Notes under the pieces: model-generated
Told to the model about the DNA's origin: nothing
What the model saw: only the letters and a program-made list of their open reading frames with translations
Databases searched by the model: none
Part shown: piece after piece, positions 1 through 64,000 of the stretch
Layout: each line of letters opens with the position of its first letter
How positions within the stretch are numbered: the first letter of the stretch is position 1
Virus record (IMG/VR): IMGVR_UViG_3300037067_011362
Location: 3,281-67,280 of that record
Length of the DNA: 64,000 bases
Reading direction: 5' to 3' (one strand)
Source of the DNA: a virus
Taxonomy: Duplodnaviria > Caudoviricetes
Made by a program: the position numbers and the translations under genes

Positions 1-1
1 C

Positions 2-634
2 ACGCTTCGCACTGGTCGCGCCGGGTGGCGGCGTCCACTGCTGCCCTACCTGTTCGAGTACGCCAGGAGATGCGCTCTTGTGGCTCCCGCTACTAGCCCA
101 GCGTGGGCTGGTATGGATGACGAGGTGGCGCGCACTCTGGTCACGGAGCCGTCGTTCGACGAGTTCAAGAGCGGCGACACCTACCACCAGTATCGAATCG
201 TGGCTCCTCGCACCTACCGCGGCAAAGCTGGCGTTTACCCGACGTGTGCTCTCACCGGAGCGCCCGCTGGAAGTGACTACAAACATCACCAGTGGTGCCG
301 TGTGGTTGATATCGCGTCGACCACGATCGAAGCGGCGCAAGAGCGCTACATCAACGAATCTGGTCCAGTAAAGACCGACGGTTCTGGGCAGATCGCGCCA
401 GAGTGGGCCGGGTCAATCAACGACGCGGTTAGCGCTCAACTCAAGACTGCCATCAAAGATCCGTTCACGAGCGAAGGACGCAAAGGGTACTGCTCCGGGT
501 TCGTGTACGCGGTTGATGAAACCACGGACTTGCTCACGACGGAAACGCTAACCACGAGCTGCGTACTGGCGCCGCTAGCCAACATTTCGAACGCAGCAAC
601 CACTATCGGGTTCACCCGGGAGCTTGCATCCTAA
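2..634 (+). CDS. Contractile tail sheath protein, C-terminal part (DUF2586-like); truncated by window start
   Basis: Frame open from base 2. C-terminal pattern (RVVDIA...I...L...VDETTDLLTTETL...PLA...TIGF) matches myovirus sheath ends, and the gene lies directly upstream of the tube/chaperone/TMP genes. Confidence 0.8.
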   Translation, partial: TLRTGRAGWRRPLLPYLFEYARRCALVAPATSPAWAGMDDEVARTLVTEPSFDEFKSGDTYHQYRIVAPRTYRGKAGVYPTCALTGAPAGSDYKHHQWCRVVDIASTTIEAAQERYINESGPVKTDGSGQIAPEWAGSINDAVSAQLKTAIKDPFTSEGRKGYCSGFVYAVDETTDLLTTETLTTSCVLAPLANISNAATTIGFTRELAS

Positions 635-1062
635 TGGCCACAGTAAACGGTGTCCCGTACGACTTCACCTGCATTGATCTCACGGCGTACAACTTCAACA
701 TAAACGCCGGGCTCCAATCCGTCTCATACGGGCAAACGATGGAAGTCCAGGAGATTGGCGGAACCGCAGCCGCATCTTACGACTTCACCCCGGGCACGCT
801 CACCACAGAGAACATGGAGATCGAGCTCCTCGAGTGGTGCGCTAACGAATTCCGAAGAAAGCTCGGCTCCGGGTACATGACGAAGAAGTGGCCGTGCACC
901 ATTGGCTACAAGTTCGATGGAAATCCTCTAACCAAGGACACCTTGGAAGGGTGTCGAATCGTCGGTGAGAAGAAGTCTCCCAAGAAGGGTGCCGACGCTC
1001 TGGTTACGACGTTCACCGTCAAGGTCCTCAGGATCATGATGGACGGACTAAGCCCGGTCTAA
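634..1062 (+). CDS. Tail tube protein
   Basis: 142 aa, starts NGVPYDF, beta-rich, lies between sheath and chaperone. Confidence 0.75.
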   Translation: MATVNGVPYDFTCIDLTAYNFNINAGLQSVSYGQTMEVQEIGGTAAASYDFTPGTLTTENMEIELLEWCANEFRRKLGSGYMTKKWPCTIGYKFDGNPLTKDTLEGCRIVGEKKSPKKGADALVTTFTVKVLRIMMDGLSPV

Positions 1063-1166
1063 TACCGGCAAGGCTTGCCTGTGGAGATACTCTCCGCGGT
1101 CATTGGTTGGCAGCACCCCAAGGCGACCTCCCTCCCGCCGAATTGCTGCGCTTGTTCGGAGGGATC

Positions 1167-1520
1167 ATGGCAAAACGACAACTGACGGCAGAAGAAAAAA
1201 CCAAGCTAGACGCGTTACGGGCAACACACGGAGAGGTAAAACCCTACGTGCTAGGAGACGGAAGGTTCGTGGCCATCCGCGCGTGCAACTCGTTCGAGCG
1301 CGTCCAGATGGTCAAGGGCGCTACGGCTAAGCCGGAGCGAGACGGGACCACACGGATCGCCGAGACTCATTCAGAGATCGCTCCAGAGGTGATCGTACTT
1401 CCGGAGACTCGCGAAGAAGCTCTCGCGCTGTTGCGCAAGTTCCCGGCGCTCAATGAGCGGTTCGCTCAGGACGCCTTCGAGATGGCAGAGGGAGGCATTG
1501 AGGAGCTGGGAAACGTCTAG
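1167..1520 (+). CDS. Tail assembly chaperone (gpG-like)
   Basis: ATG at 1167 after GGAGGG. Lies between tube and TMP and ends in a G GGA AAC slippery heptamer. Confidence 0.8.
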   Translation: MAKRQLTAEEKTKLDALRATHGEVKPYVLGDGRFVAIRACNSFERVQMVKGATAKPERDGTTRIAETHSEIAPEVIVLPETREEALALLRKFPALNERFAQDAFEMAEGGIEELGNV

Positions 1521-1693
1521 AGGGGATCCGTGGCGACCAGCTAGCGGGAGGCGCAGCGATCTTGGCGCTTCGCTACGGGCACACAAAGCCCGACGGTTCG
1601 CCCACGGATGACGCCGTACTTGGCGCCATGATGGAAGCTGAGTTCCAGGCTGTTGTGATTGCGGCACTGAGTAAACTTTTCGTGAAGAAGTAA
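1508..1693 (+). other. Programmed -1 frameshift site and gpGT-like extension
   Basis: In-frame X XXY YYZ heptamer GGGAAAC at 1508-1514. The -1 frame is open (RLEGIRGDQ...KLFVKK) to TAA 1691-1693, just before the TMP ATG at 1701. Confidence 0.8.
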
Positions 1694-1700
1694 CTAAACA

Positions 1701-3470
1701 ATGGGCACCGAACGAACACGCTGGGAAGTCGATCTAGTCGACGGAGTAACGGCGCCAGCTCGTCGGTCCGACAATGCGCTGGAGCGTCTGCAGAGGCGTT
1801 TCCAGCGCGTTGCTGCGTCTGCTGCCGCAAATGCTGCCAGAATCAGCAATAGGATCCGTTCATCATTCGCCGCGATTGATAAACAGGCATCCGTCACCCC
1901 TTCGGTAAAGACTGGCTCCGGTGCGCGCAACGCCGCGGGACAGACTGTGGGAGACGGAGCGGAGAAATCCGCCAGATCGGCTGGGGTGTTTTGGAATCGG
2001 GCAGGGAAACTGGCTGCGTCTGGCTGGAAGAGCTTCGCTAGTGAGATCCCGGCCAAACTCAAGGACATGACCGTGATGTCCGGCATGGCCTTAGCCGGTT
2101 CGATCCTTGGAGTCACAGCGCTAGCGACGAAGTACGCCGACCTGGGGCAGAAGTCGCGCGGGGCTTTCTCCATGATGCTTGGATCGAAGGCTCTCGGAGA
2201 AGATGCGTTCCGCGAGTCGCGCGCCCTCGCTATCGAGCTCGGCATGGGCATCGACGAAGTGAAGGGTAGCTACCAGCGTTTCCTTTCGATGGGTTTTGAC
2301 CGTGGCGAATCGGTTGAGATCATAAAAATGGGCGCGGACATGACCGCCCTTGGTGCGAGTACCGAGAAGGTGTCCAGTGTCTTGGATGCCATGGGCAAAA
2401 TCAAGGCAACCGGATCGCTACAGGGCGACGAATTGATGATGCTCGCTGAGGCGGGTATCAATACCGGGGCCATCTACGATCGGCTAGGTGCCAAGTTCGG
2501 AAAGACCCGCGCCCAAGTCGTGAAAATGAAAGAGGCCGGAAAAATCTCGGCCGAGGATGCCATCGCAGCCATCAAGTCAACTGTGCTAGCGACCACTGGT
2601 CAATCTGAGTTCGGAGCGGCGCGTCGAAATATCATGACGTCGACGCTATCAGGCGCCTTCCAAGAAATGAAGGCCGTTGCAATCGACTCGTTCATCGGTA
2701 TCGGCGACGCAGCTGGGCCGCAACTCACCAAGATGGTTTCAGCCATTTCGAAGATGGTTGGGGAGTTCATGAAGTCCGACGCGGGCAAGTCTTTCCTTGC
2801 TGATGCTGCCGTGCTCGCTGGGCGCGTTGCGGACGGAATCACCGAATCCCTGCCGCTAGTGAAGGAGTTCATCGGGCAATTCAAAGACGGCTTCGGGGAA
2901 ACGATGGACATCATGGCGGAGGCATTCCGCGACATCTTCTCCCCGGGCGACAAAGCTAAAACCTCGGAGACTTTCGCGAAGCTCGGCAAAGACGCTGGGC
3001 AAATAGCGGCCGCTTTGGTGTCCACCGCTCTAGTCATGGGAATGCTGTCTTACGGAGCAATCAAGTTTGGTGCTGCACTGAAAGACTACGTGGTTGGTGA
3101 GGTGGAGTGGATCGGTAAGTTGATCTTCTTCATCTCTGACTCAATCGACAACCTAACGGCAAAGCTGAAGTCCTCCAAGATGACAGCGATGGACTGGATG
3201 AATCCGCTCGGGTATGTAACCGGTAAAATGGGCGAGTCGGTGGCCGCCACATACAGGGCAATCCCTGGGGAATCAGGGAAGATATCCGCGGCAGGAAAGC
3301 CTGGAGTAGCAGGAAACACGACGAACACCGTAACCGTCCCCGTCACCGTGAACGCCCCTCCGGGTACCGACGCTGCGGCGGGAGCGGCATTCGGAAGGGG
3401 GGTGGCCTCCGGTGCTGAACGCGGCATGATGTCAGCTCTTGGAGGGGCCAACTTGGCTAGCGGCACATGA
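1701..3470 (+). CDS. Tape measure protein
   Basis: Ala/Gly-rich and helical. Contains the tape-measure motif (AMGKIKATGSLQGDELMMLAEAGI) in canonical position. Confidence 0.9.
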   Translation: MGTERTRWEVDLVDGVTAPARRSDNALERLQRRFQRVAASAAANAARISNRIRSSFAAIDKQASVTPSVKTGSGARNAAGQTVGDGAEKSARSAGVFWNRAGKLAASGWKSFASEIPAKLKDMTVMSGMALAGSILGVTALATKYADLGQKSRGAFSMMLGSKALGEDAFRESRALAIELGMGIDEVKGSYQRFLSMGFDRGESVEIIKMGADMTALGASTEKVSSVLDAMGKIKATGSLQGDELMMLAEAGINTGAIYDRLGAKFGKTRAQVVKMKEAGKISAEDAIAAIKSTVLATTGQSEFGAARRNIMTSTLSGAFQEMKAVAIDSFIGIGDAAGPQLTKMVSAISKMVGEFMKSDAGKSFLADAAVLAGRVADGITESLPLVKEFIGQFKDGFGETMDIMAEAFRDIFSPGDKAKTSETFAKLGKDAGQIAAALVSTALVMGMLSYGAIKFGAALKDYVVGEVEWIGKLIFFISDSIDNLTAKLKSSKMTAMDWMNPLGYVTGKMGESVAATYRAIPGESGKISAAGKPGVAGNTTNTVTVPVTVNAPPGTDAAAGAAFGRGVASGAERGMMSALGGANLASGT

Positions 3471-4030
3471 GCATTGCTCCGTTCTGGGCCAAGCCTTATG
3501 GTGACCCCGATGACGGGCGGTGGGACTCCGTGTGGGTTGGTGGGCAACTGCTGCCAGGCGTGAGCAGGATCAAAGGTCTCAAATCGAAGCGCGAAGTCGA
3601 GTCGAACAAGAGCCCGAACACCAATGGGGCGAGCACCAAGGACAAGGGAGCAGAGCCGCAAGAGTTCGAAATCGTCACCAAGATTTGGACTCCGGAGCAG
3701 TGGGAACAATGGCAACTCGTGAGGCCAGTTATTGACCCAATGCGCCCCAACGCCATCAGTCAGCCGCTCGCGATCGTGAACCCGATCCCAAACTACGTCG
3801 GGATAAACGAGATCATTGTCACCGAGATCGAAGACGACCCGCCGGAGCGACGCGCGGCCCCGTACATCATCACCACGCATTGTCGACGGTACTATCCGAA
3901 GCCGGTAGAGGTGAAGACGTCGACCGTTGTGAAGACTACCGCCAAGTACAATCCAGCGCGCTCCCCTGAGATCATCCCAGACCCACCTAACATGGTTGAG
4001 ACCACATTCGGGAAGCCTCCGGGGACATGA
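3467..4030 (+). CDS. Putative tail tube initiator / baseplate protein
   Basis: Directly after TMP with ATGA overlap; assigned by synteny. Confidence 0.5.
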   Translation: MSIAPFWAKPYGDPDDGRWDSVWVGGQLLPGVSRIKGLKSKREVESNKSPNTNGASTKDKGAEPQEFEIVTKIWTPEQWEQWQLVRPVIDPMRPNAISQPLAIVNPIPNYVGINEIIVTEIEDDPPERRAAPYIITTHCRRYYPKPVEVKTSTVVKTTAKYNPARSPEIIPDPPNMVETTFGKPPGT

Positions 4031-5151
4031 TGACACCATGCTCACTAGCCGGTATGCCTGTAGCGCAAGCCAAGGTTCGCATGCCCATTGCTGGCGCATG
4101 GCACGCCGATGTAGTTGTGGTTGGTGAAGCCGCTCCAACCGGTTCCGTTACGCTGGACCTGTTCGGGGTAGAGTTCGTTGGGTTTGTGACTCGCTCAACC
4201 GCGATAGGCGGCCAAGTGCGGCTTCGCATGGTCGGGGGACATGGAGGGCTAACCACGGAGCTCCCTCCCAAACATTGGGGTCCCGGGGCTGGGTTGCTCA
4301 CCGTCGGGAAGGTGCTCGCGGACGCGGTTACGGCCGGCGGAGAAGCGCTTTCGGATACCATCGACCCATCGCTGCTCGTTACCGCGCTCCCATCGTGGCA
4401 GCGGCAAGCCGGGCCCGTGTCGCGGTCAATTCAGGCCGTGGTGGACCAGACCGGATCCGTCTGGCGCGTCCTTCGAGACGGGACGATCTGGGTTGGCACC
4501 GATTCGTACCCTGAAACGACCACCCCCCACGTGTTCCTCGATGAGGACTGGGACTCGGGAGTGATTGAGATCGCCCCCGAACTTCCCGACCTGGTTTCTG
4601 GGATCACCTTCCGCGGCCAGACCATCAAATACGTGGTCCACACCGTGGACAGCGGGAAGACTCGGACCGAGGCGTGCCTCGACTCCCCCAGTGGGCTGCT
4701 CGATAGGTTCCTTGCTGGGGTGCGTCAAGAGATCCGCTACTCTCGCTCGTACCTCTGCAAGGTCGTTAGCCAGAACACCGACTACAGCCTAGAACTCATG
4801 CCTTACGACGCGACGTTCCAGGGAAAAGGGATCTCACGGGTTCCGATTCGTTGCGGAATCCCCGGGGTTCGCGTCAAGGTTTCGAAGGGATGCCGGGTGC
4901 GCGTCCAGTGGGACGACGGAAACCCTTCAAAGCCCTACGCCAATAGCTGGGACTTCGACGAAACCTCCGTTATCGAGGTCGAATTCAAGCCCGGGATCGG
5001 GGCTCCATTTTTCCGTGTCGGCGACACCGGTGAAGCTGTTCTCCCTGCCGGCATGCTTCTCCAGACCTCGGTGGGCCCAGCTACCCTAATCGCCCCCGCT
5101 CCCCTGGTGTTCGTCGCCATGGGCGGCGGAAGCCCCATCGTGAAGGGCTAA
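4027..5151 (+). CDS. Baseplate hub protein with C-terminal spike-like OB domain
   Basis: N-terminal hub-like region (SWQRQAG...WRVLRDGTIWVG). C-terminal CKVVSQN...VPIRCGIPG.RVKVSKGCRVRVQWDDGNPSKPY resembles the gpV/gp138 N-terminal fold. Confidence 0.65.
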   Translation: MMTPCSLAGMPVAQAKVRMPIAGAWHADVVVVGEAAPTGSVTLDLFGVEFVGFVTRSTAIGGQVRLRMVGGHGGLTTELPPKHWGPGAGLLTVGKVLADAVTAGGEALSDTIDPSLLVTALPSWQRQAGPVSRSIQAVVDQTGSVWRVLRDGTIWVGTDSYPETTTPHVFLDEDWDSGVIEIAPELPDLVSGITFRGQTIKYVVHTVDSGKTRTEACLDSPSGLLDRFLAGVRQEIRYSRSYLCKVVSQNTDYSLELMPYDATFQGKGISRVPIRCGIPGVRVKVSKGCRVRVQWDDGNPSKPYANSWDFDETSVIEVEFKPGIGAPFFRVGDTGEAVLPAGMLLQTSVGPATLIAPAPLVFVAMGGGSPIVKG

Positions 5152-5153
5152 CC

Positions 5154-5858
5154 ATGACGATAACGGTCGTAGCGGACACCACGGTAGGCGGATCTATAAC
5201 GGCAGCGGCTACGGCCGTGTCCGCGCTAGGTGCCGTCATTGGGACCGCCCTACCCGCGGCATCAGCTCAGTTCGACGGGTACACGAGACTCTCTATCCCG
5301 GCCCCGTCGTTTTCGATAACCGCCCAGCTAGCAGTGGCGGCGGAGGCTCTAGCTACGGCTACCGCTACGCTTTCCGGTATGCCCGGGGGTGTGGCGGCCG
5401 CTGCTGCGTTAGCCGCTGGAATGGCAGCCCAGGCCGCGGCGTTGCTAACAATCTCAGGAAGCTTCCCGTCGATCGCCGGCGACATCGAATCGGCGGTAGC
5501 CTCCATGGCTGGCCTCAACTGCGCAATCAACGCCGGTGTGGTCGGACCTAACATCGATCTACCCACGATCACGGCTCGGCTCGGAGAGATCGGGGCTTTG
5601 GTGGCATCCCTGAACGCTCAACTGGCCATCGCCGCAGAGCTGTCCGTGTCGCTCAATGCCGGCGGTGTGAGGGTAATCCGTTTCGACGGGGACCTGCTCT
5701 CGGCTGGCGCAGAACTCGGGGCGTACCTGAGCGCGTCGGGTCTGGGAGGTGGAGGTCTGGGCGGGGGCGGGCAAGCCTCAGTCGAATCCCACTTCGTCCT
5801 GATGCTTCCGACGACTAGCGGGGCATGGACTGGAATCCAAGCCACTATGGCGACTTGA
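5154..5858 (+). CDS. Ala-rich hypothetical protein in baseplate cluster
   Basis: 234 aa ORF co-oriented with and tightly spaced among baseplate genes. Confidence 0.55.
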   Translation: MTITVVADTTVGGSITAAATAVSALGAVIGTALPAASAQFDGYTRLSIPAPSFSITAQLAVAAEALATATATLSGMPGGVAAAAALAAGMAAQAAALLTISGSFPSIAGDIESAVASMAGLNCAINAGVVGPNIDLPTITARLGEIGALVASLNAQLAIAAELSVSLNAGGVRVIRFDGDLLSAGAELGAYLSASGLGGGGLGGGGQASVESHFVLMLPTTSGAWTGIQATMAT

Positions 5859-6309
5859 AACGGCAGACGAACCCAGGGACGGACGAGTAGTACTCACAGT
5901 CGATTCCCTGGTGGTCGCAGTCGTACCAACCTGGGGGGCACTTCAGGCACGCGCCAGCGGCTTCGACCCAGCGGCTTCGACCGTCAGACGCTTCTCCGCA
6001 CGGATCGTCCTCGGGGCTGTAGGTGGCTCCACCTATTCCGGATCCTCCAACTCCAGATCCTCCGCGCGAAACCTCCACGTATCCGCCGGCCCCGACAGTC
6101 GAGGCGCCGCCAGTTCCAGAGCCACCCACGCTGGCGTCAGGGGTGGTTTCCGAGGCTGTGGCCCCTCCGGTCTCACCGCGTTCCAAAGAGCGCTCTGCGG
6201 AGGCGCCAGCTTCGCCACCGAGACCATCGTTGTGACCGTTCGAATCACCATCGTCAGCCCCAGAGCAGGCGACCGCCAAAACCGCGAGAACTAGGAACAT
6301 TTTGGTCAT
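5845..6309 (-). CDS. Lipoprotein (moron-like) with Gly-rich linker and Cys-rich C-terminus
   Basis: Signal peptide MTKMFLVLAVLAVAC with lipobox, GGS/GGA linker, C-terminal CLKCPPGWYDCD..C. Antisense to the tail operon, with TATAAT 6 nt before the ATG. Confidence 0.75.
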   Translation of the reverse strand: MTKMFLVLAVLAVACSGADDGDSNGHNDGLGGEAGASAERSLERGETGGATASETTPDASVGGSGTGGASTVGAGGYVEVSRGGSGVGGSGIGGATYSPEDDPCGEASDGRSRWVEAAGACLKCPPGWYDCDHQGIDCEYYSSVPGFVCRFKSP

Positions 6310-6315
6310 AGTAGA

Positions 6316-6321
6316 ATTATA
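6316..6321 (-). promoter_or_regulatory. Perfect -10 box (TATAAT) for the probably leaderless lipoprotein mRNA
   Basis: Minus strand reads TATAAT-tctact-ATG; no consensus -35 seen. Confidence 0.5.
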
Positions 6322-6347
6322 CGCCAATCCGGCCAGAGGGCTTCCTT

Positions 6348-6734
6348 ATGACTGATTTTGGCCGAGATTTGTGGTGCGACGGCGACACTAGACCCGACTG
6401 CGCCGAGGTCACTGGCCTTCCGCTCGTAGCCCAAGCAGTGATCCGACGGTGGGAGACTCCGCGCGGCGGCTGCTTCTACGATCCGAACTACGGGGAGGGG
6501 CTTCTTGATCTGGTGCACCAAGCCGGGATCACTGGACCCGACGTGGCTTCGCTACTTGAGCGCGGATCAATGAAGGACGAGCGTGTCGATTCTGCGAGCG
6601 CAGAAGCCACGATCGATGTCGAGAGCGAAACGATTACGGCCACCGTCCGCCTAGAGACGTCATTGGGGCCGTTCTCTATGACGGTCTCAATAGACGCTCT
6701 GCGCGTGGAGCAACTCACAATGGTCGAGGGATAA
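6348..6734 (+). CDS. Baseplate wedge protein (gpW/gp25-like)
   Basis: TPRGGCFYDPNYGEGL motif, 128 aa, directly before the J-like gene. Confidence 0.85.
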   Translation: MTDFGRDLWCDGDTRPDCAEVTGLPLVAQAVIRRWETPRGGCFYDPNYGEGLLDLVHQAGITGPDVASLLERGSMKDERVDSASAEATIDVESETITATVRLETSLGPFSMTVSIDALRVEQLTMVEG

Positions 6735-7918
6735 TGCTGACGTATAACCAGCTCACCACTCCGCCGACGCGCGAGCAAATCCTGCAGTCGATGGTCGACA
6801 AGCTGAGGGAGCTCAAATTCACGGCCACCGCGTGGCAACCAGGATCGATCGCCTATTCGATTCTGTACGCCATCGCGTGGCTATACGCCGGGCTCGGCGA
6901 GGTCGTAAGCACCCTAACCAAGTCGCGCTATTCCGAGACCGCCGAAGGCGAGTTCCTCACTAGACTCAGCGCGTCGGAATTCGGCAACAATCGGCAACTT
7001 GCACTATCGGCGCGACACACTGAAGTTTTCACGTGTGAGACAGGAGAGGGACCTTACACGTTCGTCGCTGGTGACCTCGTGGTTTCTGACGGATCCAGGA
7101 CATTCCGCAATGTGACCGGAGGAACCGTTTCGGACGGTTCTCCCCTTTCACTCACCATCGAGGACGAGATCGCTGGAAGCGGCGGGAACGTGGCGTCTGA
7201 CACGATCACTCAGATGATGGTGTCCGTGGTTGGGGTGACATGCTCGAACCCTCCAATCGGATCTACGGGAACCTCAATAACCAGGTACGGGCTAGACGAA
7301 GAATCCGATACCAGATTGAGAGTGCGCAACCGGACCAAGATGCCGGTGCTGTCGACAAGCGCGGAAACCACCGATGAGAAAATCATCGGGGTGGTTCTGA
7401 ACGCCATTCCGGGAATCGAGAAGGTCAAGGTCGGCTCTACAAATCCACGCGGACTCGGGACTGTTGACGTCTACGTAGCAGGGAGAATCGCCACGGCCGA
7501 CGTTGCCGACGTTGCTGCTGCGCTTGCGCTGGTGCGCACGCTATTCCTGAATCCTTCTCCTAGAATTGGACTAACCGCGTCGCTCACGCAAACCCTGACT
7601 TTCTCGGCTACCGTGATGTGTGATCCAGCAGTGGGTAAAGTCGCGGTACAGCAACTTTTAGAGCAAGGGAACGGAACAAGCAACTTTGGGGTGCTGAATG
7701 AACTCCTTGGAGACCTTCCGATCGGTGGAAACTCCTACAGCAACGGTTCGAACAACGTGCTGCTCCGTAACGAGATCATCCAGACGATCGAAAATACACA
7801 GGGGGTAGTAGGGGTTTCGCTCACTACGCCAGCGGAGAACGTGGCGGTATCGCCGTTCCGTGTCCTGATTCCACCAAGCTCGTGGTCGATAACCTACGTC
7901 GACACGGTGGTGACGTAA
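6734..7918 (+). CDS. Baseplate J-like wedge protein
   Basis: AEGEFLTRL, GLDEESDTRLRVR and RGLGTVDVYV motifs. Confidence 0.9.
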   Translation: MLTYNQLTTPPTREQILQSMVDKLRELKFTATAWQPGSIAYSILYAIAWLYAGLGEVVSTLTKSRYSETAEGEFLTRLSASEFGNNRQLALSARHTEVFTCETGEGPYTFVAGDLVVSDGSRTFRNVTGGTVSDGSPLSLTIEDEIAGSGGNVASDTITQMMVSVVGVTCSNPPIGSTGTSITRYGLDEESDTRLRVRNRTKMPVLSTSAETTDEKIIGVVLNAIPGIEKVKVGSTNPRGLGTVDVYVAGRIATADVADVAAALALVRTLFLNPSPRIGLTASLTQTLTFSATVMCDPAVGKVAVQQLLEQGNGTSNFGVLNELLGDLPIGGNSYSNGSNNVLLRNEIIQTIENTQGVVGVSLTTPAENVAVSPFRVLIPPSSWSITYVDTVVT

Positions 7919-8589
7919 TGGTCGCCTCCGCCAATTGGCGCGAGTGGCTGCTGAAGCTTCCGATCCCAGGCATGGCTAGCCCGTGGGGGCAGACGCTTCT
8001 AGGGGTATTGGGTCTCGAGGCGGACACCATGAGTCTTGGGGTAACCTGCACGCTCCGGAGTGGGTTCGTCGACGATCCGTATTGCCTAGCCGATCATCTG
8101 GCATTGAAGGGCAAAGCGCGAGGCCTTCCACGCTATCCCGCTGAGTCTCTCGCGCAGTACCGAGCTAGAGTCATACGCGCGAAGCAGGATTGGGATCTTG
8201 CCGGAACCGAAGCGGGGATCGTGGGACAACTGACGGCCGCCGGCTACACCAACGCAGACCTGATATTCCGCGAGCACGAGCCGGGGCCGCGAGGTGAACC
8301 GGGGCCGTATTGGTCACAGTTCTGGGTGTACCTACCTGACCTAGGCGTGACGCGCAGCACGCGAGCGTGGAACGATGGTTCGTCCTGGAACGACGGAGGA
8401 GTGTGGGGGCCCGTCAACATTGCGGCCGATGACGCCGCTACCATTCGCGCAATAGTTCGCAAATTCAAGCCATCAGATTGGATCTGCCGCGGTTTTCTGT
8501 TCCCAGTTGCGAGCGAGTTCAACTGGAACGACGGGACCACTTGGAACGACGGATCAACCTGGGGCGGATATCTCGAGATGGAGTTCTAG
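7918..8589 (+). CDS. Tail protein I-like baseplate component
   Basis: Follows J. RGLPRYPAESLAQYRARV...AGTEAGI pattern; WNDG repeats at the C-terminus. Confidence 0.7.
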   Translation: MVASANWREWLLKLPIPGMASPWGQTLLGVLGLEADTMSLGVTCTLRSGFVDDPYCLADHLALKGKARGLPRYPAESLAQYRARVIRAKQDWDLAGTEAGIVGQLTAAGYTNADLIFREHEPGPRGEPGPYWSQFWVYLPDLGVTRSTRAWNDGSSWNDGGVWGPVNIAADDAATIRAIVRKFKPSDWICRGFLFPVASEFNWNDGTTWNDGSTWGGYLEMEF

Positions 8590-8592
8590 CCG

Positions 8593-9279
8593 ATGCCCAA
8601 AAATATTACTCCCGCCACCGTTACCTCGATGCCTACGATTGGCTGTCCTCTCTCTGGAGAGACAGCTGACGCAAACAACGCTGGAGATACCGGCATTGAA
8701 GAGCTTTTTATCCAGCCAGTGGTTGATTCACTGGAGTACCTGCGCAATAGCATCCCGGGGTGCGAAAACGTAGCTTCTCCACGAAGGACTTACGTAGATT
8801 ATAGCTCTTGTGTTCCGCACGTCATGTCCGCAGCAGGTACCGAATGGGTACTGGACTACCAATTTGATGGCACGTCGTATTACTCAAAGTGGATGGCTTC
8901 GCAGGCAAACGCAAACACGGCCCCGTTCGTTGTCGAGATTACCTCTTTGCTTCCGACGCACGGTAACATTGTGGCGTTCGGTGCAGTGTTTGAGGGAAGT
9001 TCCGACCGTACAGAACTCCCGGCTACCATGCCAAAGGTGTGTCTGGTTCGCTCGTCAATTATGACAATCGGAACCGAGTCTACCATCCTAGAGACGGCAA
9101 CCGATGATTCGGCTAGCATCGGATCCTTCAAGTCAATACACGGAATTTTGTTGGCCGGGTTCGAAGATGCGATTAGCCCGTCGTCTATTAGGCAACGCTG
9201 GTTCCTTGCTGTTTTTGGGGGAACCACCTCGGAGCTAGCCGACCGCGTTGGACTTCTGTTCTTCGACACCACCGAGTAA
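8593..9279 (+). CDS. Hypothetical tail/fibre-associated protein
   Basis: 228 aa ORF in the tail operon between I-like and fibre genes. Confidence 0.5.
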   Translation: MPKNITPATVTSMPTIGCPLSGETADANNAGDTGIEELFIQPVVDSLEYLRNSIPGCENVASPRRTYVDYSSCVPHVMSAAGTEWVLDYQFDGTSYYSKWMASQANANTAPFVVEITSLLPTHGNIVAFGAVFEGSSDRTELPATMPKVCLVRSSIMTIGTESTILETATDDSASIGSFKSIHGILLAGFEDAISPSSIRQRWFLAVFGGTTSELADRVGLLFFDTTE

Positions 9280-9282
9280 ACA

Positions 9283-11730
9283 ATGACCGATGAATCCTGG
9301 CTCACTACCGCTCTAGCGGCGACTGAGGACGACGTCACAATAGCATCCGGAAGCATCGCAGGAGACCTTCCCACTTCGGAGGCTCCTTCGATAACCCCGT
9401 CGCCATTGGATCCTACCTGGATTGATGATCTGCAGGGCCCAAGGATTGTTCTGGGAGGCGCCGAGATATCCCCGAGAACCGCCAAGATCGAATACCTTGG
9501 AGCGGTAGGGGTCGAGTTCAACGCGGCCAGTAACCGGCAGGAATACACTTTCCTTGGAGGCACCGGAGGAACCGGTGATGTGTCTCCGTCTGATGCTGTT
9601 CCGGCGAGCTGCACGGCCGCTAACGGGGTAGCAGGAACCTCCGCGGACTACTCGAGACATGGACACGCTCATAAGGTAACAGTCGGATCACCGGTTGCGA
9701 TCGGAGGCGACAGCAACCTTGACGGGTCAAGTAATTCGCTGTCCCGGACAGATCATATCCACAAGATCAACGACAACGGGATAGCGCTAAAGAAGCTTCA
9801 CGGTGGCGGCGCTAGCGATGGGCAGGTGCTGCGGTACAACTCTACCACCGGGTTCTACGCGCCATCAGCAGACGGCTCGTTCGGTTTAGTTGAAGGCACC
9901 GGCATCAGCATCACATGGAACGAAGACGACACGGTTGCCACGATCGCGTGCACCCTGTCCTTCACTCACGGCAACCTCGGAGGTGGCTCGCTTCATGCTG
10001 TAGCCACCACATCCGCCGCGGGTTTCGAGTCTGCCGCTGACAAAACGATAGTAGACTCCGCCCTCACAGGTCTCACGTCAACCGGTGGGACCGTCGCCAT
10101 AACCGGCACGGGGCACTCGAGAAATATAGAGGCGGCCGCTGCTTACTCCAACATCGTCCGCTACTCATCAGTGGACGCCATCGTGTACTCGATGACGATC
10201 AACTCTCCGGGAACACCCGTTCGAGGGTTAAGTGCTGGCACGTCGCGTATCTGGTACCAAGCAGGATCCCCGCACGACGGAATCTACATTTGGAACGGCC
10301 CTACCACTCCCGCTACTCGCGCTACCGATATGCCAGCGAGTGCTGTTCTGGACCTGACCAAAACCCACCTGATACCGGTGATCAAATCGCAGGAGAGCGG
10401 TTCCGAATCATCGATGGTCTTCACGACGGCACGAACCGGAACGGTGACGGTTGGGTCCAGTAACACGAGCTGGTCGATCGTTGGCCAGGATTCGAACGGA
10501 CACAACACGATCTGGCATCCACCATGCGTGTGCGCTTCGACTCGAGACGTACCCGACCTGGACGATTTCGAGAACGACGGTTCGGTCTTCGATGGTCTCA
10601 TTGTGAGTAACGGGATGCGAGTGCTCCTGGCCAAGCAGACCACGGACGCCACCACTCGGGGGATCTACGAGGTGGCCTATGCCGAACCTCTGTGGGGACT
10701 GACGCGCGCAAGCGACATGATCACCGGGTGCGTTCTGGGCTCTCGCGCCTACCACCGCGTAGACGCAACGCTGGGGAATCTCTGGGGAGGCCCGACACAG
10801 TGGGCAATCCAGGGCCCTGGTGTTGTCGGCACGGATGTGTTTGCTTTGACGAATCTGGACGGGAGGGACGTGGTTGACGTCACGGTTGCGGCAAGCGCTG
10901 GCGTAACCACTCTATTCTCTGCTGGCCTAAGCGAATACGATCCTCTCGACGAAGCCGTCTCCTTTGACATCGTTGGTACGTGCGCATACGTCAAGGAATC
11001 GTACGAAACCTACCAAGAGACGGTGGCGCTAGCATTCACTGCTTACGCGCTGTTGCCATTTGAGGTCGCTCCGTACACGGACGATAGTGGGGCGCTGTGG
11101 ACGATGCGTATAATCGGTGGAGCTACGTCGTGTGGAATCGCTCGCGATTCTGGCCATAAACAAGGTAGCTGGAGCTGGAGATTGTGGTCCGCTTCTCAAT
11201 ACTTTAACGGCAGCGGGTTCGGCTCCCGGGCGATCGATGCCGGGTACCGATACAGACTGCGTGGATGGTACAAAACATATGGTGATGGGACCGCTGGAGT
11301 GTACATCGGATCAGAGTTGTACCTGGGGACAGCGGTCCTAGATCTTCCGGCTGCTTCCGACTGGACCGCGTTTGACATCTCGTTCTCTATTGCAGACGGA
11401 GAGACAGTAAATAGATATCTTCAGTTTTTGACGAGCAATGGTTCATTGTATCTAGACGGACTACAGCTGGACAGGGCACCGTTTTACGTAGCCCCCGATC
11501 CACGTGTCGAGTTCGACATTGGCAAATCGGCAGAGGTGTCTCGGTGGTTCAACAGCTACGACCCCAACATGCTCACAGTCAACACGGCAGACGGAACGAT
11601 TTCGGCGCCGGCGTGCGGATGGGATCGTGATTATCGGCTGCGCATAGGCTGTTCGAAATACACCCGCCTGGCAGTTCCTGACATCAACGTAGTCGAACCA
11701 GACGACGAACAACCGTGGGCATACGCATGA
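9283..11730 (+). CDS. Tail fibre protein with C-terminal carbohydrate-binding-like domain
   Basis: Gly/Ser/Thr-rich, with fibre knob motifs (SRHGHAH, SRTDHIH) and a GMRVLLAKQT...RGIYEV fibre segment. C-terminus GYRYRLRGWYKT...WTAFDISF...LYLDGLQL resembles a CBM4/9 jelly roll. Confidence 0.75.
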   Translation: MTDESWLTTALAATEDDVTIASGSIAGDLPTSEAPSITPSPLDPTWIDDLQGPRIVLGGAEISPRTAKIEYLGAVGVEFNAASNRQEYTFLGGTGGTGDVSPSDAVPASCTAANGVAGTSADYSRHGHAHKVTVGSPVAIGGDSNLDGSSNSLSRTDHIHKINDNGIALKKLHGGGASDGQVLRYNSTTGFYAPSADGSFGLVEGTGISITWNEDDTVATIACTLSFTHGNLGGGSLHAVATTSAAGFESAADKTIVDSALTGLTSTGGTVAITGTGHSRNIEAAAAYSNIVRYSSVDAIVYSMTINSPGTPVRGLSAGTSRIWYQAGSPHDGIYIWNGPTTPATRATDMPASAVLDLTKTHLIPVIKSQESGSESSMVFTTARTGTVTVGSSNTSWSIVGQDSNGHNTIWHPPCVCASTRDVPDLDDFENDGSVFDGLIVSNGMRVLLAKQTTDATTRGIYEVAYAEPLWGLTRASDMITGCVLGSRAYHRVDATLGNLWGGPTQWAIQGPGVVGTDVFALTNLDGRDVVDVTVAASAGVTTLFSAGLSEYDPLDEAVSFDIVGTCAYVKESYETYQETVALAFTAYALLPFEVAPYTDDSGALWTMRIIGGATSCGIARDSGHKQGSWSWRLWSASQYFNGSGFGSRAIDAGYRYRLRGWYKTYGDGTAGVYIGSELYLGTAVLDLPAASDWTAFDISFSIADGETVNRYLQFLTSNGSLYLDGLQLDRAPFYVAPDPRVEFDIGKSAEVSRWFNSYDPNMLTVNTADGTISAPACGWDRDYRLRIGCSKYTRLAVPDINVVEPDDEQPWAYA

Positions 11731-12491
11731 CCAAGATCGTAATGCTTTGCAGTCCCGAGAACACTCCAATCATGCGCGTTTCTCTGCCAATGATGCTCGC
11801 TGCGGGAGCGATCCCGGCCGTGCATTGCTGCGGAGATGACACGGACATCGAGGTAAAGGAGCTTGGGGCGAAGACCAGGAAGCTCCCATACGCCAAGGGC
11901 GGGCACTACGGAACCCCGGAGTTTCTAGATTTCATTGGGCGCAAGTTCGACGTGATCTTGGAGGAGCTCGAAAGGGACGATGTGCTCTTCCTAGACACCG
12001 ACGTCCTGATGTTCGGCAATCCGCTCGACACCATCGACACGGACTGTGACATCTTCGCGCAAGACGATTGGGCGCTGAACACCTCTCCGCGCGGCCCACA
12101 AATCTGCACTGGGTGCTGGTGGATTCGATCGTGCGACGAAACCAAGGCGCTTCTCCGCGCTGCCCAAACCCACATGGCGGAGAAGCGCGGGACCACTGAG
12201 TACTGGTGCGACGAAAGCGCAATCAATCACCTTGTCGGATCTTCATCGGTGCGCGTCAAGTTTGCGGACCGCGACGCGTGGCAGAACGGCACCCGCTGGG
12301 AGGACTCGGACAAGACCGGGTGTCCACAGTTGCTGCACGCCAATGGTGTTGGGCGCTTTACCGTCGAGGATAAGCTCAAATTCATGGGCGAAGCTCTAGC
12401 CCTCCTGTCTCCCTCCGATTCGCTGCCGCGCAACCCTCACGCGCCGGCTGAGTCGGCGCCTATCTCTGAATGTGAAAGGACCGCGATATGA
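11727..12491 (+). CDS. Nucleotide-diphospho-sugar transferase (GT-A fold, GT77-like)
   Basis: VLFLDTDVLMFGNP DxD motif, DIFAQDD, CTGCWWIRS, DESAINHLV, LLHAN. Confidence 0.8.
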   Translation: MTKIVMLCSPENTPIMRVSLPMMLAAGAIPAVHCCGDDTDIEVKELGAKTRKLPYAKGGHYGTPEFLDFIGRKFDVILEELERDDVLFLDTDVLMFGNPLDTIDTDCDIFAQDDWALNTSPRGPQICTGCWWIRSCDETKALLRAAQTHMAEKRGTTEYWCDESAINHLVGSSSVRVKFADRDAWQNGTRWEDSDKTGCPQLLHANGVGRFTVEDKLKFMGEALALLSPSDSLPRNPHAPAESAPISECERTAI

Positions 12492-13120
12492 CTCAAATCG
12501 AAAACGCTCTCAAGTACTTCGTTGCCAACTACGAGATTTTGATCGCCATCTGGCAGGGATTGTTCATCGCGCTGTCGACACTCTGTGCGCTTGTCGGATG
12601 GACCAGGGCAAGCAAGGTTTTCGGGACGTTCGCGGCCGTGGATGGTGGCCGACTGGTGCGGTACGCCCGTCGGGCCCTGGTCATCCGCAAGGCCCTGTCC
12701 GGTTTGCTACTGGTGGGCCTCGTCGTGGCCTGCTCCGGAGCTCACCCTCAGATGTCCCAGGTGTGCCCCATTCCATCGGGCTGGGTCCGTGCCCTGCCTA
12801 CCCCTGCCGAGGTCGCCAACGCGGCGGACAAGGGCAAGACGGTGGTGCAGCAGGTCGAGGCCGTCACGGAGGACCCGACGGTTTCTGGCCTGGTCGTGGT
12901 TGCTGGCACCGTCCTGGACGCGCTCGACTCCGTGGCCCCCATCTGCACGGAGCTTGCATCGGCCCCGTGCGACGATACCATTGCCCAGTCCCGCGAGATT
13001 CTGGCCTCGGGCGAGGCTCGGCGAAAGGAGGTCTGCCAGGTGGTTGCTCTGCTTGTCGCGGTCGTGCCAGTTGAGCGTGTGACGGCGGAGCTCGTGGCGG
13101 CGCAGGAGATGTGCCGGTGA
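12488..13120 (+). CDS. Membrane protein of lysis cassette (holin/spanin-like)
   Basis: N-terminal TM helix and an internal hydrophobic stretch ending LVVAC; directly upstream of the endolysin. Confidence 0.5.
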   Translation: MTQIENALKYFVANYEILIAIWQGLFIALSTLCALVGWTRASKVFGTFAAVDGGRLVRYARRALVIRKALSGLLLVGLVVACSGAHPQMSQVCPIPSGWVRALPTPAEVANAADKGKTVVQQVEAVTEDPTVSGLVVVAGTVLDALDSVAPICTELASAPCDDTIAQSREILASGEARRKEVCQVVALLVAVVPVERVTAELVAAQEMCR

Positions 13121-13830
13121 CCATGCAGGCCGCCTACGTTCCGCCGAGGCGCACCCCGCTGTCGTTTGACGCGGCATCCGAGGTGCTTGGATACGCCCTC
13201 CAGCGACAGCTTGATCGCAAACCGTCTGACGAAGTGCTCGCGCTGGCGCTTGCCAAGACCAGCCTTGAGACTGGGCGCTACCTGAGCATCTGGAATGAAG
13301 GTTTCGGCAACGTCAAGTCTGGCCCTGACTATCGTGGGATGTTCACCTGCATCACGCTCAACGAGGTGCTAGTGCGCAGCGGCAAGAAGGTTCTGGTTTG
13401 GTTTGCGCCAGAGGGTGAACTGTCAGCGGCTCCCTCGAAGGGCGGCAAGCTGATCGGGTCTCCGATTGCGGTGCCCGACGGCCACCCACAGACCAGGATG
13501 CGCGCTTATGCCAATGAGTTTGACGGCGCCATCAGCTACGTCGAATTTGTGGCCGGTGGACGATACAAGGCTGCATGGGCAAAGCTGCTTGAGGGCGACC
13601 CGGCTGGTTACGTCCACGCACTGAAAGTTGCCGGCTACTTCACTGCAGACGAAGCCCTCTACCGCAAGGGAGTGGTGTCTCTCTACAATGAGGCGCTCGC
13701 CAAGTTGCGCAAGCTAGAACCGCCTCCGAAGGTAGACATCGAGTGGGAGCGCCTAAAGCTCGCAGTGCCATCTCTCCAGTTCGACGTCGACCATCTCCTG
13801 GACGGAGACTTTGAGGAGGCCGTGGCATGA
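13117..13830 (+). CDS. Endolysin (glucosaminidase/lysozyme-like)
   Basis: LETG...WNEGFGNVK, RMRAY and LKVAGYFTADEALY resemble the GH73 GYATD motif. Confidence 0.75.
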   Translation: MTMQAAYVPPRRTPLSFDAASEVLGYALQRQLDRKPSDEVLALALAKTSLETGRYLSIWNEGFGNVKSGPDYRGMFTCITLNEVLVRSGKKVLVWFAPEGELSAAPSKGGKLIGSPIAVPDGHPQTRMRAYANEFDGAISYVEFVAGGRYKAAWAKLLEGDPAGYVHALKVAGYFTADEALYRKGVVSLYNEALAKLRKLEPPPKVDIEWERLKLAVPSLQFDVDHLLDGDFEEAVA

Positions 13831-14168
13831 ACGCGAACATCTTGGCCTCTTCAGATCCCGCCACAGTTTCCCAAGTCATCCACTATGCGGTCATGATCGT
13901 AGGAGGGATGCTCGCTCTGATACTCACGATGATGGGGTCGTTATGGTCACAGAACAAGAAGCAAAACGATACGGTGCTGGCCCATCTGCAGAAGCAGGCC
14001 GACGCGATAGCCGCCAATCTGGATTCGTGCAGAGCCAAAGACGACGCCTCACACAAGGACTTCTATGTGTCGATTGAAGCGCTCAGGGATACGATATCAC
14101 GGGCCAAGGGTAGGCAGTCTGTACTCGAGGTGCGAGTCGGCCACCTCGAAGAAAAGTTGGAGTCCTGA
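13827..14168 (+). CDS. Single-TM coiled-coil protein (holin-like)
   Basis: One TM segment followed by a coiled coil; overlaps the endolysin stop. Confidence 0.5.
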   Translation: MNANILASSDPATVSQVIHYAVMIVGGMLALILTMMGSLWSQNKKQNDTVLAHLQKQADAIAANLDSCRAKDDASHKDFYVSIEALRDTISRAKGRQSVLEVRVGHLEEKLES

Positions 14169-14395
14169 TGTTCATTGAGCATTCCCAGCCGCCCGAACAC
14201 GACACCGATCGCGCGCCACCACCTCTTCACGTGCCGATGCCGTACGATCTGCTCGCCACGATCGAAGTGCTGAAGGAGCGCGAGGCTGAATTACACGCCG
14301 AGAAACGGATGCTAGTCATCGACCGCGACGAGTGGCAGGCGAAAGCATCAATGTTGGAGAGCGAGATCAACACGCTGAAGGCGGAGCGGCGCTAA
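14168..14395 (+). CDS. Small coiled-coil hypothetical protein
   Basis: Coupled to neighbours on both sides. Confidence 0.45.
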   Translation: MFIEHSQPPEHDTDRAPPPLHVPMPYDLLATIEVLKEREAELHAEKRMLVIDRDEWQAKASMLESEINTLKAERR

Positions 14396-16077
14396 TGGCA
14401 TTCCCTGGCGACAGACTTCGACAGAAGGAGATCAACATTGCCGCGGCCGCTATCCCGGGCTCGCTGAACTATGATTTTTTGTGGACACTGACGGAGGCTG
14501 ATTTCGCCGAGGATGACCTCACGCTGGGCGGTGAATTTGCGATCGACATCCAGGCCCTAGCCGCGTCTAAAGAGAGTCTCGGGCAGTTCCGATACGCGCT
14601 TGATGCTATTCGTGTCGAGCTCAATGCCGACTACACACTGAGCAAGGTCGAGATTGTTGTCCGTATTCCGGCTGGCGAAATCACCACACTGGACGGTGCG
14701 ACAACATGGCTCTGGTGGCTCTCGGATACCGACACCTTGCCAGCGGACGACGAAGACTACGGCAAGTTTGACGTCTATAATCCCATCACGGATTCGACGG
14801 GGAACAGCGTGCCGCTCACGACGAGAGCCGCCATTTCATTTGACGAGGCGCCCACTGACGCGTCGCCGCCATTCAAGGACCGATCCGGGAGCGCTCAGCA
14901 TTGCGCTCCGATATCTACTGCGGGACTATCGCGCGTAGATCGGATACCGGGTAGGGGGCTTTCCGGGGCTAGCCAGGGGCTGAAAACCGCAGCGGCGTTC
15001 GCGCCCGGGCTGGGGGAGTTCGCCGTAATCGAGTGCCTGCTGAATCCAGGGGCTAGCACCACGGAGTTTTTCTTCGCCAGTGATTATTGGAATATCGCTC
15101 TAAACACGACGCAGACCCGCTTTTTGTTCCGGTCCGGAGTTGGAGGGGGGGCCAACGTGTCGACCACTAGCTCGGCCGTGCGGGTCGCGGCTATGTCCCG
15201 CAGCGGCGACGCGGCCCTTGTGATGTCTGACGAGTCCGCGCTGTCGGTTACTGGGCTATCTGCGTTATCCTACACCACCACGACAGGAGCCGAGCTAGTG
15301 CGCGCGGGATCCCCGAATAGCAACATTTCGTTAGCGTATCTACTCTATTCCGCGCCAAACCAGGCCTGGCTAACCATATTCTCGCGCGTCATCAGTCACA
15401 CGTCGGGGACGATCGTATCGCACGCGTCGAATGCGGTCGGCATCACCGGCGTGTGGACGGAGGTGGTTTTCGCGGGTCTGCAAGAGGGGACCGAAGCGCG
15501 CATTTTCGAGACTCCACACGCGGCCATCTGGGAGCTCGACCTAGACGGGGCCGCGTCCGCGGACATCGGCGCGGACTATGTGGATTTCGATGTAGTGACG
15601 AGCACGACTACCGACCGGCATTACATTTGGTGGACGACAGACCCAGCGCTAGCCGGCGCCACTGGCCATCAGGTAACACGTAGCGGTGGAGAGACCGACG
15701 CGCAGCTGGCCGCGCTCGCATCCGCAGTGATTGACGGGATAGCAGACGTGTCTGCCACGGTATCCGGTGCGGTCATCACGGTCACTAATGCGCTCAACGG
15801 CCTAACAACTAAGCCTGTCTATCACGGTCTCGAAGGCCTTGTGAGCGTCACCCAGATCGGAGGCACGTCTTCCGACGAGATCGATGGGATTGAGTCATCC
15901 ACTGGAACCAGTTGGGCGGCTACGGTGCTTGTCGATTCACCGCGACTGGCGATGATTACGATGCTGTCGATTGCGTTCGAGCGCGTTCGATTCTCCACGA
16001 CTCTCACCCAGAACGGCGGGGTGATTCCCGCATCCGCGCTACAGAGAGAAGATGTGAACTATGCCAACCCTACCTGA
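14395..16077 (+). CDS. Virion-associated protein (DUF2341/LamG-like N-terminal region)
   Basis: QFRYALD...ELN...VEIVVRIP...TTWLWW and FDEAP...PFKDRSGSAQH patterns; ends NYANPT. Confidence 0.55.
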   Translation: MAFPGDRLRQKEINIAAAAIPGSLNYDFLWTLTEADFAEDDLTLGGEFAIDIQALAASKESLGQFRYALDAIRVELNADYTLSKVEIVVRIPAGEITTLDGATTWLWWLSDTDTLPADDEDYGKFDVYNPITDSTGNSVPLTTRAAISFDEAPTDASPPFKDRSGSAQHCAPISTAGLSRVDRIPGRGLSGASQGLKTAAAFAPGLGEFAVIECLLNPGASTTEFFFASDYWNIALNTTQTRFLFRSGVGGGANVSTTSSAVRVAAMSRSGDAALVMSDESALSVTGLSALSYTTTTGAELVRAGSPNSNISLAYLLYSAPNQAWLTIFSRVISHTSGTIVSHASNAVGITGVWTEVVFAGLQEGTEARIFETPHAAIWELDLDGAASADIGADYVDFDVVTSTTTDRHYIWWTTDPALAGATGHQVTRSGGETDAQLAALASAVIDGIADVSATVSGAVITVTNALNGLTTKPVYHGLEGLVSVTQIGGTSSDEIDGIESSTGTSWAATVLVDSPRLAMITMLSIAFERVRFSTTLTQNGGVIPASALQREDVNYANPT

Positions 16078-16468
16078 CCTATTTAAGGTGCCACGGGCGG
16101 AGATCCGCTACGTGCTCATTTGCCTGAAAAACGGGACTAAACTGGTGAAGCCAGAGCACCAGGAGCTTCGGCCAGTCGTCGAAGCTTTCATGGCCGAGAA
16201 CGGCGTAACCATCTCAGATTTCCACGACAGGTGGGACATCGGAATTGATACGATCGACACCATGCACATGAGGACCGAGTCGTGGTGGCTCTGGGGAATC
16301 AGTCACATGACGGTGGTGCCGAGACCCGCTGGTTCCGCAAATGTCGTGGCAGGATTCGATCGGATCTTTGCCGCGGGCTTCGGAGTGAAGGGGAGGAAAA
16401 CACCATTTACTCGCGATGACTACAAGCGCATCCTTGAAGGTGCCGCCACTCGAAAGGGCTGGGTCTAA
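16061..16468 (+). CDS. Hypothetical protein
   Basis: 135 aa, coupled within the operon. Confidence 0.55.
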   Translation: MPTLPDLFKVPRAEIRYVLICLKNGTKLVKPEHQELRPVVEAFMAENGVTISDFHDRWDIGIDTIDTMHMRTESWWLWGISHMTVVPRPAGSANVVAGFDRIFAAGFGVKGRKTPFTRDDYKRILEGAATRKGWV

Positions 16469-17817
16469 TGGCCACCGTACGCACCGATCCGGATTCCTTC
16501 ACCGAAGGCGTCGAGATCACAACCAACACGACGACGCGCCGCTACAGTTTCAACGACGCCGGCAATTTGCTGAACGCAAAACTTACCGGGCAGGCCCTCT
16601 ACTCGTGGGAAAAGGAGCAATGGATCTCGGTTCCGGGACGCGCCGTGTTCCCGTGGGGGGCCGAGATGATCCACCCCGAGCAGATGCGATTTGTATCTGA
16701 CTGGGAGCCAATCAACGATGCGAGCCGAAAGAAACTCGCTACCGTCGGTTGGGAGGAGCTCAACGAAACGGGCGCGGTCAAACGCCGATATTGTGGAGTT
16801 GTTTCGACGCCTCCGGCTGGTGTCGGCGCCACTTACCAACCGTACTACGCGCAAGGCTCCGGGGCTCCAGTGGACTTTGCATGGCCGGGTCCGGTAAATG
16901 AAGCGATCCAGACTTTCGGCGACGTGGATAACGGCAACTTCGACCGGCGCACGGACGACATCGTGGTGCGTTGCCGGGAGGACCAGAAGACATACCCGGT
17001 TGGATCGGTGTTTGAGGCATACACTCTCGAATCGCTGGGCACTGGATCGTATCGTGTCGGCATCACAGTATCGTCCAATACCAAGGCGTCGGTCGCATCG
17101 ACCGGGATCGACGCAAACTCCGACGGAACAGCTGATGTTGATCCGTACGACGGAATGGTATTCACATCGAACACGGTTCCCGCGGCCATCGCGATGGCGG
17201 GCGGGACGTACAATTATACCTACACGATCAACTGTAACGGCGGGACGATCCAGCAGGGCGCCGAGTATTGGTGGTGGCTGCAACAGAAAGACGCCGATAT
17301 CGACGAGCATGCCACGAACACGCTCAACGGAAAGACGTCTGAGACCGGTGTGTACTATGTAGGAGACCGTCTCTACACGACGCTACTAGCCACGGGCAAG
17401 GGACTTGCCTTCATCAACTTCGCCGCGGTCGGAATCAACTACGTCACATTTACCGACGACACTGGAGCAGAGCGCACCTACAGCTACACCGCAGCCGGGA
17501 CAATCGAGGTACCGGAAGCGGCACAAGGCGATGCAACCGCCATGTATTACCTCTACCCAACCTCGGGATGGGGCACCGCCGCCGCGCTAGTCAATGACGC
17601 CAGCGGCACACCAATCACTGGACTTGTCGACGGGAGAGCATCGATCAGCTTCACGTATGATTGTACCGCAGGAGGAGACCTACCGGTTACGTGCGTGGTT
17701 CTCGGAACGTCCGGGTGTACCAGCAATCGCGACCACGACGCTGGTGGCCAGCGAGTCCAACAAGATTGTGTTGGCAAATGCTCCGGATCCAAACTACGTA
17801 AACCCGGCCTAAAATGA
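16468..17817 (+). CDS. Virion-associated beta-rich protein; probable +1 frameshift near 17713
   Basis: N-terminal QALYSWEKEQW motif. The +1 frame gives a C-terminus ending NYVNPA, matching NYANPT of 14395..16077. Confidence 0.65.
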   Translation: MATVRTDPDSFTEGVEITTNTTTRRYSFNDAGNLLNAKLTGQALYSWEKEQWISVPGRAVFPWGAEMIHPEQMRFVSDWEPINDASRKKLATVGWEELNETGAVKRRYCGVVSTPPAGVGATYQPYYAQGSGAPVDFAWPGPVNEAIQTFGDVDNGNFDRRTDDIVVRCREDQKTYPVGSVFEAYTLESLGTGSYRVGITVSSNTKASVASTGIDANSDGTADVDPYDGMVFTSNTVPAAIAMAGGTYNYTYTINCNGGTIQQGAEYWWWLQQKDADIDEHATNTLNGKTSETGVYYVGDRLYTTLLATGKGLAFINFAAVGINYVTFTDDTGAERTYSYTAAGTIEVPEAAQGDATAMYYLYPTSGWGTAAALVNDASGTPITGLVDGRASISFTYDCTAGGDLPVTCVVLGTSGCTSNRDHDAGGQRVQQDCVGKCSGSKLRKPGLK

Positions 17818-18383
17818 GCGCACGGAATCGCGTCCAACGGATCGCCGAGAAGGCAGAGGAGAAGCTCAAGGCGTCCGCCCCTCTGCTATTGAGCATCGTA
17901 CGCCGCCGTTTTTTGCTCGTCGGCGTGGATCCGGACGAGTCGTTGCGTGAGCGGGTGGCCCTGGCCAAAGCGTGGACGATACTCGAGAGGGTCGCCAAGT
18001 CAGCGTTAGCAAAGGCCGTCTCTGATGTATTGGACACGGAAGGGCGACGCGCGGAGCTTACGGCGGAGATCGCAACGGAGGAACGAGCCGCGGCCATTGC
18101 TGCAATTGATGCAGCACAAACCGTGGCACTTGCCGCGGTGGTAGCCATGGGGTTGAGCGCTGCCCGCGTGGCTACCCTGACCGCAATTCTTAAGGCGTTT
18201 CGTGATTCGTCAGTGGACGCTGCGCGAGCGACCGCGAACGGCTGCGACAATCGATCATCTCGCAAGGTTTTGAACCGGGCACAGGCCGAAATTGAGAAGC
18301 GCGCCGACGAGATAATCAACCGATTGCGCGACGACGAGAAAGCCATCGCGAGAGAGGTGGAGCGCCTTGGCATACGCATTTGA
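17814..18383 (+). CDS. Ala-rich helical hypothetical protein
   Basis: 189 aa, overlaps both neighbours. Confidence 0.55.
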   Translation: MSARNRVQRIAEKAEEKLKASAPLLLSIVRRRFLLVGVDPDESLRERVALAKAWTILERVAKSALAKAVSDVLDTEGRRAELTAEIATEERAAAIAAIDAAQTVALAAVVAMGLSAARVATLTAILKAFRDSSVDAARATANGCDNRSSRKVLNRAQAEIEKRADEIINRLRDDEKAIAREVERLGIRI

Positions 18384-19053
18384 CGGAGAAGCGAAGACAA
18401 TCACGCTTTCCGCAGGCACCACCACGCTTGTGGTGAAGGACTGCTACTCTCGATCAAAAGACTGGCTGCTTACCCACGCGTGGTCGACGTTCCCTCTTCT
18501 CGCAACAGGCGGAAACACCATCAGGGCGGGGCTCTTTGCCGGAGACTACTACTACCTGCAGCCCGGGTGGATCATTGTCCCTCAGGACGCCGACCATATC
18601 CTAGACGTCGTGGGAAATCTGTTGCCCGCGGTTTTGGACGCGCCATTGTTCTCCTTGAGATCTGGCAGGACGATCCAGATACCTTCGACGATTTCGTCAC
18701 TCACGCAAACCGTATCCGTCGGCTCCGGAGTGCTGCCTGCCGACATCACGGCAACGGCTGCCGCTACCCGGGATCTCATTCTGAGTGACGGAGTACCTTT
18801 CCCTGGTGCCCGCATCGACGCAACCATTAGCTCGGTGGGGGGCGGCTACGGTGGCCTAACCGTAGAGCAAGCGGCGTCCCTCGCTCAAGTGCAAGCCCGC
18901 GTGGCTGAGGTGTGGCAGATGCTCTGGCTCGACCCGGCGAATCCCGTTACGGCCACCGAGGTATCAGCCGCCGAAACCACGATCGCGTTCGGCGACGTCT
19001 CGATAACGATCAGCAAATCCGGAGCCGTCACCACAATGACGAGGCAGCCGTGA
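18367..19053 (+). CDS. Virion-associated protein related to 16468 gene
   Basis: FDGEAKTITL...CYSRSKDW N-terminus parallels LYSWEKEQW. Confidence 0.6.
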   Translation: MAYAFDGEAKTITLSAGTTTLVVKDCYSRSKDWLLTHAWSTFPLLATGGNTIRAGLFAGDYYYLQPGWIIVPQDADHILDVVGNLLPAVLDAPLFSLRSGRTIQIPSTISSLTQTVSVGSGVLPADITATAAATRDLILSDGVPFPGARIDATISSVGGGYGGLTVEQAASLAQVQARVAEVWQMLWLDPANPVTATEVSAAETTIAFGDVSITISKSGAVTTMTRQP

Positions 19054-19514
19054 CGATGAGCTCCGCCGCGATCGCCTACCGAGGCTACGGCTTCGGGGAC
19101 CTAGCGATTGCGACGCGCGGATTCTTCGGCGTCGAAGTCGCGAACCAAGTCTGGTACCCTCCAACCCTCACGAACACCCCGGCCTCGCCCGGCTCATGCT
19201 GGGCGTCGGCAGTAGTATCACAGAGCGTCTCCGACCCGTACCAGGCTGGACTGTCCGCTCTGGCCTATCTGTCGCCCAGAGGCGAGGTTTTGGGACCTGT
19301 CGCGATATCCGTCGGATCTCTGTCCGCGGAGCCCTTAGAGTGGCAGGCCTGGCCCGTGACGGCGGCCCAGCTCGGGTCCCTCACCGTGTCCCCCATCCGT
19401 ACCCTGCCGGCGGAGCTCTTCCCGTCTCTGACCATTGTCCGAGTCGAGCGGCAGCAATTCGAGACGTCGGTAACTCCTTCCAATCTCGGCACTCTCACCT
19501 TAGGCGCACCATGA
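19050..19514 (+). CDS. Hypothetical protein
   Basis: GTGA and ATGA-type overlaps with neighbours. Confidence 0.5.
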   Translation: MTMSSAAIAYRGYGFGDLAIATRGFFGVEVANQVWYPPTLTNTPASPGSCWASAVVSQSVSDPYQAGLSALAYLSPRGEVLGPVAISVGSLSAEPLEWQAWPVTAAQLGSLTVSPIRTLPAELFPSLTIVRVERQQFETSVTPSNLGTLTLGAP

Positions 19515-21397
19515 CGACCAAACTTCTCGGCGAGACAATCGCGTATGACTTCGAGTGCAGGGACAGCTCCGGAGCGCTTTTCGATCCGGACGTGGCGCAA
19601 GTGTCGCTTGTAAAGGATCACAACGTAGACGATCCAACCGCGTCACTTTACGAGGACACTCTAACCTATCTCGGTTCTGAACCGCGCGACTCGCAGCTGG
19701 TTCGTTTGAGCGTCGGGAAGTTTCGGTTTTCATATGCCGTCGACCGTCTAGGAATATGGGCAATTCTTCCGCGCTGGACCGATCCTGATTTGCCAGCGGG
19801 CGGGATGGTGTCCTCGGGAACACCGATCATCATTCACGTGGTTCCGACGGAGCACACCTTCACCGACCGCGAAGCTCTGATACCTCCCGGCGGTGGCGAT
19901 CCGGTATCGGGGCCGTACGCCACCGCGACAACTGGCGGGATGCTCACAGATGTGATGGCGGCGCGGTTTGCGGGGCTTCCACTGAACTACTTCGTCGCGA
20001 ACTGGGCGATTGAGCACTGGTACATCAACGCGGCAACGGGCGACGATAGCAACGACGGGTCGGAGGCTCATCCTCTGGCCACGTCCGAGGAGCTCACGGC
20101 GAGGCTCGCGGTGTCGGTACCGATAGACCATCCCGTCACGGTCCACGTCGCACAAGGCTCCTACGGTACGCTGGCGGTGCGGGTGAGTCAGTCGACGCTG
20201 GCGTGCCCGTTTAGCTTCGCTGGGGAGGTCGCGTATACCGATATCGGGACAATCGCCAGCTATACCGATAGAGTGGCGGCGACCAACACGGCGGCGCACC
20301 TGGTCGCGTCGGGTGTGACGGATTGGGCGCCTCACGTCGGAAAGTTGGTCTTGGTGACCAGTGGGGCACAGACTGGCGCGGTGTGTGCAGTAGCCAAATC
20401 GAACCCTCACTCGGCAGGCATCGACGTCGCGAGAGTCTCCCAGTTCGCTCAATGGTCATCCTCGACCGCACTGCAATCCTCCTCGGTGTCTCCGGCGGCC
20501 GGATCGGGCCTGGCCCTGTTGACGTTGCCCCATATCGAAACCCTTGCTGTCTCGGCTGCTGCGCCGTGCAGCAACGTGGGCACGCCTATCGCGGATTGGG
20601 CAGCAATACGGTTGGGCAACTTGTCTCTCGGCATGGTGGACGCCTCGGCAACGAGTGGGGTAGCGGTAGATCGGTGCACTTTCCGCGCGTGGGCGGAAGC
20701 CCAATTCGCCGGAATCAGATTCAATACCGCGCAGCCGTGGATTTGTCGTAGTGTTGGGGACCTGAGAGCTAGCCAGTACCTACGACTATCCCGCATCGCT
20801 GCGAGGCACGTGCTGTTTCTCGGTACCGGTCCTTCGACGCTGAACGTGTCGGATCAGTCCGCCCTGACAAATGTCCTTTGTCAGGGCGTACGCACCCAGA
20901 TCGAGCAAAGCAGTATGTCCGATTCCGGAGCCTTCGACGCCTCCGGAGCCTCCGGCCACGGCGTCTCGGGCTCGAAGGTTTATGTCGGATATTGTCAGCT
21001 TTTCAACATTTACGGGAGAGATAACGCTCAGTACGGCGCACGCGTCCAAAGCGTCGGTAGAGTCTCTAGCCCTGTTGCCAATACTATTACCGGAGCTCTC
21101 GGCGACGTCGTAGCCGGGACGTCTCCGATCCCCTGGACCGCCTTGCCTTGGCAGGACGGCGAGCGCTCCGGAGAGGCAACGCTAGTAGCTGGCACGGTCG
21201 ATGTGACCGTGCCGTACGTGCTGAGCACACAGAAGATGGTCGCGGGCTACAAGACCTTCGGAGGCGCCACCGGGTCACTGCTCGCGAAGTACGTCGACGC
21301 AACGACAATCCGAATCGTGTCATCGAGTGCTACGGACACCAGTGATATCACCTGGCACATTCTCCCCGTCGGGGACAATGCGGTGATCAGAAGCTAG
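19511..21397 (+). CDS. Tailspike-like protein (Ig-like N-terminus, beta-helix)
   Basis: WYINAATGDDSNDGSEAHPLAT and VTVHVAQGSY are typical beta-helix entry motifs. ATG at 19511. Confidence 0.65.
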   Translation: MTTKLLGETIAYDFECRDSSGALFDPDVAQVSLVKDHNVDDPTASLYEDTLTYLGSEPRDSQLVRLSVGKFRFSYAVDRLGIWAILPRWTDPDLPAGGMVSSGTPIIIHVVPTEHTFTDREALIPPGGGDPVSGPYATATTGGMLTDVMAARFAGLPLNYFVANWAIEHWYINAATGDDSNDGSEAHPLATSEELTARLAVSVPIDHPVTVHVAQGSYGTLAVRVSQSTLACPFSFAGEVAYTDIGTIASYTDRVAATNTAAHLVASGVTDWAPHVGKLVLVTSGAQTGAVCAVAKSNPHSAGIDVARVSQFAQWSSSTALQSSSVSPAAGSGLALLTLPHIETLAVSAAAPCSNVGTPIADWAAIRLGNLSLGMVDASATSGVAVDRCTFRAWAEAQFAGIRFNTAQPWICRSVGDLRASQYLRLSRIAARHVLFLGTGPSTLNVSDQSALTNVLCQGVRTQIEQSSMSDSGAFDASGASGHGVSGSKVYVGYCQLFNIYGRDNAQYGARVQSVGRVSSPVANTITGALGDVVAGTSPIPWTALPWQDGERSGEATLVAGTVDVTVPYVLSTQKMVAGYKTFGGATGSLLAKYVDATTIRIVSSSATDTSDITWHILPVGDNAVIRS

Positions 21398-21911
21398 TAT
21401 CAAGCACGGACACTAGAACCGGAGATGGCTCGACTCGAACCATGAGAAGCAGGTCAAGAGTCGTCTCCGGATCGTGCGACTGGTCGCGGCTCCACCTAGT
21501 GGAAAATCTGATCATGCCGTTCATGACGCGCGATTCGCGAGCGGTGTAGATTCCGCGCCGAACCATGTCATCGTCGTTTGCGGAGGCTGACTGCGACCAA
21601 TCGAGCATGATGCCCTCGGCTCGGTCAACGCTTGGTCGATACATGTCAGCTACCGCGAGACCTTCACACCTCGGTGAATAGAGACCGAGGATCTTCATCG
21701 AGTCGCGAATCGAATCGTCGGAGAAGAGCCACGGCCAGCAGTGGCGACCGCGAATCAGGTCCGGAATCGTGGCATCGTCAGGGCCAGCGAGTGACCCTCT
21801 CCAGTGCTTGGATCCGTAAGCGCGCAGCTGTTGCCAGAGGCACCAGCGTGACTGGTCAGTTGGATCGCGCTCAGCCGTGAACGTGCAGCCCGGAACTTCG
21901 TGAATAAGCAT
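21387..21911 (-). CDS. Hypothetical protein
   Basis: Converges on the last structural gene; last ORF of the leftward block. Confidence 0.45.
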   Translation of the reverse strand: MLIHEVPGCTFTAERDPTDQSRWCLWQQLRAYGSKHWRGSLAGPDDATIPDLIRGRHCWPWLFSDDSIRDSMKILGLYSPRCEGLAVADMYRPSVDRAEGIMLDWSQSASANDDDMVRRGIYTARESRVMNGMIRFSTRWSRDQSHDPETTLDLLLMVRVEPSPVLVSVLDTSF

Positions 21912-21960
21912 CTTGAATTCTCCCTCCCCGTCGCCTCACCGCGGCGGGGATTTTGCGCGT

Positions 21961-22365
21961 CTACTCCACCACCCTCCCCCACATTCGCCCATCGCGTTCG
22001 CCCTGGACGATCCCGATCAGGGCATTGTCCTGTCCATAAACGGCTCCACCGAGAAACCCTTGGCGTGTCTCGACGGAAAGGTAGAACTGGGCGCCAATCG
22101 TTTCCTCGATGTATCCGAGCAGCTGGACCGACGAGTAGTCGTCTTCTCGGATTTCGTCAGGATCGAGCCCGACAACGCGGACTTCCTCTCCGAGCACCGG
22201 GAAACGTTTGGTAGGTTGCTCGCAATCCGGGTTCTCGCGATCCCCACCGCAGACGTCTGCCGATGTCTCGACGTTCGTGTCGGTGCAAACGTAGTGGCAA
22301 TAGCGGACGAGCTCGGGCTCGCAGGATGATAGGGTGAGTAGGAGTAGTGGGATATAGCGGGTCAT
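21961..22365 (-). CDS. Lipoprotein with degenerate trypsin-like C-terminal segment
   Basis: MTRYIPLLLLTLSSC lipobox; GFLGGAVYGQDNALIGIV resembles GDSGGPV..G.LIGIV. Confidence 0.55.
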   Translation of the reverse strand: MTRYIPLLLLTLSSCEPELVRYCHYVCTDTNVETSADVCGGDRENPDCEQPTKRFPVLGEEVRVVGLDPDEIREDDYSSVQLLGYIEETIGAQFYLSVETRQGFLGGAVYGQDNALIGIVQGERDGRMWGRVVE

Positions 22366-22504
22366 TGGGTACTCGCTGTGAAATTGTGGTCGCAGAAACT
22401 CGTCCCACAGCTGACGCGCATGAAGCACGGCAGACAAGGGCCGAGGCAGCACGGAGTGGGGGATGGAGGGTCCTCCCCCGTCGCGTCACTGGTGGGCGGG
22501 GCTG

Positions 22505-23010
22505 TCACGGAAGGACGAGACACCCATCCTGCTCCACCTGGTCTAGTGGGCACCCCATGGAGCAAGCGTACACACGCCGCGCCATGTCCCATGCGGAGTC
22601 GTCCTGCGGGTGCTGCCCGGGTAGCAGGTCGATCGTGATGGGCAGGTCGCGAGATTTCGGGCTGCGTCCGGGTAGCCCCCGGGCTAGCCGATAGCAGTGA
22701 TACACGACCCTCATGACTCGTCCTCGTCCAGATAGTCCCAGCCGGCCGCGGCCACCAGGTCGTGGATGATCTCCTCGTCGTCCCGGTCGTCGTCCGACTC
22801 CGGGCTACGCCAGTAGTCAGGGCCCAGGTGAGCGACCACCAGCTCCACCATGCGGCCACACCTATGCCGAGCGTCCGCGGTCTGGTAGGGCGTACCGTGC
22901 CACGACCCGTCGTCCCCCCGATACTCGATGGGGGATGAGGCCTCGGACAGATCGCACCGGGTGATGAGGGAGTCGAAAGCGAATCGCGTAACGTATGCTT
23001 GGGTTTCCAT
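22505..23010 (-). CDS. Two small early hypothetical genes (22711..23010, 22505..22714)
   Basis: Coupled by overlaps downstream of the duplicated genes. Confidence 0.55.
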
Positions 23011-23627
23011 TACGTGGTCTCCAATAGGGTGAGTAAATCCGCCAGTGACCGCTCGTAGTCGGCGGCTCCGACGGAGTAGGCTTCGTAGTTGACCGCAACC
23101 CCGGCGGCGTAGGCGGCGGTGTCGGAAGTGTAGGCGGCGGCGAAGTAGGCGGCGGAGTAGGCGTCGGCGGCGGAGTAGGCGGCTGCGGCGGCGGAGTAGG
23201 CGGAGTAGGCGGAGTAGGCGTCGGCGTCGGAGGCGTCGGCGGCGTCGGCGGCTGCGTCGTCGTAGGCGTCGGAGTAGGCGTCGGCGGCGGAGTAGGCGGC
23301 GGAGTAGGCGGCGCGCAGCTCGTTAGCCGATGCATCACCCCGCGCAAATCTCTCCGCCGCATCGCACGCTGCGACACTACGTGGGTCAGGCGCGGCTACC
23401 TGTGACAGGGCGCGCCGAGCCGATGCCACGGCAGCTAGACGCAGCACCCGGTCGGGTAGTCCCGTGGCGTAGCAGAGGGCCCAGTAGCGATCCTGCGGGG
23501 GTATGGGGATGGCTGCTACCTGGCGCGGGGAGAGCCCCTCGACGGGGATGAGGTCGGCGAGACGATCGTCAGAGTAGCAGGCGTGAGCGCCTCGAGCTGA
23601 GGCTCTCGTGAGTCGATATGCTGGCAT
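23010..23627 (-). CDS. Imm5-like domain protein with Ala/Tyr-rich repeat, paralog B
   Basis: DPRSVAACDAAERFARGDA motif followed by AAYSAA repeats. Confidence 0.7.
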   Translation of the reverse strand: MPAYRLTRASARGAHACYSDDRLADLIPVEGLSPRQVAAIPIPPQDRYWALCYATGLPDRVLRLAAVASARRALSQVAAPDPRSVAACDAAERFARGDASANELRAAYSAAYSAADAYSDAYDDAAADAADASDADAYSAYSAYSAAAAAYSAADAYSAAYFAAAYTSDTAAYAAGVAVNYEAYSVGAADYERSLADLLTLLETT

Positions 23628-23629
23628 GA

Positions 23630-24289
23630 TTACGGTGTCTCCAGTAGGGTGAGTAAATCCGCCAGTGACCGCTCGTAGTCGGCGTAGGCGGCGTCGTAGG
23701 CTGCGTAGTTGACCGCGACCCCGGCGGAGTAGTGGGCGGCGGAGTAGGCGGCGGAGGTAGCGGAGTAGGCGGAGGCGGAGGCGGCGTCGGAAGTGTAGGC
23801 GGCTGCGTGGTATACGATGGCAGTGGCGTTTGCGGCGTCGGCGGCGTCGTAGGCGTCGTAGGCGTAATCGGCGCGGTGCGCCTCGGCGGCGGCGTCGGCA
23901 ACTGCGTAGGCGGCGGTGGCCGCGGTGGCCGCGGCGGAGGCAACTGCGTAGGCGACGGAGGAGGCCTCTTCCATCTCCGTAGCTGACGCTTCCCCGCGGA
24001 CGTAGCGCTCCGCGACGTCGCAGGCCGCTACGATCCGCGGGTCTGGAGACGACATCTGCCCTAGGGCACGGCGTGCCGATGCCACGGCAGCTAGGCGCAG
24101 TGCCCGGTCGGGTAGTCCCGTGGCGTAGCAGAGGGCCCAGTAGCGATCCTGCGGGGGTATGGGGAGCGCCGCCACATCACGCGGGGAGAGCCCCTCGACG
24201 GGGATGAGGTCGGCGAGACGATCGTCAGAGTAGCAGGCGTGAGCGCCTCGAGCTGAGGCTCTCGTGAGTCGATATGCTGATTCTGGCAT
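23630..24289 (-). CDS. Imm5-like domain protein with Ala/Tyr-rich repeat, paralog A
   Basis: DPRIVAACDVAERYVRGEA motif; near-identical N- and C-termini to paralog B. Confidence 0.7.
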   Translation of the reverse strand: MPESAYRLTRASARGAHACYSDDRLADLIPVEGLSPRDVAALPIPPQDRYWALCYATGLPDRALRLAAVASARRALGQMSSPDPRIVAACDVAERYVRGEASATEMEEASSVAYAVASAAATAATAAYAVADAAAEAHRADYAYDAYDAADAANATAIVYHAAAYTSDAASASAYSATSAAYSAAHYSAGVAVNYAAYDAAYADYERSLADLLTLLETP

Positions 24290-24381
24290 GACGGGGTCTT
24301 TCGTTGAGGGAGCAGCTCGGCTCCAGTGCCGCCGGCTGCCCCTCACCGTAGTCAGGGGCAGGTTGGCGGGACGGGAGACTA

Positions 24382-24642
24382 TCAGCGAGCGGGGCCGGCC
24401 CACTCAGAGTGGCCACCAGCGACGGTGGTGATCTCGATGTCGTGGTGGGCTAGATACGGGCGGTCAGCCGCTACCGACGCGGCGTGCTCACGGGCCTCGG
24501 CGAGCGACGTCGTCGCGAACTGCGGCAGGCACTCGGCCCCGCTCGTGCTCGGGTAGAGTACGATGTGAGTGTGGGCTACCGTCACCGTGTGGGTGCGGCA
24601 GTCGTAGGTGGCAGCGCGACGGATGTTACGAAGGTCAATCAT
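24382..24642 (-). CDS. Small hypothetical, first gene of an early operon
   Basis: GGGAG RBS and a sigma70-like promoter upstream. Confidence 0.65.
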   Translation of the reverse strand: MIDLRNIRRAATYDCRTHTVTVAHTHIVLYPSTSGAECLPQFATTSLAEAREHAASVAADRPYLAHHDIEITTVAGGHSEWAGPAR

Positions 24643-24672
24643 GGTCTGTTTTTCTCCCTGCTGACAAGAATC

Positions 24673-24701
24673 AGTATAGGAGCATCGAGCTGGTATGCCA
24701 G
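24673..24701 (-). promoter_or_regulatory. Sigma70-like promoter CTGGCA-N17-TATACT
   Basis: 17-nt spacer; GGCATACCAGC box overlaps the -35. Confidence 0.65.
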
Positions 24702-24710
24702 CGGTATTTG

Positions 24711-24968
24711 CTAGCCCCCTGTCGATTTCTTGGATCGCCCTGATTTGCCGCCGATTCTCGCGACCTCCGCCAGCACTAGCCGCCAGATCGTGGCCCCTCC
24801 CGACTCGCCTGGACGCCTGACCGACTCCCAAATCGGCACATCCTCAGGGCGGACCCGGCGCTGGACGACTATCTCCCCCCGTGCGGCTCGCTGGGATTGG
24901 TCCCACTGCGTCCCGGAGGTGGAGCGAGGGGTAGTGGCTGTGGACGGAGCGGGGCGTCTCGGGGGCAT
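24711..24968 (-). CDS. Putative ribbon-helix-helix regulator (leaderless)
   Basis: IVVQRRV-helix-RPGES-helix topology; ATG 7 nt after a -10 box. Confidence 0.5.
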   Translation of the reverse strand: MPPRRPAPSTATTPRSTSGTQWDQSQRAARGEIVVQRRVRPEDVPIWESVRRPGESGGATIWRLVLAEVARIGGKSGRSKKSTGG

Positions 24969-24975
24969 CGTGGGA

Positions 24976-25004
24976 GGTCTAGCGCTGGTATGCCGGGGGG
25001 TCAA
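24976..25004 (-). promoter_or_regulatory. Sigma70-like promoter TTGACC-N17-TAGACC
   Basis: 17-nt spacer containing the same GGCATACCAGC box. Confidence 0.65.
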
Positions 25005-25023
25005 TGGGCGGTTTGGGGCGGAG

Positions 25024-25362
25024 TCAAGTCGGCGATTGTCGCTTGCGTCGGATCCAATCCTCTTGCTCGGGCGAGTCCGGCACCTTGCCCATTGTGTAGC
25101 AGCCGTGCGGAGCACCGGAAGGCTTTGGTTTGTCCGCCTCGAATTGCAAGTGCTTGGCCATCTCACGAAATCGCTTCGCCCAAGCCCCCGCCTTGGACGA
25201 CGCAGCGTCTACAGCTGATTGGGGATGCGCCGACTTGCTGATCCATGACGCCCCTAAAAACGAAACCGTCGCGATAAAATCATGCCCGTTCGCGGTAACG
25301 ACAGAGCACCGAAAGGGATCATCTGGCTCTGACTCCCACGATCGCTCAGAAGTCTTTCTCAT
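25024..25362 (-). CDS. Hypothetical protein downstream of the radical SAM gene
   Basis: ATG (MRKTSER) 22 nt after the radical SAM stop. Confidence 0.5.
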   Translation of the reverse strand: MRKTSERSWESEPDDPFRCSVVTANGHDFIATVSFLGASWISKSAHPQSAVDAASSKAGAWAKRFREMAKHLQFEADKPKPSGAPHGCYTMGKVPDSPEQEDWIRRKRQSPT

Positions 25363-25384
25363 GGGGGATTTGCAGAAGAACACG

Positions 25385-26806
25385 TCAACCACCAGCCACC
25401 TTCTTTCTAAACACTTCGGCAGATTTTGCGATTGCGGCTCTCTGGATCTGACCGTCCACGAAGTCCCACGGCATCGGCGTTCCAACAGCTAGACGCTTAA
25501 TGGTTAGCGCTGGCTCTCCAGTGATCATAATAGAGCCTTCCCTCCCGCTTCTGACCAGCGAGAGCGTTCGTTGGTTCTTCTTGTCGCTGCGTCCAGACAC
25601 GTGATCTATCTTTAGACCGTACGTCTTACTCAACCGTCTACGCAGTGACCACGACCATGCCCTGGCGTCTTCGCCTGCGGCCTCCCATTGCAGAGGGGTC
25701 CCCGGTTGAGGGAACAGCGGTTGCCATCGGATCTGAATCTGCCCTACGGTACGCGCCACCGTCAGCAGTGAGCGATCTATCGCTCGCAGCGCGTGGGCCA
25801 GTTCCTCGCACGAATCCGGGGTCTCACCAGGGAGACCCGCGATCATGTGCCACGCGATACGGGTACTCTTCACATCACGCTCGTGGAACCTAGAGAAAAG
25901 GCTCGCGGTTGCCTCGCATAGAAATTCGTTGGTGAGTCGCGGCTTCCCGATCGCAACACGAACACACTGAGTCGCCGCTTCTACTCCGAAGTTGTACTGC
26001 TTGTTGTAGTAGAGAGACCCAGCCGAATCGTACTCCTCGTCCATCGAAGCGGTACACCCCGTGTCTGTCTGGCCTGCCGCGGACATAGCTTTCCTGATCT
26101 CAACGATGTCCGGGTGGGCCTCCGCGTCGCAAGCTTGCAGGTGGACGCTAGGGATGCAGCGGATGGACTTTAGGATTTGCGCGGTGGAGTTGTGGCGCGG
26201 TTTACCCAACCACCCGAGGCCGCAAAACAGACACTTCTTGGGGCACCCGCGGGATATTTCCACGCGACACTGGTGGGCCGCAGCCGTCCCTCGCAAAGAA
26301 ACGGACACGTCGCGTGCGTAGCCGCGCACTAAGCGGTCCGTGCGTTCGTTGTGCTCGGTAGGAACGAACACGCCAGCCACGCGAGCCGCGAAGGACAGGA
26401 AAGCCGCTGTGTTGCCATGTTGCGCCCACAATCGCAGGAGATCAGGCAGCGAATCCTCGGCGTCCCCGAGCACGACCAGATCCACGAAGTCAGCAATCGG
26501 TAGCGGGTTGAATGTGCCTTGCCCTCCTGCCCACACGAAAGGATGAACGCCGAATTGTCTGTCCTTCGACATCGGTGGCACGCGATGACGACGTAGGGCC
26601 TTCGGGATCTGGAACATCGAAGCAAACTCGTGGACGCCCAGGAACAACGCGTCCGGATTCGTTTCGTCGCAAGAGAGGACGAGCCCGTGAGGCCTCCCGA
26701 TCTCAGCCACCAAATGAAGAGGGAAGGTAAGCCCCCCCTCCCCGTGGTGTCCTGTATTGGCTCGGAATGAATCCCAGGTACCGAGCGTGTCGGCGCGAGC
26801 TCTCAT
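25385..26806 (-). CDS. Radical SAM enzyme (COG1032/TIGR03960-like)
   Basis: EISRGCPKKCLFC CxxxCxxC motif, N-terminal WAGGQGTFNPLPIADFVDLVVLGDAE, FGVEAAT, MIAGLPGET, PQPGTPLQW, C-terminal PWD. Confidence 0.9.
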   Translation of the reverse strand: MRARADTLGTWDSFRANTGHHGEGGLTFPLHLVAEIGRPHGLVLSCDETNPDALFLGVHEFASMFQIPKALRRHRVPPMSKDRQFGVHPFVWAGGQGTFNPLPIADFVDLVVLGDAEDSLPDLLRLWAQHGNTAAFLSFAARVAGVFVPTEHNERTDRLVRGYARDVSVSLRGTAAAHQCRVEISRGCPKKCLFCGLGWLGKPRHNSTAQILKSIRCIPSVHLQACDAEAHPDIVEIRKAMSAAGQTDTGCTASMDEEYDSAGSLYYNKQYNFGVEAATQCVRVAIGKPRLTNEFLCEATASLFSRFHERDVKSTRIAWHMIAGLPGETPDSCEELAHALRAIDRSLLTVARTVGQIQIRWQPLFPQPGTPLQWEAAGEDARAWSWSLRRRLSKTYGLKIDHVSGRSDKKNQRTLSLVRSGREGSIMITGEPALTIKRLAVGTPMPWDFVDGQIQRAAIAKSAEVFRKKVAGG

Positions 26807-27486
26807 GCCGGCACCGCCACCAGGGCCTCCCGCTCCTTCAACCAGTACGGAGGAGCAATCGTGGAGTACCCCTGGGGAGAGTTACCCATGTCGAGCCCTG
26901 GTGTTTCCAAAGGAAGAGGACGCAGAGGAAGTCCACATTGCATTATAGGGAATCCTTCCCCCCATGTTTTTTTGGGTGACACCTCCCACTCTCGGACTCT
27001 GCCCTTCCCGCTACCCCGGTACTTCCCGAGGTAGTGGCAGCCGGACAGGATTGCTCGCACGCTCTCGATGTGTCCCAGCGCGTACCACGTCACCAGATCA
27101 TCTTTTGGTATCGCCAACTCCTTCTTCGCGAAATAGCTCTTGTCCTCCGCGACCGAGATATTGACTCTCGTGATCGATGCGTCTCCGAACCGTGCGTACT
27201 CGATCCATGGAGCACGACGCCCCATGATAAACTCGTCGTGTTCCTCGACCTCGAACTCTCCACTTGAGCAGAGGAAAAATCGACCACACGCGCTCTTTGC
27301 GATCGGGATATCAGGAAGTGGCCAATCCCGCGGATCTCCTTCGGGTTGAGCACTCACGCGCTGAGCGAGCAAGATCGCGAGAAGCGCGTCGAGTTGGGGG
27401 GCGCGCCTACCGGCGAACCCCTCACCCATCAGGCGGCACTTGACCACCATCGGTTCCGTCAGCTGTTCACTTGACCACGTAACCAT
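26803..27486 (-). CDS. csf3: Type IV CRISPR Cas5-group protein Csf3
   Basis: LDALLA N-terminus, WYALGHIESVRAIL, G-rich loop YLGKYRGSGKGRVREWEV, LRPLP, PPYW. Confidence 0.88.
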   Translation of the reverse strand: MVTWSSEQLTEPMVVKCRLMGEGFAGRRAPQLDALLAILLAQRVSAQPEGDPRDWPLPDIPIAKSACGRFFLCSSGEFEVEEHDEFIMGRRAPWIEYARFGDASITRVNISVAEDKSYFAKKELAIPKDDLVTWYALGHIESVRAILSGCHYLGKYRGSGKGRVREWEVSPKKTWGEGFPIMQCGLPLRPLPLETPGLDMGNSPQGYSTIAPPYWLKEREALVAVPA

Positions 27487-28463
27487 TGGGCAATGTCGTC
27501 CTTTCGCTCAGCAATGCGAGCCCGGAACAATGTTCCTACCATGCCAGCTAGGTCGTCCCCCAGGTCCTTCCCGATCTGTGGCTGAAGAGTGAAAGGAACC
27601 TGGTGTCCTTGAAGGAATGTCAACTTTCCGAAGCCCTCACGCCCCATTCCACCGACCCGAAAGTTGGAGATGAGACCAGCGAAGACGTAGTTGAAAGCAT
27701 CGAACTCCACGTCGTTGTATGTTCTCGCCTCGACCGCTCCCCAAAGCAGCGCCCCCGAGATGATGTGTTGAAACGACCTGGGCATCATGGTGGATTTGTG
27801 CTGCTTAGCCATCTTCGAATCCCCGGATTGGTGCGCTAGTTCCCGAAGCCGTTGCTTGTCGTATACAGCGATCTGTTCACCTTCCGAGAGCAGCTTGACC
27901 TTCTCTGGGACCAGCTCCGGATCCATGGTGACTCGTTGTGCTCGTGCAGTGAGTGGGCGCCACGAGCAAATGCCTTCGTTGTTCTGTTCCAACCACGCCT
28001 TAACCCACCGCGGCATAACGCCCAGGTTCTCGGTGCATATAAGGTTTAGTGCGTCCACGTTGATCTGTCCCGGCTTTGGACCGTTATCGATGCAACCACC
28101 GAACAGTGGAAGCACAGGGAAGATCGTGCAGAGCTCTCGCCATCGGTCGATATTGAGCACTGACGCGTCACCCTTCCCGGTGGTCGTCCCCCCGTTGAAC
28201 AAGAGTCGGAGAGCTCCTCGGGTCATGCCAGACGACTCCTTGAGAAGCCCAGCGGCGTCAAGGGTTAGAAGCATAGCTGCCTCGCGCAGCTTGTGTCGCA
28301 CCGAATTGCCGGTGACGGTTGGACGATGGACGATCTCCCCTCCTGGTCGACGCACCTTGGCGCGCATGATCATCGCCACATTCCCCACTGTTCCGCGGTG
28401 GTGAGCGATACCCTCTCCATCTGCCCGAACAATGAACTCATACCGTGTTTGCTGGAATCCCAT
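27459..28463 (-). CDS. csf2: Type IV CRISPR Cas7-group backbone protein Csf2
   Basis: TGNSVRHKLRE, LLFNGG, FPVLPLFGG, GQINVD, IISGALLWG, RVGGMGREGFGK. Confidence 0.93.
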   Translation of the reverse strand: MGFQQTRYEFIVRADGEGIAHHRGTVGNVAMIMRAKVRRPGGEIVHRPTVTGNSVRHKLREAAMLLTLDAAGLLKESSGMTRGALRLLFNGGTTTGKGDASVLNIDRWRELCTIFPVLPLFGGCIDNGPKPGQINVDALNLICTENLGVMPRWVKAWLEQNNEGICSWRPLTARAQRVTMDPELVPEKVKLLSEGEQIAVYDKQRLRELAHQSGDSKMAKQHKSTMMPRSFQHIISGALLWGAVEARTYNDVEFDAFNYVFAGLISNFRVGGMGREGFGKLTFLQGHQVPFTLQPQIGKDLGDDLAGMVGTLFRARIAERKDDIAQWLRGQVNS

Positions 28464-28471
28464 GATTGTTC

Positions 28472-28909
28472 CTACTCCTGAAAAAGCCCGTTGGCTCGGG
28501 CGGCGTCTTCGATCTCGTCGGCGGTGAACTTGAGCGATTGCTCGGCTTCTTTCTCCTCCTTGCGAGAATCCACAGTGAGGCGCGATACCCCAATCAGAAA
28601 TGCAGCGTTGCGCTCGATGAACGTGAGCACGTCGTCTTCCTTGCCATTCTCGTCGACCCAGTTCGATAGATCAACCAAAGCCTGGCAAGCGGATTTGTCC
28701 AGCCCCTTGATTTGGAGATCGTTCTGTAGGCTTTGCCCCATCTCTGGGATCGTCTGCTCGCTCGTTGATACCACGAGCATATCCTGGATCCTGTCCCAGT
28801 ACCCTGGAGTGACTCTTCCGCTTCGACTCGCGATGTACCCGCGCCGGTACCCGAGTATCATCTCCACCACTAACGTCTCCACTCGCTTCCGTTGTTCGTT
28901 TGTTAGCAC
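28472..28909 (-). CDS. cas11: Cas11-like small subunit
   Basis: 145 aa all-helical protein (YWDRIQD...LQI) between csf1 and csf2, as in type IV-B. Confidence 0.72.
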   Translation of the reverse strand: MLTNEQRKRVETLVVEMILGYRRGYIASRSGRVTPGYWDRIQDMLVVSTSEQTIPEMGQSLQNDLQIKGLDKSACQALVDLSNWVDENGKEDDVLTFIERNAAFLIGVSRLTVDSRKEEKEAEQSLKFTADEIEDAARANGLFQE

Positions 28910-29822
28910 GTCGTTTCTCTTTCTCGGCAGAGAGTTTCTCCGCCTTCGTTAGTTTCTCACGCTCTTGCCTAGCTTCGACATCCCTCTCATCTCTTTGGGC
29001 AAGCCAAAGCGCTAGCTTGAACCACCCCCCGCCGCGCTTCCCGCGGTGTGCCGTTTCGAAGCACTCAATGTCGTCACGGCACCTGATCCACGTGTTTGAT
29101 CGATAGTCTCCAGCGTCGATCTCTTCTTTGGTCCCACCAGCCGTGAGTAGGGATGCCATGTCGCGAACCAGATCCAGGGATTTCGGAATGGCCACTAGGT
29201 CATCTTCGAAAATGACCACGCCACCGCGACCAGGGCCATTCAATGGAGCCCACGGGGTTACGTGCTTCTGTCCACTGTCGGCAATCGAGGCGAACCACGT
29301 GCCTTGGTGGTTGCGATCCAAGAAAGCCAGTATTAGTGGCTTCTCTCCTTTGCTGGCATTGGCGTATCCGACAACCACTGTTCCGTCCGGAAGTGCAGGG
29401 GAGTTCCATCCCTGCTCCAGGATGTGAGAGTAGTTGCGCCAGTTGCCACCAGCCGAGGCTTGGCCGGATCCTTCGCACTTGGGACACGGGTCCCCGACCT
29501 GGCACGTGCGAGTCTTTCCCTTCTTCTGGACCTCTGTAACGAAACCAGTCCCATCGCACCCCTTGCAGGCCCCAGCGGGGCGGCCAGGGACGGGCCAGAG
29601 ACGGCGAGCTAGCATCACGCAGGCCGCGCACACATGGGACGCGTACGGGGCTCGCACGCGGTTCTGGTCGGTATAGTTGGATGACATCCATTCGCGGACC
29701 GAAAGACCTACGGTAACAGGTCCCGCGCATTGGTAACAGACTCCGGAAGCTTCCAGGCAACCCTCAACGGGAGGGCTACCCAACAGAGTCCAAAGAAGGT
29801 TTGGTGCTGAATCGGTTGTCAT
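28671..29822 (-). CDS. csf1: Type IV large subunit Csf1 (Cas8-like) with inserted DnaJ-type zinc finger
   Basis: CYQC...CAAC zinc site, GNWRNYSH, IADSGQKHVTPWAPLN, KEEIDAGDY, LALWLAQR. ATG 29822 overlaps the upstream stop (ATGA). Confidence 0.85.
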   Translation of the reverse strand: MTTDSAPNLLWTLLGSPPVEGCLEASGVCYQCAGPVTVGLSVREWMSSNYTDQNRVRAPYASHVCAACVMLARRLWPVPGRPAGACKGCDGTGFVTEVQKKGKTRTCQVGDPCPKCEGSGQASAGGNWRNYSHILEQGWNSPALPDGTVVVGYANASKGEKPLILAFLDRNHQGTWFASIADSGQKHVTPWAPLNGPGRGGVVIFEDDLVAIPKSLDLVRDMASLLTAGGTKEEIDAGDYRSNTWIRCRDDIECFETAHRGKRGGGWFKLALWLAQRDERDVEARQEREKLTKAEKLSAEKEKRRANKRTTEASGDVSGGDDTRVPARVHRESKRKSHSRVLGQDPGYARGINERADDPRDGAKPTERSPNQGAGQIRLPGFG

Positions 29823-30916
29823 TTTTCCTCCGTCACACGGATCCTGCCGAAACCGAACGCCACCTTGCCGCCGTATCCTAGGCCTAGCGCGCAGCACTGC
29901 AGGAGGAAACGACCCACCGCGTTGGTCTCGATGATGGCGTGCCCAGCCCAGCCAGCAGTGCGCCCGAACTCGCGATTGCGTCCCGCTAGAGCCACGTATC
30001 TTTCGCTGGTCGAGCCTTCGATAAGCTCCATGCGTACGGTGTTTGGTGCAATGTTGAGGCCCAGGCGGCGCGGCATGAACCCCTCGAGTGTGCCTCGCAG
30101 GTGGCGTGAGTTGGGGGTTATGTGCACCATTGAGCTCCCGTACGCGCGAATGTGCACCGGCGTGATTGCGTCAATCCTCACCTTGTACGTGCCCGGTTTG
30201 TAGCACGGAGCCTTGACCCTGACGAGTGATCCGAACCGGATCGTCACCTCCCGCTCGCCGAGCATGATCTCATGCTCACGACCAGCAAGAGCACGCACAG
30301 CATCATCCTCTGCCAAGTATGCCGCCCACCCACAACCGCTAGGCCACGGGAGCAGAGCAAAGCGCGGCATGTGAGGCATGTGCGCCCCGGTCAGCGACGT
30401 CATCACTCCGTGCAGAGCGGACAGCTGCCAGTGTTGGAAGGTCTGGTGATTCGAAAGCTCGATCGTTGCGAATCCGCCGGGTAGGTAGTCGAGACCCGGG
30501 CATGGTAGAAGCCACGGCTCGATCTCGGGTACGGGTTCGCTCTTTTTGCGCTTCGACGCTTCCTTGGCGGCCAGTCGACGAGCGGCGACGCGCGCCCGGT
30601 GCTCGCCCTTGTGCGTAGCGTACCAGGCCGCAGAGCGCGCCCTGTTCTTCTCGACCTCTGAAGGGTTCGCACGCTCAAGCTGGTAGCGGCGCTTGTACCG
30701 GCAAGGATCCGAGCAGTAGGAGTGTCCCCGGTATTTGGGGACAAAGGGGGTGCCGCAGATTTCGCAAGGCTCCGTGTAGGTTTTGCTTGTTGGGTTCGTG
30801 CGGCAGTAGGCTGTTCGGTGCTCCGGGCAGCAGTACATCTGGCGCGCGTTCTTCGGCTCGAATCCGATGCCGCACTCGGGACACATGCGAAGATCAAGGT
30901 TTAGTGGAGCGTTCAT
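29819..30916 (-). CDS. cas6: Cas6-like RAMP endoribonuclease with N-terminal tandem zinc fingers
   Basis: C-terminal Gly-rich loop GLGYGGKVAFGFGRI, ITPVHIR, SALHG. N-terminal CPEC..CCPEH and CEIC..CSDPC fingers. Confidence 0.8.
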   Translation of the reverse strand: MNAPLNLDLRMCPECGIGFEPKNARQMYCCPEHRTAYCRTNPTSKTYTEPCEICGTPFVPKYRGHSYCSDPCRYKRRYQLERANPSEVEKNRARSAAWYATHKGEHRARVAARRLAAKEASKRKKSEPVPEIEPWLLPCPGLDYLPGGFATIELSNHQTFQHWQLSALHGVMTSLTGAHMPHMPRFALLPWPSGCGWAAYLAEDDAVRALAGREHEIMLGEREVTIRFGSLVRVKAPCYKPGTYKVRIDAITPVHIRAYGSSMVHITPNSRHLRGTLEGFMPRRLGLNIAPNTVRMELIEGSTSERYVALAGRNREFGRTAGWAGHAIIETNAVGRFLLQCCALGLGYGGKVAFGFGRIRVTEEK

Positions 30917-30977
30917 GCCACCTTGCTCGCTTTCTTCTGCACCATGTTCGCGCGCACAAGCGCCCCGGCCAATGGTA

Positions 30978-33900
30978 TCACCCTTGCCCCCTCACCCATT
31001 CGGCGGCTGCGTAGAAGGCTTCGTCAGGTGTCTCTGCTTCGAAGTGCTCCGACTCTCCGTCTTCGGAGTTATCGTGGCCGTCGTCCTCCAGTAGAGTGAC
31101 CGTGTAGTAGCGCTTAGCGCGCACCCCCGGATCGGAGAATTCGCGATCCCATCCAGCAGTTAGCGCTCGGCCCTCATGGGATAGCCACCCCTCCACCGTC
31201 TCGCGGTCAGCCATGCGCTTGCGGAGGGTGGCGAGCTCGAGTCGGAGCTTGGCCTCTTTGCCGGAGCGGACGAAATTGGCGATTAGTGGCGAATCGTCTC
31301 CAGTGAGTTTCATGGTTCCAATACCGTCCTTGCGATCACCTCGATGATCTTGACGTCTTCGTGGTCTATGCCCTGGCACTTGTTGAGCGCATCAATGCGG
31401 TAGCAAGCAATCTCCCGCAGCGCCGACTCGTACTTCGCCACCTTCTCCCTGAGCTCCTCAATCTCCTGCGCCTGTGGCCACTGCTCGGGGAGGGGGGAGC
31501 CGGAGGTGAGGGCGTCGTGTAGTGAATAGAGACTCATTAGTGCATCGAACGCCAGTGAGTTGTCTTCGTTGGAGCCCTCTCTATACCTGACGGCTAAGGC
31601 GAACGTCTCCGTCGTGGTCGGTTCGGTCATGGTTCTTCTTTCCCAAGGATCCGCCCGATCATTTGTAACACACCGTCCAGGCCAATCTTGGATTCGACGA
31701 TTTGCTGGAACAGCTTTTCGAGCGTTTCTCTTGTGCCTGAACCACTGACGCGAAGATGAGTCAGTTCCGCCTCTGCCTTGGTGAGTTCAACTGAAAGATC
31801 ATCCCTTACCTTCGACACCTCATCGACTTGCTGCAACGCCTGATCTCGCTCGATCTCAATGTCAGACGTGAGACCGGCGGAGAACTTTCGCTCGTGTTGG
31901 ATGATGCTCAGCGCTTCGTCGCGTTCGCGCACCAGAATCGATTGCCGTTCGGATAGTGCCCGCGCGGTATCGCGAAGGCTAGCAAACTCAGACAGGCTAG
32001 GAAGAACCATGCTGCGACGAATGCGAGACCATACCAGTCCAGAAACGATCTCTATCATCTCGTTCATGATCTCGTTGCTGGATTGGTGGTGAAGGGTGAA
32101 GTCGGCGACCTGCTCGTCGTTATAGAAGATGACGACACGAGTGTCCATCCCGCCAAGATATTCAGCCTTCCCGCTGATGCCACACTCATCAACTTCGAAT
32201 GTTGCATAGCTAACATACGGCCACACCTTGATCTTTGGCATAGCCGGATCTTCGCTAACAGAGTTGAACGGTGTCACGTTTTCGATCTTGGTCATAGTTA
32301 CGCCATCCTATCCATGGCTCGAACGATTGAATGCACCGCTTCAATGGCGCTCGCCCTTGCTTTTTGTACCTTGTCCTCGCGCGTTTCAATCAGGTCACGC
32401 AGACGAGCGTTCTCGGCGCGAAGGTATTCGAGTTCCTCTTGTGGGTTGATCATGGCGTCACCGTATACGTCACAGCCGTTACCTCGTGCGGATAGACGCG
32501 GGTCACTTTCATGTCTCCGCGTTCATGGCAGATACCGTCGTTCGGTGTGGTCGAATACGAGAAACGCCAGTACGTCGAGTCCTCCGCTCTAAGCGCGATC
32601 ATCTCGTGCGTGGTCCCGTGCCTCCAGTTGCCGGTGACCTTCTCCGAAATGTTCTCTAGCCCTTCGGTTCCGCCCCAAAGTGCCTCAGTCATGTCTTCTA
32701 TGGTTGGTGGTTGCAGTTCTTCGGTCATGGCTTCACCATCTCGAACATGATCGTTTTCTCCCCGTTTTCTTCTGTAACTTCCCCGGTCTCGCGTGAGCCA
32801 CCGAGGCGAATCAATAGCCCGTACTCAACGTTCGACAGTTTCTCGGCACTCTCGTCGTCCGATGCCGAATCGAACGTCGCTTCCGCGTGCACCATGGCCT
32901 CGCACTCTGAATCGTGGTCCTCAATGTAGTTGTCGCCGTCCTTAGAATAGAAAGCAACCTTCCCCTCCGCAATCGTCCACACCGCGTCGAGGGCGGCGGG
33001 ATGGAGGTGGCCGTTGGCGATGTTCTCGGCCAGATATGCGAGAATCACCTCGGAACGAGGGACACTGAAGGATGACTCTTTCCCTTCCTCTGTGACCTGC
33101 CCATGCCACTTGTCCTTACATAAAACCTCGAACGTGAGGTCTCCCTGATGCTCGCTAATCGGAACGAGCTGGAACCATGACGGCAATCGCAGCTTCGCGA
33201 CTTCTTCGGGGGTTAGTGGAGTTGTCATCCTGTCTCCTTGATATGTCCTGACTTCGTGAAGTGTTTTTCGTACCACTGCTGAGCGGCAGCAGCGTGCTCG
33301 TCTACAGATTCGGAAACCTGCCTTAGCGAATACTCGCCATCGGGATCACCGGCTATAGTTCCCTGAAGAGCCGCCAGGTATGCTCGCTGGGTGAATTCGT
33401 CAATGGTCATGGTTGTCCCTGCTTTCTCCAGATTAGCCTACCGTCGTTGCACAGCGAGTGCCCGCTTCCGAGGTCTGAGCATCCGCTTGGCGCGCAGACG
33501 GTTTGGCAGCGAGCCTTTTTTGAGGATATGTTGTCGACGCAGCCGCCGGTTATTCCAACAGTGATCAGGACAAGTATCGCAGCCATCCCAAGAAACATAG
33601 TCACATCGTCGCTCATCGCTTCACCCTCCGAATCTCGCACCGGATGCCGTGGGCTGCGAGTTGGCGGCGGATTTCGATGGATGCCAATCTCATATTGTTT
33701 TCAAGGGTGTCGAGTGTAAACTTTCCACAGGGCAACAAGTCGATCCCTCCTATGAATGGCACTGGCCAACAGTTACACCCTACTTCAGAAGCTCCGGCTA
33801 CTGAAGGCGCCGATTTGTCTCCGTGCCGAACCCACCTCCAAACCTCTTGTTTCTGTTTCATCTTGTAACCTCAACAATCTTCGCCCCTTCGAATGGCTCG

Positions 33901-34539
33901 AACTTCCTGGCTCTTCGCAGGTCGCGCTTGGCCTCGGCGCGGGAACCGTAGACGCGACGGAATGACAGGAACCAGGTTTCGCGCGGCACACGGTAACGCA
34001 ACGCTATGCACACATCGCGGTCGTTACCGTCCCAACCCTTGGCGACTCTGACTAGGCTCACGTACTTCACGGTTCAACCTCAATCACAATTCGGTACCTG
34101 GACAGGTGTACCCGGCGCGTGCGGAGTTGTCGCAGGACTCGGCGGAGATGGCGGGTCATGGCTTCCACCCGGTTGGAGGTTTCCACCCTGCGTCTTTGGC
34201 AAGAATCGCCCACTCTGGCCATGGAGCGGATCCGCTTAGTAGGGCCGCGTTAGCAGCCGCAAGAGCCTTGCGGGCAGCGGTGATCGACGCGAACGCGATA
34301 GGAACACCTTCGCTCCAGCCGTTCTGATCACGCGCAAATGGAACCATTGCCCAGTAGGCTATCCAGTTCTCCCATGTGCTCTTGTCTGCTGGCTGCTCAT
34401 CTCTCGGGGGAACCGGTGAGTCGTCCGTGAATGCCTCGACGCTGTTTTCTTCGGTGTCGAACCACCCTACCCGGAAACCATCGCGCAGCTCTGCGATGGC
34501 AAGGTACATTCCTTCTTTGTCCTTGTACTTCTTGGCCAT
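30978..34539 (-). CDS. Run of about 11 small, overlapping early hypothetical genes
   Basis: 30978..31313, 31310..31630, 31627..32295, 32450..32728, 32725..33228, 33225..33410, 33407..33616, 33613..33861, 33858..34070, 34156..34539; mostly ATGA/GTGA coupled. Confidence 0.6.
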
Positions 34540-34549
34540 GTTGCCTCGA

Positions 34550-34996
34550 TCAGAACGGAAAATCGTCGTTTCCACCTGGACTAGCCCCATAATCCGCCTC
34601 ATCAAACCCGCCGCCAGCTGTTTGCGTTGAGGGCTTGGGCGCGTCACCGCTCGCTGCTACACCCTTCCCTCCGCACAAGATGATATTCGTCGCATTTACC
34701 TCGGTACGGTACCGCTTGTTCCCGTCCTTGTCGTCGTAGCTCGAAGTGCGTAGTCCACCTTCGATGAACACGCGGCTTCCCTTGGTCAGGAACTTCGCTA
34801 GCGCTTCGGCGCGCTTCCCCCACACGGTGACGGAGTGCCACTCGGTTCGCTCCTGGCGCTCATGGTTGCGATCGAGGTACGACTCGGAGGTGGCGAGGCG
34901 CAGCTTCAAGACGGACTGGCCTCCGGAGGTGGAACGCAATTCTCCCTCAGAGGCCAGGTTGCCTAAAAGTTGTACGCGGTTTAGGCCGTCAGACAT
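34550..34996 (-). CDS. ssb: Single-stranded DNA-binding protein
   Basis: LNRVQLLGNL, TEWHSVTVWGK, GSRVFIEGGLRT, acidic tail ending DDFPF. Confidence 0.97.
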   Translation of the reverse strand: MSDGLNRVQLLGNLASEGELRSTSGGQSVLKLRLATSESYLDRNHERQERTEWHSVTVWGKRAEALAKFLTKGSRVFIEGGLRTSSYDDKDGNKRYRTEVNATNIILCGGKGVAASGDAPKPSTQTAGGGFDEADYGASPGGNDDFPF

Positions 34997-35653
34997 TGGC
35001 TGGATCCTTGAGGTAATTCAGAACTGACGTCGCCACCTTGAGTCTGTACACGTATTCCCCCTTGGTAGATTTTCTGTCACTGCTAGCCAGTTTTTTGCAC
35101 ATGTAGTCGGCGTCCGTTCCGGTGACGAATTCGCGAACGGGTCTATCGCCCATGGCTCCCCAGAAAGCTGTCCACGCTGTTCCCCAACACGTAACCGTTA
35201 TCATCCCGTGTCCCTTGCAGAAGTCGTGCAGGTACACATGGATGGGATCGGTTTTCTCGCTCGGGTTCTCGACGTAGCAGTGGGTAATGGCTCCCATTGA
35301 AGTATCAGACATCAGTTCAGTCCTCCCACGAGCGACTTGATCGCGCAGTAGTCAGGGGCCGAGATGCACGTGATAAATCCCGGGACTGAGCACATTGTTA
35401 GCACTCCGGCAAGCAGCGCCGCCGTCACGGCTGCTATAGCAAGGACGACTGGTCCATCATCACGCCCTTTGGCCGCAAACCTGACGGCCTTCGTGGCAGC
35501 AATGGCCACCGCGACAGTGATAGCTCCACCGATTGCTAGGCTTGAAATTGCCGAGATGTATTCGGCCCGCGCCGCTGACTCCAACAATCCCGGCGCCGAT
35601 GTTCGCAGCGCGTCAAGCAACCTGGAAATGCTTGTTTCGATTTGGTCAGACAT
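34989..35653 (-). CDS. Two hypothetical phage proteins (34989..35312; membrane protein 35312..35653)
   Basis: Coupled ORFs; the second has two TM segments. Confidence 0.55.
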
Positions 35654-36825
35654 CAGAACTCACCTTCCCCAACCGGTACCGTTTCGCCGTTGGTCTCTCT
35701 CAAAAACCGCTCTGCATATGGTCCGGCAGAACCGATCCATGATGCGATGATTTGGAGCTCAGCAAGACCATCCTCGGTAGTCATCTCGGGAACCGGAACG
35801 GCCTCAACTGCTTTGACGTACGCCACCAGCTTCTCTGCATCCGGCCTCGCCGCGTCGAGCTCCGCCTTCCGTTTCTCCGCCACCACCCGGTCCAGTTCCT
35901 CCTGCGCGAGGCGTTCAGCCTCGGCCTTGGCAGTGGCAGCCCTGTCTGCCTCGGCCTTCTCCTGGGCGATTCTGGCAGCCTCTACGCGGACCTTCTCGGC
36001 TTCGAGTGCTGCGCGGTCGGCTTCGAGTTTTTCCTTGGCTTCTCGGTTGGACTTGTCGATCGCGTCCTGTTTGGTCTTCGCTTCGGCCGCGATCCGGTCC
36101 GCTTCCGCCTTTGCTTTGGCCTCGGCAGCTTCCTTAGTAGCCTTCGCCGCGGCGAGTTGTGCGTCCAGCTCATCCTGCTTACGCTTGTTCTCGGCGTCGA
36201 CAAGCGCTTGTGCCTCCCGGTTGCGCCTGTCCGTATCGGCCTGGATGCGCCGCTGCTCGGCCAGCTCTGCCTCCCTGACCTTGCGCGCCTCGGCCTCTCG
36301 CATCTCCGCTTCGATCTTGGCCTTGCGCTGTTCCGCCTCGAAGGCCTCGCGCTCAGCCTGCAGCTTGGCCTTTTCCTCAGCAAGCCGCTTCTCCTCTGCC
36401 TCGCGCGCTACCCTGGAATTCTCGGCCGCTTCTGCCGCCAGTGCCGCGATACGGTCGTCGAGTTCCTTCTGGATAGCCGACGCTTTAGCCTCTTTCTCAG
36501 CCTTCCTTGCAGCGTCGTAGGCCTCGATTGTGGCGTCCAGGTGGTCCTCGTACGGCTTGATCGCAGCAGTGAGTAACTTGGCGGTCGAGTTCCTTAGATC
36601 GATCCGCGCCTGGTCGTCGCTATTCAACTCCTTTCGGCGCTTGTCGATGCTGGTTCGTGTCGACACGAGTATGCTTCGCGCACTGCCGCACTCGGCGCGC
36701 GTCTTGGTGTCGACGCTTTGCAGTGCCAGCCATTTCTCGCCCATGGCCGCGATTGACTGCGGCGTGAGTTCAAACTCGGCCAGAGCGTCGTTGACGGGCT
36801 CGGTGATTGTGATCGCTTGGGTCAT
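35653..36825 (-). CDS. Long coiled-coil protein of recombination module (DUF1351-like)
   Basis: RTSIDKRRKEL...IKPYEDHL...I pattern followed by an Ala/Glu/Lys coiled coil. Confidence 0.65.
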   Translation of the reverse strand: MTQAITITEPVNDALAEFELTPQSIAAMGEKWLALQSVDTKTRAECGSARSILVSTRTSIDKRRKELNSDDQARIDLRNSTAKLLTAAIKPYEDHLDATIEAYDAARKAEKEAKASAIQKELDDRIAALAAEAAENSRVAREAEEKRLAEEKAKLQAEREAFEAEQRKAKIEAEMREAEARKVREAELAEQRRIQADTDRRNREAQALVDAENKRKQDELDAQLAAAKATKEAAEAKAKAEADRIAAEAKTKQDAIDKSNREAKEKLEADRAALEAEKVRVEAARIAQEKAEADRAATAKAEAERLAQEELDRVVAEKRKAELDAARPDAEKLVAYVKAVEAVPVPEMTTEDGLAELQIIASWIGSAGPYAERFLRETNGETVPVGEGEF

Positions 36826-37766
36826 GGCTCTTCTCCGGATTCGCGCATTTCTGGAACATTTTCTTCAACCGGAACCGGCTCAAGGAGAGCGGCGCGACCT
36901 AGGAGTCCTCTGCCTCTCACTACTGGAACGTCTTGATCATCTTCTTCCGCAGCCGGCCGGGGCTCGGCTGGCGTGTCCGTGATCGTCGGCGTCTCGGTCT
37001 TACCGGCTCCCCATGTGGCCAACTCAAAGCCCATCTTCTCGTTCAGCTGACCCGTGAAGATGGCCTCACACTGGCGGGGGATCTTGATCCACTGCTGCTC
37101 GCCGGGGCGAGACGAGCGGATCGTCGGGTGGCCCTTTGAGCCCGGTTGTAGTAGCAGAGCGGCGGTCATTTCGTAGATCAGATTGTCGCCGCAGATTGGC
37201 ATCCATCCGAGGCTAAGAAGTTTGTCTTTCTTCGCTGCCGTCTTGTCGGGGTTTGGCTTCGTCTTCTCCTTCGACCGGAAGCAGAATATCGCGTTTACCC
37301 CGAGCTGTAAGATAGTATTGATGAGTCGCTGGCGCTGAGACTTTGGCTCTGACCATGCCGCAAACTGAGCCGCCTCCGTAGTCGACTTCCACAGCGCAGC
37401 GAGCCGCTTGGTCTCTGCGTCGTGCATCTCCAGCACTCCACCGGGGCCCTCATGCTCGTGGCTCATGCTGTCAATTATGATGGTTTTGCCGCTCTTCTTG
37501 ACGCAGTGCTCAATCGCGGCTAGGTAGTCGAGCGGAGAGAACGGAGCCACGAAGGGAAGATGACGGAATTTGAACTGTCCTCCAGCGTAGTGAAGCGAAC
37601 GATTGCTCTCGGTGTCGATAACGAATATCTCTCCGCCTACAACCTTCTGCATTCCGGTTGCCAACCGGAGGGCGGAGCACGTTTTGCCGCTACCAGAAGG
37701 CCCAGCTAGGCCTAACAGAATCGGAATGTTTCCCCGCGCTGCGGGCTTGTCTTCAAAGGTTCTCAT
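36822..37766 (-). CDS. AAA_24 / Sak4-like ATPase (recombinase)
   Basis: GPSGSGKT Walker A, VIDTE, IIIDSMSHEHEG, YEMT. Confidence 0.85.
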   Translation of the reverse strand: MRTFEDKPAARGNIPILLGLAGPSGSGKTCSALRLATGMQKVVGGEIFVIDTESNRSLHYAGGQFKFRHLPFVAPFSPLDYLAAIEHCVKKSGKTIIIDSMSHEHEGPGGVLEMHDAETKRLAALWKSTTEAAQFAAWSEPKSQRQRLINTILQLGVNAIFCFRSKEKTKPNPDKTAAKKDKLLSLGWMPICGDNLIYEMTAALLLQPGSKGHPTIRSSRPGEQQWIKIPRQCEAIFTGQLNEKMGFELATWGAGKTETPTITDTPAEPRPAAEEDDQDVPVVRGRGLLGRAALLEPVPVEENVPEMRESGEEP

Positions 37767-38598
37767 CGTCACTGTTCTCCATTTCCTGAGTGAGCTCCCA
37801 CGGCTTGCCGTAGGACACGTGGTCTGTGCGGCCGTAGTTCGGCCAAGTGTTGGTCTCCAGGCACTTAACCCAAAGCCGCTTCGCTCGCATCCAGCGGGAG
37901 CGCCCGATCTGCATGCGCTCACCTGACAGTTTTGTGATCGTCTGGATGTACGGTGAGGCAATCTCTGTAGAGACGATGCGGTAGTCAGGAAAGTCTCCGA
38001 GACCGCAACGCTCGTATCCCTCAGTATACGCAGCAGCCTGGACGCGGTAGTCGAATTTGAGGATCTTGTCGTCGACCTCCTTCGGGTGAGCCATTCCCTC
38101 ACCAACGAACTTGAGGTCAAGGATGGTGTTGCGACTCACGATCACATGGTCGAGCCTTGCCCGGCATGGGCAATCCTCAGCGGTCCACGCGAGAACCTTC
38201 TCAGATTCTCCAGTTAGATACCACCCAGCCGCAGCGAGTTGCCGAGTGCAGGCGTTTGCGGCTTCGTAAAGCTTGGCAAGATCCCTGGCAAGAACCGGAG
38301 TCTTTCCGGCTTCGTGCGCGTTGTCACGCGCGATCTGAGCGGCCTTGGTTCGGTAGCTGTCGAAGTCCAACTTTACCACATCGTCAAGCGGCTGCCCGAG
38401 CGTGATCGCGTGGGAGATTGTTCCGTCGTCCATCGACTTGGTGGGAACGCGATTCTTCCCGCCGAGTAGTGGATGATTCAACCAAGCGTGGTACTCGGAC
38501 TTGTCGAGCAGGAGCCCAACCAGATTCTGGTGTAGGGCAGGGGGACCGGCGTATCCGTGCCGGTACTCTCCATCTGTGATTCGTAGAAGTTCGTTCAT
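37753..38598 (-). CDS. RecE/exonuclease VIII-like PD-(D/E)xK nuclease (DUF3799-like)
   Basis: CRARLDHV...ILDLKF...YRVQAAAYTEG. Confidence 0.85.
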   Translation of the reverse strand: MNELLRITDGEYRHGYAGPPALHQNLVGLLLDKSEYHAWLNHPLLGGKNRVPTKSMDDGTISHAITLGQPLDDVVKLDFDSYRTKAAQIARDNAHEAGKTPVLARDLAKLYEAANACTRQLAAAGWYLTGESEKVLAWTAEDCPCRARLDHVIVSRNTILDLKFVGEGMAHPKEVDDKILKFDYRVQAAAYTEGYERCGLGDFPDYRIVSTEIASPYIQTITKLSGERMQIGRSRWMRAKRLWVKCLETNTWPNYGRTDHVSYGKPWELTQEMENSDDENL

Positions 38599-39020
38599 CT
38601 TCTCATCTCCTCCGCATCAGTGAAGGCTCCAGCCAGGTTGCCTCAAGCTGAAACCCTCACGGCTGCGGGTCACCGCGTGGTGACTACAGTCGGGACAGAC
38701 GGTGCCCGGCGCGCCGATTAGGTCGGCGAGGCCCCGGTGTTCAGCAGGCCCACCATTGCGCACTGGTGAGTAGCTGCGAAGTCCGGCAACGTCCTAGTGC
38801 TCGATGGCCCCATCGTGGTCGGTGAGCGATCCGCTCGAGTCAACGAGCTGACCGATGATGCCGGCGCGCCACGCGTCGGCACGGGCCGCGTATACCAGCA
38901 GGAGCCGCGCGAGCGTGCGTGCATCGTTGGGAGTGAGCGACGCGCGAACCGTGACGTCGATGTCACCAGCCTCGCTCGTCACAGTGAATTTCGGGGGGAC
39001 CCCGGGGGGCGTCGAGCTTC

Positions 39021-39497
39021 TCACGGTTTCTCCTCCTGCTCGCGGTCGAACCTCTCCCAGCACTTGGCCTTGTTTTCAAAGTGTTTGCAGCCGCTGAATG
39101 ATCCGAATCCAATGCACTCGTCCCAGTCCGGTTTCCGATTATAGTCGGCCGACTGGTACCACCACGCCGGGCACGTGGAGCACCTAATCTCGGTTCCGCG
39201 CGAGAATGGTTTTCCTTCGAGCCACTCGTCGTAAGTTAGTCCACCGAAGTGGTCAATGGGGTAAATCGTCCCCCTGCCGATGGTACCGACGACCATTCCC
39301 GGATTGGTTTGCAGGACACGCAGCACGTTTGCCCGTGGCGTGCGGCGCTCGAATGGCTCGAATTCGTGGATGTAGTGATAGCACCCGGTCCCCTTGCAGT
39401 GGTTGCACACGACAGAAAAACCGTCGTGCTCGGCCATTCCGACATAGAGACCGGTCCCACCGCATCGATCACATATCTCGTCGTGTTCAATTCTCAT
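39021..39497 (-). CDS. DnaJ-type zinc-finger protein
   Basis: CDRCGGTG and CNHCKGTG repeats. Confidence 0.7.
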   Translation of the reverse strand: MRIEHDEICDRCGGTGLYVGMAEHDGFSVVCNHCKGTGCYHYIHEFEPFERRTPRANVLRVLQTNPGMVVGTIGRGTIYPIDHFGGLTYDEWLEGKPFSRGTEIRCSTCPAWWYQSADYNRKPDWDECIGFGSFSGCKHFENKAKCWERFDREQEEKP

Positions 39498-39989
39498 GAC
39501 TTCCTCAATTCCCAAGCCGCGAACAAATCCAACATTAGCTGTGCGTGCTGCATGTGCCCGAGCCTCACGCATACGGTGCGCCCTCCATCCTCGATGGCTT
39601 CAAGCAAGACGGTTCCGTCGTCTCGCTCCACCACGCGTACGTGCTCTCTCCGCCCCTCGGCTACTCGCTGGACGCGTGACTCACGTTCGATCTCGAGACG
39701 GGCCTGGTAAGTTTCACGCTCAGCCATTGGCCACCTCCACCTCGACGCCATTGGTCTCGACGATTCCCTCGCGCTCTGCATAGAGCTCATCGAGGACGAT
39801 CCGAGCGATCCCGGGTCCTAATTTGCCAGCGGCTACCTGTCGGCGCGGTGGGCGGGCTGAGTCTGATTTGACGATGAAAATGACCAGTGCTTGCATGGTG
39901 GCCCTCTGAGCTGTTGACGATCTGTGTGCGTCTTGCGCCACTCTCCGGTCGTGATCCGGTGCCGCCTGCGCGGTGAGTGGCTGCATAGG

Positions 39990-40361
39990 TTACGGGCTGA
40001 ACGCTCCGCACAATTCGCGCGGGTGAAATAGGTCTGTCCTAAATTCGAAGTTGTCTGACAGCCAGGCACATGTGACTGTGCCGTGCTCGCCGTTCTGCTC
40101 GGTCACCACCATCGGGGTTCCGTGTCCGCGCATACGCACACGTTCGCCAACGGTCGGTAGCGTGACGAGTGATGGATCTAGACTGCCGATATCTTCCACC
40201 AGATCCAAACACGTTCCAGGTAGGAACGCGCACTGCTTTACTGCGCTACGATCTAGCCACTCTATACCATAACGATATTCCGGGAACACTCCGCGCATAT
40301 ACGTGACGAGCAAATACCTGGTTGTCCCCTTCATCACTACGAAATCGCCAACATTTATCAT
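39990..40361 (-). CDS. Tandem DUF2158 (YodC-like) domain protein
   Basis: Two repeats: VGDFVVMKG...EW and VGERVRMRGHGTPMVV...CAWL...F. Confidence 0.6.
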   Translation of the reverse strand: MINVGDFVVMKGTTRYLLVTYMRGVFPEYRYGIEWLDRSAVKQCAFLPGTCLDLVEDIGSLDPSLVTLPTVGERVRMRGHGTPMVVTEQNGEHGTVTCAWLSDNFEFRTDLFHPRELCGAFSP

Positions 40362-40387
40362 TATCTGATTTTCCTTTCCCTAGTTTC

Positions 40388-40416
40388 GGTGCAGCGGGTC
40401 GGGTTCGAACCGACGA
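40388..40416 (-). other. tRNA 3' fragment (T-arm plus acceptor 3' strand), att-like
   Basis: Minus strand TC-GTCGG-TTCGAAC-CCGAC-CCGCTGC-A-CC; no matching 5' acceptor strand upstream. Confidence 0.6.
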
Positions 40417-40468
40417 TAGGAGTCGTGTCAGCTTGGAGAGTGCGGGGTGGGGTTATTTTGACGTTTGG

Positions 40469-41019
40469 TTAGGCCACCATGCCGGGAATGGCTCGAAACT
40501 CTGAATCACCGTGCGAAAACCTGACCCCTACGATCGTCACGCGAAATCCGCGCACGGCCGACCGCAGTGTTGTAAACCAAAAACCGAACCCAGTTACTGG
40601 GCACATTGCCCACCAGCCTCCGTGGCTTGGCACAAAAACAATCTCTCCGAACGGGGTCAAAGCTGAGTCGTTGCGTGGCTCTGAATTGAGGTCACGCATG
40701 AGGATGATCTCATTGGGTGTAGCTTCTCTGTCGAGTCGAACCGAAAGAGCCCGACTTCCACGGTTGTATGCTGCTATTCCCATGACACCCCTCAAGCCCC
40801 CGGACCTTGCGGCGCGGGGGCTGTGTGCGGCTGGCTCTCTCAGCCCGGGTACTCTGCCCGGATGAGTGCGGACAGCTGGTAGCGCTGGTCCCGGGTGAGG
40901 CCGTAGGTGGAGTCGAGGGCGGAGACCGCGGCGTACCCGTCGGTGTAGCTGTGTCCCTGGATCTTCTGGCTGAGGAGCTTGACGGTGAGGGCGGAGTTGT
41001 TTGTCTTGGTGGTGGTCAT
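40469..41019 (-). CDS. Two small early genes (40840..41019, 40469..40783)
   Basis: The first has a GGGAG RBS. The two are separated by a GC hairpin at about 40794-40822. Confidence 0.6.
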
Positions 41020-41089
41020 CGTTCTGTTCTCCCTGCTGACAACCAAACCTTGACCCATCCCGTTGCGACCCGCAACAACTTTCTTTCAA

Positions 41090-41335
41090 TCACTCACGCT
41101 TGGCCTTGTTTTTGGCTCGAACTTTTTGACCGCGTGAAATTATGGCGGAAATCCTGCGGCGTAGCGGAACGATAACCAGCAAATCCCGGGGAGATGAGCG
41201 CTTGGCGAGGTAGCGACAGAGACGGGACCTGGACAAGCCAAGCTCCCGGCTCGCGGCCAGCTGGGTGTGAAATTCGCTGACCGCCCTCTCTAGTGCGGAG
41301 TGGTCTTGGTCTGTCCAATGTACTGACGGTGGCAT
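41090..41335 (-). CDS. XRE-type HTH repressor (cI-like position)
   Basis: TQLAASRELGLSRSRLCRYLAKRSSP helix-turn-helix; sits at the strand switch. Confidence 0.65.
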   Translation of the reverse strand: MPPSVHWTDQDHSALERAVSEFHTQLAASRELGLSRSRLCRYLAKRSSPRDLLVIVPLRRRISAIISRGQKVRAKNKAKRE

Positions 41336-41343
41336 GCTCGGGC

Positions 41344-41417
41344 AACCTAGCGCGTCGCGGGAAGGATTGCAAGCTGCAACTTTTCTTGTTGCGCGTCGCA
41401 ATCGAACGCGCTAGGGT
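41344..41417. promoter_or_regulatory. Divergent promoter/operator switch
   Basis: Leftward TTGCAA-N17-TAGGTT, rightward TTGCGC-N17-TAGGGT. TTGC-N5-GCAA operators at 41367-41379 and 41389-41401, and a third at 41063-41075. Confidence 0.7.
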
Positions 41418-41430
41418 CCGCGGACCTATA

Positions 41431-42332
41431 ATGACCTGGAAAATCCTCATCTGGATCGCTGTTGGCATCGGCCTCGCCCAGATTGTCGCAACCGCGATCA
41501 CAGTCTGGCGCACCCACGACAACTGGCGGTCGAAGCCATGACGGGCATGGCCACGGCGCGTGAAGCCTTCGCGGCGCTCACCCAAGAGCGCAAAGCGAAG
41601 CTTCGGCAAGCCATCAAACTAGCCCTTGAGACTTACGGCGCCAGCCCCCTAGGAGCCGTGCTGAGGTCCTGCCAGACCTCGTTGAAACATCAGGGTCGAG
41701 TGCAAAATTGGGTCACTGGCGAAGCCGTCCAGGGGGCGCTCTACGCGCTCACGGTGGACGGTCTCGTGGGATTCGTGGTCGAGGATGGCCTCGACATTTG
41801 GCACTGGCGACAGCGGAGGGGATAGTATGGACTCCCGAGAATTACGCGACACCTTCGCCGCCCTGCTAGCGTGGTGGCTACTCGAGGATTCTGACGGATT
41901 CACCATGTCGGATCTTTGCCTTTGATTCGAACGGAAAATACGATGCCAAATCCCAAGATCAGAACATACCGAATCGGAGACAAATTCGGGCCGTACATTG
42001 TGACCAATGAGTATACCGGGCAGGTCTACGGAACCGTGCTTAATGTGCGGTGTGCGAAATGCGGCGCGGAGCAAACCATCACCCTGCAGTGTCTGTTAGA
42101 TGTCGCAAAACTGACCGCTCGTGGCGAGGATCGTAACTGCAAAATGTGCCGACACGCTAGACCTCACACGTCTAGTCTGTGCCCGAAGTGCTTTGGAATG
42201 CCCCATCGAAGACCCAAGAAAACCCCGTGCGTGTGCGGTGAATCGTTCAAGGTTGATGTGATCGTCTTCGACCCAAGAGCGTCTCGAAACGGATGCGGTC
42301 AGATCGAAGCAGGCGGGACGGTGCACTCGTGA
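41431..42332 (+). CDS. First rightward genes: small membrane protein, 41538..41825, and Zn-finger protein ending at 42332
   Basis: Coupled ORFs; CAKC/CKMC/CPKC/CVC motifs in the last. Confidence 0.55.
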
Positions 42333-42541
42333 CCGACCCTGTAAACCACCCAGAGCACTACACCGGGCACCCCTCTAGAATCGAGTGCATCACCATCGTA
42401 GAGCACATGGGATTCTATCTCGGGAACGTAATCAAGTACGTTTGGCGCGCCGATCTCAAGGGTGGACTCGAGGATCTGAAGAAAGCCAAATGGTACCTGG
42501 AGCGAGAGATCGCTAAGCGAGAAACGGAGCAGAATCCATGA
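42329..42541 (+). CDS. DUF3310 protein
   Basis: DPVNHPEHY...IECI...GFYLGNVIKYVWRA..KGGLEDLKKAKWYL. Confidence 0.93.
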   Translation: MTDPVNHPEHYTGHPSRIECITIVEHMGFYLGNVIKYVWRADLKGGLEDLKKAKWYLEREIAKRETEQNP

Positions 42542-43167
42542 CCACTCTCGAATCCCCCGAGTCTAACCCTGTTTGGTGGCTCGGAACGTACGCAGCCGAT
42601 ACCGCGCGAGTCAAGGCGCGTCTCGCCACGGAGGCGCACAAGCTGGCATCCGTGTCGCTAGGTCACCCGCATTTCTCCGCGGTCCTGTGGCGCAAGGATC
42701 CGGACCAGAGCGAGCATGAGACGAGGCTCGACCCAGAGCAGGCTCCGACGGAACCGCCGCCACCACCTGATGCTGTTGAGATCAATATGCTGGTTGCGGC
42801 CGTCGAGCGCGCCAAGCAGCTGTGTCGGCAATTCGATGATGCCTCGCAGTTCGCCCTCAACCTTGCGCGCGAATGCGTGGAGCTGTCCGACGAGGCCAAG
42901 TGCGAATGGCTCCTCGAACGCGCCGCCCTACTCGAGGAAAACGCGCGGCTTCGAGCCGAGCTCCAGCAGTGGCGCACGGGGCGAGAAACGGATGACTCAG
43001 AGTGCTCGGGCGGTAGTCATAGTGTTTGCACGGACACCCCAGGAATCTTGCCCGCAACGCATCCGTTCTGGACCGATCGTAAACACTGGCCTGTAACGCA
43101 CTACCAGTGCAAGCGAGTTGATCCGGTGAGTGGGAACGAGCCGACGGAGGAGGTGGAGGAACCATGA
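42538..43167 (+). CDS. Hypothetical protein
   Basis: 209 aa coupled ORF. Confidence 0.5.
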   Translation: MTTLESPESNPVWWLGTYAADTARVKARLATEAHKLASVSLGHPHFSAVLWRKDPDQSEHETRLDPEQAPTEPPPPPDAVEINMLVAAVERAKQLCRQFDDASQFALNLARECVELSDEAKCEWLLERAALLEENARLRAELQQWRTGRETDDSECSGGSHSVCTDTPGILPATHPFWTDRKHWPVTHYQCKRVDPVSGNEPTEEVEEP

Positions 43168-43436
43168 ACAAGAAAACGGATCTCACATCAACCGAAGGGC
43201 TACCAACGTCCGATGATTTCCCTGACCGGGCGCGCCGGGTGCGCGATATCGACTTGGGTAGCTGGCTCGGATACTCAGACCCAAGTAACTGCCGGGAGCT
43301 AATCCGTAAGAAGATCAAAGCCGGAAACCGGAACGATTCCGACATTCTCCGCGCTGAGCGGGAGCATGGCCAAGGGGCCAAGAGAGCCGCGACCGCTTCC
43401 GTTTGCACCATGCAAGGGCCAACTCGGATTCTTTGA
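43164..43436 (+). pseudogene. Antirepressor-like N-terminal fragment
   Basis: RVRDIDLGSWLGYSDPSNCRELIR resembles antirepressor N-termini; the ORF ends at 90 aa. Confidence 0.4.
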
Positions 43437-43727
43437 GTGTCCAAAAGAAGCCTCGTGGACGCTTTGTTAAAACCGGGAATACCCTATGACCCACTCCCTC
43501 TGCGCTCTCCTGCACTACCTGGCCGACACAGCGTGGATAGACTCCGTGGGTACGTCCCGCGGATACCGGTTCATTGAGAACCCATACCTCTGTTCAGCCG
43601 TGCCAGAAGGCGTCAAGCACGGATACGTCGAGACGCGAGGAACAGGGCTCGATTCCCTTTGGGTGACTCTGACCCCTAAGGGCTTGGAGCTAGCGCTCGA
43701 ATCCCTCAACGCGATGGAGGCTGCGTC

Positions 43728-44285
43728 GTGAGCAAAAAATCAGGCGCTGGATTCGCGCGCCACAAGAGCGCCCAGGATCTGGGTACCCCTCGAGAGTTCC
43801 TCGATACCGTTGAGGCCCGCTTCGGGATCATAAAAACGGACCTTGCTGCGCACGCTGGAAATCACGTGTGCGCACGCTACTTCGGTCCTGGGTCAGCAAT
43901 CGGAGAGAACTCGCTCGAACAGGATTGGAGCAGGCTCACTGGTAACGCGTGGCTGAATCCAGAGTTTGAGCACATCCCGTTGTGGGCAGAGAAGATCGCT
44001 CGCGAGTGCAAGCACCGTCAGGCGTGGAGCTTCTTCCTGGTTCCTGCGTCGGTTGACTCGAACTGGTTCCAGCAGATCGCCCTACCCAATTCCCACGTGC
44101 TTGAGCTCACCGACCGTATTCAGTTCGTCGGGTCTAGTGACCCATACCCAAAGGGCCTGATCCTGGCGTGCTTCGGTTTCGGGATCGTTGGGCGAACCGC
44201 TTGGCACTGGGACTCGCGCAAAACCAAGGCTTGGGAGCGTACTCCCAAAGCCAAGAAGACTCGTGCCGCGAAAGCGGAGAAGTGA
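43728..44285 (+). CDS. Phage DNA N6-adenine methyltransferase (Dam-like)
   Basis: TPREF..., DLAA, SLEQDW, WLNPEF (motif IV variant), LVPASVDSNWF. Confidence 0.85.
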   Translation: MSKKSGAGFARHKSAQDLGTPREFLDTVEARFGIIKTDLAAHAGNHVCARYFGPGSAIGENSLEQDWSRLTGNAWLNPEFEHIPLWAEKIARECKHRQAWSFFLVPASVDSNWFQQIALPNSHVLELTDRIQFVGSSDPYPKGLILACFGFGIVGRTAWHWDSRKTKAWERTPKAKKTRAAKAEK

Positions 44286-44295
44286 GGGAACTAAC

Positions 44296-45039
44296 GTGCA
44301 ATTCACAGACAACGTTGGAATCAGCGGAAGCAAGCTCGAGTTCGCGGCACTGCTGAAGTTCTGCGGAGAGAAGTCGGGAAAGTTCACGGGAATCTCGATC
44401 AAGCTCGAACGCGGAAAGCTGCTCGCATGGGCCACCAACGGGATCTCGGCCATCTATCACCACGGGCTCACCTTCGACGGATCGGGTAAACCGTCTGACG
44501 CAACCGATGCCTGGCAGATCCCAGCGGACGTACTCGGCACGGTGCTGAAGGCAGCAGGAAATAGCGACGAACTCATCCTGTGCCTAACCAAGAAGCGAGG
44601 ACTGAAGGACGCACTAATCCGCGACATCGAGACCTCAACCGAGCGAGGACGTTTCGATTTGTCCCACACAGCCACCAACGGTGAACTATTCGCGATCGAT
44701 CACATTATCCCGTCTCGACCCGACCGGAACAGCGTCAGTGTCGGGTGCCTAAATGTGGCTACATCACTGCTCGAATTGCTCCGCAAGGTGGCTAAAGCGA
44801 CTGGCTCCGACGCTTGTCGGATCTGGATGCCGGAGAATGGAGCGCAACCGCTCTACGTCGAGGTGGACACCCTAACGGCGCTGTCAGATGAGGAGCAGCC
44901 GCGGTGGGTCGTGGTGCTCATGTCACTGCGCACGGATGATGATTCTTCGCCAGAGGAGGCGGACAGCGAAGAGCAGAAGGAACAACCGAGTCACGAGGTA
45001 TTCGAGACCGACGAGGATTCCGAGGAAGTGGATCCCTGA
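44296..45039 (+). CDS. Sliding-clamp (DnaN)-like domain protein
   Basis: GKLLAWATNGISAI and beta-rich repeats, with an acidic tail. Confidence 0.5.
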   Translation: MQFTDNVGISGSKLEFAALLKFCGEKSGKFTGISIKLERGKLLAWATNGISAIYHHGLTFDGSGKPSDATDAWQIPADVLGTVLKAAGNSDELILCLTKKRGLKDALIRDIETSTERGRFDLSHTATNGELFAIDHIIPSRPDRNSVSVGCLNVATSLLELLRKVAKATGSDACRIWMPENGAQPLYVEVDTLTALSDEEQPRWVVVLMSLRTDDDSSPEEADSEEQKEQPSHEVFETDEDSEEVDP

Positions 45040-45386
45040 TGGCCAAGCCAGGGAGATCGAAGGGGCCCACAGAGACCCAGCTGCAAACGGAGTGCCTAAC
45101 GAAGCTCGAGGCCGCGGGTTTCGTGGCGCATCGGTGCAACTCCGGCATGGCCAAAGGGTTCTTTGGAGGGGTGCTCCATCTCCACCCCAAGGGCACCTTC
45201 GATCTCCTTCTGCTCCACCCTTATGCCTGGATCGAGGTGAAGCGTCCAGACGGGAAGCCTGTGATGGGCAAGCTTTCGGATGAGCAGTTGAGCTTCGCGT
45301 CGTGGCTTTGCCAACACCAGATCCCCAACGCTGTGGTGGACAACGCTGACGATGCAGTCGCGTTCGCCCGGAGCCTTGCGCCATGA
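45039..45386 (+). CDS. VRR-NUC / resolvase-like nuclease
   Basis: ETQLQ...RCNSG...GTFDL...WIEVKRP.GK...LSDEQ. Confidence 0.85.
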   Translation: MAKPGRSKGPTETQLQTECLTKLEAAGFVAHRCNSGMAKGFFGGVLHLHPKGTFDLLLLHPYAWIEVKRPDGKPVMGKLSDEQLSFASWLCQHQIPNAVVDNADDAVAFARSLAP

Positions 45387-45742
45387 ATCTCGCCGCTCTC
45401 TACTGCCGGATCTGCCGAGAATGGGTGCCACCGGCTCTCCCCTCCGAGGAGGCCTACCAGGAGAGTCTGGGGGCCTTCCTCGAGGGAATTGGCGTCCCAC
45501 ACGTGCGGGAGGTGAGGCTGACAGACACCGATCGGGTTGACTTCATGGTGGGAAGCATCGCGATCGAGCTGAAGGTTAAGTGCTCAGCTGCGGACCTGCT
45601 ACGGCAGCTACAGCGATACGCGCAGAGTCAGCAGGTCGAGGAGATCCTGGCCCTGTCGTTCACTCGCAACTGCCTGCGGATGCTTCCCGGAAGTCTCAGC
45701 GGGAAGCCGGTGATGTCCTACTGCTTTGGGAGATCCTTCTGA
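45383..45742 (+). CDS. PD-(D/E)xK nuclease-like protein
   Basis: DRVDFMVGSIAIELKVK...QLQRYA. Confidence 0.7.
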   Translation: MNLAALYCRICREWVPPALPSEEAYQESLGAFLEGIGVPHVREVRLTDTDRVDFMVGSIAIELKVKCSAADLLRQLQRYAQSQQVEEILALSFTRNCLRMLPGSLSGKPVMSYCFGRSF

Positions 45743-47454
45743 TGAAAACGTACGGGGAACTGAAGCTTTCGAAGGACGGCAAGAACTGGCGTATCGAGTG
45801 TGAGCCACACGTGGTGATGCGCCTAAAGCGCGTCTTCCCGCGCGTGTCGCGCAAGCAGCACGGGACGATCTCGATCTCCAACACCATCGAGACGAGCCGA
45901 GAACTCGAGTGGTTCCTACAGCGGTTCCCCATGGTTCTGTCGGACTCCGACCGCGGGCGGCTCACGGGAGAGTCGGCGAAGCACAAGGACCGAGAGACAC
46001 TGGTCTTCGATCTTATCTCAGGCGTGCGGAAGGGAGGAGACTACAAGCTAGCTCTGCAGCCTCGCGAGTATCAGAGGGTAGCTGCGGACGTGGCATTTGC
46101 ACAGGGCGGATTGTTGCTCGCGGACGATCTGGGTCTTGGTAAGACGTGCTCAGGGATCTGTCTGCTGTCGAAGGCTGAGTGTAGGCCCGCCCTGGTGGTG
46201 ACAATGACCCACCTGACTACCCAGTGGGAGCGCGAGATCAGGAAGTTCGCCCCTGGACTCGTCACCCACGTCCTACGGAAGGGAACGCCCTACGACCTGC
46301 GCGCGACGAAGCGACACAAGCCAGGCCAACTTCTTCTCACCCCAGAGACCCCCGACGTTATCATCTGCAACTATCACAAGCTTTCAGGATGGACCTCCAC
46401 ACTGAAGGGCCTCGTGCGAACCGTGATCTACGACGAGGCGCAAGAGCTCCGTAGGGACGAGTCCGCAAAATACGCGGCCGCCAAGGCCATCTCGGCGGAG
46501 GCCGCGTATCGGATGGGACTAACAGCTACCCCGATCTACAACTACGGCGACGAGCTGTTCTCGGTGCTCGAGTGCGTTATCCCTGGAAGGCTCGGGGCGC
46601 GCTCGGAATTTATTGAAGAGTGGTGCAAACAGGCCAACGCCAAATCGTATTCACTGCAAGACCCAAAGGCCTTCGGAACCTACGCCCGCGACGCTGGGAT
46701 CATGCTACAGCGCACCCGCGCAGAGGTTGGGCGCGAACTACCATCCCTCACCAAGATCCCCCACACCGTCGAGACCAACGCGAAAGTCCTCGAGTCGATT
46801 GAGGGCCCCGCTGCGGAGCTGGCTCGGATCATCCTGGCCGAGGGGGAGAGTGAGAGGGGAGCCAAGATGCACGCCTCCGACGAGCTATCTGGGCTCGTGC
46901 GTCAAGCCACTGGGATCGCTAAGGCACCCTACGTGGCTGCCTTCGTCCGGCTACTGGTCGAGAGTGGAGAGCAGGTGGTGCTCTACGGGTGGCACCGCGC
47001 TGTCTACGACTTATGGATGGAGCAGCTCAAGGATCTGTCTCCGGTGCTCTACACCGGGAGTGAGAGCCCGACACAGAAGGATGCGGCAAAGGCGAAGTTC
47101 TTGGCCGGTGACGCGAAGATCCTGGTTATGTCCCTGCGGGCAGGGGCCGGTCTGGATGGCCTCCAGGCGTGTTGCAGCACAGTGGTATTCGGTGAGCTCG
47201 ACTGGTCCCCAGGGGTCCACGAGCAGGACGTTGGACGCGTTCACCGTGACGGCCAGAAGAAACCCGTGTTCGCCTACTTCCTGATCGCCGAGGAGGGATC
47301 GGATCCGATCGTCTCGGACGTGCTCGGGCTCAAGAAGGCGCAGGCGGACGGTGTTATGGATCCTAAGGGCCAGAAGCTCGAAAACCTAGACGTAGGAGGA
47401 ATCAATGTGAAGGCCTTGGCGCACCGGTACGCTGGAAAGGCGGTGGCGGCGTGA
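45742..47454 (+). CDS. SNF2-family helicase
   Basis: LLADDLGLGKT, YDEAQ, LTATP, GAGLDGLQ, QDVGRVHRDGQ. Confidence 0.95.
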   Translation: MKTYGELKLSKDGKNWRIECEPHVVMRLKRVFPRVSRKQHGTISISNTIETSRELEWFLQRFPMVLSDSDRGRLTGESAKHKDRETLVFDLISGVRKGGDYKLALQPREYQRVAADVAFAQGGLLLADDLGLGKTCSGICLLSKAECRPALVVTMTHLTTQWEREIRKFAPGLVTHVLRKGTPYDLRATKRHKPGQLLLTPETPDVIICNYHKLSGWTSTLKGLVRTVIYDEAQELRRDESAKYAAAKAISAEAAYRMGLTATPIYNYGDELFSVLECVIPGRLGARSEFIEEWCKQANAKSYSLQDPKAFGTYARDAGIMLQRTRAEVGRELPSLTKIPHTVETNAKVLESIEGPAAELARIILAEGESERGAKMHASDELSGLVRQATGIAKAPYVAAFVRLLVESGEQVVLYGWHRAVYDLWMEQLKDLSPVLYTGSESPTQKDAAKAKFLAGDAKILVMSLRAGAGLDGLQACCSTVVFGELDWSPGVHEQDVGRVHRDGQKKPVFAYFLIAEEGSDPIVSDVLGLKKAQADGVMDPKGQKLENLDVGGINVKALAHRYAGKAVAA

Positions 47455-48617
47455 AGATCGAACTGGACGACCAGATCCTGAATCACCCGAAGTTCATCCG
47501 GGCGGTAGCCAAGGGTGGGAGCGCGGTGGTGCACCTGTGGTTGGGGCTCCGTGCCTACTGCTCCCAGCAGCTTTCGGACGGCTTCATTCCCGACGACATG
47601 ATGAGCGAGATCCGCGGCCCAACGGACAGTCGATCAAGAATCAGGGCAACAAACTGTCTAGCCGAGTGTAATCTCCTGCATAGAGCCGACACGGGTTGGT
47701 ATCTACACGACTACCTCGACCACTCTAGCTCCCGTGACCAGGTGATTGCCTGGAGAGAGTCAAACCGCAACAGAAAGCGGCAAAACCGGGGTGTGTCACA
47801 GCGTGACGGCAAGCGTGACACCACCCGTGACGGCAGGTGTGACGGCAAGCGTGACACCACTGTGACTACAAGCGGTGTCCCCACGCCTTCTTATTCTCTG
47901 ATCTCTGATCTTCCCCTCAGGGGAAGAGAAGAAAACACGCGCGAGCCAACGGCCACCGAGCAACCGAAGTCACCTGAGCAGATCCGGCAGCGGCAGCAAG
48001 TTGCTTTGGGCACCGCAGAGCCTAGACGGGACTCAGATGAGCCTAAGGAACCAACCCCGCACCAGAGTGGCCCCCCCCCTACCAAAACGAAGCCACAGGT
48101 CGAATCTGTGCCACGACGGGGCATCCTGGTCATACCCGACGCCCCCACCGTTAGGCGCCCAACCGAGGCCCAGCTCGAAGCCGTTGGTAAGCCGCTCACG
48201 GATCGAGCCCGTGAGGTCCAAAATCACCAGGGGGATCCGACTTGGCTGTCGATGCTCACCCCACAGTGCTGGCCGGAGCTCATCGAGGCGGCTGAGCTAT
48301 TCCACCGGACCTGGGGTCTGGCTAGGCCAATCCTCGGAAACTACACGCGTGACAAGGGAGTCCAGGCCATGGTCGAGCTCTACTCGGCAGGTGTGGACCA
48401 GGAGACGCTACTCGGGGCCATCAGGGCTAGCCGTGGTGACGCGTGGTTCGCCAAGCAAGCGAACCAATCCAGGGTGGGACTAACCATGCTCACTCCCGAG
48501 GTGGTTCGTCGACTAGTGCCTAAGCCGTCCGATGCGGCGTGGGAGGCAGAGCTAGAGAAACTTGCGGCGTCGGCTGCTGCATCACGGAAGAAATTGGAGG
48601 GACAGCGCCATGCCTGA
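47451..48617 (+). CDS. Replication initiator (lambda O / replisome-organizer-like)
   Basis: IELDD...NHPK N-terminus, LHDYLDH motif, internal iteron-like repeats. Confidence 0.75.
   Translation: MKIELDDQILNHPKFIRAVAKGGSAVVHLWLGLRAYCSQQLSDGFIPDDMMSEIRGPTDSRSRIRATNCLAECNLLHRADTGWYLHDYLDHSSSRDQVIAWRESNRNRKRQNRGVSQRDGKRDTTRDGRCDGKRDTTVTTSGVPTPSYSLISDLPLRGREENTREPTATEQPKSPEQIRQRQQVALGTAEPRRDSDEPKEPTPHQSGPPPTKTKPQVESVPRRGILVIPDAPTVRRPTEAQLEAVGKPLTDRAREVQNHQGDPTWLSMLTPQCWPELIEAAELFHRTWGLARPILGNYTRDKGVQAMVELYSAGVDQETLLGAIRASRGDAWFAKQANQSRVGLTMLTPEVVRRLVPKPSDAAWEAELEKLAASAAASRKKLEGQRHA
47795..47866. repeat. Iteron-like repeats / putative replication origin
   Basis: GTGAC at 47803, 47815, 47827, 47839, 47851 and 47862, plus inverted GTCAC at 47795. 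Confidence 0.75.
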
Positions 48618-50847
48618 AGAGCACCCGAGTCTAGACGTCCACACGGACCAAAACGCAAAAGACTGGGCGGATTGGGTCGATCGAAACTACCCGTTCGACG
48701 CCGAGTGCCGAAACCCAGGGACGAGAGTGCTGAGCGTACTGGGTCTCGAAAAGTTACGGTACGTCGAGACCAGATACCTGGCTGCCATCTTGGCTCGTCT
48801 GTACTTCGTGTCAGAGCGAGACTCCGATGAAATAGTCAGGGATAAACAACAAGAGCAAGCCGCGAAGGTAGTTGAACGTCGTAAGGCCAGGATCGCTCTC
48901 GTGCAGGCATGTCTAGACCGGAAGCACGGTGACGAGATGCAGGGACTAGCCCAGCGCTTGGTTGGATTCGATCCGCACCAAGCCAATGGCCTGGTTCTGT
49001 GGGATTTCGAACGCCACTTTCACTGGATGCGAGCCAGGGCAAATGGTATCACCGTACCGTCGAAGCTTCGACCGGTACACGAGATCGTGCAGAACCAAAA
49101 AATGATCGAACAGAGGGATGACCTTTTTGCTTCCCTCGACAACGACGTCTACGAAGATCGGAGCTACGGATGACCCCCTCCTACAACCGATCTCGCCCCA
49201 ATCAACCGGCGTGCGACACCCCAAGCCATGGTTACGTCCAGCGCTATCACCGGAAGGCCCCAAACTCCGCAGCGTCGACCGGTGAGAAAATCAGGCGCCG
49301 ACCTGACGGGACTCGACTCAACAACCACGATCCGGTGCCTAGAGTCAAAGGTGAAGACGCGCGGCTCAGGTGCGGGGGATGCATGAGTCTAGAGACCCAG
49401 ATGGGTGACGATGGCACCATGAGCTGGAAGTGTGGATGGTACGGCGACACGATCACGATCGTGGGTACACGCAAAATGCGGTGTCCAGAGTGTTTGGAAC
49501 TAGGCCAATGAGGAATTTATGGAGTTCATTCGAGTTGCGTACCAGCTTCACGCGCAAGGGGATTGGGACAAAACCGTCAACAGCTGCGAAGGGATGAAAT
49601 AGTGAGCGGCCAATACGTCTACGTAATGGGAAGACAATGCGGCAAAACAGAGGATATGTGCCGGGATCTTGCACGTCACATTATGACTTGCGGTTCGCCG
49701 AGATTTTCAAAAGTGTGGTTCAACGAGTGGAAGGAAGAAATCGATAGTATGACCAACCCAAAGCCAGACCTTGAGAAGTTCGACCCGAGCGAGTGGGAAT
49801 GCCCAGGCAGGGAGGGCACATTTGATTCAACCAAGGCGGCGGTTCAGTGCATGATTGACGGATATCCGGTGTGGTCCAGAACCCGCGGGTTCTGGTTCGC
49901 GTTGATTGGTGAAAGATTCTGTTCGTGGAATTATGTGTCCAAGGGGTGGGATAGCAATTCGATACAGAGTCAGAATCAGTGGCTCATCGCCGTACACAAA
50001 CCCAAGCCAGAACCGAAGCCGGCGACCTCCGATGAAATACTTAACGCACTCAAGTGCGGGAAGACCGTTGTGGATGCGGATGGTTGTCAGGTTGATCTTT
50101 TCTGGAAGGACACCCCTCATGACAACTGGGTGCGCAATGTCTGTTTCCCTCTCACCATCAAGCCAACCCCCAAACCTCGCCGCAGGGTCACCCGCGAAGA
50201 GGCCATCGTTGCGATGGTGAAGGATCAAGCGCAGCATGTGTGGAGCGCTAATGGTAGCGAATACCGATGGGATATTCCGTGCTGCTCTATGCAGGTCCAC
50301 TGCAGTATGCGCCACTGTTGGGTAGGAACGTTCAGTGTTCCAGACCATCTCTACCTCGACCCGCCGGAGGGGAAAACGTGAGCAAGCGCAAGATTCTGGA
50401 GCGCCGCTTTCTGGAAGCAAAGATCAGGGAGGCACAAGGGAGAATTGGACACATTTCGGCAGCGGAACAAGCCGAAATGTTGGCATCAGTAACGGCCGAG
50501 TGCGAGGGCGGTCCATTTGAGAGAACGGGAGACATGATCAAGGCGACGCTCAACTCGAAGGACCCGTTGCGCGGGATCATTGCTCCGTTTCTCAAGAAGC
50601 TATTGGAGCAGATGGGAGAGGAGGGATAATGGACGAATTAATCAAACACGACTTCACAAGCCATCCGGTTGTCACTGGGGTGAGGGAGATTCCTTACCCG
50701 TGTGAACCTTCCCCTGTCGAGACAACAACCGGAACCTACGAGCCATTCGCGGAAGGCGTAGAGGTTATCAATCCAGGCGACGGCACGTGGGAGTCGGAAA
50801 TTGCCAGGACTATCGCCAGAATGATTGAAGAGGGCCCGTTCGGGTGA
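48610..50847 (+). CDS. Run of hypothetical genes (48610..49173, 49170..49511, ~49563..50381, 50378..50629, 50629..50847)
   Basis: Mostly coupled, co-oriented ORFs after the initiator. Confidence 0.55.
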
Positions 50848-51201
50848 CCTGGAAGGTTGAGATGGCCAAGCGAGTCCCCCGCTTTACGGAGGACGCGACA
50901 GGTCAACGCGATTCAAAGGCCTGAGGTTCGTCCCGTCTAGCACCAAGATGATCCCAGAGATCGTATTCAAATTGGAAATCGCTAAAGCGTCACGAAAGGC
51001 GATGTTTAGTGGGTTTTGTCTTGGAATCTCGTTAGTTGAAATTTACTTCTTAGTGAAGTGGGTGTGGCCGTGACGTTTGATGGTGGACAATATGACCAGT
51101 TTGAACCACCAAATAGCCGAACGCCCCGGTGGTTGGCCAGGGCGTCCGTGGGCTGTCTTTGTGGGGGGACGAAAGGACGAGCAGAAGGAGCGTGAACGAA
51201 C

Positions 51202-52424
51202 TTGACCAGAAGAGCAAGCAGAAACGGCGCCCCCCATTGCGACGAGCTCGCGTGGTTCCTCCTAGAGTCCCCCTCGATCCTCGGTGAGCGCTCGTCGCAC
51301 CCGAGCCTGATTGCGTCAATCGAACGCGGAGCAACTAGCGGATGCAAAGGAACAGCCGGAGTCGGTCGAGCCCACGACGACCCATTCCCGCTGAACGAGT
51401 TCGAATCTATGCGGATGGTTCGAAGAGCCACCAAGTGCCTTAGGTCTTGGGCTGAGGTGTCCTACGCCCACCGTATCCACGCGGTCTCGATCTACCGGTT
51501 GGAGCCGTCGAAGCTACCGGTTGGGCTCCATGGGCGACTCGGGGATCTGTCGGGGCTGGCTCTCATGCTGGCGGATGAGATTGGACAGACAACGGAACTA
51601 ATCCAGGCTATCCCCAGGTGGTCCACCTCGGGGACGAAGTGGCAGCGAATGGCAGAGGTCGCCTCCAGGTGCGCCCATGAGGACTGGTGGGACTGCCGGG
51701 TGAGGGTGGATCGGGAGGAGCGGAGTCATCGTACCGGATTCGAAGGGGGGCCGTTCTGATGGCCATCAAGACGGTCCAGGTGAACCAGGTGCTCAGGCTT
51801 ACCATTGCCCAGGCGGCAGAAGCGATGGGGCTAAGCCGGCGGCAGGCTCGTCGAAGGCTCCACGAGTTGCACCAGGCGCACCAGTCAGCTGGTATTCTTC
51901 ACCGGCTTCCAGGGGCCCGTGGCTGGGAGGTATCACCGCGCGGTCTTGGGCTGGTCCTGTCCGGGGAGCTCGAAGCTAGGGCCGAGGAGGTAGCCCAGCG
52001 GGTAACCTTCCTAGAGTCGGACATGAGGTCGGTTCAGTACCGAATCGGACGCCTTGAAGACTCGACAAATCCGCAGAAAACAAGCCGAAGGAGCATCACC
52101 ATTGGCTGAATTAGCGGTCATAGCGGCCATTTCCAGCAGCATATCATATGGGGCTGGGGGGAACCGTCAGGGAGGGGGGCGGGCTGGGCCTGTATGCGGT
52201 AGGATCGGCAGGTGAGACTCACCAGACCGACGGAACCAAGCTTCAGACTGGAGCTCAGCATCCAGTGCCAGTGTGTCTGGTGCCACTGCGAGAGGGACGT
52301 ACCCAAAGGGGCACAGCTGACGGTAAGCGACCCGAAGGCCCTGACCTACTACGTTGTGCTCCCGGAGCCCTGCGACCAGTGCGGGGAGACGAGGGTGAGA
52401 GTCAAGGTTGGGATGGGATTCTGA
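51202..52424 (+). CDS. Putative late regulators: 51202..51759, HTH protein 51759..52109, small Zn-binding 52212..52424
   Basis: LTIAQAAEAMGLSRRQARRRL HTH; CQCVWCHC...CDQC. Confidence 0.55.
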
Positions 52425-52443
52425 GGCTGGTCTCGGAGGGAAC

Positions 52444-53142
52444 GTGAGCAAAAAAGCGAAACTCCAAGAGGCTGAAAATGTGCCTGTTGGTGAAAATGAT
52501 CCGGACCCGCGCACGAACGAGCCGGCGGCCGAGTGGTTTCTGATTGATCAGCTTCCAGAGTGGAACAACAACCCTCGGGACAGCGATAAGTCAGCCCCGG
52601 CGATCGCCAACTCCGTCATTCGGCTGGGGTGGGGAGATCCTCTTTTGGGGTGGATCGGCCCAGAGGGACAACGTAGGCTAATTGCTGGCCACGGGCGCAA
52701 GAAGGCAGTCGCCATCCTGCTCCGCAAGTGGCACGCGGCATCAGTCAAGCAGCGGGAGAAGTGGCACCCGGGGGCCGTAAGGGTAATGGAGACCGGACTG
52801 GTTCCGGTGCGCTTCAGGTCGGACCTGTCAGAGCATGAGGCGAATCTTCTGGCTCTGGCCGATAACGAGACCAACCGGATCGCTCCGTGGATCAAGTCGG
52901 CCCTAAATGGCGTGCTGGATGGATTCAGTCTCGAAGACCAGGCAATCGCTGGATTCACTCCAGACGAGGACAAGAGCGAAGCTTCCGAGATCGAGGAGCT
53001 GGATCTATCCGACGCCAAAGCTGAATTCTACATGAGCGTCTCTGGTCCGCTCGAAGGGATGCTGCGGACGGTCCAGCTGCTACGCGAGCACCTGTCCAAG
53101 ATCCAGGGGGTCACTGTTGATGTGACCACTACGGAGGTCTAG
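52444..53142 (+). CDS. ParB-like N-terminal domain protein
   Basis: NNPR...IANSVIRLGWGDP...LIAGHGRKKA...LALADNETNRIAPW. Confidence 0.85.
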   Translation: MSKKAKLQEAENVPVGENDPDPRTNEPAAEWFLIDQLPEWNNNPRDSDKSAPAIANSVIRLGWGDPLLGWIGPEGQRRLIAGHGRKKAVAILLRKWHAASVKQREKWHPGAVRVMETGLVPVRFRSDLSEHEANLLALADNETNRIAPWIKSALNGVLDGFSLEDQAIAGFTPDEDKSEASEIEELDLSDAKAEFYMSVSGPLEGMLRTVQLLREHLSKIQGVTVDVTTTEV

Positions 53143-53763
53143 GTGACCAAGGTATTCAGCGCGACAGCCGCGCACGACAAGAAGATCGAGATCCGAAGAA
53201 CCATCTTGAAACAGGTGGGGGCGGCACGGGTCTTCGAGGGCTTCACCGGACTGGGAGAAATGTGGCAAGGGGCATGGGCGGACGCCGAGAGCCACACGGG
53301 ATGCGACTTGCGCCCACTCACTCTCGATGAGCCAATGCCGCGTATGTGCTGCGACAACCGGCTAGCCCTCAGGTGCTTGGACCTGCAGAAATTCAACGTC
53401 TTTGACTTCGACGCCTTCGGATCCCCTTGGAACCAATGCTTGATTCTTGCCTCACGACGCAAGTGGGCCAAGGGCGAACGCGGCGGGCTAGTCCTCACTG
53501 ACGGCTGCTCGATGAAAATCCGCTTTGGTGAGCTTCCTCACTCAATGGCAAAGCTCATCGGGTGCTACCCAAAGGTCCCAGCTCTGACGTCAGTTGCCGA
53601 GAAGTTCCAGCGGCTCGCTCTGCTTGGTTTCGCAAAGCGAGCCGGGGTCAAGATCGTGAAGGCGTGGCAGTTTGACGGGAACGGGAGCGGACGAGGGGGT
53701 CAGCGAATGACCTACTCCGCTGCGATACTTGAGGGTCTAGGCGGCCCCAACGGCGTCCAGTAG
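53143..53763 (+). CDS. SAM-dependent methyltransferase-fold protein (TcmP-like partner)
   Basis: FEGFTGLG motif I, FDFDAFGSP motif IV, LVLTDG. Confidence 0.65.
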   Translation: MTKVFSATAAHDKKIEIRRTILKQVGAARVFEGFTGLGEMWQGAWADAESHTGCDLRPLTLDEPMPRMCCDNRLALRCLDLQKFNVFDFDAFGSPWNQCLILASRRKWAKGERGGLVLTDGCSMKIRFGELPHSMAKLIGCYPKVPALTSVAEKFQRLALLGFAKRAGVKIVKAWQFDGNGSGRGGQRMTYSAAILEGLGGPNGVQ

Positions 53764-54558
53764 CTTGTGCTGGTATCCGGTTGGCATCGCCCCGGCCCGA
53801 GTCGGCATCTCGTCCCAGGTTCTACCGTCAAGGAGACGCCCGGATGATGTGGGTCGGCTACCGCCGAATTGCTTGAAAAAGAATGGTACTCCCGCAGCGT
53901 TGGACTGATCGCGCACTCCGCGAACCCAGTCCGCATGCTCAGGATGTGGCTCCCACTTCCCCTTCGGGTTCTTGCGGGCAAGGCCACGGGCGTCGGCAAT
54001 GGTCGGGTCCATCATGTGAGATCCGGACTCCCCGCCAACAATCACCCAGTGGATCCCGGTGAGATCAAGGGTAACCGGGCCAAGCAAAGGCTCAACCGAC
54101 AGGTAGCGCACGTGGGCCTTGACGCGTCGCAGTGTTTCAATACGGTGCGCGGTGAGCTGATGCTCAACCGTCACCCCGAGCCACATGCAGTCGGGTACGC
54201 GACGGGTCGAAAAATACCGCTCAGCAACCTCCGGGCGCTTCGTGAGTACCTGGTAGCGGTGCTGCGGGGCAGCCTTCATGGCCTCGATAATACGGTCCCG
54301 GTACTCGTCCGGGATCTTCTCGTGGAACATGTCGGTCATTGAGTTCGTGAAGATTAGGCTAGGACGCTTCACTTTAGATGGCTCTCCCAGTTTGTGTGGC
54401 TTGCACACGATGTCGAAACCGACAGGAAATGCGAGGGTTCCTCGCTTGTTCTCGGCCAGATTTTCGGCGTAGCAGTATTTGCACCCGGCACTAATTTTGG
54501 TGCAGCCAGACGCGGGGTTCCAGGTGAGCTCGGTCCACAGGATTTCGGTTTCGTTCAT
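53737..54558 (-). CDS. DUF5131 (phage Gp37/Gp68) radical-SAM-like protein
   Basis: TWNPASGCTKISAGCKYCYAE, NSMTDMFH, LTKRP, SVEPLLG, WVIVGGESG, FFFKQFGG. GGAGG RBS before ATG 54558. Confidence 0.93.
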   Translation of the reverse strand: MNETEILWTELTWNPASGCTKISAGCKYCYAENLAENKRGTLAFPVGFDIVCKPHKLGEPSKVKRPSLIFTNSMTDMFHEKIPDEYRDRIIEAMKAAPQHRYQVLTKRPEVAERYFSTRRVPDCMWLGVTVEHQLTAHRIETLRRVKAHVRYLSVEPLLGPVTLDLTGIHWVIVGGESGSHMMDPTIADARGLARKNPKGKWEPHPEHADWVRGVRDQSNAAGVPFFFKQFGGSRPTSSGRLLDGRTWDEMPTRAGAMPTGYQHKLLDAVGAA

Positions 54559-54698
54559 TGGTTCAACCTCCAAGCTAAGTGTGGTCTCAACTACCCGACT
54601 TTACTAGGTTTTTTAGTTCCAGGTGTAAGCTGGCCATATCAGAGCCAATTCATGGATCAGCAGCAGGAAACCGGGCCTTGGCCCGTTGATAAATCGAC

Positions 54699-55181
54699 AT
54701 GGCAGGCGACACTAGGGGGCGAAAACCCAAGCTAACCAAGGAGACCCGAGCGGGACTTCTTGCGTTGTTGGAGGCTGGCGTACCTCGCGAGGTGGCTTGC
54801 TCTGGGGTTGGGATCGATTCTCGCACTCTTCGGATCTGGATGACTCGCGCGCGCGCCGGTGAGGCCCGCTTCGTCGAGTTCTCCGATCTGGTCGAGCAAG
54901 CTCAAGCGAAGGCCCAATCATCGATGCTGGCCACCATAAACAGGGCCGGAAAGCGCGACTGGAAGGCGATGGCTTGGCTACTCGAGAGATGCTTCTCCGA
55001 GCGATACGGCTACAAGTCGCAGGTCAAGATTTCGGTAGAAGCAGAGCTGGAGAAGATGCTTGACGTGGCCCAGAATGTTCTCGGAGCAGAAGCGGCCTCC
55101 AAACTCTTCGATGCATTTGCTGGCGCAGCTTGCGGCGAAGCGATCGAAGAAGCTTCGGGAGCAAGCCCGAGACTCAACTAG
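54699..55181 (+). CDS. terS: Terminase small subunit
   Basis: GRKPKLT..HTH..DWKAMAWLLER; directly upstream of terL. Confidence 0.85.
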   Translation: MAGDTRGRKPKLTKETRAGLLALLEAGVPREVACSGVGIDSRTLRIWMTRARAGEARFVEFSDLVEQAQAKAQSSMLATINRAGKRDWKAMAWLLERCFSERYGYKSQVKISVEAELEKMLDVAQNVLGAEAASKLFDAFAGAACGEAIEEASGASPRLN

Positions 55182-56643
55182 GGTAACCGAGAGCCCTCCG
55201 GCTCCCACCTTCCAGGCCTTCTGTGTCCGCCTGAATGTCAATCTCAGCGACGCCCAGCGGGTGCTCACGACGGTTGCGTTCGACGGAATTGACCCGGTAG
55301 ATCTGCCGGACCACGACCGCTCAATCGCTTCGGAGCTCTTCGGAGGCGTCGAGCGGTTTGATTCGGTGAAGCGGGCGGTCCTGGTGGCCGTCTGTGGAGC
55401 CCGAGGAGGTAAGACCTATATCCTCTCGGCGCTCTACTCGCTTTGGCGGGCCTTGTACGCAGACCTGTCTACGATGGCCCCTGGAGAGGTCGCGGTTGCC
55501 CTCGTGGTGGCCCCAGACCTTGGGCTCGCCCACCAGACCCTATCCTACGCCAAAGGTGCTGTAGCGGCAGACCAAGAACTCTCTGGGTTGGTCACCGCCG
55601 ACAACGCCGACTCACTGGCGCTTCGAAGGCCAGACGGTCACACGGTCTCGATTCTCTGTCGAGCCGCTGGACGTGGTGGCGCTGGGCTTCGCGGTAAGTC
55701 GCTCGTTTCGGCAGTGCTGGACGAGTGCGCGTTCTTCCGAGATCGGTCCTTTGTTGTAAACGACAAGGACGTTTTCGATGCAGTTTCTCCCCGGGTACTC
55801 CCCGGTGGTCTCGTAGTCATCGCCTCAACCCCATGGGCTGAGGCGGGGCTACTGTTCGACGAGTTTACGCTCAACTTCGGGCATCCGGTCACCGCAATGG
55901 CGGTTACGGCGCCCACCTTGCTCATGCTGCCAACGCAGCGGAACAAGGACGCGGTGGCTCGTGAGGAAGCCCGCGACCCAGACAATGCGCTCCGTGAGTT
56001 CGGTGCGCAGTTCATGGCGGCTGGGGCCGGCACATTCTTCGACCGTGATTGCTGCGTGGTGGATGAGGAGTACGAGCCCAGAACTAATGCCCCGTCGGAT
56101 GCGACGGTGGGGGTTGGGGGCGATCTAGCCCTGGTTCGAGATGCGGCCGCGGTGGTCGTGATCCACGAGCAAGACGGAGAATACTACGTCGCTGAGATTG
56201 TGGAGAAAAACCCGAAAAAGGGCCAGCCACTCAAGCTATCGGAGGTGGTCAAAGAATTCGCCGAGGTGGCCATTCGTCACCGGTCATGCGAGATCGAGGT
56301 CGACCACCACGAATACGAAGCCGCCAAGGAACATCTACCGAGTGGAGTTGACCTAGTGGCGTGCGACGGTGGGCAACAAGCCAAGGCCGACACCTACACC
56401 AAGTTTCGGGACATCCTCCACAACCGAAAGCTTCATATTCCTCCGCAGTTCCAGCGACTGACGAACCAGTTGCGGGACGTAACGAAGCGCCCAGTTTCTG
56501 GAGGAGGCCTTCGGATCTTCTCCCCCCACCGCAACAACACCCACGGGGATCTCGTGAGTGCAGCGGTGCTGGCGCTAGACATGATTTCTGAAGGGGCGTC
56601 GGAGGGCTACACCTCCGCAACAGCCCCGAGCCGCGGCCGATAG
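55111..56643 (+). CDS. terL: Terminase large subunit
   Basis: CGARGGKT Walker A, VLDECAF Walker B, ASTPW, GGDLA nuclease Asp, HGDLVSA. Confidence 0.93.
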   Translation: MHLLAQLAAKRSKKLREQARDSTRVTESPPAPTFQAFCVRLNVNLSDAQRVLTTVAFDGIDPVDLPDHDRSIASELFGGVERFDSVKRAVLVAVCGARGGKTYILSALYSLWRALYADLSTMAPGEVAVALVVAPDLGLAHQTLSYAKGAVAADQELSGLVTADNADSLALRRPDGHTVSILCRAAGRGGAGLRGKSLVSAVLDECAFFRDRSFVVNDKDVFDAVSPRVLPGGLVVIASTPWAEAGLLFDEFTLNFGHPVTAMAVTAPTLLMLPTQRNKDAVAREEARDPDNALREFGAQFMAAGAGTFFDRDCCVVDEEYEPRTNAPSDATVGVGGDLALVRDAAAVVVIHEQDGEYYVAEIVEKNPKKGQPLKLSEVVKEFAEVAIRHRSCEIEVDHHEYEAAKEHLPSGVDLVACDGGQQAKADTYTKFRDILHNRKLHIPPQFQRLTNQLRDVTKRPVSGGGLRIFSPHRNNTHGDLVSAAVLALDMISEGASEGYTSATAPSRGR

Positions 56644-56651
56644 ATTGAAGC

Positions 56652-58280
56652 ATGGCGAAACCCAAAACGACACCAACCCAGCCAAATGACGCTGGGGCGG
56701 TGGTGCGTCTTGAGCCTCGCGCTGCGACGATTCTGCAGTGGGATCCGGGCAAGCTTACCCTAGCGCGTCAACGCGCGTCATACGGCGACTTCTCGCTATT
56801 CTCCGATCTTTGCGAGGCTATGATGCCCGACGATCGGGTATCGAAGTGCCTCGAGACTCTCTACTCGGCTACCACGCTTCCGCTGACGTTTCTTCTGCCA
56901 GGCAAGGACTCAAAGGAGTCAGCAAACGACCCCTGTGTCCAGGCCCTCGATGGCGACTGGTGGAAGATGCTTCCGGAGCAGAAGTTCCGCACGGTTGTCG
57001 CGTGGATCGGCCTGGCCAATGCCTGCCTGTGCCACATTGATGGCTGGGAACTAGACGAGGAAACCGGGCGCCGCATTCCAGTGATCACCGTGTGGTCACT
57101 GCGTCATTTGCGCGCGGACCAACAGAAGGGTCTCACGGTCCGATACGCGTCCAACTCGACGGATTCTTGGGGAGTTGAAGAGCAGATCGTACCCGGTGAC
57201 GGGAATTGGGTTCTCCTGCTAGCTGGCGACTCGTGGAAATGCATCGCTCAGGCTCGCGGCCACCAAGTCGCGATGTTCTGGCTGCTCAAGCAATACGCGA
57301 TCGTCGACTGGGCCCTCTCATCTGAGCGCCACGGAGGCGGAATCAACGTTGCCAGGTCGACGGGTGAAGGCGCCGATAAGCTCAAGAAACCGGAGCGGAT
57401 CGCCCTTGCCAACGACATGGCTGCGATGGCCCGGAACGGGAACCTGGTTCTCCCCCACGGTTGGATCTACGAGCTCGTAACCGACGACGCCAACAGCTAC
57501 ACCACTTTCGAAGCTCAGATCAAGGTAGCCGACTCCGGAAACGTGATCGGTATCCTCGGGACCAACCTGACCACCGAGGTCACGGGCGGGTCACGGGCGG
57601 CAGCGTCGGTACACGAGAGCGTCGACGCGGGGCGCATGCGCGGGCTCTTGGAGCTACTAGCAACGGGTTTCCGCCAGCAGGTCCTAGTCTACTGGGCGCG
57701 CTACAACGGCGCGGCCTGGATTGCCCCTTACTCCAAGTGGGATACGACTCCGCCGACCGACAAAAAAGGCCAATCTGAGGCACGTAAGGCTGACGCGGAA
57801 GCCCTTCTAAAGTACCGAGAAGCTGGCCTGCAGCTTAACCAAAAAGCCTGGGTCGAAGGGCGCGTTGAGCTTCTCAAAACGGCAACGGACGAGTTTCCCG
57901 CCTTCGAGCGAGCGGCTAGCCCAACCACTGGACTCGGAACGGGAGCGGCAGCTAAAGCGGCTCTGGCGAGGGCTAGGGCACGATCTGAGGCTAGGCCAGA
58001 AGGCGAAGTGAGTGACGCTCTATCCCGAGGTAAGGCCTACGTCGACGACGTGGAGGATAGCCTGCGCGGATCGGCAGCTAAAACCCTTGCCCCTACCCTA
58101 GCCGGAATTCTATCGGCCATCGAAGACTCGGAGGACTTCGACGACGCAAAGGCGCGGATGTTCGCTCTCTACAAAGAGGAACTTCCACCATCGAAGCTGC
58201 TCAAACTTACCGAAGCGGCGCTCATTATGACCCAATTAGCTGGGCGCGAAAGCATCGAGCAAGAACTCGAAGAGGATTAG
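56652..58280 (+). CDS. Portal protein (Mu gp29 / DUF935-like)
   Basis: Follows terL; ILGTNLTTE..GGSRAAASVHE motif. Confidence 0.88.
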   Translation: MAKPKTTPTQPNDAGAVVRLEPRAATILQWDPGKLTLARQRASYGDFSLFSDLCEAMMPDDRVSKCLETLYSATTLPLTFLLPGKDSKESANDPCVQALDGDWWKMLPEQKFRTVVAWIGLANACLCHIDGWELDEETGRRIPVITVWSLRHLRADQQKGLTVRYASNSTDSWGVEEQIVPGDGNWVLLLAGDSWKCIAQARGHQVAMFWLLKQYAIVDWALSSERHGGGINVARSTGEGADKLKKPERIALANDMAAMARNGNLVLPHGWIYELVTDDANSYTTFEAQIKVADSGNVIGILGTNLTTEVTGGSRAAASVHESVDAGRMRGLLELLATGFRQQVLVYWARYNGAAWIAPYSKWDTTPPTDKKGQSEARKADAEALLKYREAGLQLNQKAWVEGRVELLKTATDEFPAFERAASPTTGLGTGAAAKAALARARARSEARPEGEVSDALSRGKAYVDDVEDSLRGSAAKTLAPTLAGILSAIEDSEDFDDAKARMFALYKEELPPSKLLKLTEAALIMTQLAGRESIEQELEED

Positions 58281-58282
58281 CC

Positions 58283-59857
58283 ATGGCACGCGGAAGTATC
58301 GCGTTTGACATGAGCTCCGATCCGGGAGAATTCACTGAGGCAACTGAGGCTTTCGCAAAGCGGAGAGTCATCAGTCGAGAGGAAGCTGACCTGATCGAAG
58401 GTTACGCTAGACAGCGAGCATTTTGGATCTCAGGTGTGGCCCAAATGGACGTCGTGAATGACGCCCACGAGTCACTGCTTCAGGCCATCAAAAACGGCAC
58501 TTCGTTTAGAGATTGGAAGAAGGAAATTGGTCCCAAGCTAGAGAAAGCCTGGGGACGCAAGGACTCCGCGCGCCTATCCACCATCTACCAGAACGCTACG
58601 CTTCAAGCGTACAACGCTGGGCGGTGGGAGCAAATGCGCCAGCCGCGCTCGATGGCTATGCGCCCCTACGGCGAATTTGATGGAGTGCGTGACTCGAGGC
58701 AGACCGATATTTGCCTCAAGTGCGACGGGACACGGTTACCACTCACTGACCCGTGGTGGCTAACTCACTCGCCCATGTTGCATCATAGATGCCGCAGTGC
58801 GATTCGCACACAACGGACCGCTGACGCCGAAAAGAAGGGGATAACGAATGCTCCCCCACCCGATGTCCCAGAGGGCCAGTGGGGTCTAGCTCCGGGCTTG
58901 GCAGAGATACCCAAGCCGGTAGATCGCAAGACTCCACCCGATCCGGTAATTCACCGAGAGCTCTACCTCAAGAAGCTTGACGATGAGAAGCGGCGTAAGC
59001 CAGTCAAGATCAAGCTCAAGAAAGAGCACGATCCGAAGCACTGGGAAGAGCAATACCGCGAGAAGTACGGCGATTCGGCTGCGCAAGTTGGCTATGGTCG
59101 AGCTCTACACGAGCGAGCCAAGAGCATTAGTGCAAAAGAGGCCCTGGAGATTATTGATGGCCTTCCAGCGGCCAAGTCCAGGATTGGGATATCGAAGGGG
59201 CAACTAGATAGTCTGGTGGCTGAAACCAAGCTGTCGAATTCCTGGGACGATCTGAACACGGCACCGAAACTTATGGCATCCCATGCCAGGCTATGCGGAT
59301 CTAGAACTGTACCGGCAATGGAGTACGCCGGAGGGACCGCGACCAAACCGGCTCGCGAAGCCGTCGAATCGTTTTACGGTTCGTTTGTGTCTCCTAAGAT
59401 CCACCTTCCAGAGAAAACCTACTGGGACATGCTCCAAGAGCACGAGACCCAGCGCTCTAACTGGTCACCTGCGTTCGACATTGTGAGCCTGTCGAAAGAC
59501 TACGACGCTGGAGTTGCGGTTCACGAGTACGGACACGCCGTCGAGACAATGGGCAGCCTAAGCTCCAAGTCGAGGGCATTCATCCGATCCAGGACCAGGG
59601 GCGAGAGCCTAGTTAGGCTGGACTCGTATCCGGGGCGCGGATATCGACCGGACGAGCTGACTAGGCCGGACAAGTTTTACGACCCCTACATCGGCAAAGA
59701 CTACGCTGAATTCAAGCTTGAATCCGGGGAGATAGCGACTTGTACCGAGCTGGTTTCTACGGTTCTCGGAGATATCGCATCGGGCAAGGCTGAAGAGCTT
59801 TTGCGGCAAGACCCGGAGACCCTTTATTTCGTGCTAGGGTTGATGGCAGGTATCTAA
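58283..59857 (+). CDS. MuF (gp7-like) minor head protein with C-terminal HExxH metallopeptidase-like domain
   Basis: DSRQTDIC..DG...SPMLHHRCRS MuF motif; VHEYGHAVE with a downstream TELVS. Confidence 0.85.
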   Translation: MARGSIAFDMSSDPGEFTEATEAFAKRRVISREEADLIEGYARQRAFWISGVAQMDVVNDAHESLLQAIKNGTSFRDWKKEIGPKLEKAWGRKDSARLSTIYQNATLQAYNAGRWEQMRQPRSMAMRPYGEFDGVRDSRQTDICLKCDGTRLPLTDPWWLTHSPMLHHRCRSAIRTQRTADAEKKGITNAPPPDVPEGQWGLAPGLAEIPKPVDRKTPPDPVIHRELYLKKLDDEKRRKPVKIKLKKEHDPKHWEEQYREKYGDSAAQVGYGRALHERAKSISAKEALEIIDGLPAAKSRIGISKGQLDSLVAETKLSNSWDDLNTAPKLMASHARLCGSRTVPAMEYAGGTATKPAREAVESFYGSFVSPKIHLPEKTYWDMLQEHETQRSNWSPAFDIVSLSKDYDAGVAVHEYGHAVETMGSLSSKSRAFIRSRTRGESLVRLDSYPGRGYRPDELTRPDKFYDPYIGKDYAEFKLESGEIATCTELVSTVLGDIASGKAEELLRQDPETLYFVLGLMAGI

Positions 59858-60159
59858 TGGATCCTTGGGTTTTCAGCGACGGAACGAAGGTGAGCCTCGG
59901 CGGCGAGGTCTCCGGTGATTCCACGTTCGCGGTGATGCTCAAGGTTGACATTAGCGAGATCCGAACGGGTAAGCGTCGCCAGTCGAGCTTCTTTGGCCCT
60001 ACCAACGACTGCGTTACCCTAGACCTCGATGTGCCATACCTGCTCGATTCGTGGCTGGCTGGTGTACGCCCTGGATACGTAAAGCTCGTGTCTTATCCGG
60101 AGTTCGAGACGCCTTTGCTAGAGCCTGGCGAAGTGACTCCTGGGCAGACCATCTACTAG
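59857..60159 (+). CDS. Small protein coupled to MuF (candidate immunity protein)
   Basis: TAATG overlap with the MuF stop. Confidence 0.5.
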   Translation: MDPWVFSDGTKVSLGGEVSGDSTFAVMLKVDISEIRTGKRRQSSFFGPTNDCVTLDLDVPYLLDSWLAGVRPGYVKLVSYPEFETPLLEPGEVTPGQTIY

Positions 60160-60498
60160 CGCATGGCAAAAACTTCGGCGGCACCAAAACCAAGGCGCGT
60201 CCTGGTCGATGTGCCCGATCATTGGCTTCGATCTGGTCGCAAGAAAAGCAAGCCTCGACGATGCCTATCGGTGTCGCTAGCAGAGCGAGTTGTTTGGCGA
60301 CAGGTCGAACGCAGTGGGGGAAACGAACTATCTGACCCGCAAGGGTAACCCGTCGGCGGCAGTGTGCCGGTGTAAGTGAGCGCGAGCACGACGTAAAACA
60401 ACAGCGCTACCAATCTACCCCCAGCCATAGCTGGATAACCCACAACCTGACTTCTCACACCCTGCTCCCCTCGTTGGGCGCGGGGCGGACGTGTTTCC

Positions 60499-61914
60499 AT
60501 GGCAGTAACCCACAAGCTAGCATCAGCAGACACGCTGGAACTCTCTCTTATCGGCGCAATCGGCGACAACTGGGACGAGGAACCAATCACGGCTAAGGCC
60601 GTCAAGCGCGCACTGAAGGAAGCCCCGAATGCTTCGCTTATAAAGGCTTACGTCGAGTCTTTTGGTGGGTCGTACTTCGAAGGTCTCGCGATTTACCAGC
60701 TACTGAGTGAGCACCCGGCGCGAGTCGAGGTCGAGATCGGAGCGTGCGCAGCTTCTGCCGCGTCTCTCATCGCAATGGCCGGTGACTCCATATCGATGCA
60801 CGAGACGAGCACCATGTTGGTTCACGAGGTGTGGACCTTAGCGGTCGGGAAGGCTTCGGATCTCCGTAAGGAAGCCGACGATCTTGACCTGCTCTCTGGG
60901 CAAGCCGCTATCGCCTACTCGTCACGCACCGGGATGACCGTCGAGGCTACCGCGGCTCTCATGGCTGAGGATCGCTTCATGGGCGCTAATGAGGCCAAGC
61001 ACCTAGGTTTCTGCACCGAGATCCGAAAGTCGAAGCCGAAGGGCAAGAGCAACTCGGCTCCGATGACCGAGCGCCATGTGCGCTCACAACTCGCCGCGAT
61101 TCGGACAGAAGCCGAAGAGCGCGCGTCTGGCGAACGGCTCGCCGCGTCCGCTCCAAAGCCCACCGAACAGAATGACACCGATCCCTCAATGGGATCGGAA
61201 CCGACTCCGCAATCCAGCGAAGCCGCGACCGAAAACCAACCCCCGGCGCCAGCGGCTCCGGTGGCGATACCCCCGAAGGAAACGCAAATGACGTTTGCAC
61301 TGTCCCTCGCTGCCCTGGGTCTTCCCGAGGGAGCAACCGATTCAGAACTCAATGCCAAGATCACCGAGATCAAGGCCTCAGCTGACGCGGGCACCAAGCT
61401 CTGCGCCTCCCTAAAAGCCAAGTCTGCGGACGAGGCTCTGGGAACCATCGTGGCCCTACAGGCGAACGCCGCGCAGACCGACGGCGACGGTTACGTCAAG
61501 GTCATGTCCGCGCTAGGCGCGTCGTCTGCGGACGAAGCTCTTGGCATCGTGGAGGCCTTCAAGTCTGCCACAAGCCGACTTGCTGACACCGAGGCGCGGC
61601 TAGCCGATTTGGAGCTCAAGCAGACCACTGGTGAGCGCAATGAGTTGATCGCCAAGCTGCGGAGCGAAGGCAAGATCACGCCCGCCCAAGAGGAAACCGT
61701 CCTTCCTTCGATGAGCCTCGCAACGCTTCAGGCGTTCGCCAAGACGGCGGTTCCTGTGATGCGTGGAGACGGGAAGCGGGAGCCAACCAACAAGGGCTAC
61801 CAGGGCAAGCCTTACGACAAACTTACCAACGTCGAGCGCGCGGAACTGAAGCGCACCGATCCGGAAACCTTCAACCAACTGCGCCAGCAGGCGATCAACA
61901 GCGGCGCGCTCTAA
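60499..61914 (+). CDS. ClpP-type head maturation protease fused to scaffold
   Basis: ESFGGSYFEG, AASAASLIAMAG, MLVHE; C-terminal Mu gpI/Z-like scaffold with an internal RBS and ATG at 61288. Confidence 0.92.
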   Translation: MAVTHKLASADTLELSLIGAIGDNWDEEPITAKAVKRALKEAPNASLIKAYVESFGGSYFEGLAIYQLLSEHPARVEVEIGACAASAASLIAMAGDSISMHETSTMLVHEVWTLAVGKASDLRKEADDLDLLSGQAAIAYSSRTGMTVEATAALMAEDRFMGANEAKHLGFCTEIRKSKPKGKSNSAPMTERHVRSQLAAIRTEAEERASGERLAASAPKPTEQNDTDPSMGSEPTPQSSEAATENQPPAPAAPVAIPPKETQMTFALSLAALGLPEGATDSELNAKITEIKASADAGTKLCASLKAKSADEALGTIVALQANAAQTDGDGYVKVMSALGASSADEALGIVEAFKSATSRLADTEARLADLELKQTTGERNELIAKLRSEGKITPAQEETVLPSMSLATLQAFAKTAVPVMRGDGKREPTNKGYQGKPYDKLTNVERAELKRTDPETFNQLRQQAINSGAL

Positions 61915-61947
61915 GCGCGAACCAACAACAGGATTTTAGAGGTAAAA

Positions 61948-63222
61948 ATGGCCGTAACTTCAGTTTCTGACGTCACGCTCGACACGCAGATCGTTACCGA
62001 CGCCACCCGGAGCGCCGTCAAGGGCAAGCTCGGTGTTATGGGTTCGGTGCTTGTCACTGGTGGAGCCGTGCAGGTTTCCGATACCATGCCGCTTCGTGGG
62101 CGTGACTCCATTGGGCAAACCGTGCGCATTCCTCGCTGGGGATGCCTTGGAGAGTTCGAGAGCCTAACCGAGGCGCAGAGCCCAGCGCCACAGAAGATCA
62201 AGCTAGGCTACGAGGACGCCACAGTTTCGCGCAAGTCTATCGCGTTTGAAACGTCGACGTGGGCCAAGGGCTTGTCGGCGTCGAACGGTCAGGCGGATCC
62301 GTACCAAGTGCTCGCAGACGAGGCCGCTAAGAGTTCTCGCCGAGCAATGGACTCCAGCATGGTATCGGCTGGGTCTGCTAGCCCCATGGTCTACAACATC
62401 TACAGCGCTACCACCCCGAACTACCTGGGATGGGCTGACGTGTTGCAGGGCAAGGCTGTGAAGCTTGGCGACGAGAATGGTGACAATGTGGCCATGGCTA
62501 TTCATTCGCTGGTAGCCGCGACTTTCGCTCAGCAGACCGACGCCAATGGGCGACCACTGCTTAGCGATCCGCGTACCGGTGAAGGGCAAACCGTTTTTGG
62601 TGTCCCAGTCATCGTTAGTGACCGCATGCCGCTAACCGGTTCGACCATGGGAACCATGACCGGGCCGTTTACGACCGCAGCTGGCTCGTCCGCAGGTTCT
62701 GGCACAGCCACGTACACCATTGCAGTTACCGACGTCACCAAGATGGGCCCGTGGGAGCTTGTTATTGAGGGGCTCACAACGGCAGAATGCGGAACCGCTA
62801 CGATCCGATTCTCGACTGACGGTGGAGACACTTGGTCAGCCGCGATCACCACTGCGGCTAGCGGTAATGCTACTTCGCTGGTTGACACTACCGCCGACTC
62901 GCTCGTGGGTAACGATGGGTATACTGGGGTTTCGATCACCTTTACCAGTGGCGGGTCTTCCGCCGACGATATAAAGGATGGGGAATTCTACCGAAGCCGA
63001 GCGAACCTCTGCTGCGAGTCTCAGCTGTGGATGCCTGGGGCTGGTGGCTACTGGTACAATGGAGACGCACTTCGGCTCAAGGACGACGAGGACATTCTCG
63101 AAGACACCATGATCGGAGCGATGCATCTCTACGCGGCCGCGCACGTCTATCGCAAGCGCGGTGGCGGGTCGCGTCCCGGTGTCCTTCGGTTCAAGAGCAA
63201 CGTCCGTGGGTTCATCGGATAA
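61948..63222 (+). CDS. Major capsid protein (HK97 fold) with inserted beta-rich domain
   Basis: GQTVRIPRW, QTVFGVPVIVSDRMP, C-terminal DEDILEDTMIGAMHLY. Thr/Gly-rich insert at about 62632-63000. Confidence 0.9.
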   Translation: MAVTSVSDVTLDTQIVTDATRSAVKGKLGVMGSVLVTGGAVQVSDTMPLRGRDSIGQTVRIPRWGCLGEFESLTEAQSPAPQKIKLGYEDATVSRKSIAFETSTWAKGLSASNGQADPYQVLADEAAKSSRRAMDSSMVSAGSASPMVYNIYSATTPNYLGWADVLQGKAVKLGDENGDNVAMAIHSLVAATFAQQTDANGRPLLSDPRTGEGQTVFGVPVIVSDRMPLTGSTMGTMTGPFTTAAGSSAGSGTATYTIAVTDVTKMGPWELVIEGLTTAECGTATIRFSTDGGDTWSAAITTAASGNATSLVDTTADSLVGNDGYTGVSITFTSGGSSADDIKDGEFYRSRANLCCESQLWMPGAGGYWYNGDALRLKDDEDILEDTMIGAMHLYAAAHVYRKRGGGSRPGVLRFKSNVRGFIG

Positions 63223-63227
63223 CCGTC

Positions 63228-63756
63228 ATGGGAATGACGGCAGCACGTCTGCGGGAGAGGCGCGCACGGGAGATCCTGAATGCGCCGCGTCTCGTTGAGC
63301 CAAGGAACGTATCCGTTGCGGATCGGCTAACAGCTGCTCAGATTGAGATCCGAAAGCTGAATGCCAGAATCGCTGAGTTGGAAGCCGAGAAACCTGTTCT
63401 GGCTCCCCAACAAGAAGTTGTTGTAACTCAGCCGATCCAGGCGCAACCGATTCGACAAGATAGGCCACAGCAGAACCAAAAGTTTCGCCGTGGCTGATGC
63501 GTCGAACCATCGTAGATATTGCTTCCTCAAGATGAGATCGGCGCTTGCTGCGCAACTGGACAGCGAGGCTGTGTGGGATGGTAAGCGTCGATCTATCTCA
63601 GGTACAGCGATTCCGGTGGACTTCCCATCGCGAGAGAAACTCACAGCGTACTGCTACCTGGCTCTTGAAGAGCTAGCTGGCGCCGACGCTACTGAACTCA
63701 AGAAGGCTGGCCTCACCAGCGCACAAGCGGCCGCAGTGGTGGCCGCGATTGGATGA
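63228..63756 (+). CDS. Two small head-region proteins (63228..63497, 63490..63756)
   Basis: Coupled ORFs after the capsid gene. Confidence 0.55.
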
Positions 63757-63759
63757 CCA

Positions 63760-64000
63760 ATGTCTACAGATTTCATTTCAACCGATCGAGACCTGCGCGC
63801 CGAGTGCGGACTCCAGATCAAAGACTCCGCTGGGCTATTCACGGCCACTACGGTTGAGGGTGCTCTAGCGGAGCTTGGCGCTCTCAAGATCGGGAAGCGC
63901 ACGGTTACTGTCGGGCACGCCGACCTGACAACCGCGGCCGACAACACCGCACAGGTAGTCAGTATTGGAACCGCGCTACCCACCAACGCAGTCGTGATCA
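63760..64000 (+). CDS. Head decoration-like protein, truncated by window end
   Basis: FTATTVEGALAEL motif and ALPTNAVVI; open to the window end. Confidence 0.5.
   Translation, partial: MSTDFISTDRDLRAECGLQIKDSAGLFTATTVEGALAELGALKIGKRTVTVGHADLTTAADNTAQVVSIGTALPTNAVVI

Follow-up and report, generated by a model that had tools for sequence, protein, structure and literature searches.

A phage type IV-B-like CRISPR operon with no array and a radical SAM gene in the position of cysH

Introduction

What a CRISPR effector operon does in a phage when it has no array, and which enzyme it works with, is the question raised by six genes in the viral record IMGVR_UViG_3300037067_011362. A cysH-like accessory gene of the PAPS-reductase family has been described as near-invariant in subtype IV-B. 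The Csf complex of this subtype binds heterogeneous RNA, and a role as its modifying partner has been proposed for CysH (PMC7937560, PMC8175902), and Cas6 is rare in IV-B loci (12 instances; PMC7038947). All coordinates below are positions in the window, the 64,000-nt stretch that was analysed (3,281 to 67,280 of the record, which is 67,280 nt in full and 81% complete), and all features with coordinates are on the minus strand.

Results

The operon and its phage context

The genes for Zn-ribbon Cas6, Csf1, Cas11, Csf2, Csf3 and a radical SAM (rSAM) enzyme occupy positions 25385-30916 (-). An earlier note had described six coupled genes with overlapping or near-abutting junctions, and all six were found on the minus strand where it had placed them. 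The cas6/csf1 and csf3/rSAM junctions are ATGA overlaps (csf1 starting at ATG 29822), csf1 and cas11 overlap by 239 nt, cas11 and csf2 are separated by a gap of 8 nt, and the most likely start of csf3 is ATG 27450, 8 nt past the csf2 stop. The ATGA junctions suggest translational coupling of the operon genes. Terminase, portal, prohead protease and tape measure genes in the record identify a tailed phage, so the phage context given in that note stands; its label of an early operon is plausible, because the minus-strand block that holds the operon also holds an AAA_24/Sak4-like gene.

Searches of the whole 67,280-nt record found no CRISPR array or mini-array, no PAPS_reduct/CysH domain (PF01507), no Cas1 domain and no DinG-type Helicase_C_2 domain, and therefore no DinG; the sole helicase in the record is of the SNF2 type and lies 15 kb off on the opposite strand. 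Cas2, RecD and Cas10-HD were not seen among the six operon genes, which are otherwise assigned, or in the larger neighbouring ORFs in Pfam and PHROGs scans. The absences that had been claimed hold record-wide for cas1, DinG, CysH and the array, and are probable, within the operon and its larger neighbours, for the other three. No sliding clamp gene is encoded in the record, and the surroundings of the operon yielded no RNA partner, no repeat and no conserved non-coding element.

Core genes and subtype

The proposed gene assignments (Csf1, Cas11, Csf2, Csf3, Cas6 and radical SAM) were all borne out by PADLOC, Pfam and Foldseek. csf2 (27459..28463; Cas7 backbone subunit, 334 aa, 38 homologues) and csf3 (26803..27450; Cas5, ~215 aa from ATG 27450) match the PADLOC type IV models Csf2_0_IV (E 2e-32) and Csf3_0_IV (E 2e-24), against the outcome named in advance as fatal to a type IV reading. 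The longest csf3 ORF starts at 27486; its first residues are not covered by the homologue alignments, which set in at residues 8-12. When the Csf2 family profile was searched against the PDB, the IV-B complex 7JHY matched best (E 2.6e-15), followed by 'Cas7c' 11fs (E 3e-9) and, weakly, IV-A 8rc2 (E 4e-4).

In keeping with IV-B, the locus has csf1, cas11 (absent in IV-A), csf2 and csf3, and has neither an array nor Cas1. It departs from IV-B in two respects: the rSAM gene adjoins csf3 where a cysH-like gene would be expected, and a Cas6-fold protein comes first in the operon of a subtype that usually has no Cas6. Gene content and the affinity of the Csf2 profile for 7JHY support the placement first suggested for this locus, as IV-B-like and without CysH.

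The Csf complex of Mycobacterium sp. JS623 (7JHY; PMC7937560) shares the four core genes and their order, is likewise without an array, adaptation module, nuclease or helicase, and is likewise borne on a mobile element; both the Csf2 and the Cas11 profiles have it as their top PDB match. By comparison, the window operon begins with a Zn-ribbon Cas6 and has rSAM in place of the CysH-like gene; it is carried by a tailed phage and not a plasmid, and its Csf2 shows identity to that of 7JHY at profile level only. Fuxivirus (PMC10848311) and 33 CysH-carrying IMG/VR loci are virus-borne with homologous csf genes (Csf2 identity 31-52%), and many share the Zn-ribbon Cas6, the csf1/cas11 overlap and the Csf1 tail motif, but their accessory gene is a PAPS-reductase-like PP-loop enzyme (PF01507) and not rSAM; Fuxivirus also carries a mini-array (PMC10848311), which the window does not. 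IV-A systems (csf1-3, Cas6/Csf5, DinG and an array) are, like this one, Cas6-containing type IV effectors with a recruited accessory enzyme other than a nuclease (recruitment being putative here), and their Cas6 structures 6njy and 8rc3_M are among the Foldseek matches of the window Cas6. They have an array and DinG and no Cas11, whereas the window has Cas11 and neither an array nor a DinG-type domain.

The Csf1 tail and its overlap with cas11

csf1 (28671..29822; Cas8-like large subunit, 383 aa from ATG 29822) was assigned by PADLOC Csf1_0_IV (E 7e-19) and TIGR03114 (E 2.6e-5); its ATG, which overlaps the cas6 stop, is preceded by a GGAGGA Shine-Dalgarno sequence, and 253 homologues were collected at E <= 1e-5. 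A DnaJ-type CxxCxGxG zinc-finger insertion (29457..29573; PF00684 E 1.3e-4) is shared only by the window, L041 and L003 in the alignment (A6). cas11 (28472..28909; small subunit, 145 aa, GTG start) matches PADLOC Cas11_1_IV at E 1.5e-4 for the window protein; type IV Cas11 models were matched by 16/20 family members (best E 4e-10), and the top PDB match of the family profile is the Cas11 of 7JHY (E 0.033).

The C-terminus of Csf1 ends in the peptide QIRLPGF (28677..28697), which by comparison with homologue tails is a variant of a clamp-binding-type tail and departs from the canonical clamp motif QL[SD]LF. Within the last 40 residues of 120 Csf1 homologues, a QLxLF-type motif occurs in 55, and a QxxLxxF-type variant (mostly Qx[RK]LPGF) is the only such motif in a further 33, giving a Q-anchored tail in 88/120; the shuffled expectation of 0.27 applies to the QLxLF type alone, the variant having no shuffle control. 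Residue Q376 of the window protein is invariant in the alignment. Judged by these motifs, Csf1 tails are sliding-clamp-type peptides (QLxLF, or QxRLPGF here) with putative clamp binding. The tail is encoded within cas11 in another frame (dual-coding overlap with the Cas11 N-terminus, 28671..28909), and the overlap of ~240 nt is conserved: it measures 224-308 nt in 37/49 loci and keeps the same relative frame in 47/49.

The radical SAM enzyme

The last gene (25385..26806; 473 aa) encodes a Rossmann-like N-domain (PF19864, E 4e-17) followed by an rSAM barrel (PF04055, E 3e-9), as assigned by Pfam, NCBIfam and an AF2 model (pLDDT 91.8). Membership of the radical SAM superfamily follows from PF04055, the fold matches and the CX3CX2C [4Fe-4S]/SAM motif (26222..26245), whose C188, C192 and C195 are the only conserved cysteines, invariant in 27 sequences. 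Structurally, MgmA (9ccb) lies nearest, aligning end to end with Z 22.5 and rmsd 3.6 over 356 residues; CysS (Z 18.9) and MiaB (Z 18.2) follow, and sub-threshold NCBIfam matches are to B12-rSAM families. The modelled fold is closest to B12-type methylases (MgmA) and MiaB, and cobalamin binding is putative. The three conserved N-domain cysteines that hold the auxiliary [4Fe-4S] cluster of MiaB/RimO methylthiotransferases have no conserved counterpart (27 sequences), despite fold similarity at Z 17-18. The B12-dependent (class B) rSAM methylases (MgmA 9ccb, CysS, TsrM, TokK) and MiaB/RimO share the two-domain build and CX3CX2C with the phage enzyme at identities of only 13-17%; unlike them, the phage family is PF19864/TIGR03960-like and dedicated to csf loci. 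Most of its members are viral, and the ESM Atlas clusters nearest to the enzyme are 73-100% viral.

Exchange of rSAM and CysH across related loci

A Csf2-seeded search gave 35 viral loci, of which 33 have a CysH-like gene (PAPS-reductase-like, PF01507) beside csf and one has rSAM. The reciprocal search seeded with rSAM gave 34 loci (28 non-redundant besides the window). L041 and L042 have the same six-gene layout as the window, so the search for further loci that the earlier note had proposed succeeded, with rSAM-csf linkage recurrent. The claim of an undescribed type IV variant is upheld in part: rSAM stands in the CysH position and no paper linking type IV CRISPR to radical SAM was found in the searchable literature, but the variant is not unique, recurring in about two dozen non-redundant metagenomic or viral loci.

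On the Csf2 tree, rSAM and CysH labels are intermixed, with 7 changes, at least 3 of them forced by the starred branches, and L012 (CysH) and L047 (rSAM) are sister taxa. With 3-7 switches, the two look like interchangeable, dedicated partners; they are near mutually exclusive and have been swapped repeatedly on related Csf backbones. L069 carries a DndC/SspD-like gene and rSAM together.

Could rSAM have nothing to do with the csf operon and be a phage gene for nucleotide or DNA modification that lies beside it by chance? Such a reading would suit L065, where rSAM sits beside a C5 DNA methylase and an HNH gene and csf genes were not detected, and L003, where a DNA-methylase-like ORF lies between csf3 and rSAM. 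L065 is the exception among 24 informative non-redundant loci, however, with csf3/csf2/csf1 adjacent to rSAM in the other 23 across deep divergence (the adjacency persists where Csf2 identity is only 25-30%). The ATGA overlap with csf3, and the occupation of the usual CysH position to the exclusion of CysH, also speak against chance, which we regard as very improbable.

Among the relatives, L017 carries a true array of 6 repeats at a distance of 3 kb from its csf genes. Together with the Fuxivirus mini-array (PMC10848311) and the Cas6 in the window operon, this array would be consistent with nuclease-free, RNA-guided silencing as in IV-A, in which crRNAs borrowed from a host array or from one elsewhere on the phage block transcription or replication of a competitor and rSAM is auxiliary. 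Arrays are absent from the 67-kb record (81% complete) and from nearly all relatives, and an enzyme partner (CysH or rSAM) that is nearly obligate speaks for a central role of catalysis; we consider silencing of this kind distinctly unlikely.

The Zn-ribbon Cas6

The product of cas6 (29819..30916; 365 aa) begins with two Zn ribbons, continues through a long basic helix and ends in a Cas6 domain. The AF2 model (pLDDT 91) has the tandem RRM/ferredoxin-like fold expected of Cas6, and Foldseek ranks 1-39 are all Cas6, with prob 1.00 and TMt 0.49-0.62 among the best-ranked matches; at the top are 3ufc, 4c9d and 6fjw (TMt 0.62). In 62 aligned sequences, G347, G349, G355 and G357 of the C-terminal G-rich loop (GhGxxxxxGhG; GLGYGGKVAFGFGR) are invariant; H169, which lies in helix 1 of the first RRM, and also H179 are conserved, and are candidates for the catalytic histidine. 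The ribbon region (CxxC...CxxxC; residues 12-72, 30701..30883) was delimited from the translation and the conservation across the same 62 sequences. Its second ribbon (C51, C54, C68, C72) is family-wide, C51/C54 being invariant and C68/C72 nearly so; in this phage it is preceded by an additional copy, the first ribbon. PHROG 'HNH'/NinG matches are confined to the ribbon region, in which no nuclease motif was seen. The family comprises 337 representative clusters and commonly occurs alongside CysH in phage IV-B loci (24/35 viral loci), so the idea that the Zn-ribbon Cas6 belongs to a new accessory set tied to rSAM was abandoned.

A Cas6 without an array, in a phage-borne, early-type block, invites an anti-CRISPR explanation: Cas6 would capture host pre-crRNA or crRNA, the Csf filament would sequester it and rSAM (or CysH in sister loci) would disable the RNA chemically, blunting host immunity without target recognition. 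Such a guide-RNA sponge has already been published as an idea (PMC8175902, PMC7038947) and would accord with the heterogeneous RNA bound by the IV-B complex and with MiaB, a structural neighbour of rSAM that acts on RNA. Yet Cas6 was not detected in many rSAM-linked loci, the clamp-type Csf1 tail points to DNA or the replisome and not to free RNA, and the authors of PMC7038947 judged a complex-type Acr unlikely. We hold the sponge to be unlikely as well.

Discussion

The reading we favour, and consider fairly probable, is that of an array-less phage IV-B operon in which a dedicated rSAM enzyme, of a B12-binding-like or MiaB-like class, stands in place of the CysH-like PP-loop enzyme. As a proposed mechanism, we infer an RNA-scaffolded complex that delivers a modifying enzyme. 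Csf2 and Cas11 would polymerise on RNA bound or trimmed by Cas6, with host pre-crRNA or some other transcript as candidate sources, and Csf1 and Csf3 would cap the ends of the filament. The flexible Csf1 tail may anchor the particle to the host sliding clamp, i.e. to replicating DNA. Catalysis would fall to the rSAM enzyme, which would use SAM-derived radical (or methyl-type) chemistry to modify nucleic acid bound by the complex or lying beside it, and would take the role that adenylating CysH-like enzymes have in sister loci. The purpose is probably counter-defence or competition among mobile elements early in infection. MgmA modifies protein and not nucleic acid, which counts against a nucleic-acid substrate for the phage enzyme.

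A bolder version, which we put forward tentatively and rate as unlikely, is that IV-B systems in general are not immune effectors: they would be replisome-tethered, RNA-scaffolded particles, held on the clamp by the Csf1 tail, that deliver PP-loop adenylating or rSAM chemistry to nascent nucleic acid. If this were true, IV-B would be a system for RNA-templated or RNA-guided covalent modification of nucleic acid, used by phages and plasmids in counter-defence. The recurring replacement of CysH by rSAM in many phages offers a new, testable clue to subtype IV-B.

Gene content and subtype of the operon

Six minus-strand ORFs occupy positions 25385-30916 and encode, in order, a zinc-ribbon Cas6, Csf1, Cas11, Csf2, Csf3 and a radical SAM enzyme (rSAM). 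PADLOC models derived from CRISPRCasTyper matched Csf1 (E-value 7e-19), Cas11 (1.5e-4), Csf2 (Csf2_0_IV, 2e-32) and Csf3 (2e-24), and NCBIfam equivalogs agreed with the Csf assignments at sub-threshold scores. When a profile of 28 Csf2 homologues was searched, the best match was Csf2 of the solved IV-B complex (PDB: 7JHY; E-value 2.6e-15), with ‘Cas7c’ (11fs; 3e-9), IV-A Csf2 (4e-4) and Csm3 all well below it; 7JHY Cas11 was the top PDB match of the Cas11 profile. The earlier note had named all six genes from the sequence alone and had made its reading depend on type IV matches for Csf2 and Csf3; PADLOC, Pfam and structure model matches bear out every assignment, these two included.

Neither a CRISPR array nor a mini-array was detected in the record, and domain scans of its 67,280 nt found no Cas1, PAPS-reductase or DinG-type domain, in agreement with the absence of cas1, DinG, CysH and an array claimed before. 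The sole helicase of the record is of the SNF2 type and distant from the operon. By gene content (csf1, cas11, csf2 and csf3, without an array or DinG) the locus is IV-B. This subtype is defined as array-less, with the same four genes plus a near-invariant cysH-like gene, and surveys count only 12 instances of Cas6 in it (PMC7038947, PMC8175902, PMC11656645), whereas the operon studied here lacks a cysH-like gene and has a Cas6. Virus-borne IV-B loci with CysH are already known from phages and archaeal viruses (PMC10848311).

The gene junctions are tightly coupled, with ATGA overlaps at cas6/csf1 and csf3/rSAM and a gap of 8 nt between cas11 and csf2. The csf1 start was assigned to the ATG at 29822 rather than to a GTG upstream, and csf3 most likely starts at the ATG at 27450. 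Decay or pseudogenization was rejected because every ORF is intact and family-invariant residues are retained. An apparent 390-nt gap upstream of cas6 proved to be a protein-coding ORF. No RNA family was found by an Rfam scan of the window, and the non-coding stretches beside the operon resembled neither related loci nor any other part of the window.

The zinc-ribbon Cas6 and the radical SAM enzyme

By sequence, the first gene of the operon gave only zinc-ribbon-type matches, and its homologues gave marginal Cas6 Pfam matches. With its AlphaFold model (pLDDT 91) as query, the leading Foldseek matches were all Cas6 structures (3ufc, 4c9d and 6fjw with TMt 0.62; also IV-A Cas6, 6njy), and the C-terminus forms the Cas6 glycine-rich loop, with two conserved histidines kept. 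The N-terminus carries two CxxC...CxxxC ribbons, the second of them family-conserved, and a long basic helix; in the model, the ribbons are two small β-hairpins followed by the helix. No nuclease motif was seen in this protein, and a PHROGs ‘HNH’ label for its N-terminus was rejected, as the matches were restricted to the zinc-ribbon region.

The rSAM protein contains Pfam domains PF19864 and PF04055 and carries a CX3CX2C motif (C188/C192/C195) that does not vary across 27 homologues. By sequence it belongs to a family (PF19864, TIGR03960/YgiQ-like) to which no function has been assigned. The model (pLDDT 91.8) aligned end to end with several solved structures, best with the B12-dependent glutamine C-methylase MgmA (Z 22.5; 356 residues at rmsd 3.6), then with CysS (Z 18.9) and MiaB with RNA (Z ~18), and at lower scores with RimO, OxsB, TsrM and TokK. 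We rejected a MiaB-type methylthiotransferase, since the family alignment has no conserved N-domain cysteines and the auxiliary-cluster cysteines are thus missing from rSAM. A complex prediction for Csf1 (residues 1-290), Csf3 and rSAM scored 0.00, which speaks neither for nor against binding.

Exchange of CysH and radical SAM partners among related loci

Database searches gave approximately 70 homologues for rSAM and 38 for Csf2. Scanning viral contigs with the single Csf2 protein returned nothing; relatives were collected with alignments as queries, and gene content of the Csf2-seeded loci was determined by ORF clustering, Pfam and home-built HMMs. The Csf2 alignment recovered 35 IMG/VR loci (Csf2 identity 31-52%), and all but one carry csf1-cas11-csf2-csf3; in the exception (L018), csf2 is truncated and csf3 was not found. 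In 33 of the 35, a PAPS-reductase-like gene (PF01507) adjoins the csf genes, rSAM is present in only one (L003), and 24 have a member of the zinc-ribbon Cas6 family on one side or the other of the csf genes.

The rSAM alignment recovered 3 viral and 30 metagenomic loci and one from a Myxococcales MAG. After removal of duplicates and of loci cut too near the gene, 24 informative loci remained, including the window. In 23 of these, csf3, usually together with csf2 and csf1, directly adjoins rSAM, an adjacency that persists at Csf2 identities down to 25-30%; the CysH type stands beside csf3 in none of them. Other loci with the same gene set, which the earlier note had proposed to look for, were found in L041 and L042, whose six-gene layout is identical to that of the window. 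In the ESM Atlas, the clusters nearest to the rSAM family are 73-100% viral.

On a maximum-likelihood tree of Csf2, CysH and rSAM labels are interleaved, with 7 changes of accessory, of which well-supported branches force at least 3, and with sister pairs that differ in accessory, such as L012 (CysH) and L047 (rSAM). A coincidental rSAM-csf neighbourhood is poorly compatible with these synteny data. Because the adjacency to csf genes recurs and the labels interleave, the rSAM family serves this IV-B lineage as a dedicated accessory and is interchangeable with CysH.

Several loci depart from these layouts. The divergent L069 (1412-7190) combines rSAM, downstream of csf3, with a DndC/SspD/BrxP-like member of the PAPS-reductase family upstream of csf1, and is the only locus seen with both accessory classes. 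L065 (4478-11175) is the only informative rSAM locus without detectable csf genes; there rSAM neighbours genes for an HNH endonuclease and a C5 DNA methyltransferase as well as a type IV REase-like gene, a setting that hints at a role directed at DNA. In L003, a 206-aa ORF between csf3 and rSAM (9637-10257) has a C-terminal N6/N4 DNA-methylase match (PF01555, E-value 8e-7); the same slot holds a variable gene of ~200 aa in several other rSAM loci and a zinc-ribbon protein in L049, L053 and L054. The CysH-type locus L017 has a genuine CRISPR array (12573-12960; six repeats of ~36 nt, periodicity ~73 nt) ~3 kb downstream of the csf genes; IV-B loci normally have none.

The Csf1 tail and its overlap with cas11

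Csf1 ends in a disordered tail of ~100 residues. Among 120 Csf1 database homologues (P0268-P0387), 55 have, within their final 40 residues, a peptide of the QLxLF type (0.27 expected by shuffling), placed most commonly 3 residues before the C-terminus, and another 33 show only a variant of the QxxLxxF type, mostly Qx[RK]LPGF; Csf1 of the operon ends in the latter form (QIRLPGF; 28677-28697, minus strand). QL[SD]LF is the bacterial beta-clamp-binding motif, and judging by sequence the terminal peptide is a putative sliding-clamp-type motif, of which we found no description in the type IV literature. Over 239 nt (28671-28909, minus strand), the 3' part of csf1 shares its nucleotides with the 5' part of cas11, each gene being read in its own frame; the Csf1 tail is encoded here, across the initial ~80 codons of cas11. 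Across 49 loci, the overlap measures 224-308 nt in 37 and the relative frame is common to 47; the Csf1 tail, terminal motif included, seems overprinted on cas11.

A DnaJ-type CxxCxGxG finger is inserted in Csf1 (29457-29573, minus strand) and also in Csf1 of L041 and L003, all three rSAM-linked. Separately, the strand block encodes, 10 kb upstream, a free-standing 183-aa protein with two CxxCxGxG fingers (39021-39572, minus strand).

Phage setting

The source record (67,280 nt, of which the window is bases 3281-67280) is estimated to be 81% complete. The carrier is a tailed phage, with a terminase (55060-56643), a portal, a prohead protease and a tape-measure-like gene all on the plus strand. 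The operon lies within a minus-strand block at ~21.4-41.6 kb, together with an AAA_24/Sak4-like gene and small genes, most of them unknown. The phage sequence yielded no integrase, sliding clamp or tRNA, and by blastn the operon matched none of 50,697 GenBank phages. Two neighbouring ORFs at 23010-24403 (minus strand; 205 and 257 aa) consist mostly of degenerate 9-15-nt GGC/GTA-rich tandem repeats and encode low-complexity repeat proteins without a family match. A DUF5131 gene (phage Gp37/Gp68-type, E-value 1e-80) lies on the minus strand directly ahead of the terminase (53737-54573).

Proposed mechanism

With gene identities, coupling and a dedicated, swappable accessory established here, we infer a mechanism with five elements, ranked by decreasing support. 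First, rSAM would be the catalytic output of the Csf ribonucleoprotein, the role held elsewhere by CysH. Second, its chemistry may be covalent modification of nucleic acid held by or beside the filament. Third, the RNA could be supplied or capped by Cas6. Fourth, the particle might be placed at the sliding clamp via the Csf1 tail. Fifth, the purpose could be counter-defence or competition among mobile elements. Rival readings of the particle are a crRNA sponge and an IV-A-like guided silencing system with borrowed guides.

Novelty and implications

The rSAM-carrying locus is a real, conserved variant of subtype IV-B, and apparently an undescribed one. A radical SAM variant is absent from the 2025 classification update (PMC12669027). 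In a full-text literature that took in few subscription journals, no paper tying type IV to radical SAM enzymes was found, nor was the link made in the CRISPR-linked-genes survey; nor did the searchable literature describe this architecture as a catalogued subtype, the outcome that would have contradicted the earlier note.

IV-B is the sole widespread CRISPR-Cas subtype whose function is not known, and reviews look for the key to it in the near-invariant CysH-like partner. On Csf backbones that are closely related, CysH has repeatedly given way to a dedicated radical SAM enzyme, which implies that the partner is a swappable catalytic output. Base modification of nucleic acids is typical of both CysH-like and radical SAM enzymes, and this narrows the hypotheses for IV-B. 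A radical SAM partner also offers an easy read-out, since SAM would be cleaved to 5'-deoxyadenosine and the substrate would shift in mass. Further handles are Cas6, which should mark the RNA partner, the clamp-type Csf1 tail, which points to the replisome, and the conserved dual-coding csf1/cas11 overlap. By making the question of IV-B function more tractable, the variant is of clear interest to CRISPR specialists.

Follow-up and report, generated by a model that had tools for sequence, protein, structure and literature searches.

Subtype IV-B is the least understood of the CRISPR-Cas subtypes. Reviews single out the invariant CysH-like gene as key to what the subtype does (PMC7038947, PMC8175902); as late as 2026 its role was still called unclear (PMC13676074). 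The locus considered here lies in a 64,000-nucleotide stretch (the window) of the 67-kb IMG/VR genome of an uncultured tailed phage (IMGVR_UViG_3300037067_011362) and carries a radical SAM enzyme in the position of the CysH-like gene, raising the question of what an enzyme in this slot contributes to a Csf complex. The answer favored here, with a probability of roughly 0.55, is that the radical SAM enzyme is a dedicated partner of the phage's array-less IV-B Csf module, taking the slot and the inferred role of the CysH-like enzyme, with DNA as the preferred target. No description of a radical SAM enzyme associated with type IV, or with IV-B, was found in the searchable literature, and the exchange of the two enzymes offers a testable clue to IV-B function.

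The operon lies on the minus strand and begins with a zinc-finger Cas6-like gene, followed by csf1, cas11, csf2 and csf3, with the radical SAM gene last:

29819..30916, minus strand: fusion of a zinc ribbon and basic helix with a Cas6-like RAMP domain, 365 aa, with homologues and a conserved C-terminus
28671..29822, minus strand: csf1, Cas8-like large subunit, 383 aa from the ATG at 29822 (PADLOC typeIV_Cas8, 7.3e-19)
28472..28909, minus strand: cas11, small subunit (PADLOC typeIV_Cas11, 1.5e-4), its 5' part overlapping the 3' end of csf1 in another frame
27459..28463, minus strand: csf2 (Cas7), 334 aa (PADLOC typeIV_Cas7, 2.1e-32; best PDB sequence match 7jhy, IV-B Csf2)
26803..27486, minus strand: csf3 (Cas5), 227 aa (PADLOC typeIV_Cas5, 1.8e-24; TIGR03116 weak)
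25385..26806, minus strand: radical SAM gene, 473 aa, accessory or effector enzyme in the CysH slot (PF19864 and PF04055 above their cut-offs)

The csf1 start overlaps the stop of the upstream gene in an ATGA (29819-29822), and a 383-aa database protein matches the window Csf1 at 100%. Csf1 contains a DnaJ-type CxxCxGxG zinc-finger insert (DnaJ_CXXCXGXG, 1.3e-4) and a long C-terminal tail, and homologues of cas11 with the identical csf1 overlap are present in 10 related loci. The window Cas6-like protein itself has no direct family match in Pfam, NCBIfam or PADLOC; its homologues in related loci reach 23.1 bits for PF01881 (cut-off 23) and 23.4 bits for PF10040 (cut-off 25), and its Gly-rich C-terminal GFGFGRIRV is kept in two of these loci (L046 and L053). 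The AF2 model of this protein (pLDDT 46) was not used. Neither the window nor the record's first 3.4 kb contains a CRISPR array, and none of the related loci has one; the locus also lacks adaptation genes and a helicase (DinG or RecD), none of the operon genes giving a helicase match. The small accessory protein of related loci was not found in the window, and a promoter and terminator scan gave nothing exceeding shuffled expectation.

With csf1, cas11, csf2 and csf3 present and no array, the locus belongs to subtype IV-B and, since the cysH-like gene is replaced by a radical SAM gene, is a variant of it. The canonical IV-B loci (Mycobacterium sp. JS623, PDB 7JHY; orf40-44 of phage SPI1; Actinarchaeum halophilum plasmid) share the four core genes and their order with the window and, like it, are borne on mobile elements, lack an array, adaptation genes, DinG and RecD, and have an enzyme gene overlapping the csf3 end. 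By contrast, the window has a radical SAM enzyme without relationship to PAPS reductase, its Csf1 is longer, with the DnaJ-type insert and a clamp-type tail end, and its operon begins with the ZnF-Cas6-like gene. Cas6 is reported to be rare in IV-B, with 12 instances (PMC7038947).

The protein encoded at the end of the operon is an intact, conserved radical SAM enzyme, in which the following features were located:

26803..26806, minus strand: ATGA overlap of the csf3 stop and the radical SAM start, indicative of translational coupling
26360..26623, minus strand: Radical_SAM_N2 domain (PF19864), residues 62-149, N-terminal and Rossmann-like, resembling a cobalamin-binding domain
26222..26245, minus strand: CxxxCxxC motif (C188, C192, C195), read from the sequence, ligands of the radical SAM [4Fe-4S] cluster

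The junction reads ...cggcATGAgag..., in which the radical SAM ATG (26806-26804) overlaps the csf3 TGA (26805-26803). The 473-aa start is real, its 'MRA...' N-terminal block being conserved in 34 homologues; a 442-aa form is called by one gene caller. The spacing C188-x3-C192-x2-C195 is invariant across 35 aligned family members, among which no cysteines beyond these three are conserved. Both Pfam domains score above their cut-offs, namely PF19864 (4.3e-17, 62.4 bits against 29) and PF04055 (2.8e-9, 37.8 bits against a gathering cut-off of 29.5, residues 182-339). The best NCBIfam match is TIGR03960 (2.1e-20), and the score of 72.8 bits is far below the cut-off of 462.3, placing the enzyme as a relative and not a member of that family. 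The overlap of the start codon with the csf3 stop, the intact CxxxCxxC and an N-terminal domain like that of COG1032/TIGR03960 enzymes had all been proposed in an initial sequence-only reading, and each is borne out, the last in the form of the PF19864 match and of kinship with TIGR03960 without membership. Reductive cleavage of SAM to 5'-deoxyadenosine is inferred for the enzyme; such activity provides an easily measured read-out for what the complex recognises.

The AF2 model of the enzyme (pLDDT 92.5) was matched by Foldseek to many radical SAM structures with a probability of 1.00 (VIA Z 10-23), and the model, Foldseek and VIA all point to a partial TIM-barrel core. The best structural match is MgmA (PDB 9ccb; Z 23.1, rmsd 3.4 over 356 residues, 17% identity), ahead by about 4 Z of CysS (Z 19.1) and MiaB (Z 18.3), and the N-terminal domain superposes on those of MgmA, CysS, TsrM and MiaB. 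The predicted structure has three parts, an N-terminal Rossmann-like domain, a one-cluster radical SAM core and a C-terminal domain, and is class-B-like. The same three-part architecture is found in MgmA and in the class B enzymes CysS, TsrM, TokK and OxsB (Z 13-19 for these four). The identity to class B enzymes is only 13-17%, there is no match to the B12-binding family PF02310 on the window enzyme at E<=0.1, and the window enzyme sits beside the genes of a CRISPR-derived complex, not in a biosynthetic cluster. Weak PF02310 matches are present in ParB-linked relatives. Cobalamin binding and methyl transfer are possible for the window enzyme, perhaps through a cobalamin-type methyl relay, with no binding or activity data available. 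We know of no class-B-like radical SAM enzyme that acts on nucleic acids.

Two other groups of enzymes share parts of this architecture. MiaB and RimO have the N-terminal Rossmann-like domain and the radical SAM core (Z 17.6-18.3), and RimO is the best PDB match by sequence, restricted to the cluster-binding region. However, they contain three auxiliary-cluster cysteines and a TRAM domain; the window enzyme has neither (no Pfam TRAM match, and TIGR00089 at only 0.026, far under its cut-off), and a methylthiotransferase of the MiaB type was ruled out on these grounds. The bacterial 'B12-binding radical SAM' proteins of the TIGR03960 or PF19864-PF04055 type, some of them fused to DUF2344, share the N2 domain and the core, and an Atlas structure of the TIGR03960 type superposes with a TM of 0.88; compared with these proteins, the window enzyme is shorter and viral. 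A literature search on the function of TIGR03960/DUF2344 returned nothing relevant.

The position of the enzyme after csf3 is that of the CysH-like gene in other IV-B loci. Skermania phage SPI1 (KR011061) has the order csf1-cas11-csf2-csf3-PAPS_reduct, in which PAPS_reduct overlaps the end of csf3, and the gene order in the Actinarchaeum plasmid is identical, with a CysH-like gene in the same slot. Among IMG/VR IV-B loci gathered with a Csf1 alignment, those with the same Csf1 family have a CysH-like gene in the slot in 36 of 40 cases, and PF01507 was confirmed in all five that were tested. Seen from the Csf side, the radical SAM form is a minority, being found in one of about 38 complete IMG/VR loci in the Csf1-based scan. 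No PF01507 domain was detected in the radical SAM protein, in the whole 67-kb record or in three other viral records bearing the radical SAM gene, and a local CysH profile gave no match in the window. Searching for PF01507 in the same way picks up CasCysH in SPI1 and in 5/5 related phage loci. The radical SAM enzyme is a functional stand-in for the CysH-like enzyme and not its homologue, its role being assigned by inference. The two enzymes are not strictly exclusive, as one locus (L071) carries a CysH-like gene and a radical SAM gene together.

The exchange has happened several times. In a Csf2 tree that takes in SPI1 as well as IV-B loci from actinobacterial plasmids, but has no outgroup from IV-A or IV-C, the radical SAM and CysH labels interleave, with 7 changes, of which at least 5 are forced by well-supported branches. 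(A search for Csf2 relatives gave 150 representatives; one of 401 Myxococcota genomes gave 2 matches only and was uninformative.) The window and two other radical SAM loci (L046 and L047) group with the CysH-linked locus L086 (support 99), while the radical SAM locus L004 is sister to SPI1, which carries CysH (support 97). The window Csf2 thereby falls among IV-B loci. L086 (IMG/VR UViG_3300020213_000513) is a phage-borne IV-B locus of the same Csf1 family, with the same clamp-type Csf1 tail, and loci of its type contain the same optional Cas6-like and small accessory genes; it differs from the window in having a PF01507 CysH-like gene after csf3. Its identity to the window is 47% for Csf2, 42% for Csf3, 39% for Csf1 and 34% for Cas11, as close to the window backbone as that of the nearest radical SAM-linked relatives. 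L004 and SPI1 share 50% identity in Csf2, with csf1-cas11-csf2-csf3 colinear. The interleaved labels and the closeness of L086 show the accessory enzyme to be swappable, and among closely related Csf backbones a radical SAM gene has several times displaced the CysH-like gene. Two claims of the sequence-only reading, that the radical SAM enzyme occupies the CysH slot and that this reflects non-orthologous replacement of a swappable enzyme, are thereby upheld, the former by direct comparison with SPI1, the haloarchaeal plasmid and the CysH-linked IMG/VR loci.

This is a natural and repeated exchange of mechanistically unrelated enzymes, in which the backbones and optional partner genes are retained, and it marks the accessory enzyme as a modular warhead. 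Because PP-loop and radical SAM enzymes are interchangeable, the outcome should not depend specifically on PAPS or sulphur chemistry, and the swap argues against any PAPS- or sulphur-dependent function. L086 with the window, and SPI1 with L004, provide matched pairs for swap experiments.

Viewed from the enzyme, the linkage with csf genes is close. The radical SAM family comprises 71 clusters and is sharply bounded, with a gap in E-value from 1e-44 to 1e-12, and the closest homologue (P0002) is 61% identical. Members of this clade occur almost exclusively beside csf3: the radical SAM gene adjoins csf3, or csf3 and a gene of about 90 aa, in 20 of the 21 informative non-redundant loci, spanning Csf backbones only 20% identical. 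The sequence-only reading had named closest homologues occurring mainly without csf genes as a condition that would refute it, and this is clearly not the case. The single csf-less member (L068) lacks csf1, csf2 and csf3 and has an HNH nuclease and a DUF262-like gene as neighbours; an ORF in this locus that BLAST clustering had labelled 'csf3-like' is a small 'PHAV' accessory protein and not Csf3. The csf-linked enzymes are monophyletic, and the L004 enzyme is nested within the crown group. No clade members were found in GenBank phages or PLSDB, and a search for longer or fused forms (e.g. Csf3-radical SAM) gave none, which is weak evidence.

The nearest other relatives are phage radical SAM enzymes with a ParB_N gene upstream in 40/41 loci, often near the terminase. 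In profile comparison to the csf-linked clade, they score 388 (E 1.6e-49), against 257 for the TIGR03960-like group. These two-gene cassettes (IMG/VR L005-L045) resemble the window in being phage-borne and in the N2 and radical SAM architecture of the enzyme, which is coupled to an upstream nucleic-acid-binding partner, in their case a ParB_N protein and not a Csf complex. Their enzymes form a separate clade (support 100) with 22-27% identity.

A further pointer to DNA is the end of Csf1, where one short feature was located:

28674..28700, minus strand: GQIRLPGFG at the C-terminus of Csf1, conserved variant of a tail motif that is QLxLF in many homologues

QLxLF is the beta-clamp-binding consensus, of which QL[SD]LF is the textbook form. 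A QLx[LM]F motif is present in the last 40 residues of 50 of 120 Csf1 homologues (0.015 expected from shuffled tails), and among the remainder the usual ending is Qx[RK]LPGF[DG]. Clamp binding by the window peptide, which is the variant and not the textbook form, is an inference from such motif comparison, without binding data, and a literature search on Csf1 and the sliding clamp returned nothing relevant. Clamp-type tails are also found on CysH-linked backbones and are missing from some radical SAM-linked ones (L004, L048), so the tail is a trait of the backbone and not of the radical SAM enzyme. It offers a second testable handle on the system, pointing to replicating DNA.

Modification of DNA marked by the sliding clamp is the best inference from these observations; substrate, product and cofactor are not established. 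In the mechanism envisaged, the Csf ribonucleoprotein would supply targeting, and the radical SAM enzyme would supply covalent chemistry on whatever the complex holds. Through its clamp-type tail, Csf1 would bring the complex to DNA that is replicating or marked by the clamp; there the enzyme may use the 5'-deoxyadenosyl radical, perhaps along with a methyl relay of the cobalamin type, to modify a base or sugar carbon, and the DNA would be silenced, marked or blocked, for self-protection of the phage or competition between elements. The broader idea of the accessory enzyme as a modifier of nucleic acids or nucleotides is an inference with only circumstantial support, namely the ParB_N-linked relatives, the Csf1 tail and the HNH and DUF262-like neighbours of L068. 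A bolder reading, in which the CRISPR-derived ribonucleoprotein uses the Csf1 tail to dock on the clamp and brings radical SAM chemistry to DNA or RNA, can be offered only tentatively, the doubts outweighing the support. If true, it would be a guided or scaffolded system of covalent modification in which phages exchange the warhead between PP-loop and radical SAM enzymes, and the first Cas effector complex to modify nucleic acid by radical chemistry instead of cleaving it, binding it or signalling.

The alternative that survives best, though unlikely, is modification of RNA, either the RNA of the Csf filament or a bound target transcript, serving to inactivate or mark it. C-methylation by RlmN and Cfr provides a precedent, though some other C-H functionalisation would also serve, and MiaB with bound RNA (Z 18) and RlmN with tRNA (Z 11-12) are among the structural matches; however, the RlmN/Cfr matches are limited to the core barrel, and the features of MiaB that are missing from the window enzyme, its auxiliary-cluster cysteines and TRAM, weaken the comparison. 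The Cas6-like RNA-binding subunit at the head of the operon would suit an RNA substrate, while DNA is favoured by the clamp-type tail and by the pairing of the nearest relatives with ParB_N. RNA remains a possible substrate, as a IV-B Csf complex was purified with heterogeneous non-CRISPR RNA (PMC7937560).

It is also conceivable, if improbable, that engagement of the Csf complex causes the enzyme to make a modified nucleotide or small molecule, such as a viperin-like chain terminator or a signal. A comparable role has been proposed for CasCysH, as an enzyme that AMPylates substrates or as a source of second messengers (proposal quoted in PMC13676074). Many class-B-like relatives do act on small molecules (TokK, CysS, OxsB, AprD4), and viperin is among the weaker fold matches (Z 9.8), but the enzyme falls outside the viperin clade, and no gene for a signal sensor or effector is conserved beside the operon. 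Translational coupling to csf3 and repeated placement in the same slot better fit an enzyme bound to the complex.

A protein substrate is decidedly improbable as well, whether one of the Csf subunits or something from the host, for instance the sliding clamp or a defence protein. MgmA, which leads the structural matches by about 4 Z, is the methyl-coenzyme M reductase glutamine C-methyltransferase and thus has a protein substrate, and weak NCBIfam matches to its family (TIGR04014, 0.0016) and to RiPP-type C-methyltransferases (TIGR03975, 8.5e-7) lean the same way. Yet the identity to MgmA is low, neither a precursor-peptide-like gene nor a conserved substrate gene was seen, and one protein substrate common to both enzymes sits badly with the slot being filled elsewhere by a CysH-like enzyme of the PP-loop type.

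That the gene is an unrelated phage moron lying after csf3 by accident is scarcely credible, since synteny disfavours it: the csf-less L068 would allow such a reading, and a complex prediction with Csf3 and residues 30-325 of Csf1 (score 0.00, without controls, and not evidence either way) adds nothing for a link, but the adjacency persists across divergent backbones, start and stop codons overlap, and insertion has recurred in the very slot of the CysH-like gene. Co-diversification of the enzyme with its neighbours is partial, with a Mantel r of 0.45 against Csf3 (p 0.0008) and of 0.39 against Csf2 (p 0.036).

Within the phage record (67,280 bp, estimated to be 81% complete), of which the window covers bases 3281-67280, six genes form a tight minus-strand operon:

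29819-30916 (-), ZnF-Cas6-like protein of 365 aa (zinc ribbons at its N-terminus, Cas6-like towards the C-terminus)
28671-29822 (-), csf1, PADLOC type IV Cas8/Csf1, 7.3e-19
28472-28909 (-), cas11, PADLOC type IV Cas11, 1.5e-4
27459-28463 (-), csf2, PADLOC type IV Cas7/Csf2, 2.1e-32
26803-27486 (-), csf3, PADLOC type IV Cas5/Csf3, 1.8e-24
25385-26806 (-), radical SAM enzyme (rSAM) of 473 aa, PF19864 and PF04055

The csf1 start at 29822 forms an ATGA overlap with the Cas6-like stop (29819-29822) and is confirmed by a database entry whose protein is exactly 383 aa long. The rSAM ATG (26806-26804) overlaps the csf3 TGA (26805-26803), as the sequence-only reading had reported. Other genes of the window code for a tape measure protein, baseplate J, a Sak4-like protein, an SNF2 helicase and a terminase. 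Neither the window nor the initial 3.4 kb of the record yielded a CRISPR array or mini-array, a domain search found no PAPS-reductase domain in the whole phage record, and a local CysH profile gave no match anywhere in the window. Directly downstream of the operon lie two tandem paralogous genes (23010-23627 and 23630-24403, minus strand) with a common N-terminal domain and long Ala/Tyr/Asp/Ser-rich repeats, which are the source of every tandem-repeat call in the window; their place next to the operon is not conserved at other loci.

In reviews, the cysH-like gene is presented as an almost constant feature of type IV-B and as the probable key to its function (PMC7038947, PMC8175902), and the word ‘radical’ is absent from the IV-B reviews and from the 2025 classification update. 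In the Skermania phage SPI1 (KR011061), orf40-43 correspond to csf1, cas11, csf2 and csf3, and orf44 encodes a PF01507 protein overlapping the csf3 end. The gene order is the same in an Actinarchaeum plasmid, and two actinobacterial plasmids carry cysH nearby on the opposite strand. A profile of the window-type Csf1 retrieved 40 IMG/VR loci; a CysH-like gene follows csf3 in 36 of them, directly or after a small gene (PF01507 was verified in all five CysH-linked loci tested), and rSAM occurs in only one, on a contig already known as L003. The claim that the radical SAM enzyme sits in the CysH slot of IV-B is borne out by this shared position after csf3. Traits common to the window and the CysH-linked phage loci include a long Csf1 tail, an optional ZnF-Cas6-like gene and an optional small gene. 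The only locus seen with both enzymes, L071 (1391-7025), has them flanking the csf genes (CysH-like ORF, 1391-2647, local profile 1.5e-11; rSAM gene, 5676-7025). Judged against the definition of IV-B, the window locus conforms in its core genes, in having no array and in the affinity of its Csf2, but fails on the cysH-like gene; it is most suitably classed as a IV-B variant.

The exchange of one enzyme for the other appears to have been repeated. When 49 loci in a Csf2 tree are labelled as rSAM or CysH, the labels interleave and require 7 changes, at least 5 of which are forced by branches with SH-aLRT support of 95 or more. The window and two further rSAM-linked loci (L046 and L047) share a clade with the CysH-linked IMG/VR locus L086 (UViG_3300020213_000513; support 99), the rSAM-linked L004 is sister to the CysH-linked SPI1 (support 97), and the pairs L001-L100 and L057-L097 are also recovered. 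Identities between the window and L086 (47% in Csf2, 42% in Csf3, 39% in Csf1) equal those to the nearest rSAM-linked relatives. L004 is fully colinear with SPI1, with 50% Csf2 identity, and merely 20% identical to the window in Csf2. The csf-linked rSAM enzymes form a single clade (support 100), with the L004 enzyme nested in its crown. In the simplest reading, one rSAM lineage repeatedly displaced the CysH-like gene through cassette exchange among phage IV-B operons. Occupation of the CysH slot by rSAM, and the swappability of the accessory enzyme proposed by the sequence-only reading, are thus supported; that this enzyme modifies nucleic acids or nucleotides is a plausible, untested idea.

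The rSAM protein matches PF19864 (Radical_SAM_N2, 4.3e-17) and PF04055 (2.8e-9), both above the Pfam cut-offs. TIGR03960, a B12-binding-type family, is its top NCBIfam match, yet far under the family cut-off. The intact CxxxCxxC of the sequence-only reading is present (C188, C192 and C195; nt 26222-26245), and what that reading observed holds in all particulars. AF2 models the protein with high confidence (pLDDT 92.5, pTM 0.91), and Foldseek and VIA-align concur on an N-terminal Rossmann-like domain, an rSAM barrel and a C-terminal domain. The model most closely resembles MgmA (9ccb; 17% identity), with Z 23.1 and an rmsd of 3.4 Å across 356 residues, followed by CysS (19.1), MiaB (18.3), AprD4, RimO, OxsB, TsrM and TokK. 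In Atlas, the TM score to bacterial PF19864+PF04055 proteins, some with a DUF2344 fusion, is 0.88, and viral clusters are the nearest neighbours by features. The enzyme is a radical SAM superfamily member related to TIGR03960 but outside it, with a class-B-like fold; cobalamin binding is undecidable from sequence. A MiaB-type methylthiotransferase is excluded because conserved N-terminal cysteines and a TRAM domain are lacking. A literature search found no paper on the function of TIGR03960, and a search for fused forms found no Csf-rSAM fusion proteins.

A search of 5.8 billion proteins yielded 71 clusters with E-values between 1e-187 and 1e-44; after a clear break, TIGR03960-like proteins set in at 1e-12. 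Clade members are nearly all metagenomic, with none in GenBank phages (INPHARED) or PLSDB plasmids. Across 35 aligned members, no variation is seen in the N-terminus, the three cysteines and ~50 further positions, and there is no further conserved cysteine. Profiles from the window Csf proteins were used to scan 34 loci with clade members, 21 of which are informative after removal of duplicates and of those with too little upstream-side sequence. In 20 of these 21, csf3 adjoins the rSAM gene directly or with one small gene between, most commonly in the order csf1-cas11-csf2-csf3-(small gene)-rSAM. The arrangement is convergent in L059 and L061, and the order is rearranged to csf2-csf3-csf1-rSAM in L048, L049 and L064 (e.g. 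L048:1055-4722), whose Csf1 is short and SPI1-like, without the clamp-type tail. The sole exception, L068 (6550-11172), lacks csf1, csf2 and csf3, and contains in order a DnaJ-type zinc-finger protein, the small ‘PHAV’ protein (product of the small gene that elsewhere follows csf3), rSAM, an HNH endonuclease (PF01844, 5e-14) and a DUF262/GmrSD_N-like gene. Since the enzymes of L059 and L061, which are csf-linked, are all but identical to the one in L068, the enzyme cassette seems to have moved there recently. Mantel correlations link the pairwise distances of rSAM to those of Csf3 (r 0.45, p 0.0008) and of Csf2 (r 0.39, p 0.036); Csf2 and Csf3 correlate far more tightly with each other (r 0.91). 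It is very probable that rSAM serves the Csf module as its dedicated partner and substitutes functionally for the CysH-like protein (CasCysH). A search of 8 million open papers and preprints, including the 2020, 2021 and 2025 surveys, turned up no description of a radical SAM partner of type IV systems (subscription-only literature was not covered). The contributions of this analysis are a census that starts from Csf, the tree of repeated swaps, the ParB_N-linked relatives and the Csf1 tail-motif statistics.

The motif QLx[LM]F lies in the last 40 residues of 50 of the 120 Csf1 homologues examined (P0228-P0347), where shuffled tails expect 0.015, and occurs once elsewhere in these proteins. 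QL[SD]LF is the bacterial beta-clamp-binding consensus. Most other homologues, including that of the window (GQIRLPGFG, 28674-28700, minus strand), end in Qx[RK]LPGF[DG], a conserved variant for which clamp binding is inferred. The clamp-type tail is a trait of this phage backbone, since CysH- and rSAM-linked members both have it; the short canonical Csf1 proteins of SPI1 and a Mycolicibacterium plasmid do not, nor do those of the rSAM-linked L004 and L048. The cas11 gene starts within the 3' part of csf1 in another reading frame (28671-28909, minus strand), and two-frame protein homology overlaps by ~90-110 nt in five further loci (L001, L003, L046, L052 and L057); the motif at the very end of Csf1 is conserved, and the overlapped csf1 tail is therefore translated. 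A DnaJ-type CxxCxGxG zinc-finger insert is present in the Csf1 of the window (29461-29567, minus strand), L046 and, in shorter form, L003, is missing from other family members, and is free-standing beside the rSAM cassette in L068 (6550-7383).

In 40 of the 41 IMG/VR loci with the next rSAM relatives (L005-L045; 22-27% identity), a ParB_N-domain gene precedes the enzyme gene. The two form a recurrent phage cassette, with a ParB_N protein of ~190-220 aa immediately upstream of a Radical_SAM_N2-type enzyme, and the large terminase gene is often only a few kb away; no description of it was found in the searched literature. These relatives score 388 against the csf-linked clade in profile-profile comparison, versus 257 for TIGR03960-like proteins, the latter profile comprising only four sequences. 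ParB_N partners are typical of DNA-directed modules. Because these relatives, the HNH nuclease and DUF262-like gene joined to the enzyme in L068, and the Csf1 tail point together in this direction, we lean towards action at the DNA of replication forks, as an inference. As rival substrates, RNA, small molecules and proteins stay possible, and DNA held or reached by the Csf complex remains a tentative assignment. The combined reading, a dedicated Csf partner and CasCysH stand-in acting on DNA, is given a probability of roughly 0.55.

Homologues of the window ZnF-Cas6-like protein in CysH-linked phage loci (L100:6958-7998 and L099:7037-7999) support a putative Cas6 identity, because their scores against the Cas6 families of Pfam lie close to the threshold (PF01881, 23.1 bits versus 23; PF10040, 23.4 versus 25). 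No CRISPR array was found beside these two genes, and Cas6 is said to be rare in IV-B (PMC7038947). Many loci, rSAM- and CysH-linked alike, have a gene for the small ~90-aa protein separating csf3 from the enzyme gene. Positions of this small gene include:

L052:3358-3963
L055:350-658
L056:659-943
L060:248-616
L063:433-726
L003:9464-9781
L068:7512-7958
L086:9326-9802

The small protein is absent from the window, has no Pfam or PADLOC match, and accompanies rSAM even in the csf-less L068. Its motifs are ..W[FY][IV]TxHAxxRY.. and ..WRGxKPRRLR..LVTVL..HD, and its L052 and L057 versions are fusions with the zinc-ribbon and basic helix to which the Cas6-like domain is joined in the window.

Follow-up and report, generated by a model that had tools for sequence, protein, structure and literature searches.

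The window, by which we mean the whole stretch of 64,000 nucleotides under analysis, carries an operon composed of ZnF-cas6, csf1, cas11, csf2, csf3, and a radical SAM gene (Table 1). The gene for the zinc-finger Cas6 fusion protein, P0001, has exactly the boundaries that the original prediction had assigned to it. Translation starts at an ATG with AAGG upstream, and the homologues share the MNA start of P0001 in the alignment. The stop codon overlaps the probable ATG of csf1, at position 29822, in one ATGA. Because the end of cas6 and the start of csf1 share this sequence, we concluded that the genes of the operon are translationally coupled.

Table 1. Positions of the operon genes and of the features of P0001 in the window.
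Feature	Position	Strand	Basis or remark
ZnF-Cas6 fusion ORF, P0001	29819..30916	(-)	365 aa plus stop
Zinc finger 1 (residues 12-33: C12, C15, C29/C30, H33)	30818..30883	(-)	found in roughly one quarter of the family
Zinc finger 2 (residues 51-72: C51, C54, C68, C72)	30701..30766	(-)	near-universal finger of the family; NinG-type motif
Basic helical hairpin (residues 70-126)	30539..30709	(-)	AF2 helices, charge
Cas6 domain (residues 143-365), two RRM/ferredoxin folds	29822..30490	(-)	VIA, Foldseek, PF10040 in relatives
Candidate active-site stretch His169-His179	30380..30412	(-)	conservation and secondary-structure position
Gly-rich loop (residues 347-358, GYGGKVAFGFGR)	29843..29878	(-)	conservation; aligns with T. 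thermophilus Cas6B G-loop
csf1 (Cas8-like large subunit)	28671..29822	(-)	TIGR03114 E 2.6e-5; kept in 20+ loci
cas11-like small subunit, 145 aa	28472..28909	(-)	position conserved between csf1 and csf2
csf2 (Cas7)	27459..28463	(-)	TIGR03115 E 3e-6
csf3 (Cas5)	26803..27486	(-)	TIGR03116 E 0.0019; conserved in related loci
B12-binding-type radical SAM enzyme	25385..26806	(-)	PF19864 E 4e-17, PF04055 E 3e-9

The TIGR03114/5/6 matches of csf1, csf2, and csf3 were weak but consistent, and the best PDB match of csf2 was 7JHY, the Csf2 of type IV-B (E 1.7e-5). The csf1 product contains a DnaJ-type CxxCxGxG insert (PF00684), and the tail of the csf1 ORF is overlapped, out of frame, by the cas11 ORF. 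A counterpart of the latter is present between csf1 and csf2 in the related locus L009 (40%, E 4e-22) and also in L008, L014, L026, and L028. Pfam analysis of nine neighboring ORFs returned no families. Pfam/TIGR profiles revealed no helicase domain (DinG/RecD) in the cassette genes, and no Cas1 was found in the viral record, which is about 81% complete according to CheckV.

The same core genes in the same order occur in subtype IV-B, represented by the Csf complex of Mycobacterium sp. JS623 (7JHY), which likewise comes without array, adaptation genes, and helicase. The CysH-like gene of this subtype is kept in most loci related to that of P0001, whereas here its slot is occupied by the radical SAM gene, as radical SAM genes are also found in L010 and L025; PF01507 (CysH-like) had no match in this record. 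[quoted passage not shown] In contrast, ZnF-Cas6 is always encoded in the clade of P0001. The clade further differs from plasmid-borne IV-B in residing on phage-like DNA, and a tblastn search of a plasmid collection with P0001 gave no match. The corresponding search of a phage collection matched the finger region alone, and megablast of the locus against that collection gave no match. Taken together, we concluded that the cassette encodes a Csf effector that resembles type IV-B, is carried by a phage, and has no array; the link to IV-B is supported by the match between Csf2 and 7JHY.

Behind its fingers, P0001 had been predicted to carry a RAMP domain ending in the Gly-rich loop of Cas6, and both were recovered in the protein (AF2 model with a pLDDT of 83). 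In VIA comparisons, Cas6 proteins ranked on top, led by S. thermophilus Cas6 (6FJW; Z 16.2, rmsd 3.7, 208 aligned residues), T. thermophilus Cas6A (4C8Y; Z 15.5), and the type IV Cas6 of Mahella (6NJY; Z 15.0), all of which share the double RRM/ferredoxin architecture over approximately 205 aligned residues at an identity of only 12–16%. Foldseek matched Cas6 chains with E values of 6e-8 to 2e-4, those of the type IV-A complexes 7xfz and 8rc3 among them. Like Cas6 of types I, III, and IV, P0001 ends in a Gly-rich loop, and its conserved histidines fall in the predicted alpha1 region. At the sequence level, 67 of 102 relatives matched PF10040 (CRISPR_Cas6) and 12 matched PF01881 (Cas_Cas6_C) at E≤0.01. 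When the family profile was compared with T. thermophilus Cas6B by hhalign, the alignment covered the C-terminal RRM alone and not the N-terminal one. We concluded that the C-terminal domain is a genuine but very divergent Cas6.

A Cas6 subunit within a csf operon has a parallel in Csf5/Cas6 of type IV-A (7XFZ, 8RC3/8RFJ, 6H9H), to which P0001 aligned with Z scores of 10.1 (8rfj_M) and 7.9 (6h9h). The type IV-A protein matures crRNA and is required for complex formation (PMC7038947). However, type IV-A systems possess arrays and DinG, and their Cas6 has no zinc-finger extension. A Cas6 domain inside a larger protein has a precedent in Cas6-RT-Cas1 (6DD5/7KFT), although the fusion partner is a different one and that protein serves adaptation rather than an effector.

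Homologues of P0001 form 437 clusters at 50% identity (E≤1e-3), on contigs assigned to Myxococcota, Acidobacteria, and Alpha- and Betaproteobacteria. Conservation was determined for 102 homologues with 27–84% identity, the closest relatives having 58–84%. Of the 87 representatives in which 45 or more residues precede the core, 78 (about 90%) have at least one finger, 56 of them one and 22 two. ZnF-cas6 lies beside csf1-cas11-csf2-csf3 in more than 20 independent metagenomic or viral loci, in two fixed orders that make it either the first or the fifth gene of the cassette, and the finger module is kept in either position. The fusion had been proposed to be sought in other csf loci, and it thus occurs in further ones. 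In the explanation that we consider best, the ancestor of this Cas6 clade already possessed the N-terminal module, and the first finger arose later by duplication.

This distribution also bears on whether the protein might result from a misassembly or a missed stop, or might end in Cas5 or another RAMP instead of Cas6. Two observations could be read that way: P0001 itself matched none of the Cas6 sequence profiles PF10040, PF01881, and TIGR01877, and contigs of a second sample (X2, landfill) leave positions 30425–30484 uncovered. The stretch is present in DNA assemblies of this landfill sample and of a groundwater sample that may be its source; no RNA run was listed among the sequencing runs containing it. 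In the DNA assembly of run X1, which perhaps is the source sample, one contig spans the entire gene, and the same finger-Cas6 architecture recurs in dozens of independent assemblies. A misassigned fold is contradicted by the Z scores, which were 10–16 for Cas6 chains and below 8 for Cas5 and Cmr3, and by the separate csf3/Cas5 gene of the operon. We therefore regard an artefact or a misassigned fold as refuted for practical purposes and its probability as negligible. As far as its identity alone is concerned, we are highly confident that P0001 belongs to the Cas6 family, is encoded as a subunit in a IV-B-like cassette, and carries a zinc-ribbon fusion that is conserved.

Within the Cas6 domain, His169 (positions 30410–30412) and G349 and G357 of the Gly-rich loop are invariant in the 102 sequences, and His179 (30380–30382) is at least 90% conserved. 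His169 lies in a helix predicted by AF2 at residues 162–176 (alpha1) and His179 just beyond it in the alpha1-beta2 loop, both being placed by secondary-structure register rather than by superposition, as hhalign missed the N-terminal RRM. In T. thermophilus Cas6A/B, it is alpha1 together with the alpha1-beta2 loop that makes up the active site (R22/H37 and H23/H42; PMC3902920). With His169 invariant, His179 nearly so, and the G-loop intact, the domain appears, as judged from conservation, to fit a working RNA site better, which weakens the suggestion in the original prediction of a catalytically repurposed RAMP.

Some inactive Cas6 homologues only bind an RNA end or hairpin. P0001 could similarly be a non-catalytic cap whose histidines serve binding, and consistent with this the catalytic G-loop Tyr of Cas6B is a Phe in P0001 (hhalign), His37 of T. 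thermophilus Cas6A also contributes approximately 70–90-fold to binding (PMC3902920), and no repeat to be cut was present in any locus searched. However, Cas6 active sites are plastic and the Tyr is often absent (PMC3902920), and an invariant and a near-invariant His over 102 sequences of about 30% identity are more typical of catalysis. On balance we consider a purely binding role unlikely.

In contrast to Cas6 of types I, III, and IV, P0001 has no CRISPR repeat array to cut: neither an array nor a mini-array was found in the window, in the whole 67-kb record (81% complete by the CheckV estimate), or in 43 related loci. This search used TRF, a repeat finder, and a script with 26-nt windows, 80% identity, and 45–110 nt spacing, and returned coding repeats only, with periods divisible by three. 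No Rfam family was detected at gathering thresholds in the record or the 43 related loci. A hairpin pair of the form GCTGGTATGCC(A/G)G(C/G)GG at positions 24689 and 24984 was rejected as a candidate, as it has two copies only, the pattern was defined post hoc, and 1 of 100 shuffles gave an equal result. The published IV-B complex formed around heterogeneous RNA with no Cas6 involved (PMC7937560; PMC8175902), and a specific RNA therefore need not exist. A complex prediction for Csf2, Cas11, and ZnF-Cas6 gave a score of 0.00; it was run without controls and is not evidence either way.

A phage-borne system for which none of 44 loci has an array might instead act on the CRISPR RNA of its host, as counter-defense or to scavenge guides. 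The phage Cas6, whose conserved active-site-like pocket would confer repeat specificity, would then recognize host repeats and capture or process host pre-crRNA, the host guides being either loaded onto the phage Csf complex or sponged from host effectors. Scavenging or sponging of crRNA has already been proposed for IV-B (PMC8175902). However, Cas6 specificity usually follows one repeat type, while the family spans Myxococcota, Acidobacteria, and Alpha- and Betaproteobacteria, and the Mycobacterium IV-B complex took up no co-expressed I-E crRNAs (PMC8175902). We consider the two variants, taken jointly, to be improbable.

The second feature that sets P0001 apart from Cas6 of types I, III, and IV is the N-terminal extension, approximately 135 residues long, which contains the zinc ribbons and a basic helix. 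Tandem zinc fingers followed by such a helix had been predicted there as an element foreign to standard Cas6, and residues 1–135 agree with this. The spacing is C12-x2-C15-x13-C29(C30)-x3-H33 in the first finger and C51-x2-C54-x13-C68-x3-C72 in the second, and 9 of 23 positions (C, C, G, F, P, K, Y, C, R) are identical between the two; they are thus paralogous C4/C3H fingers, duplicates of one type. Among the 102 homologues, conservation reaches at least 90% at C51, C54, and C72, and C51 and C54 are nearly invariant. The original prediction called such fingers treble-clef-like, a fold that would combine a zinc knuckle and a beta-hairpin with a helix supplying the final two ligands. The AF2 model has short strands at the CxxC knuckles and helices at residues 70–83 and 85–126, the first of which holds C72. 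Residues 70–130 contain 18 K/R among 61 (net charge +11, pI 10.7).

A kinship of the fingers to modules of phage HNH proteins, as originally proposed, and to those of NinG was supported by several comparisons. The module matched phrog_1271 (E 8e-9), HNH endonucleases in BFVD (E approximately 1e-4), and positions 6–72 of the NinG profile PF05766, the last with 21.6 bits, below the cut-off of 25.4 (E 2e-4). The N-terminal region of PF05766 was matched by 7 of the 102 relatives, one relative matched DUF2116 ("probable treble clef"), and direct hhalign to lambda NinG gave an E value of 0.009 over 22 columns only. Common to P0001, the lambda NinG/Rap finger, and the accessory fingers of phage HNH enzymes (PF05766, phrog_1271, phrog_15471) is the motif C-x2-C ... 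(F/Y)-C-S-x2-C followed by a basic helix; in P0001, however, no HNH or Rap nuclease domain follows. Searches with the N-terminus of P0001 gave no match among PDB sequences, zinc-finger profile matches at noise level only, Atlas feature scores all below 0.9, and, in a PDB fold search dominated by the long helix, generic long helices only (Z approximately 5).

Kinship to DNA enzymes is as compatible with DNA binding as with RNA binding, and the proposals that P0001 may tether RNA processing to DNA or may autoregulate its operon are drawn by analogy. In the latter case the fingers and the strongly basic helix would bind operator DNA, as their relatives in NinG/Rap and phage HNH enzymes might suggest. 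A regulator would, however, have no need for an intact Cas6 core with an invariant His and G-loop. In the window, moreover, cas6 is embedded in a long coupled operon and has no promoter-like site close by. The finger module is kept although the position of cas6 in the cassette varies by locus. We consider this role very unlikely.

Our best reading is that P0001 serves as the cap subunit of a phage type IV-B complex, selecting RNA and probably cutting it. Its Cas6 domain would recognize a defined stem-loop in a non-CRISPR RNA of phage or host, which the His169/His179 pocket probably cuts. By keeping the product bound, the domain would cap and nucleate the Csf2/Cas11 filament, and P0001 would thus supply the RNA-selection step that is absent from plasmid-borne IV-B. 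The N-terminus, in which a strongly basic helical hairpin follows one zinc ribbon or two of the NinG/HNH type, would be a nucleic-acid-binding module and provide a further contact, of lower specificity, with RNA or target DNA. We further infer that the bound complex may bring an accessory enzyme, CysH-like or radical SAM, to the nucleic acid. For this mechanism as a whole, from RNA selection and cutting to capping and enzyme recruitment, we put the chances slightly above even.

To our knowledge, no CRISPR-Cas subtype is less well understood than IV-B, which has no array, nuclease, or known RNA. The present analysis shows a large clade, on phage-like and MAG contigs, in which the cassette is always accompanied by a dedicated Cas6 that has an additional nucleic-acid-binding module and, judged by its conserved residues, seems to be active. 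ZnF-Cas6 thereby provides a practical handle on the question of which RNA IV-B uses. The radical SAM enzyme joins the enzymes that are able to stand in for CysH, and its occurrence in the CysH position strengthens the idea that Csf complexes deliver a chemical modification. It is conceivable, though in our view doubtful, that the zinc-ribbon Cas6 is the guide-selecting enzyme otherwise missing from type IV-B, that it carves a guide from a non-CRISPR transcript of phage or host, and that the Csf complex directs the CysH-like or B12 radical SAM enzyme to complementary RNA or DNA. If true, this would amount to RNA-guided chemical modification, not cleavage, by phages against their hosts or rival elements.

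P0001, the protein encoded at 29819-30916, is a fusion of zinc fingers to a Cas6 domain (ZnF-Cas6), as the original prediction had correctly identified it, and all the elements listed there were found: two fingers, a basic helix, a RAMP domain and a Gly-rich loop. The predicted coordinates fit one open reading frame on the minus strand, which fills the interval exactly. Its ATG is preceded by AAGG, and an overlapping ATGA joins its TGA to the ATG of the next gene. The parent virus record, of which the window covers bases 3281-67280, is linear with a size of 67,280 bp and a completeness of 81% (CheckV); it is a tailed phage encoding a large terminase, tape measure, helicase and head protease. 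The window DNA is present in assemblies of two metagenomes, from groundwater and landfill. At 30789 (codon 43, between the fingers), the window has a G and both sequencing runs with this DNA have an A, which reflects either strain variation or an error in the record's consensus.

From residue 143, the P0001 model displays a double beta-alpha-beta-beta-alpha-beta domain with the final loop GYGGKVAFGFGR at 347-358. In a structure search of 48,161 PDB representatives, independent of Foldseek, the top matches of this domain were Cas6 proteins: S. thermophilus Cas6 6fjw (Z 16.2, rmsd 3.7, 208 aligned), T. thermophilus Cas6A 4c8y (Z 15.5) and the type IV Cas6 6njy (Z 15.0). Further Cas6, Cas6b, Cas6e and type IV-A Cas6 chains matched with Z down to 8, whereas Cmr3 and Cas5-type chains stayed below 8. 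Foldseek agreed on Cas6 (E 6e-8). P0001 itself matched no Cas6 sequence profile; among 102 homologues, 67 matched Pfam CRISPR_Cas6 and 12 matched Cas_Cas6_C. Structure searches and homologue matches thus identify the domain as Cas6 and rule out a Cas5 or non-Cas fold, the outcomes that had been named as speaking against the fusion.

The N-terminal fingers have the forms C12-x2-C15-x13-C29(C30)-x3-H33 (finger 1) and C51-x2-C54-x13-C68-x3-C72 (finger 2). As 9 of 23 positions are identical between them, the tandem represents an internal duplication. Helices were predicted at 70-83 and 85-126 (AF2, 20-sequence alignment, pLDDT 83), and residues 70-130 include 18 K/R among 61 residues with a net charge of +11. 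The best profile matches were to the accessory finger region of the phage HNH endonuclease families phrog_1271 (E 8e-9) and phrog_15471 (E 3e-6). The N-terminal finger and helix of lambda NinG/Rap matched at PF05766 positions 6-72 with E 2e-4 and 21.6 bits, below the cut-off of 25.4, and profile-profile alignment to NinG covered the finger only (22 columns, E 0.009). Folded alone (pLDDT 84), the N-terminus matched structure predictions for phage HNH endonucleases and for small zinc proteins of phages (E ~1e-4); in the PDB, its fold matched by the long helix alone, leaving a treble clef as a putative assignment. These matches support the earlier statement that such fingers are common in phage HNH proteins. 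No HNH motif was found in P0001.

An exhaustive HMMER search yielded 437 family clusters (50% identity) at E<=1e-3, 58 of them below 1e-30, and every member looked up was named 'hypothetical protein'. A recognisable core was present in 110 representatives, 87 of which have at least 45 residues ahead of it. Among these 87, one finger occurs in 56, two in 22 and none in nine, the latter mostly with degenerate or truncated fingers. Conservation reaches at least 90% for C51, C54 and C72 across 102 sequences, and for C68 across the 14 sequences of an N-terminal alignment. In the common unit, finger 2 is followed by a short helix, a conserved Pro, a second helix containing R-x-R-x3-W and a PWLLGAP linker; finger 1 and a longer basic helix are additions in the window's clade. 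Because the fusion recurs family-wide, also in other csf loci where it had been proposed to look, an assembly error as its origin is ruled out. One contig of the groundwater run, possibly the source sample, covers the whole gene; the landfill contigs leave a 60-nt gap at 30425-30484.

Oversized family members were also observed, at ~440-475 aa (P0020, P0045, P0050, P0062, P0106) or 600-780 aa (P0051, P0064, P0105, P0118, P0122, P0136, P0144, P0145). They carry either ~100 additional residues past the G-loop of Cas6 or, ahead of it, several hundred residues with as many as three fingers. With such C- or N-terminal extensions, the family therefore represents a platform for further fusions.

Cassette genes in the window
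Feature	Position	Strand	Description
ZnF-cas6	29819-30916	minus	365-aa ORF
csf1	28671-29822	minus	TIGR03114 E 2.6e-5
cas11-like	28472-28909	minus	145 aa; relatives conserve it at up to 40% identity (E 4e-22)
csf2	27459-28463	minus	TIGR03115; top PDB match IV-B Csf2 of 7JHY, E 1.7e-5
csf3	26803-27486	minus	profile match
B12-type radical SAM	25385-26806	minus	profile match

The window cassette has type IV-B architecture with an added Cas6. The cas11-like gene lies in a different frame and overlaps by ~240 nt the tail of the csf1 ORF (28671-28909, minus), which is of low complexity and unconserved among relatives. The same overlap occurs in the related locus L009; a genuine overlap, an internal start or a frameshift site could account for it. 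The csf1 product also contains, past its N-terminal Csf1 zinc site, an inserted zinc module of the DnaJ CxxCxGxG type (PF00684 E 1.3e-4, residues 109-147, window 29461-29567). A partly palindromic 16-nt motif (GCTGGTATGCC...) occurs twice shortly downstream of the radical SAM gene, at 24689-24704 and 24984-24999 (295 nt apart), the first copy overlapping a promoter-like site of the next leftward gene; the motif's statistics are weak, as two matches were also reached in 1 of 100 shuffles. At 23010-24403 (minus), two adjoining ORFs of 205 and 257 aa, matching no Pfam family, contain long Ala/Tyr/Ser/Asp-rich imperfect repeats with a period of 9-30 nt. Gly/Tyr/Asp-rich coding repeats also occur a few kb off the cassette in the loci L003 and L012.

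Viral, genome and metagenome collections provided 43 related loci. Where sequence suffices, cas6 either follows csf3 (csf1-cas11-csf2-csf3-cas6-X) or opens the cassette (cas6-csf1-cas11-csf2-csf3-X). Most loci have a PAPS-reductase-fold (CysH-like) gene as X; in L010 (8505-10001), L025 and the window, a radical SAM enzyme of the B12-binding type occupies this position instead. At least two distant branches have made this swap; the two radical SAM proteins share 24% identity. No CRISPR array or mini-array was detected in any of the 43 loci, and the window's virus record yielded no array, Cas1, PAPS-reductase gene or Rfam match. Subtype IV-B has been described as devoid of dinG, csf5/Cas6 and an array (PMC7038947) and of 'a crRNA processing enzyme' (PMC8175902). 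The 2025 classification update mentions neither such a Cas6 nor a radical SAM partner (PMC12669027), and full-text literature searches returned nothing relevant on zinc-ribbon or zinc-finger Cas6 fusions. The Cas6 part of P0001 matched nothing in the plasmid collection or in deposited phage genomes. We concluded that ZnF-Cas6 is a large unnamed family marking a phage-associated branch of type IV-B.

Cas6 catalysis nearly always involves histidines, and T. thermophilus Cas6A (Arg22/His37) and Cas6B (His23/His42) have their active site between helix alpha1 and the alpha1-beta2 loop (PMC3902920). In 102 sequences of the P0001 family, His169, within predicted alpha1 (162-176), is invariant and His179, just past it, is at least 90% conserved; this register relies on secondary structure, since hhalign to Cas6B aligned the C-terminal RRM alone. 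There, the P0001 family has Phe at the position of Cas6B Tyr256. Together with the invariant G-loop, both histidines point to a putative working RNA site, and a 'catalytically repurposed' protein is the least favoured of the functional ideas originally put forward. From this predicted site, we propose that ZnF-Cas6 would select a stem-loop RNA, probably cut the same RNA, and remain on it to cap the Csf2/Cas11 filament, by analogy to Cas6 in type IV-A; a second contact to nucleic acid would come from the basic zinc-ribbon module. The solved IV-B complex is described as built on heterogeneous non-CRISPR RNA (PMC7937560). For the RNA of ZnF-Cas6, the candidates are a transcript of the phage or of the host, or pre-crRNA of the host, and the main value of the protein is as an experimental way in to the RNA that type IV-B systems use.
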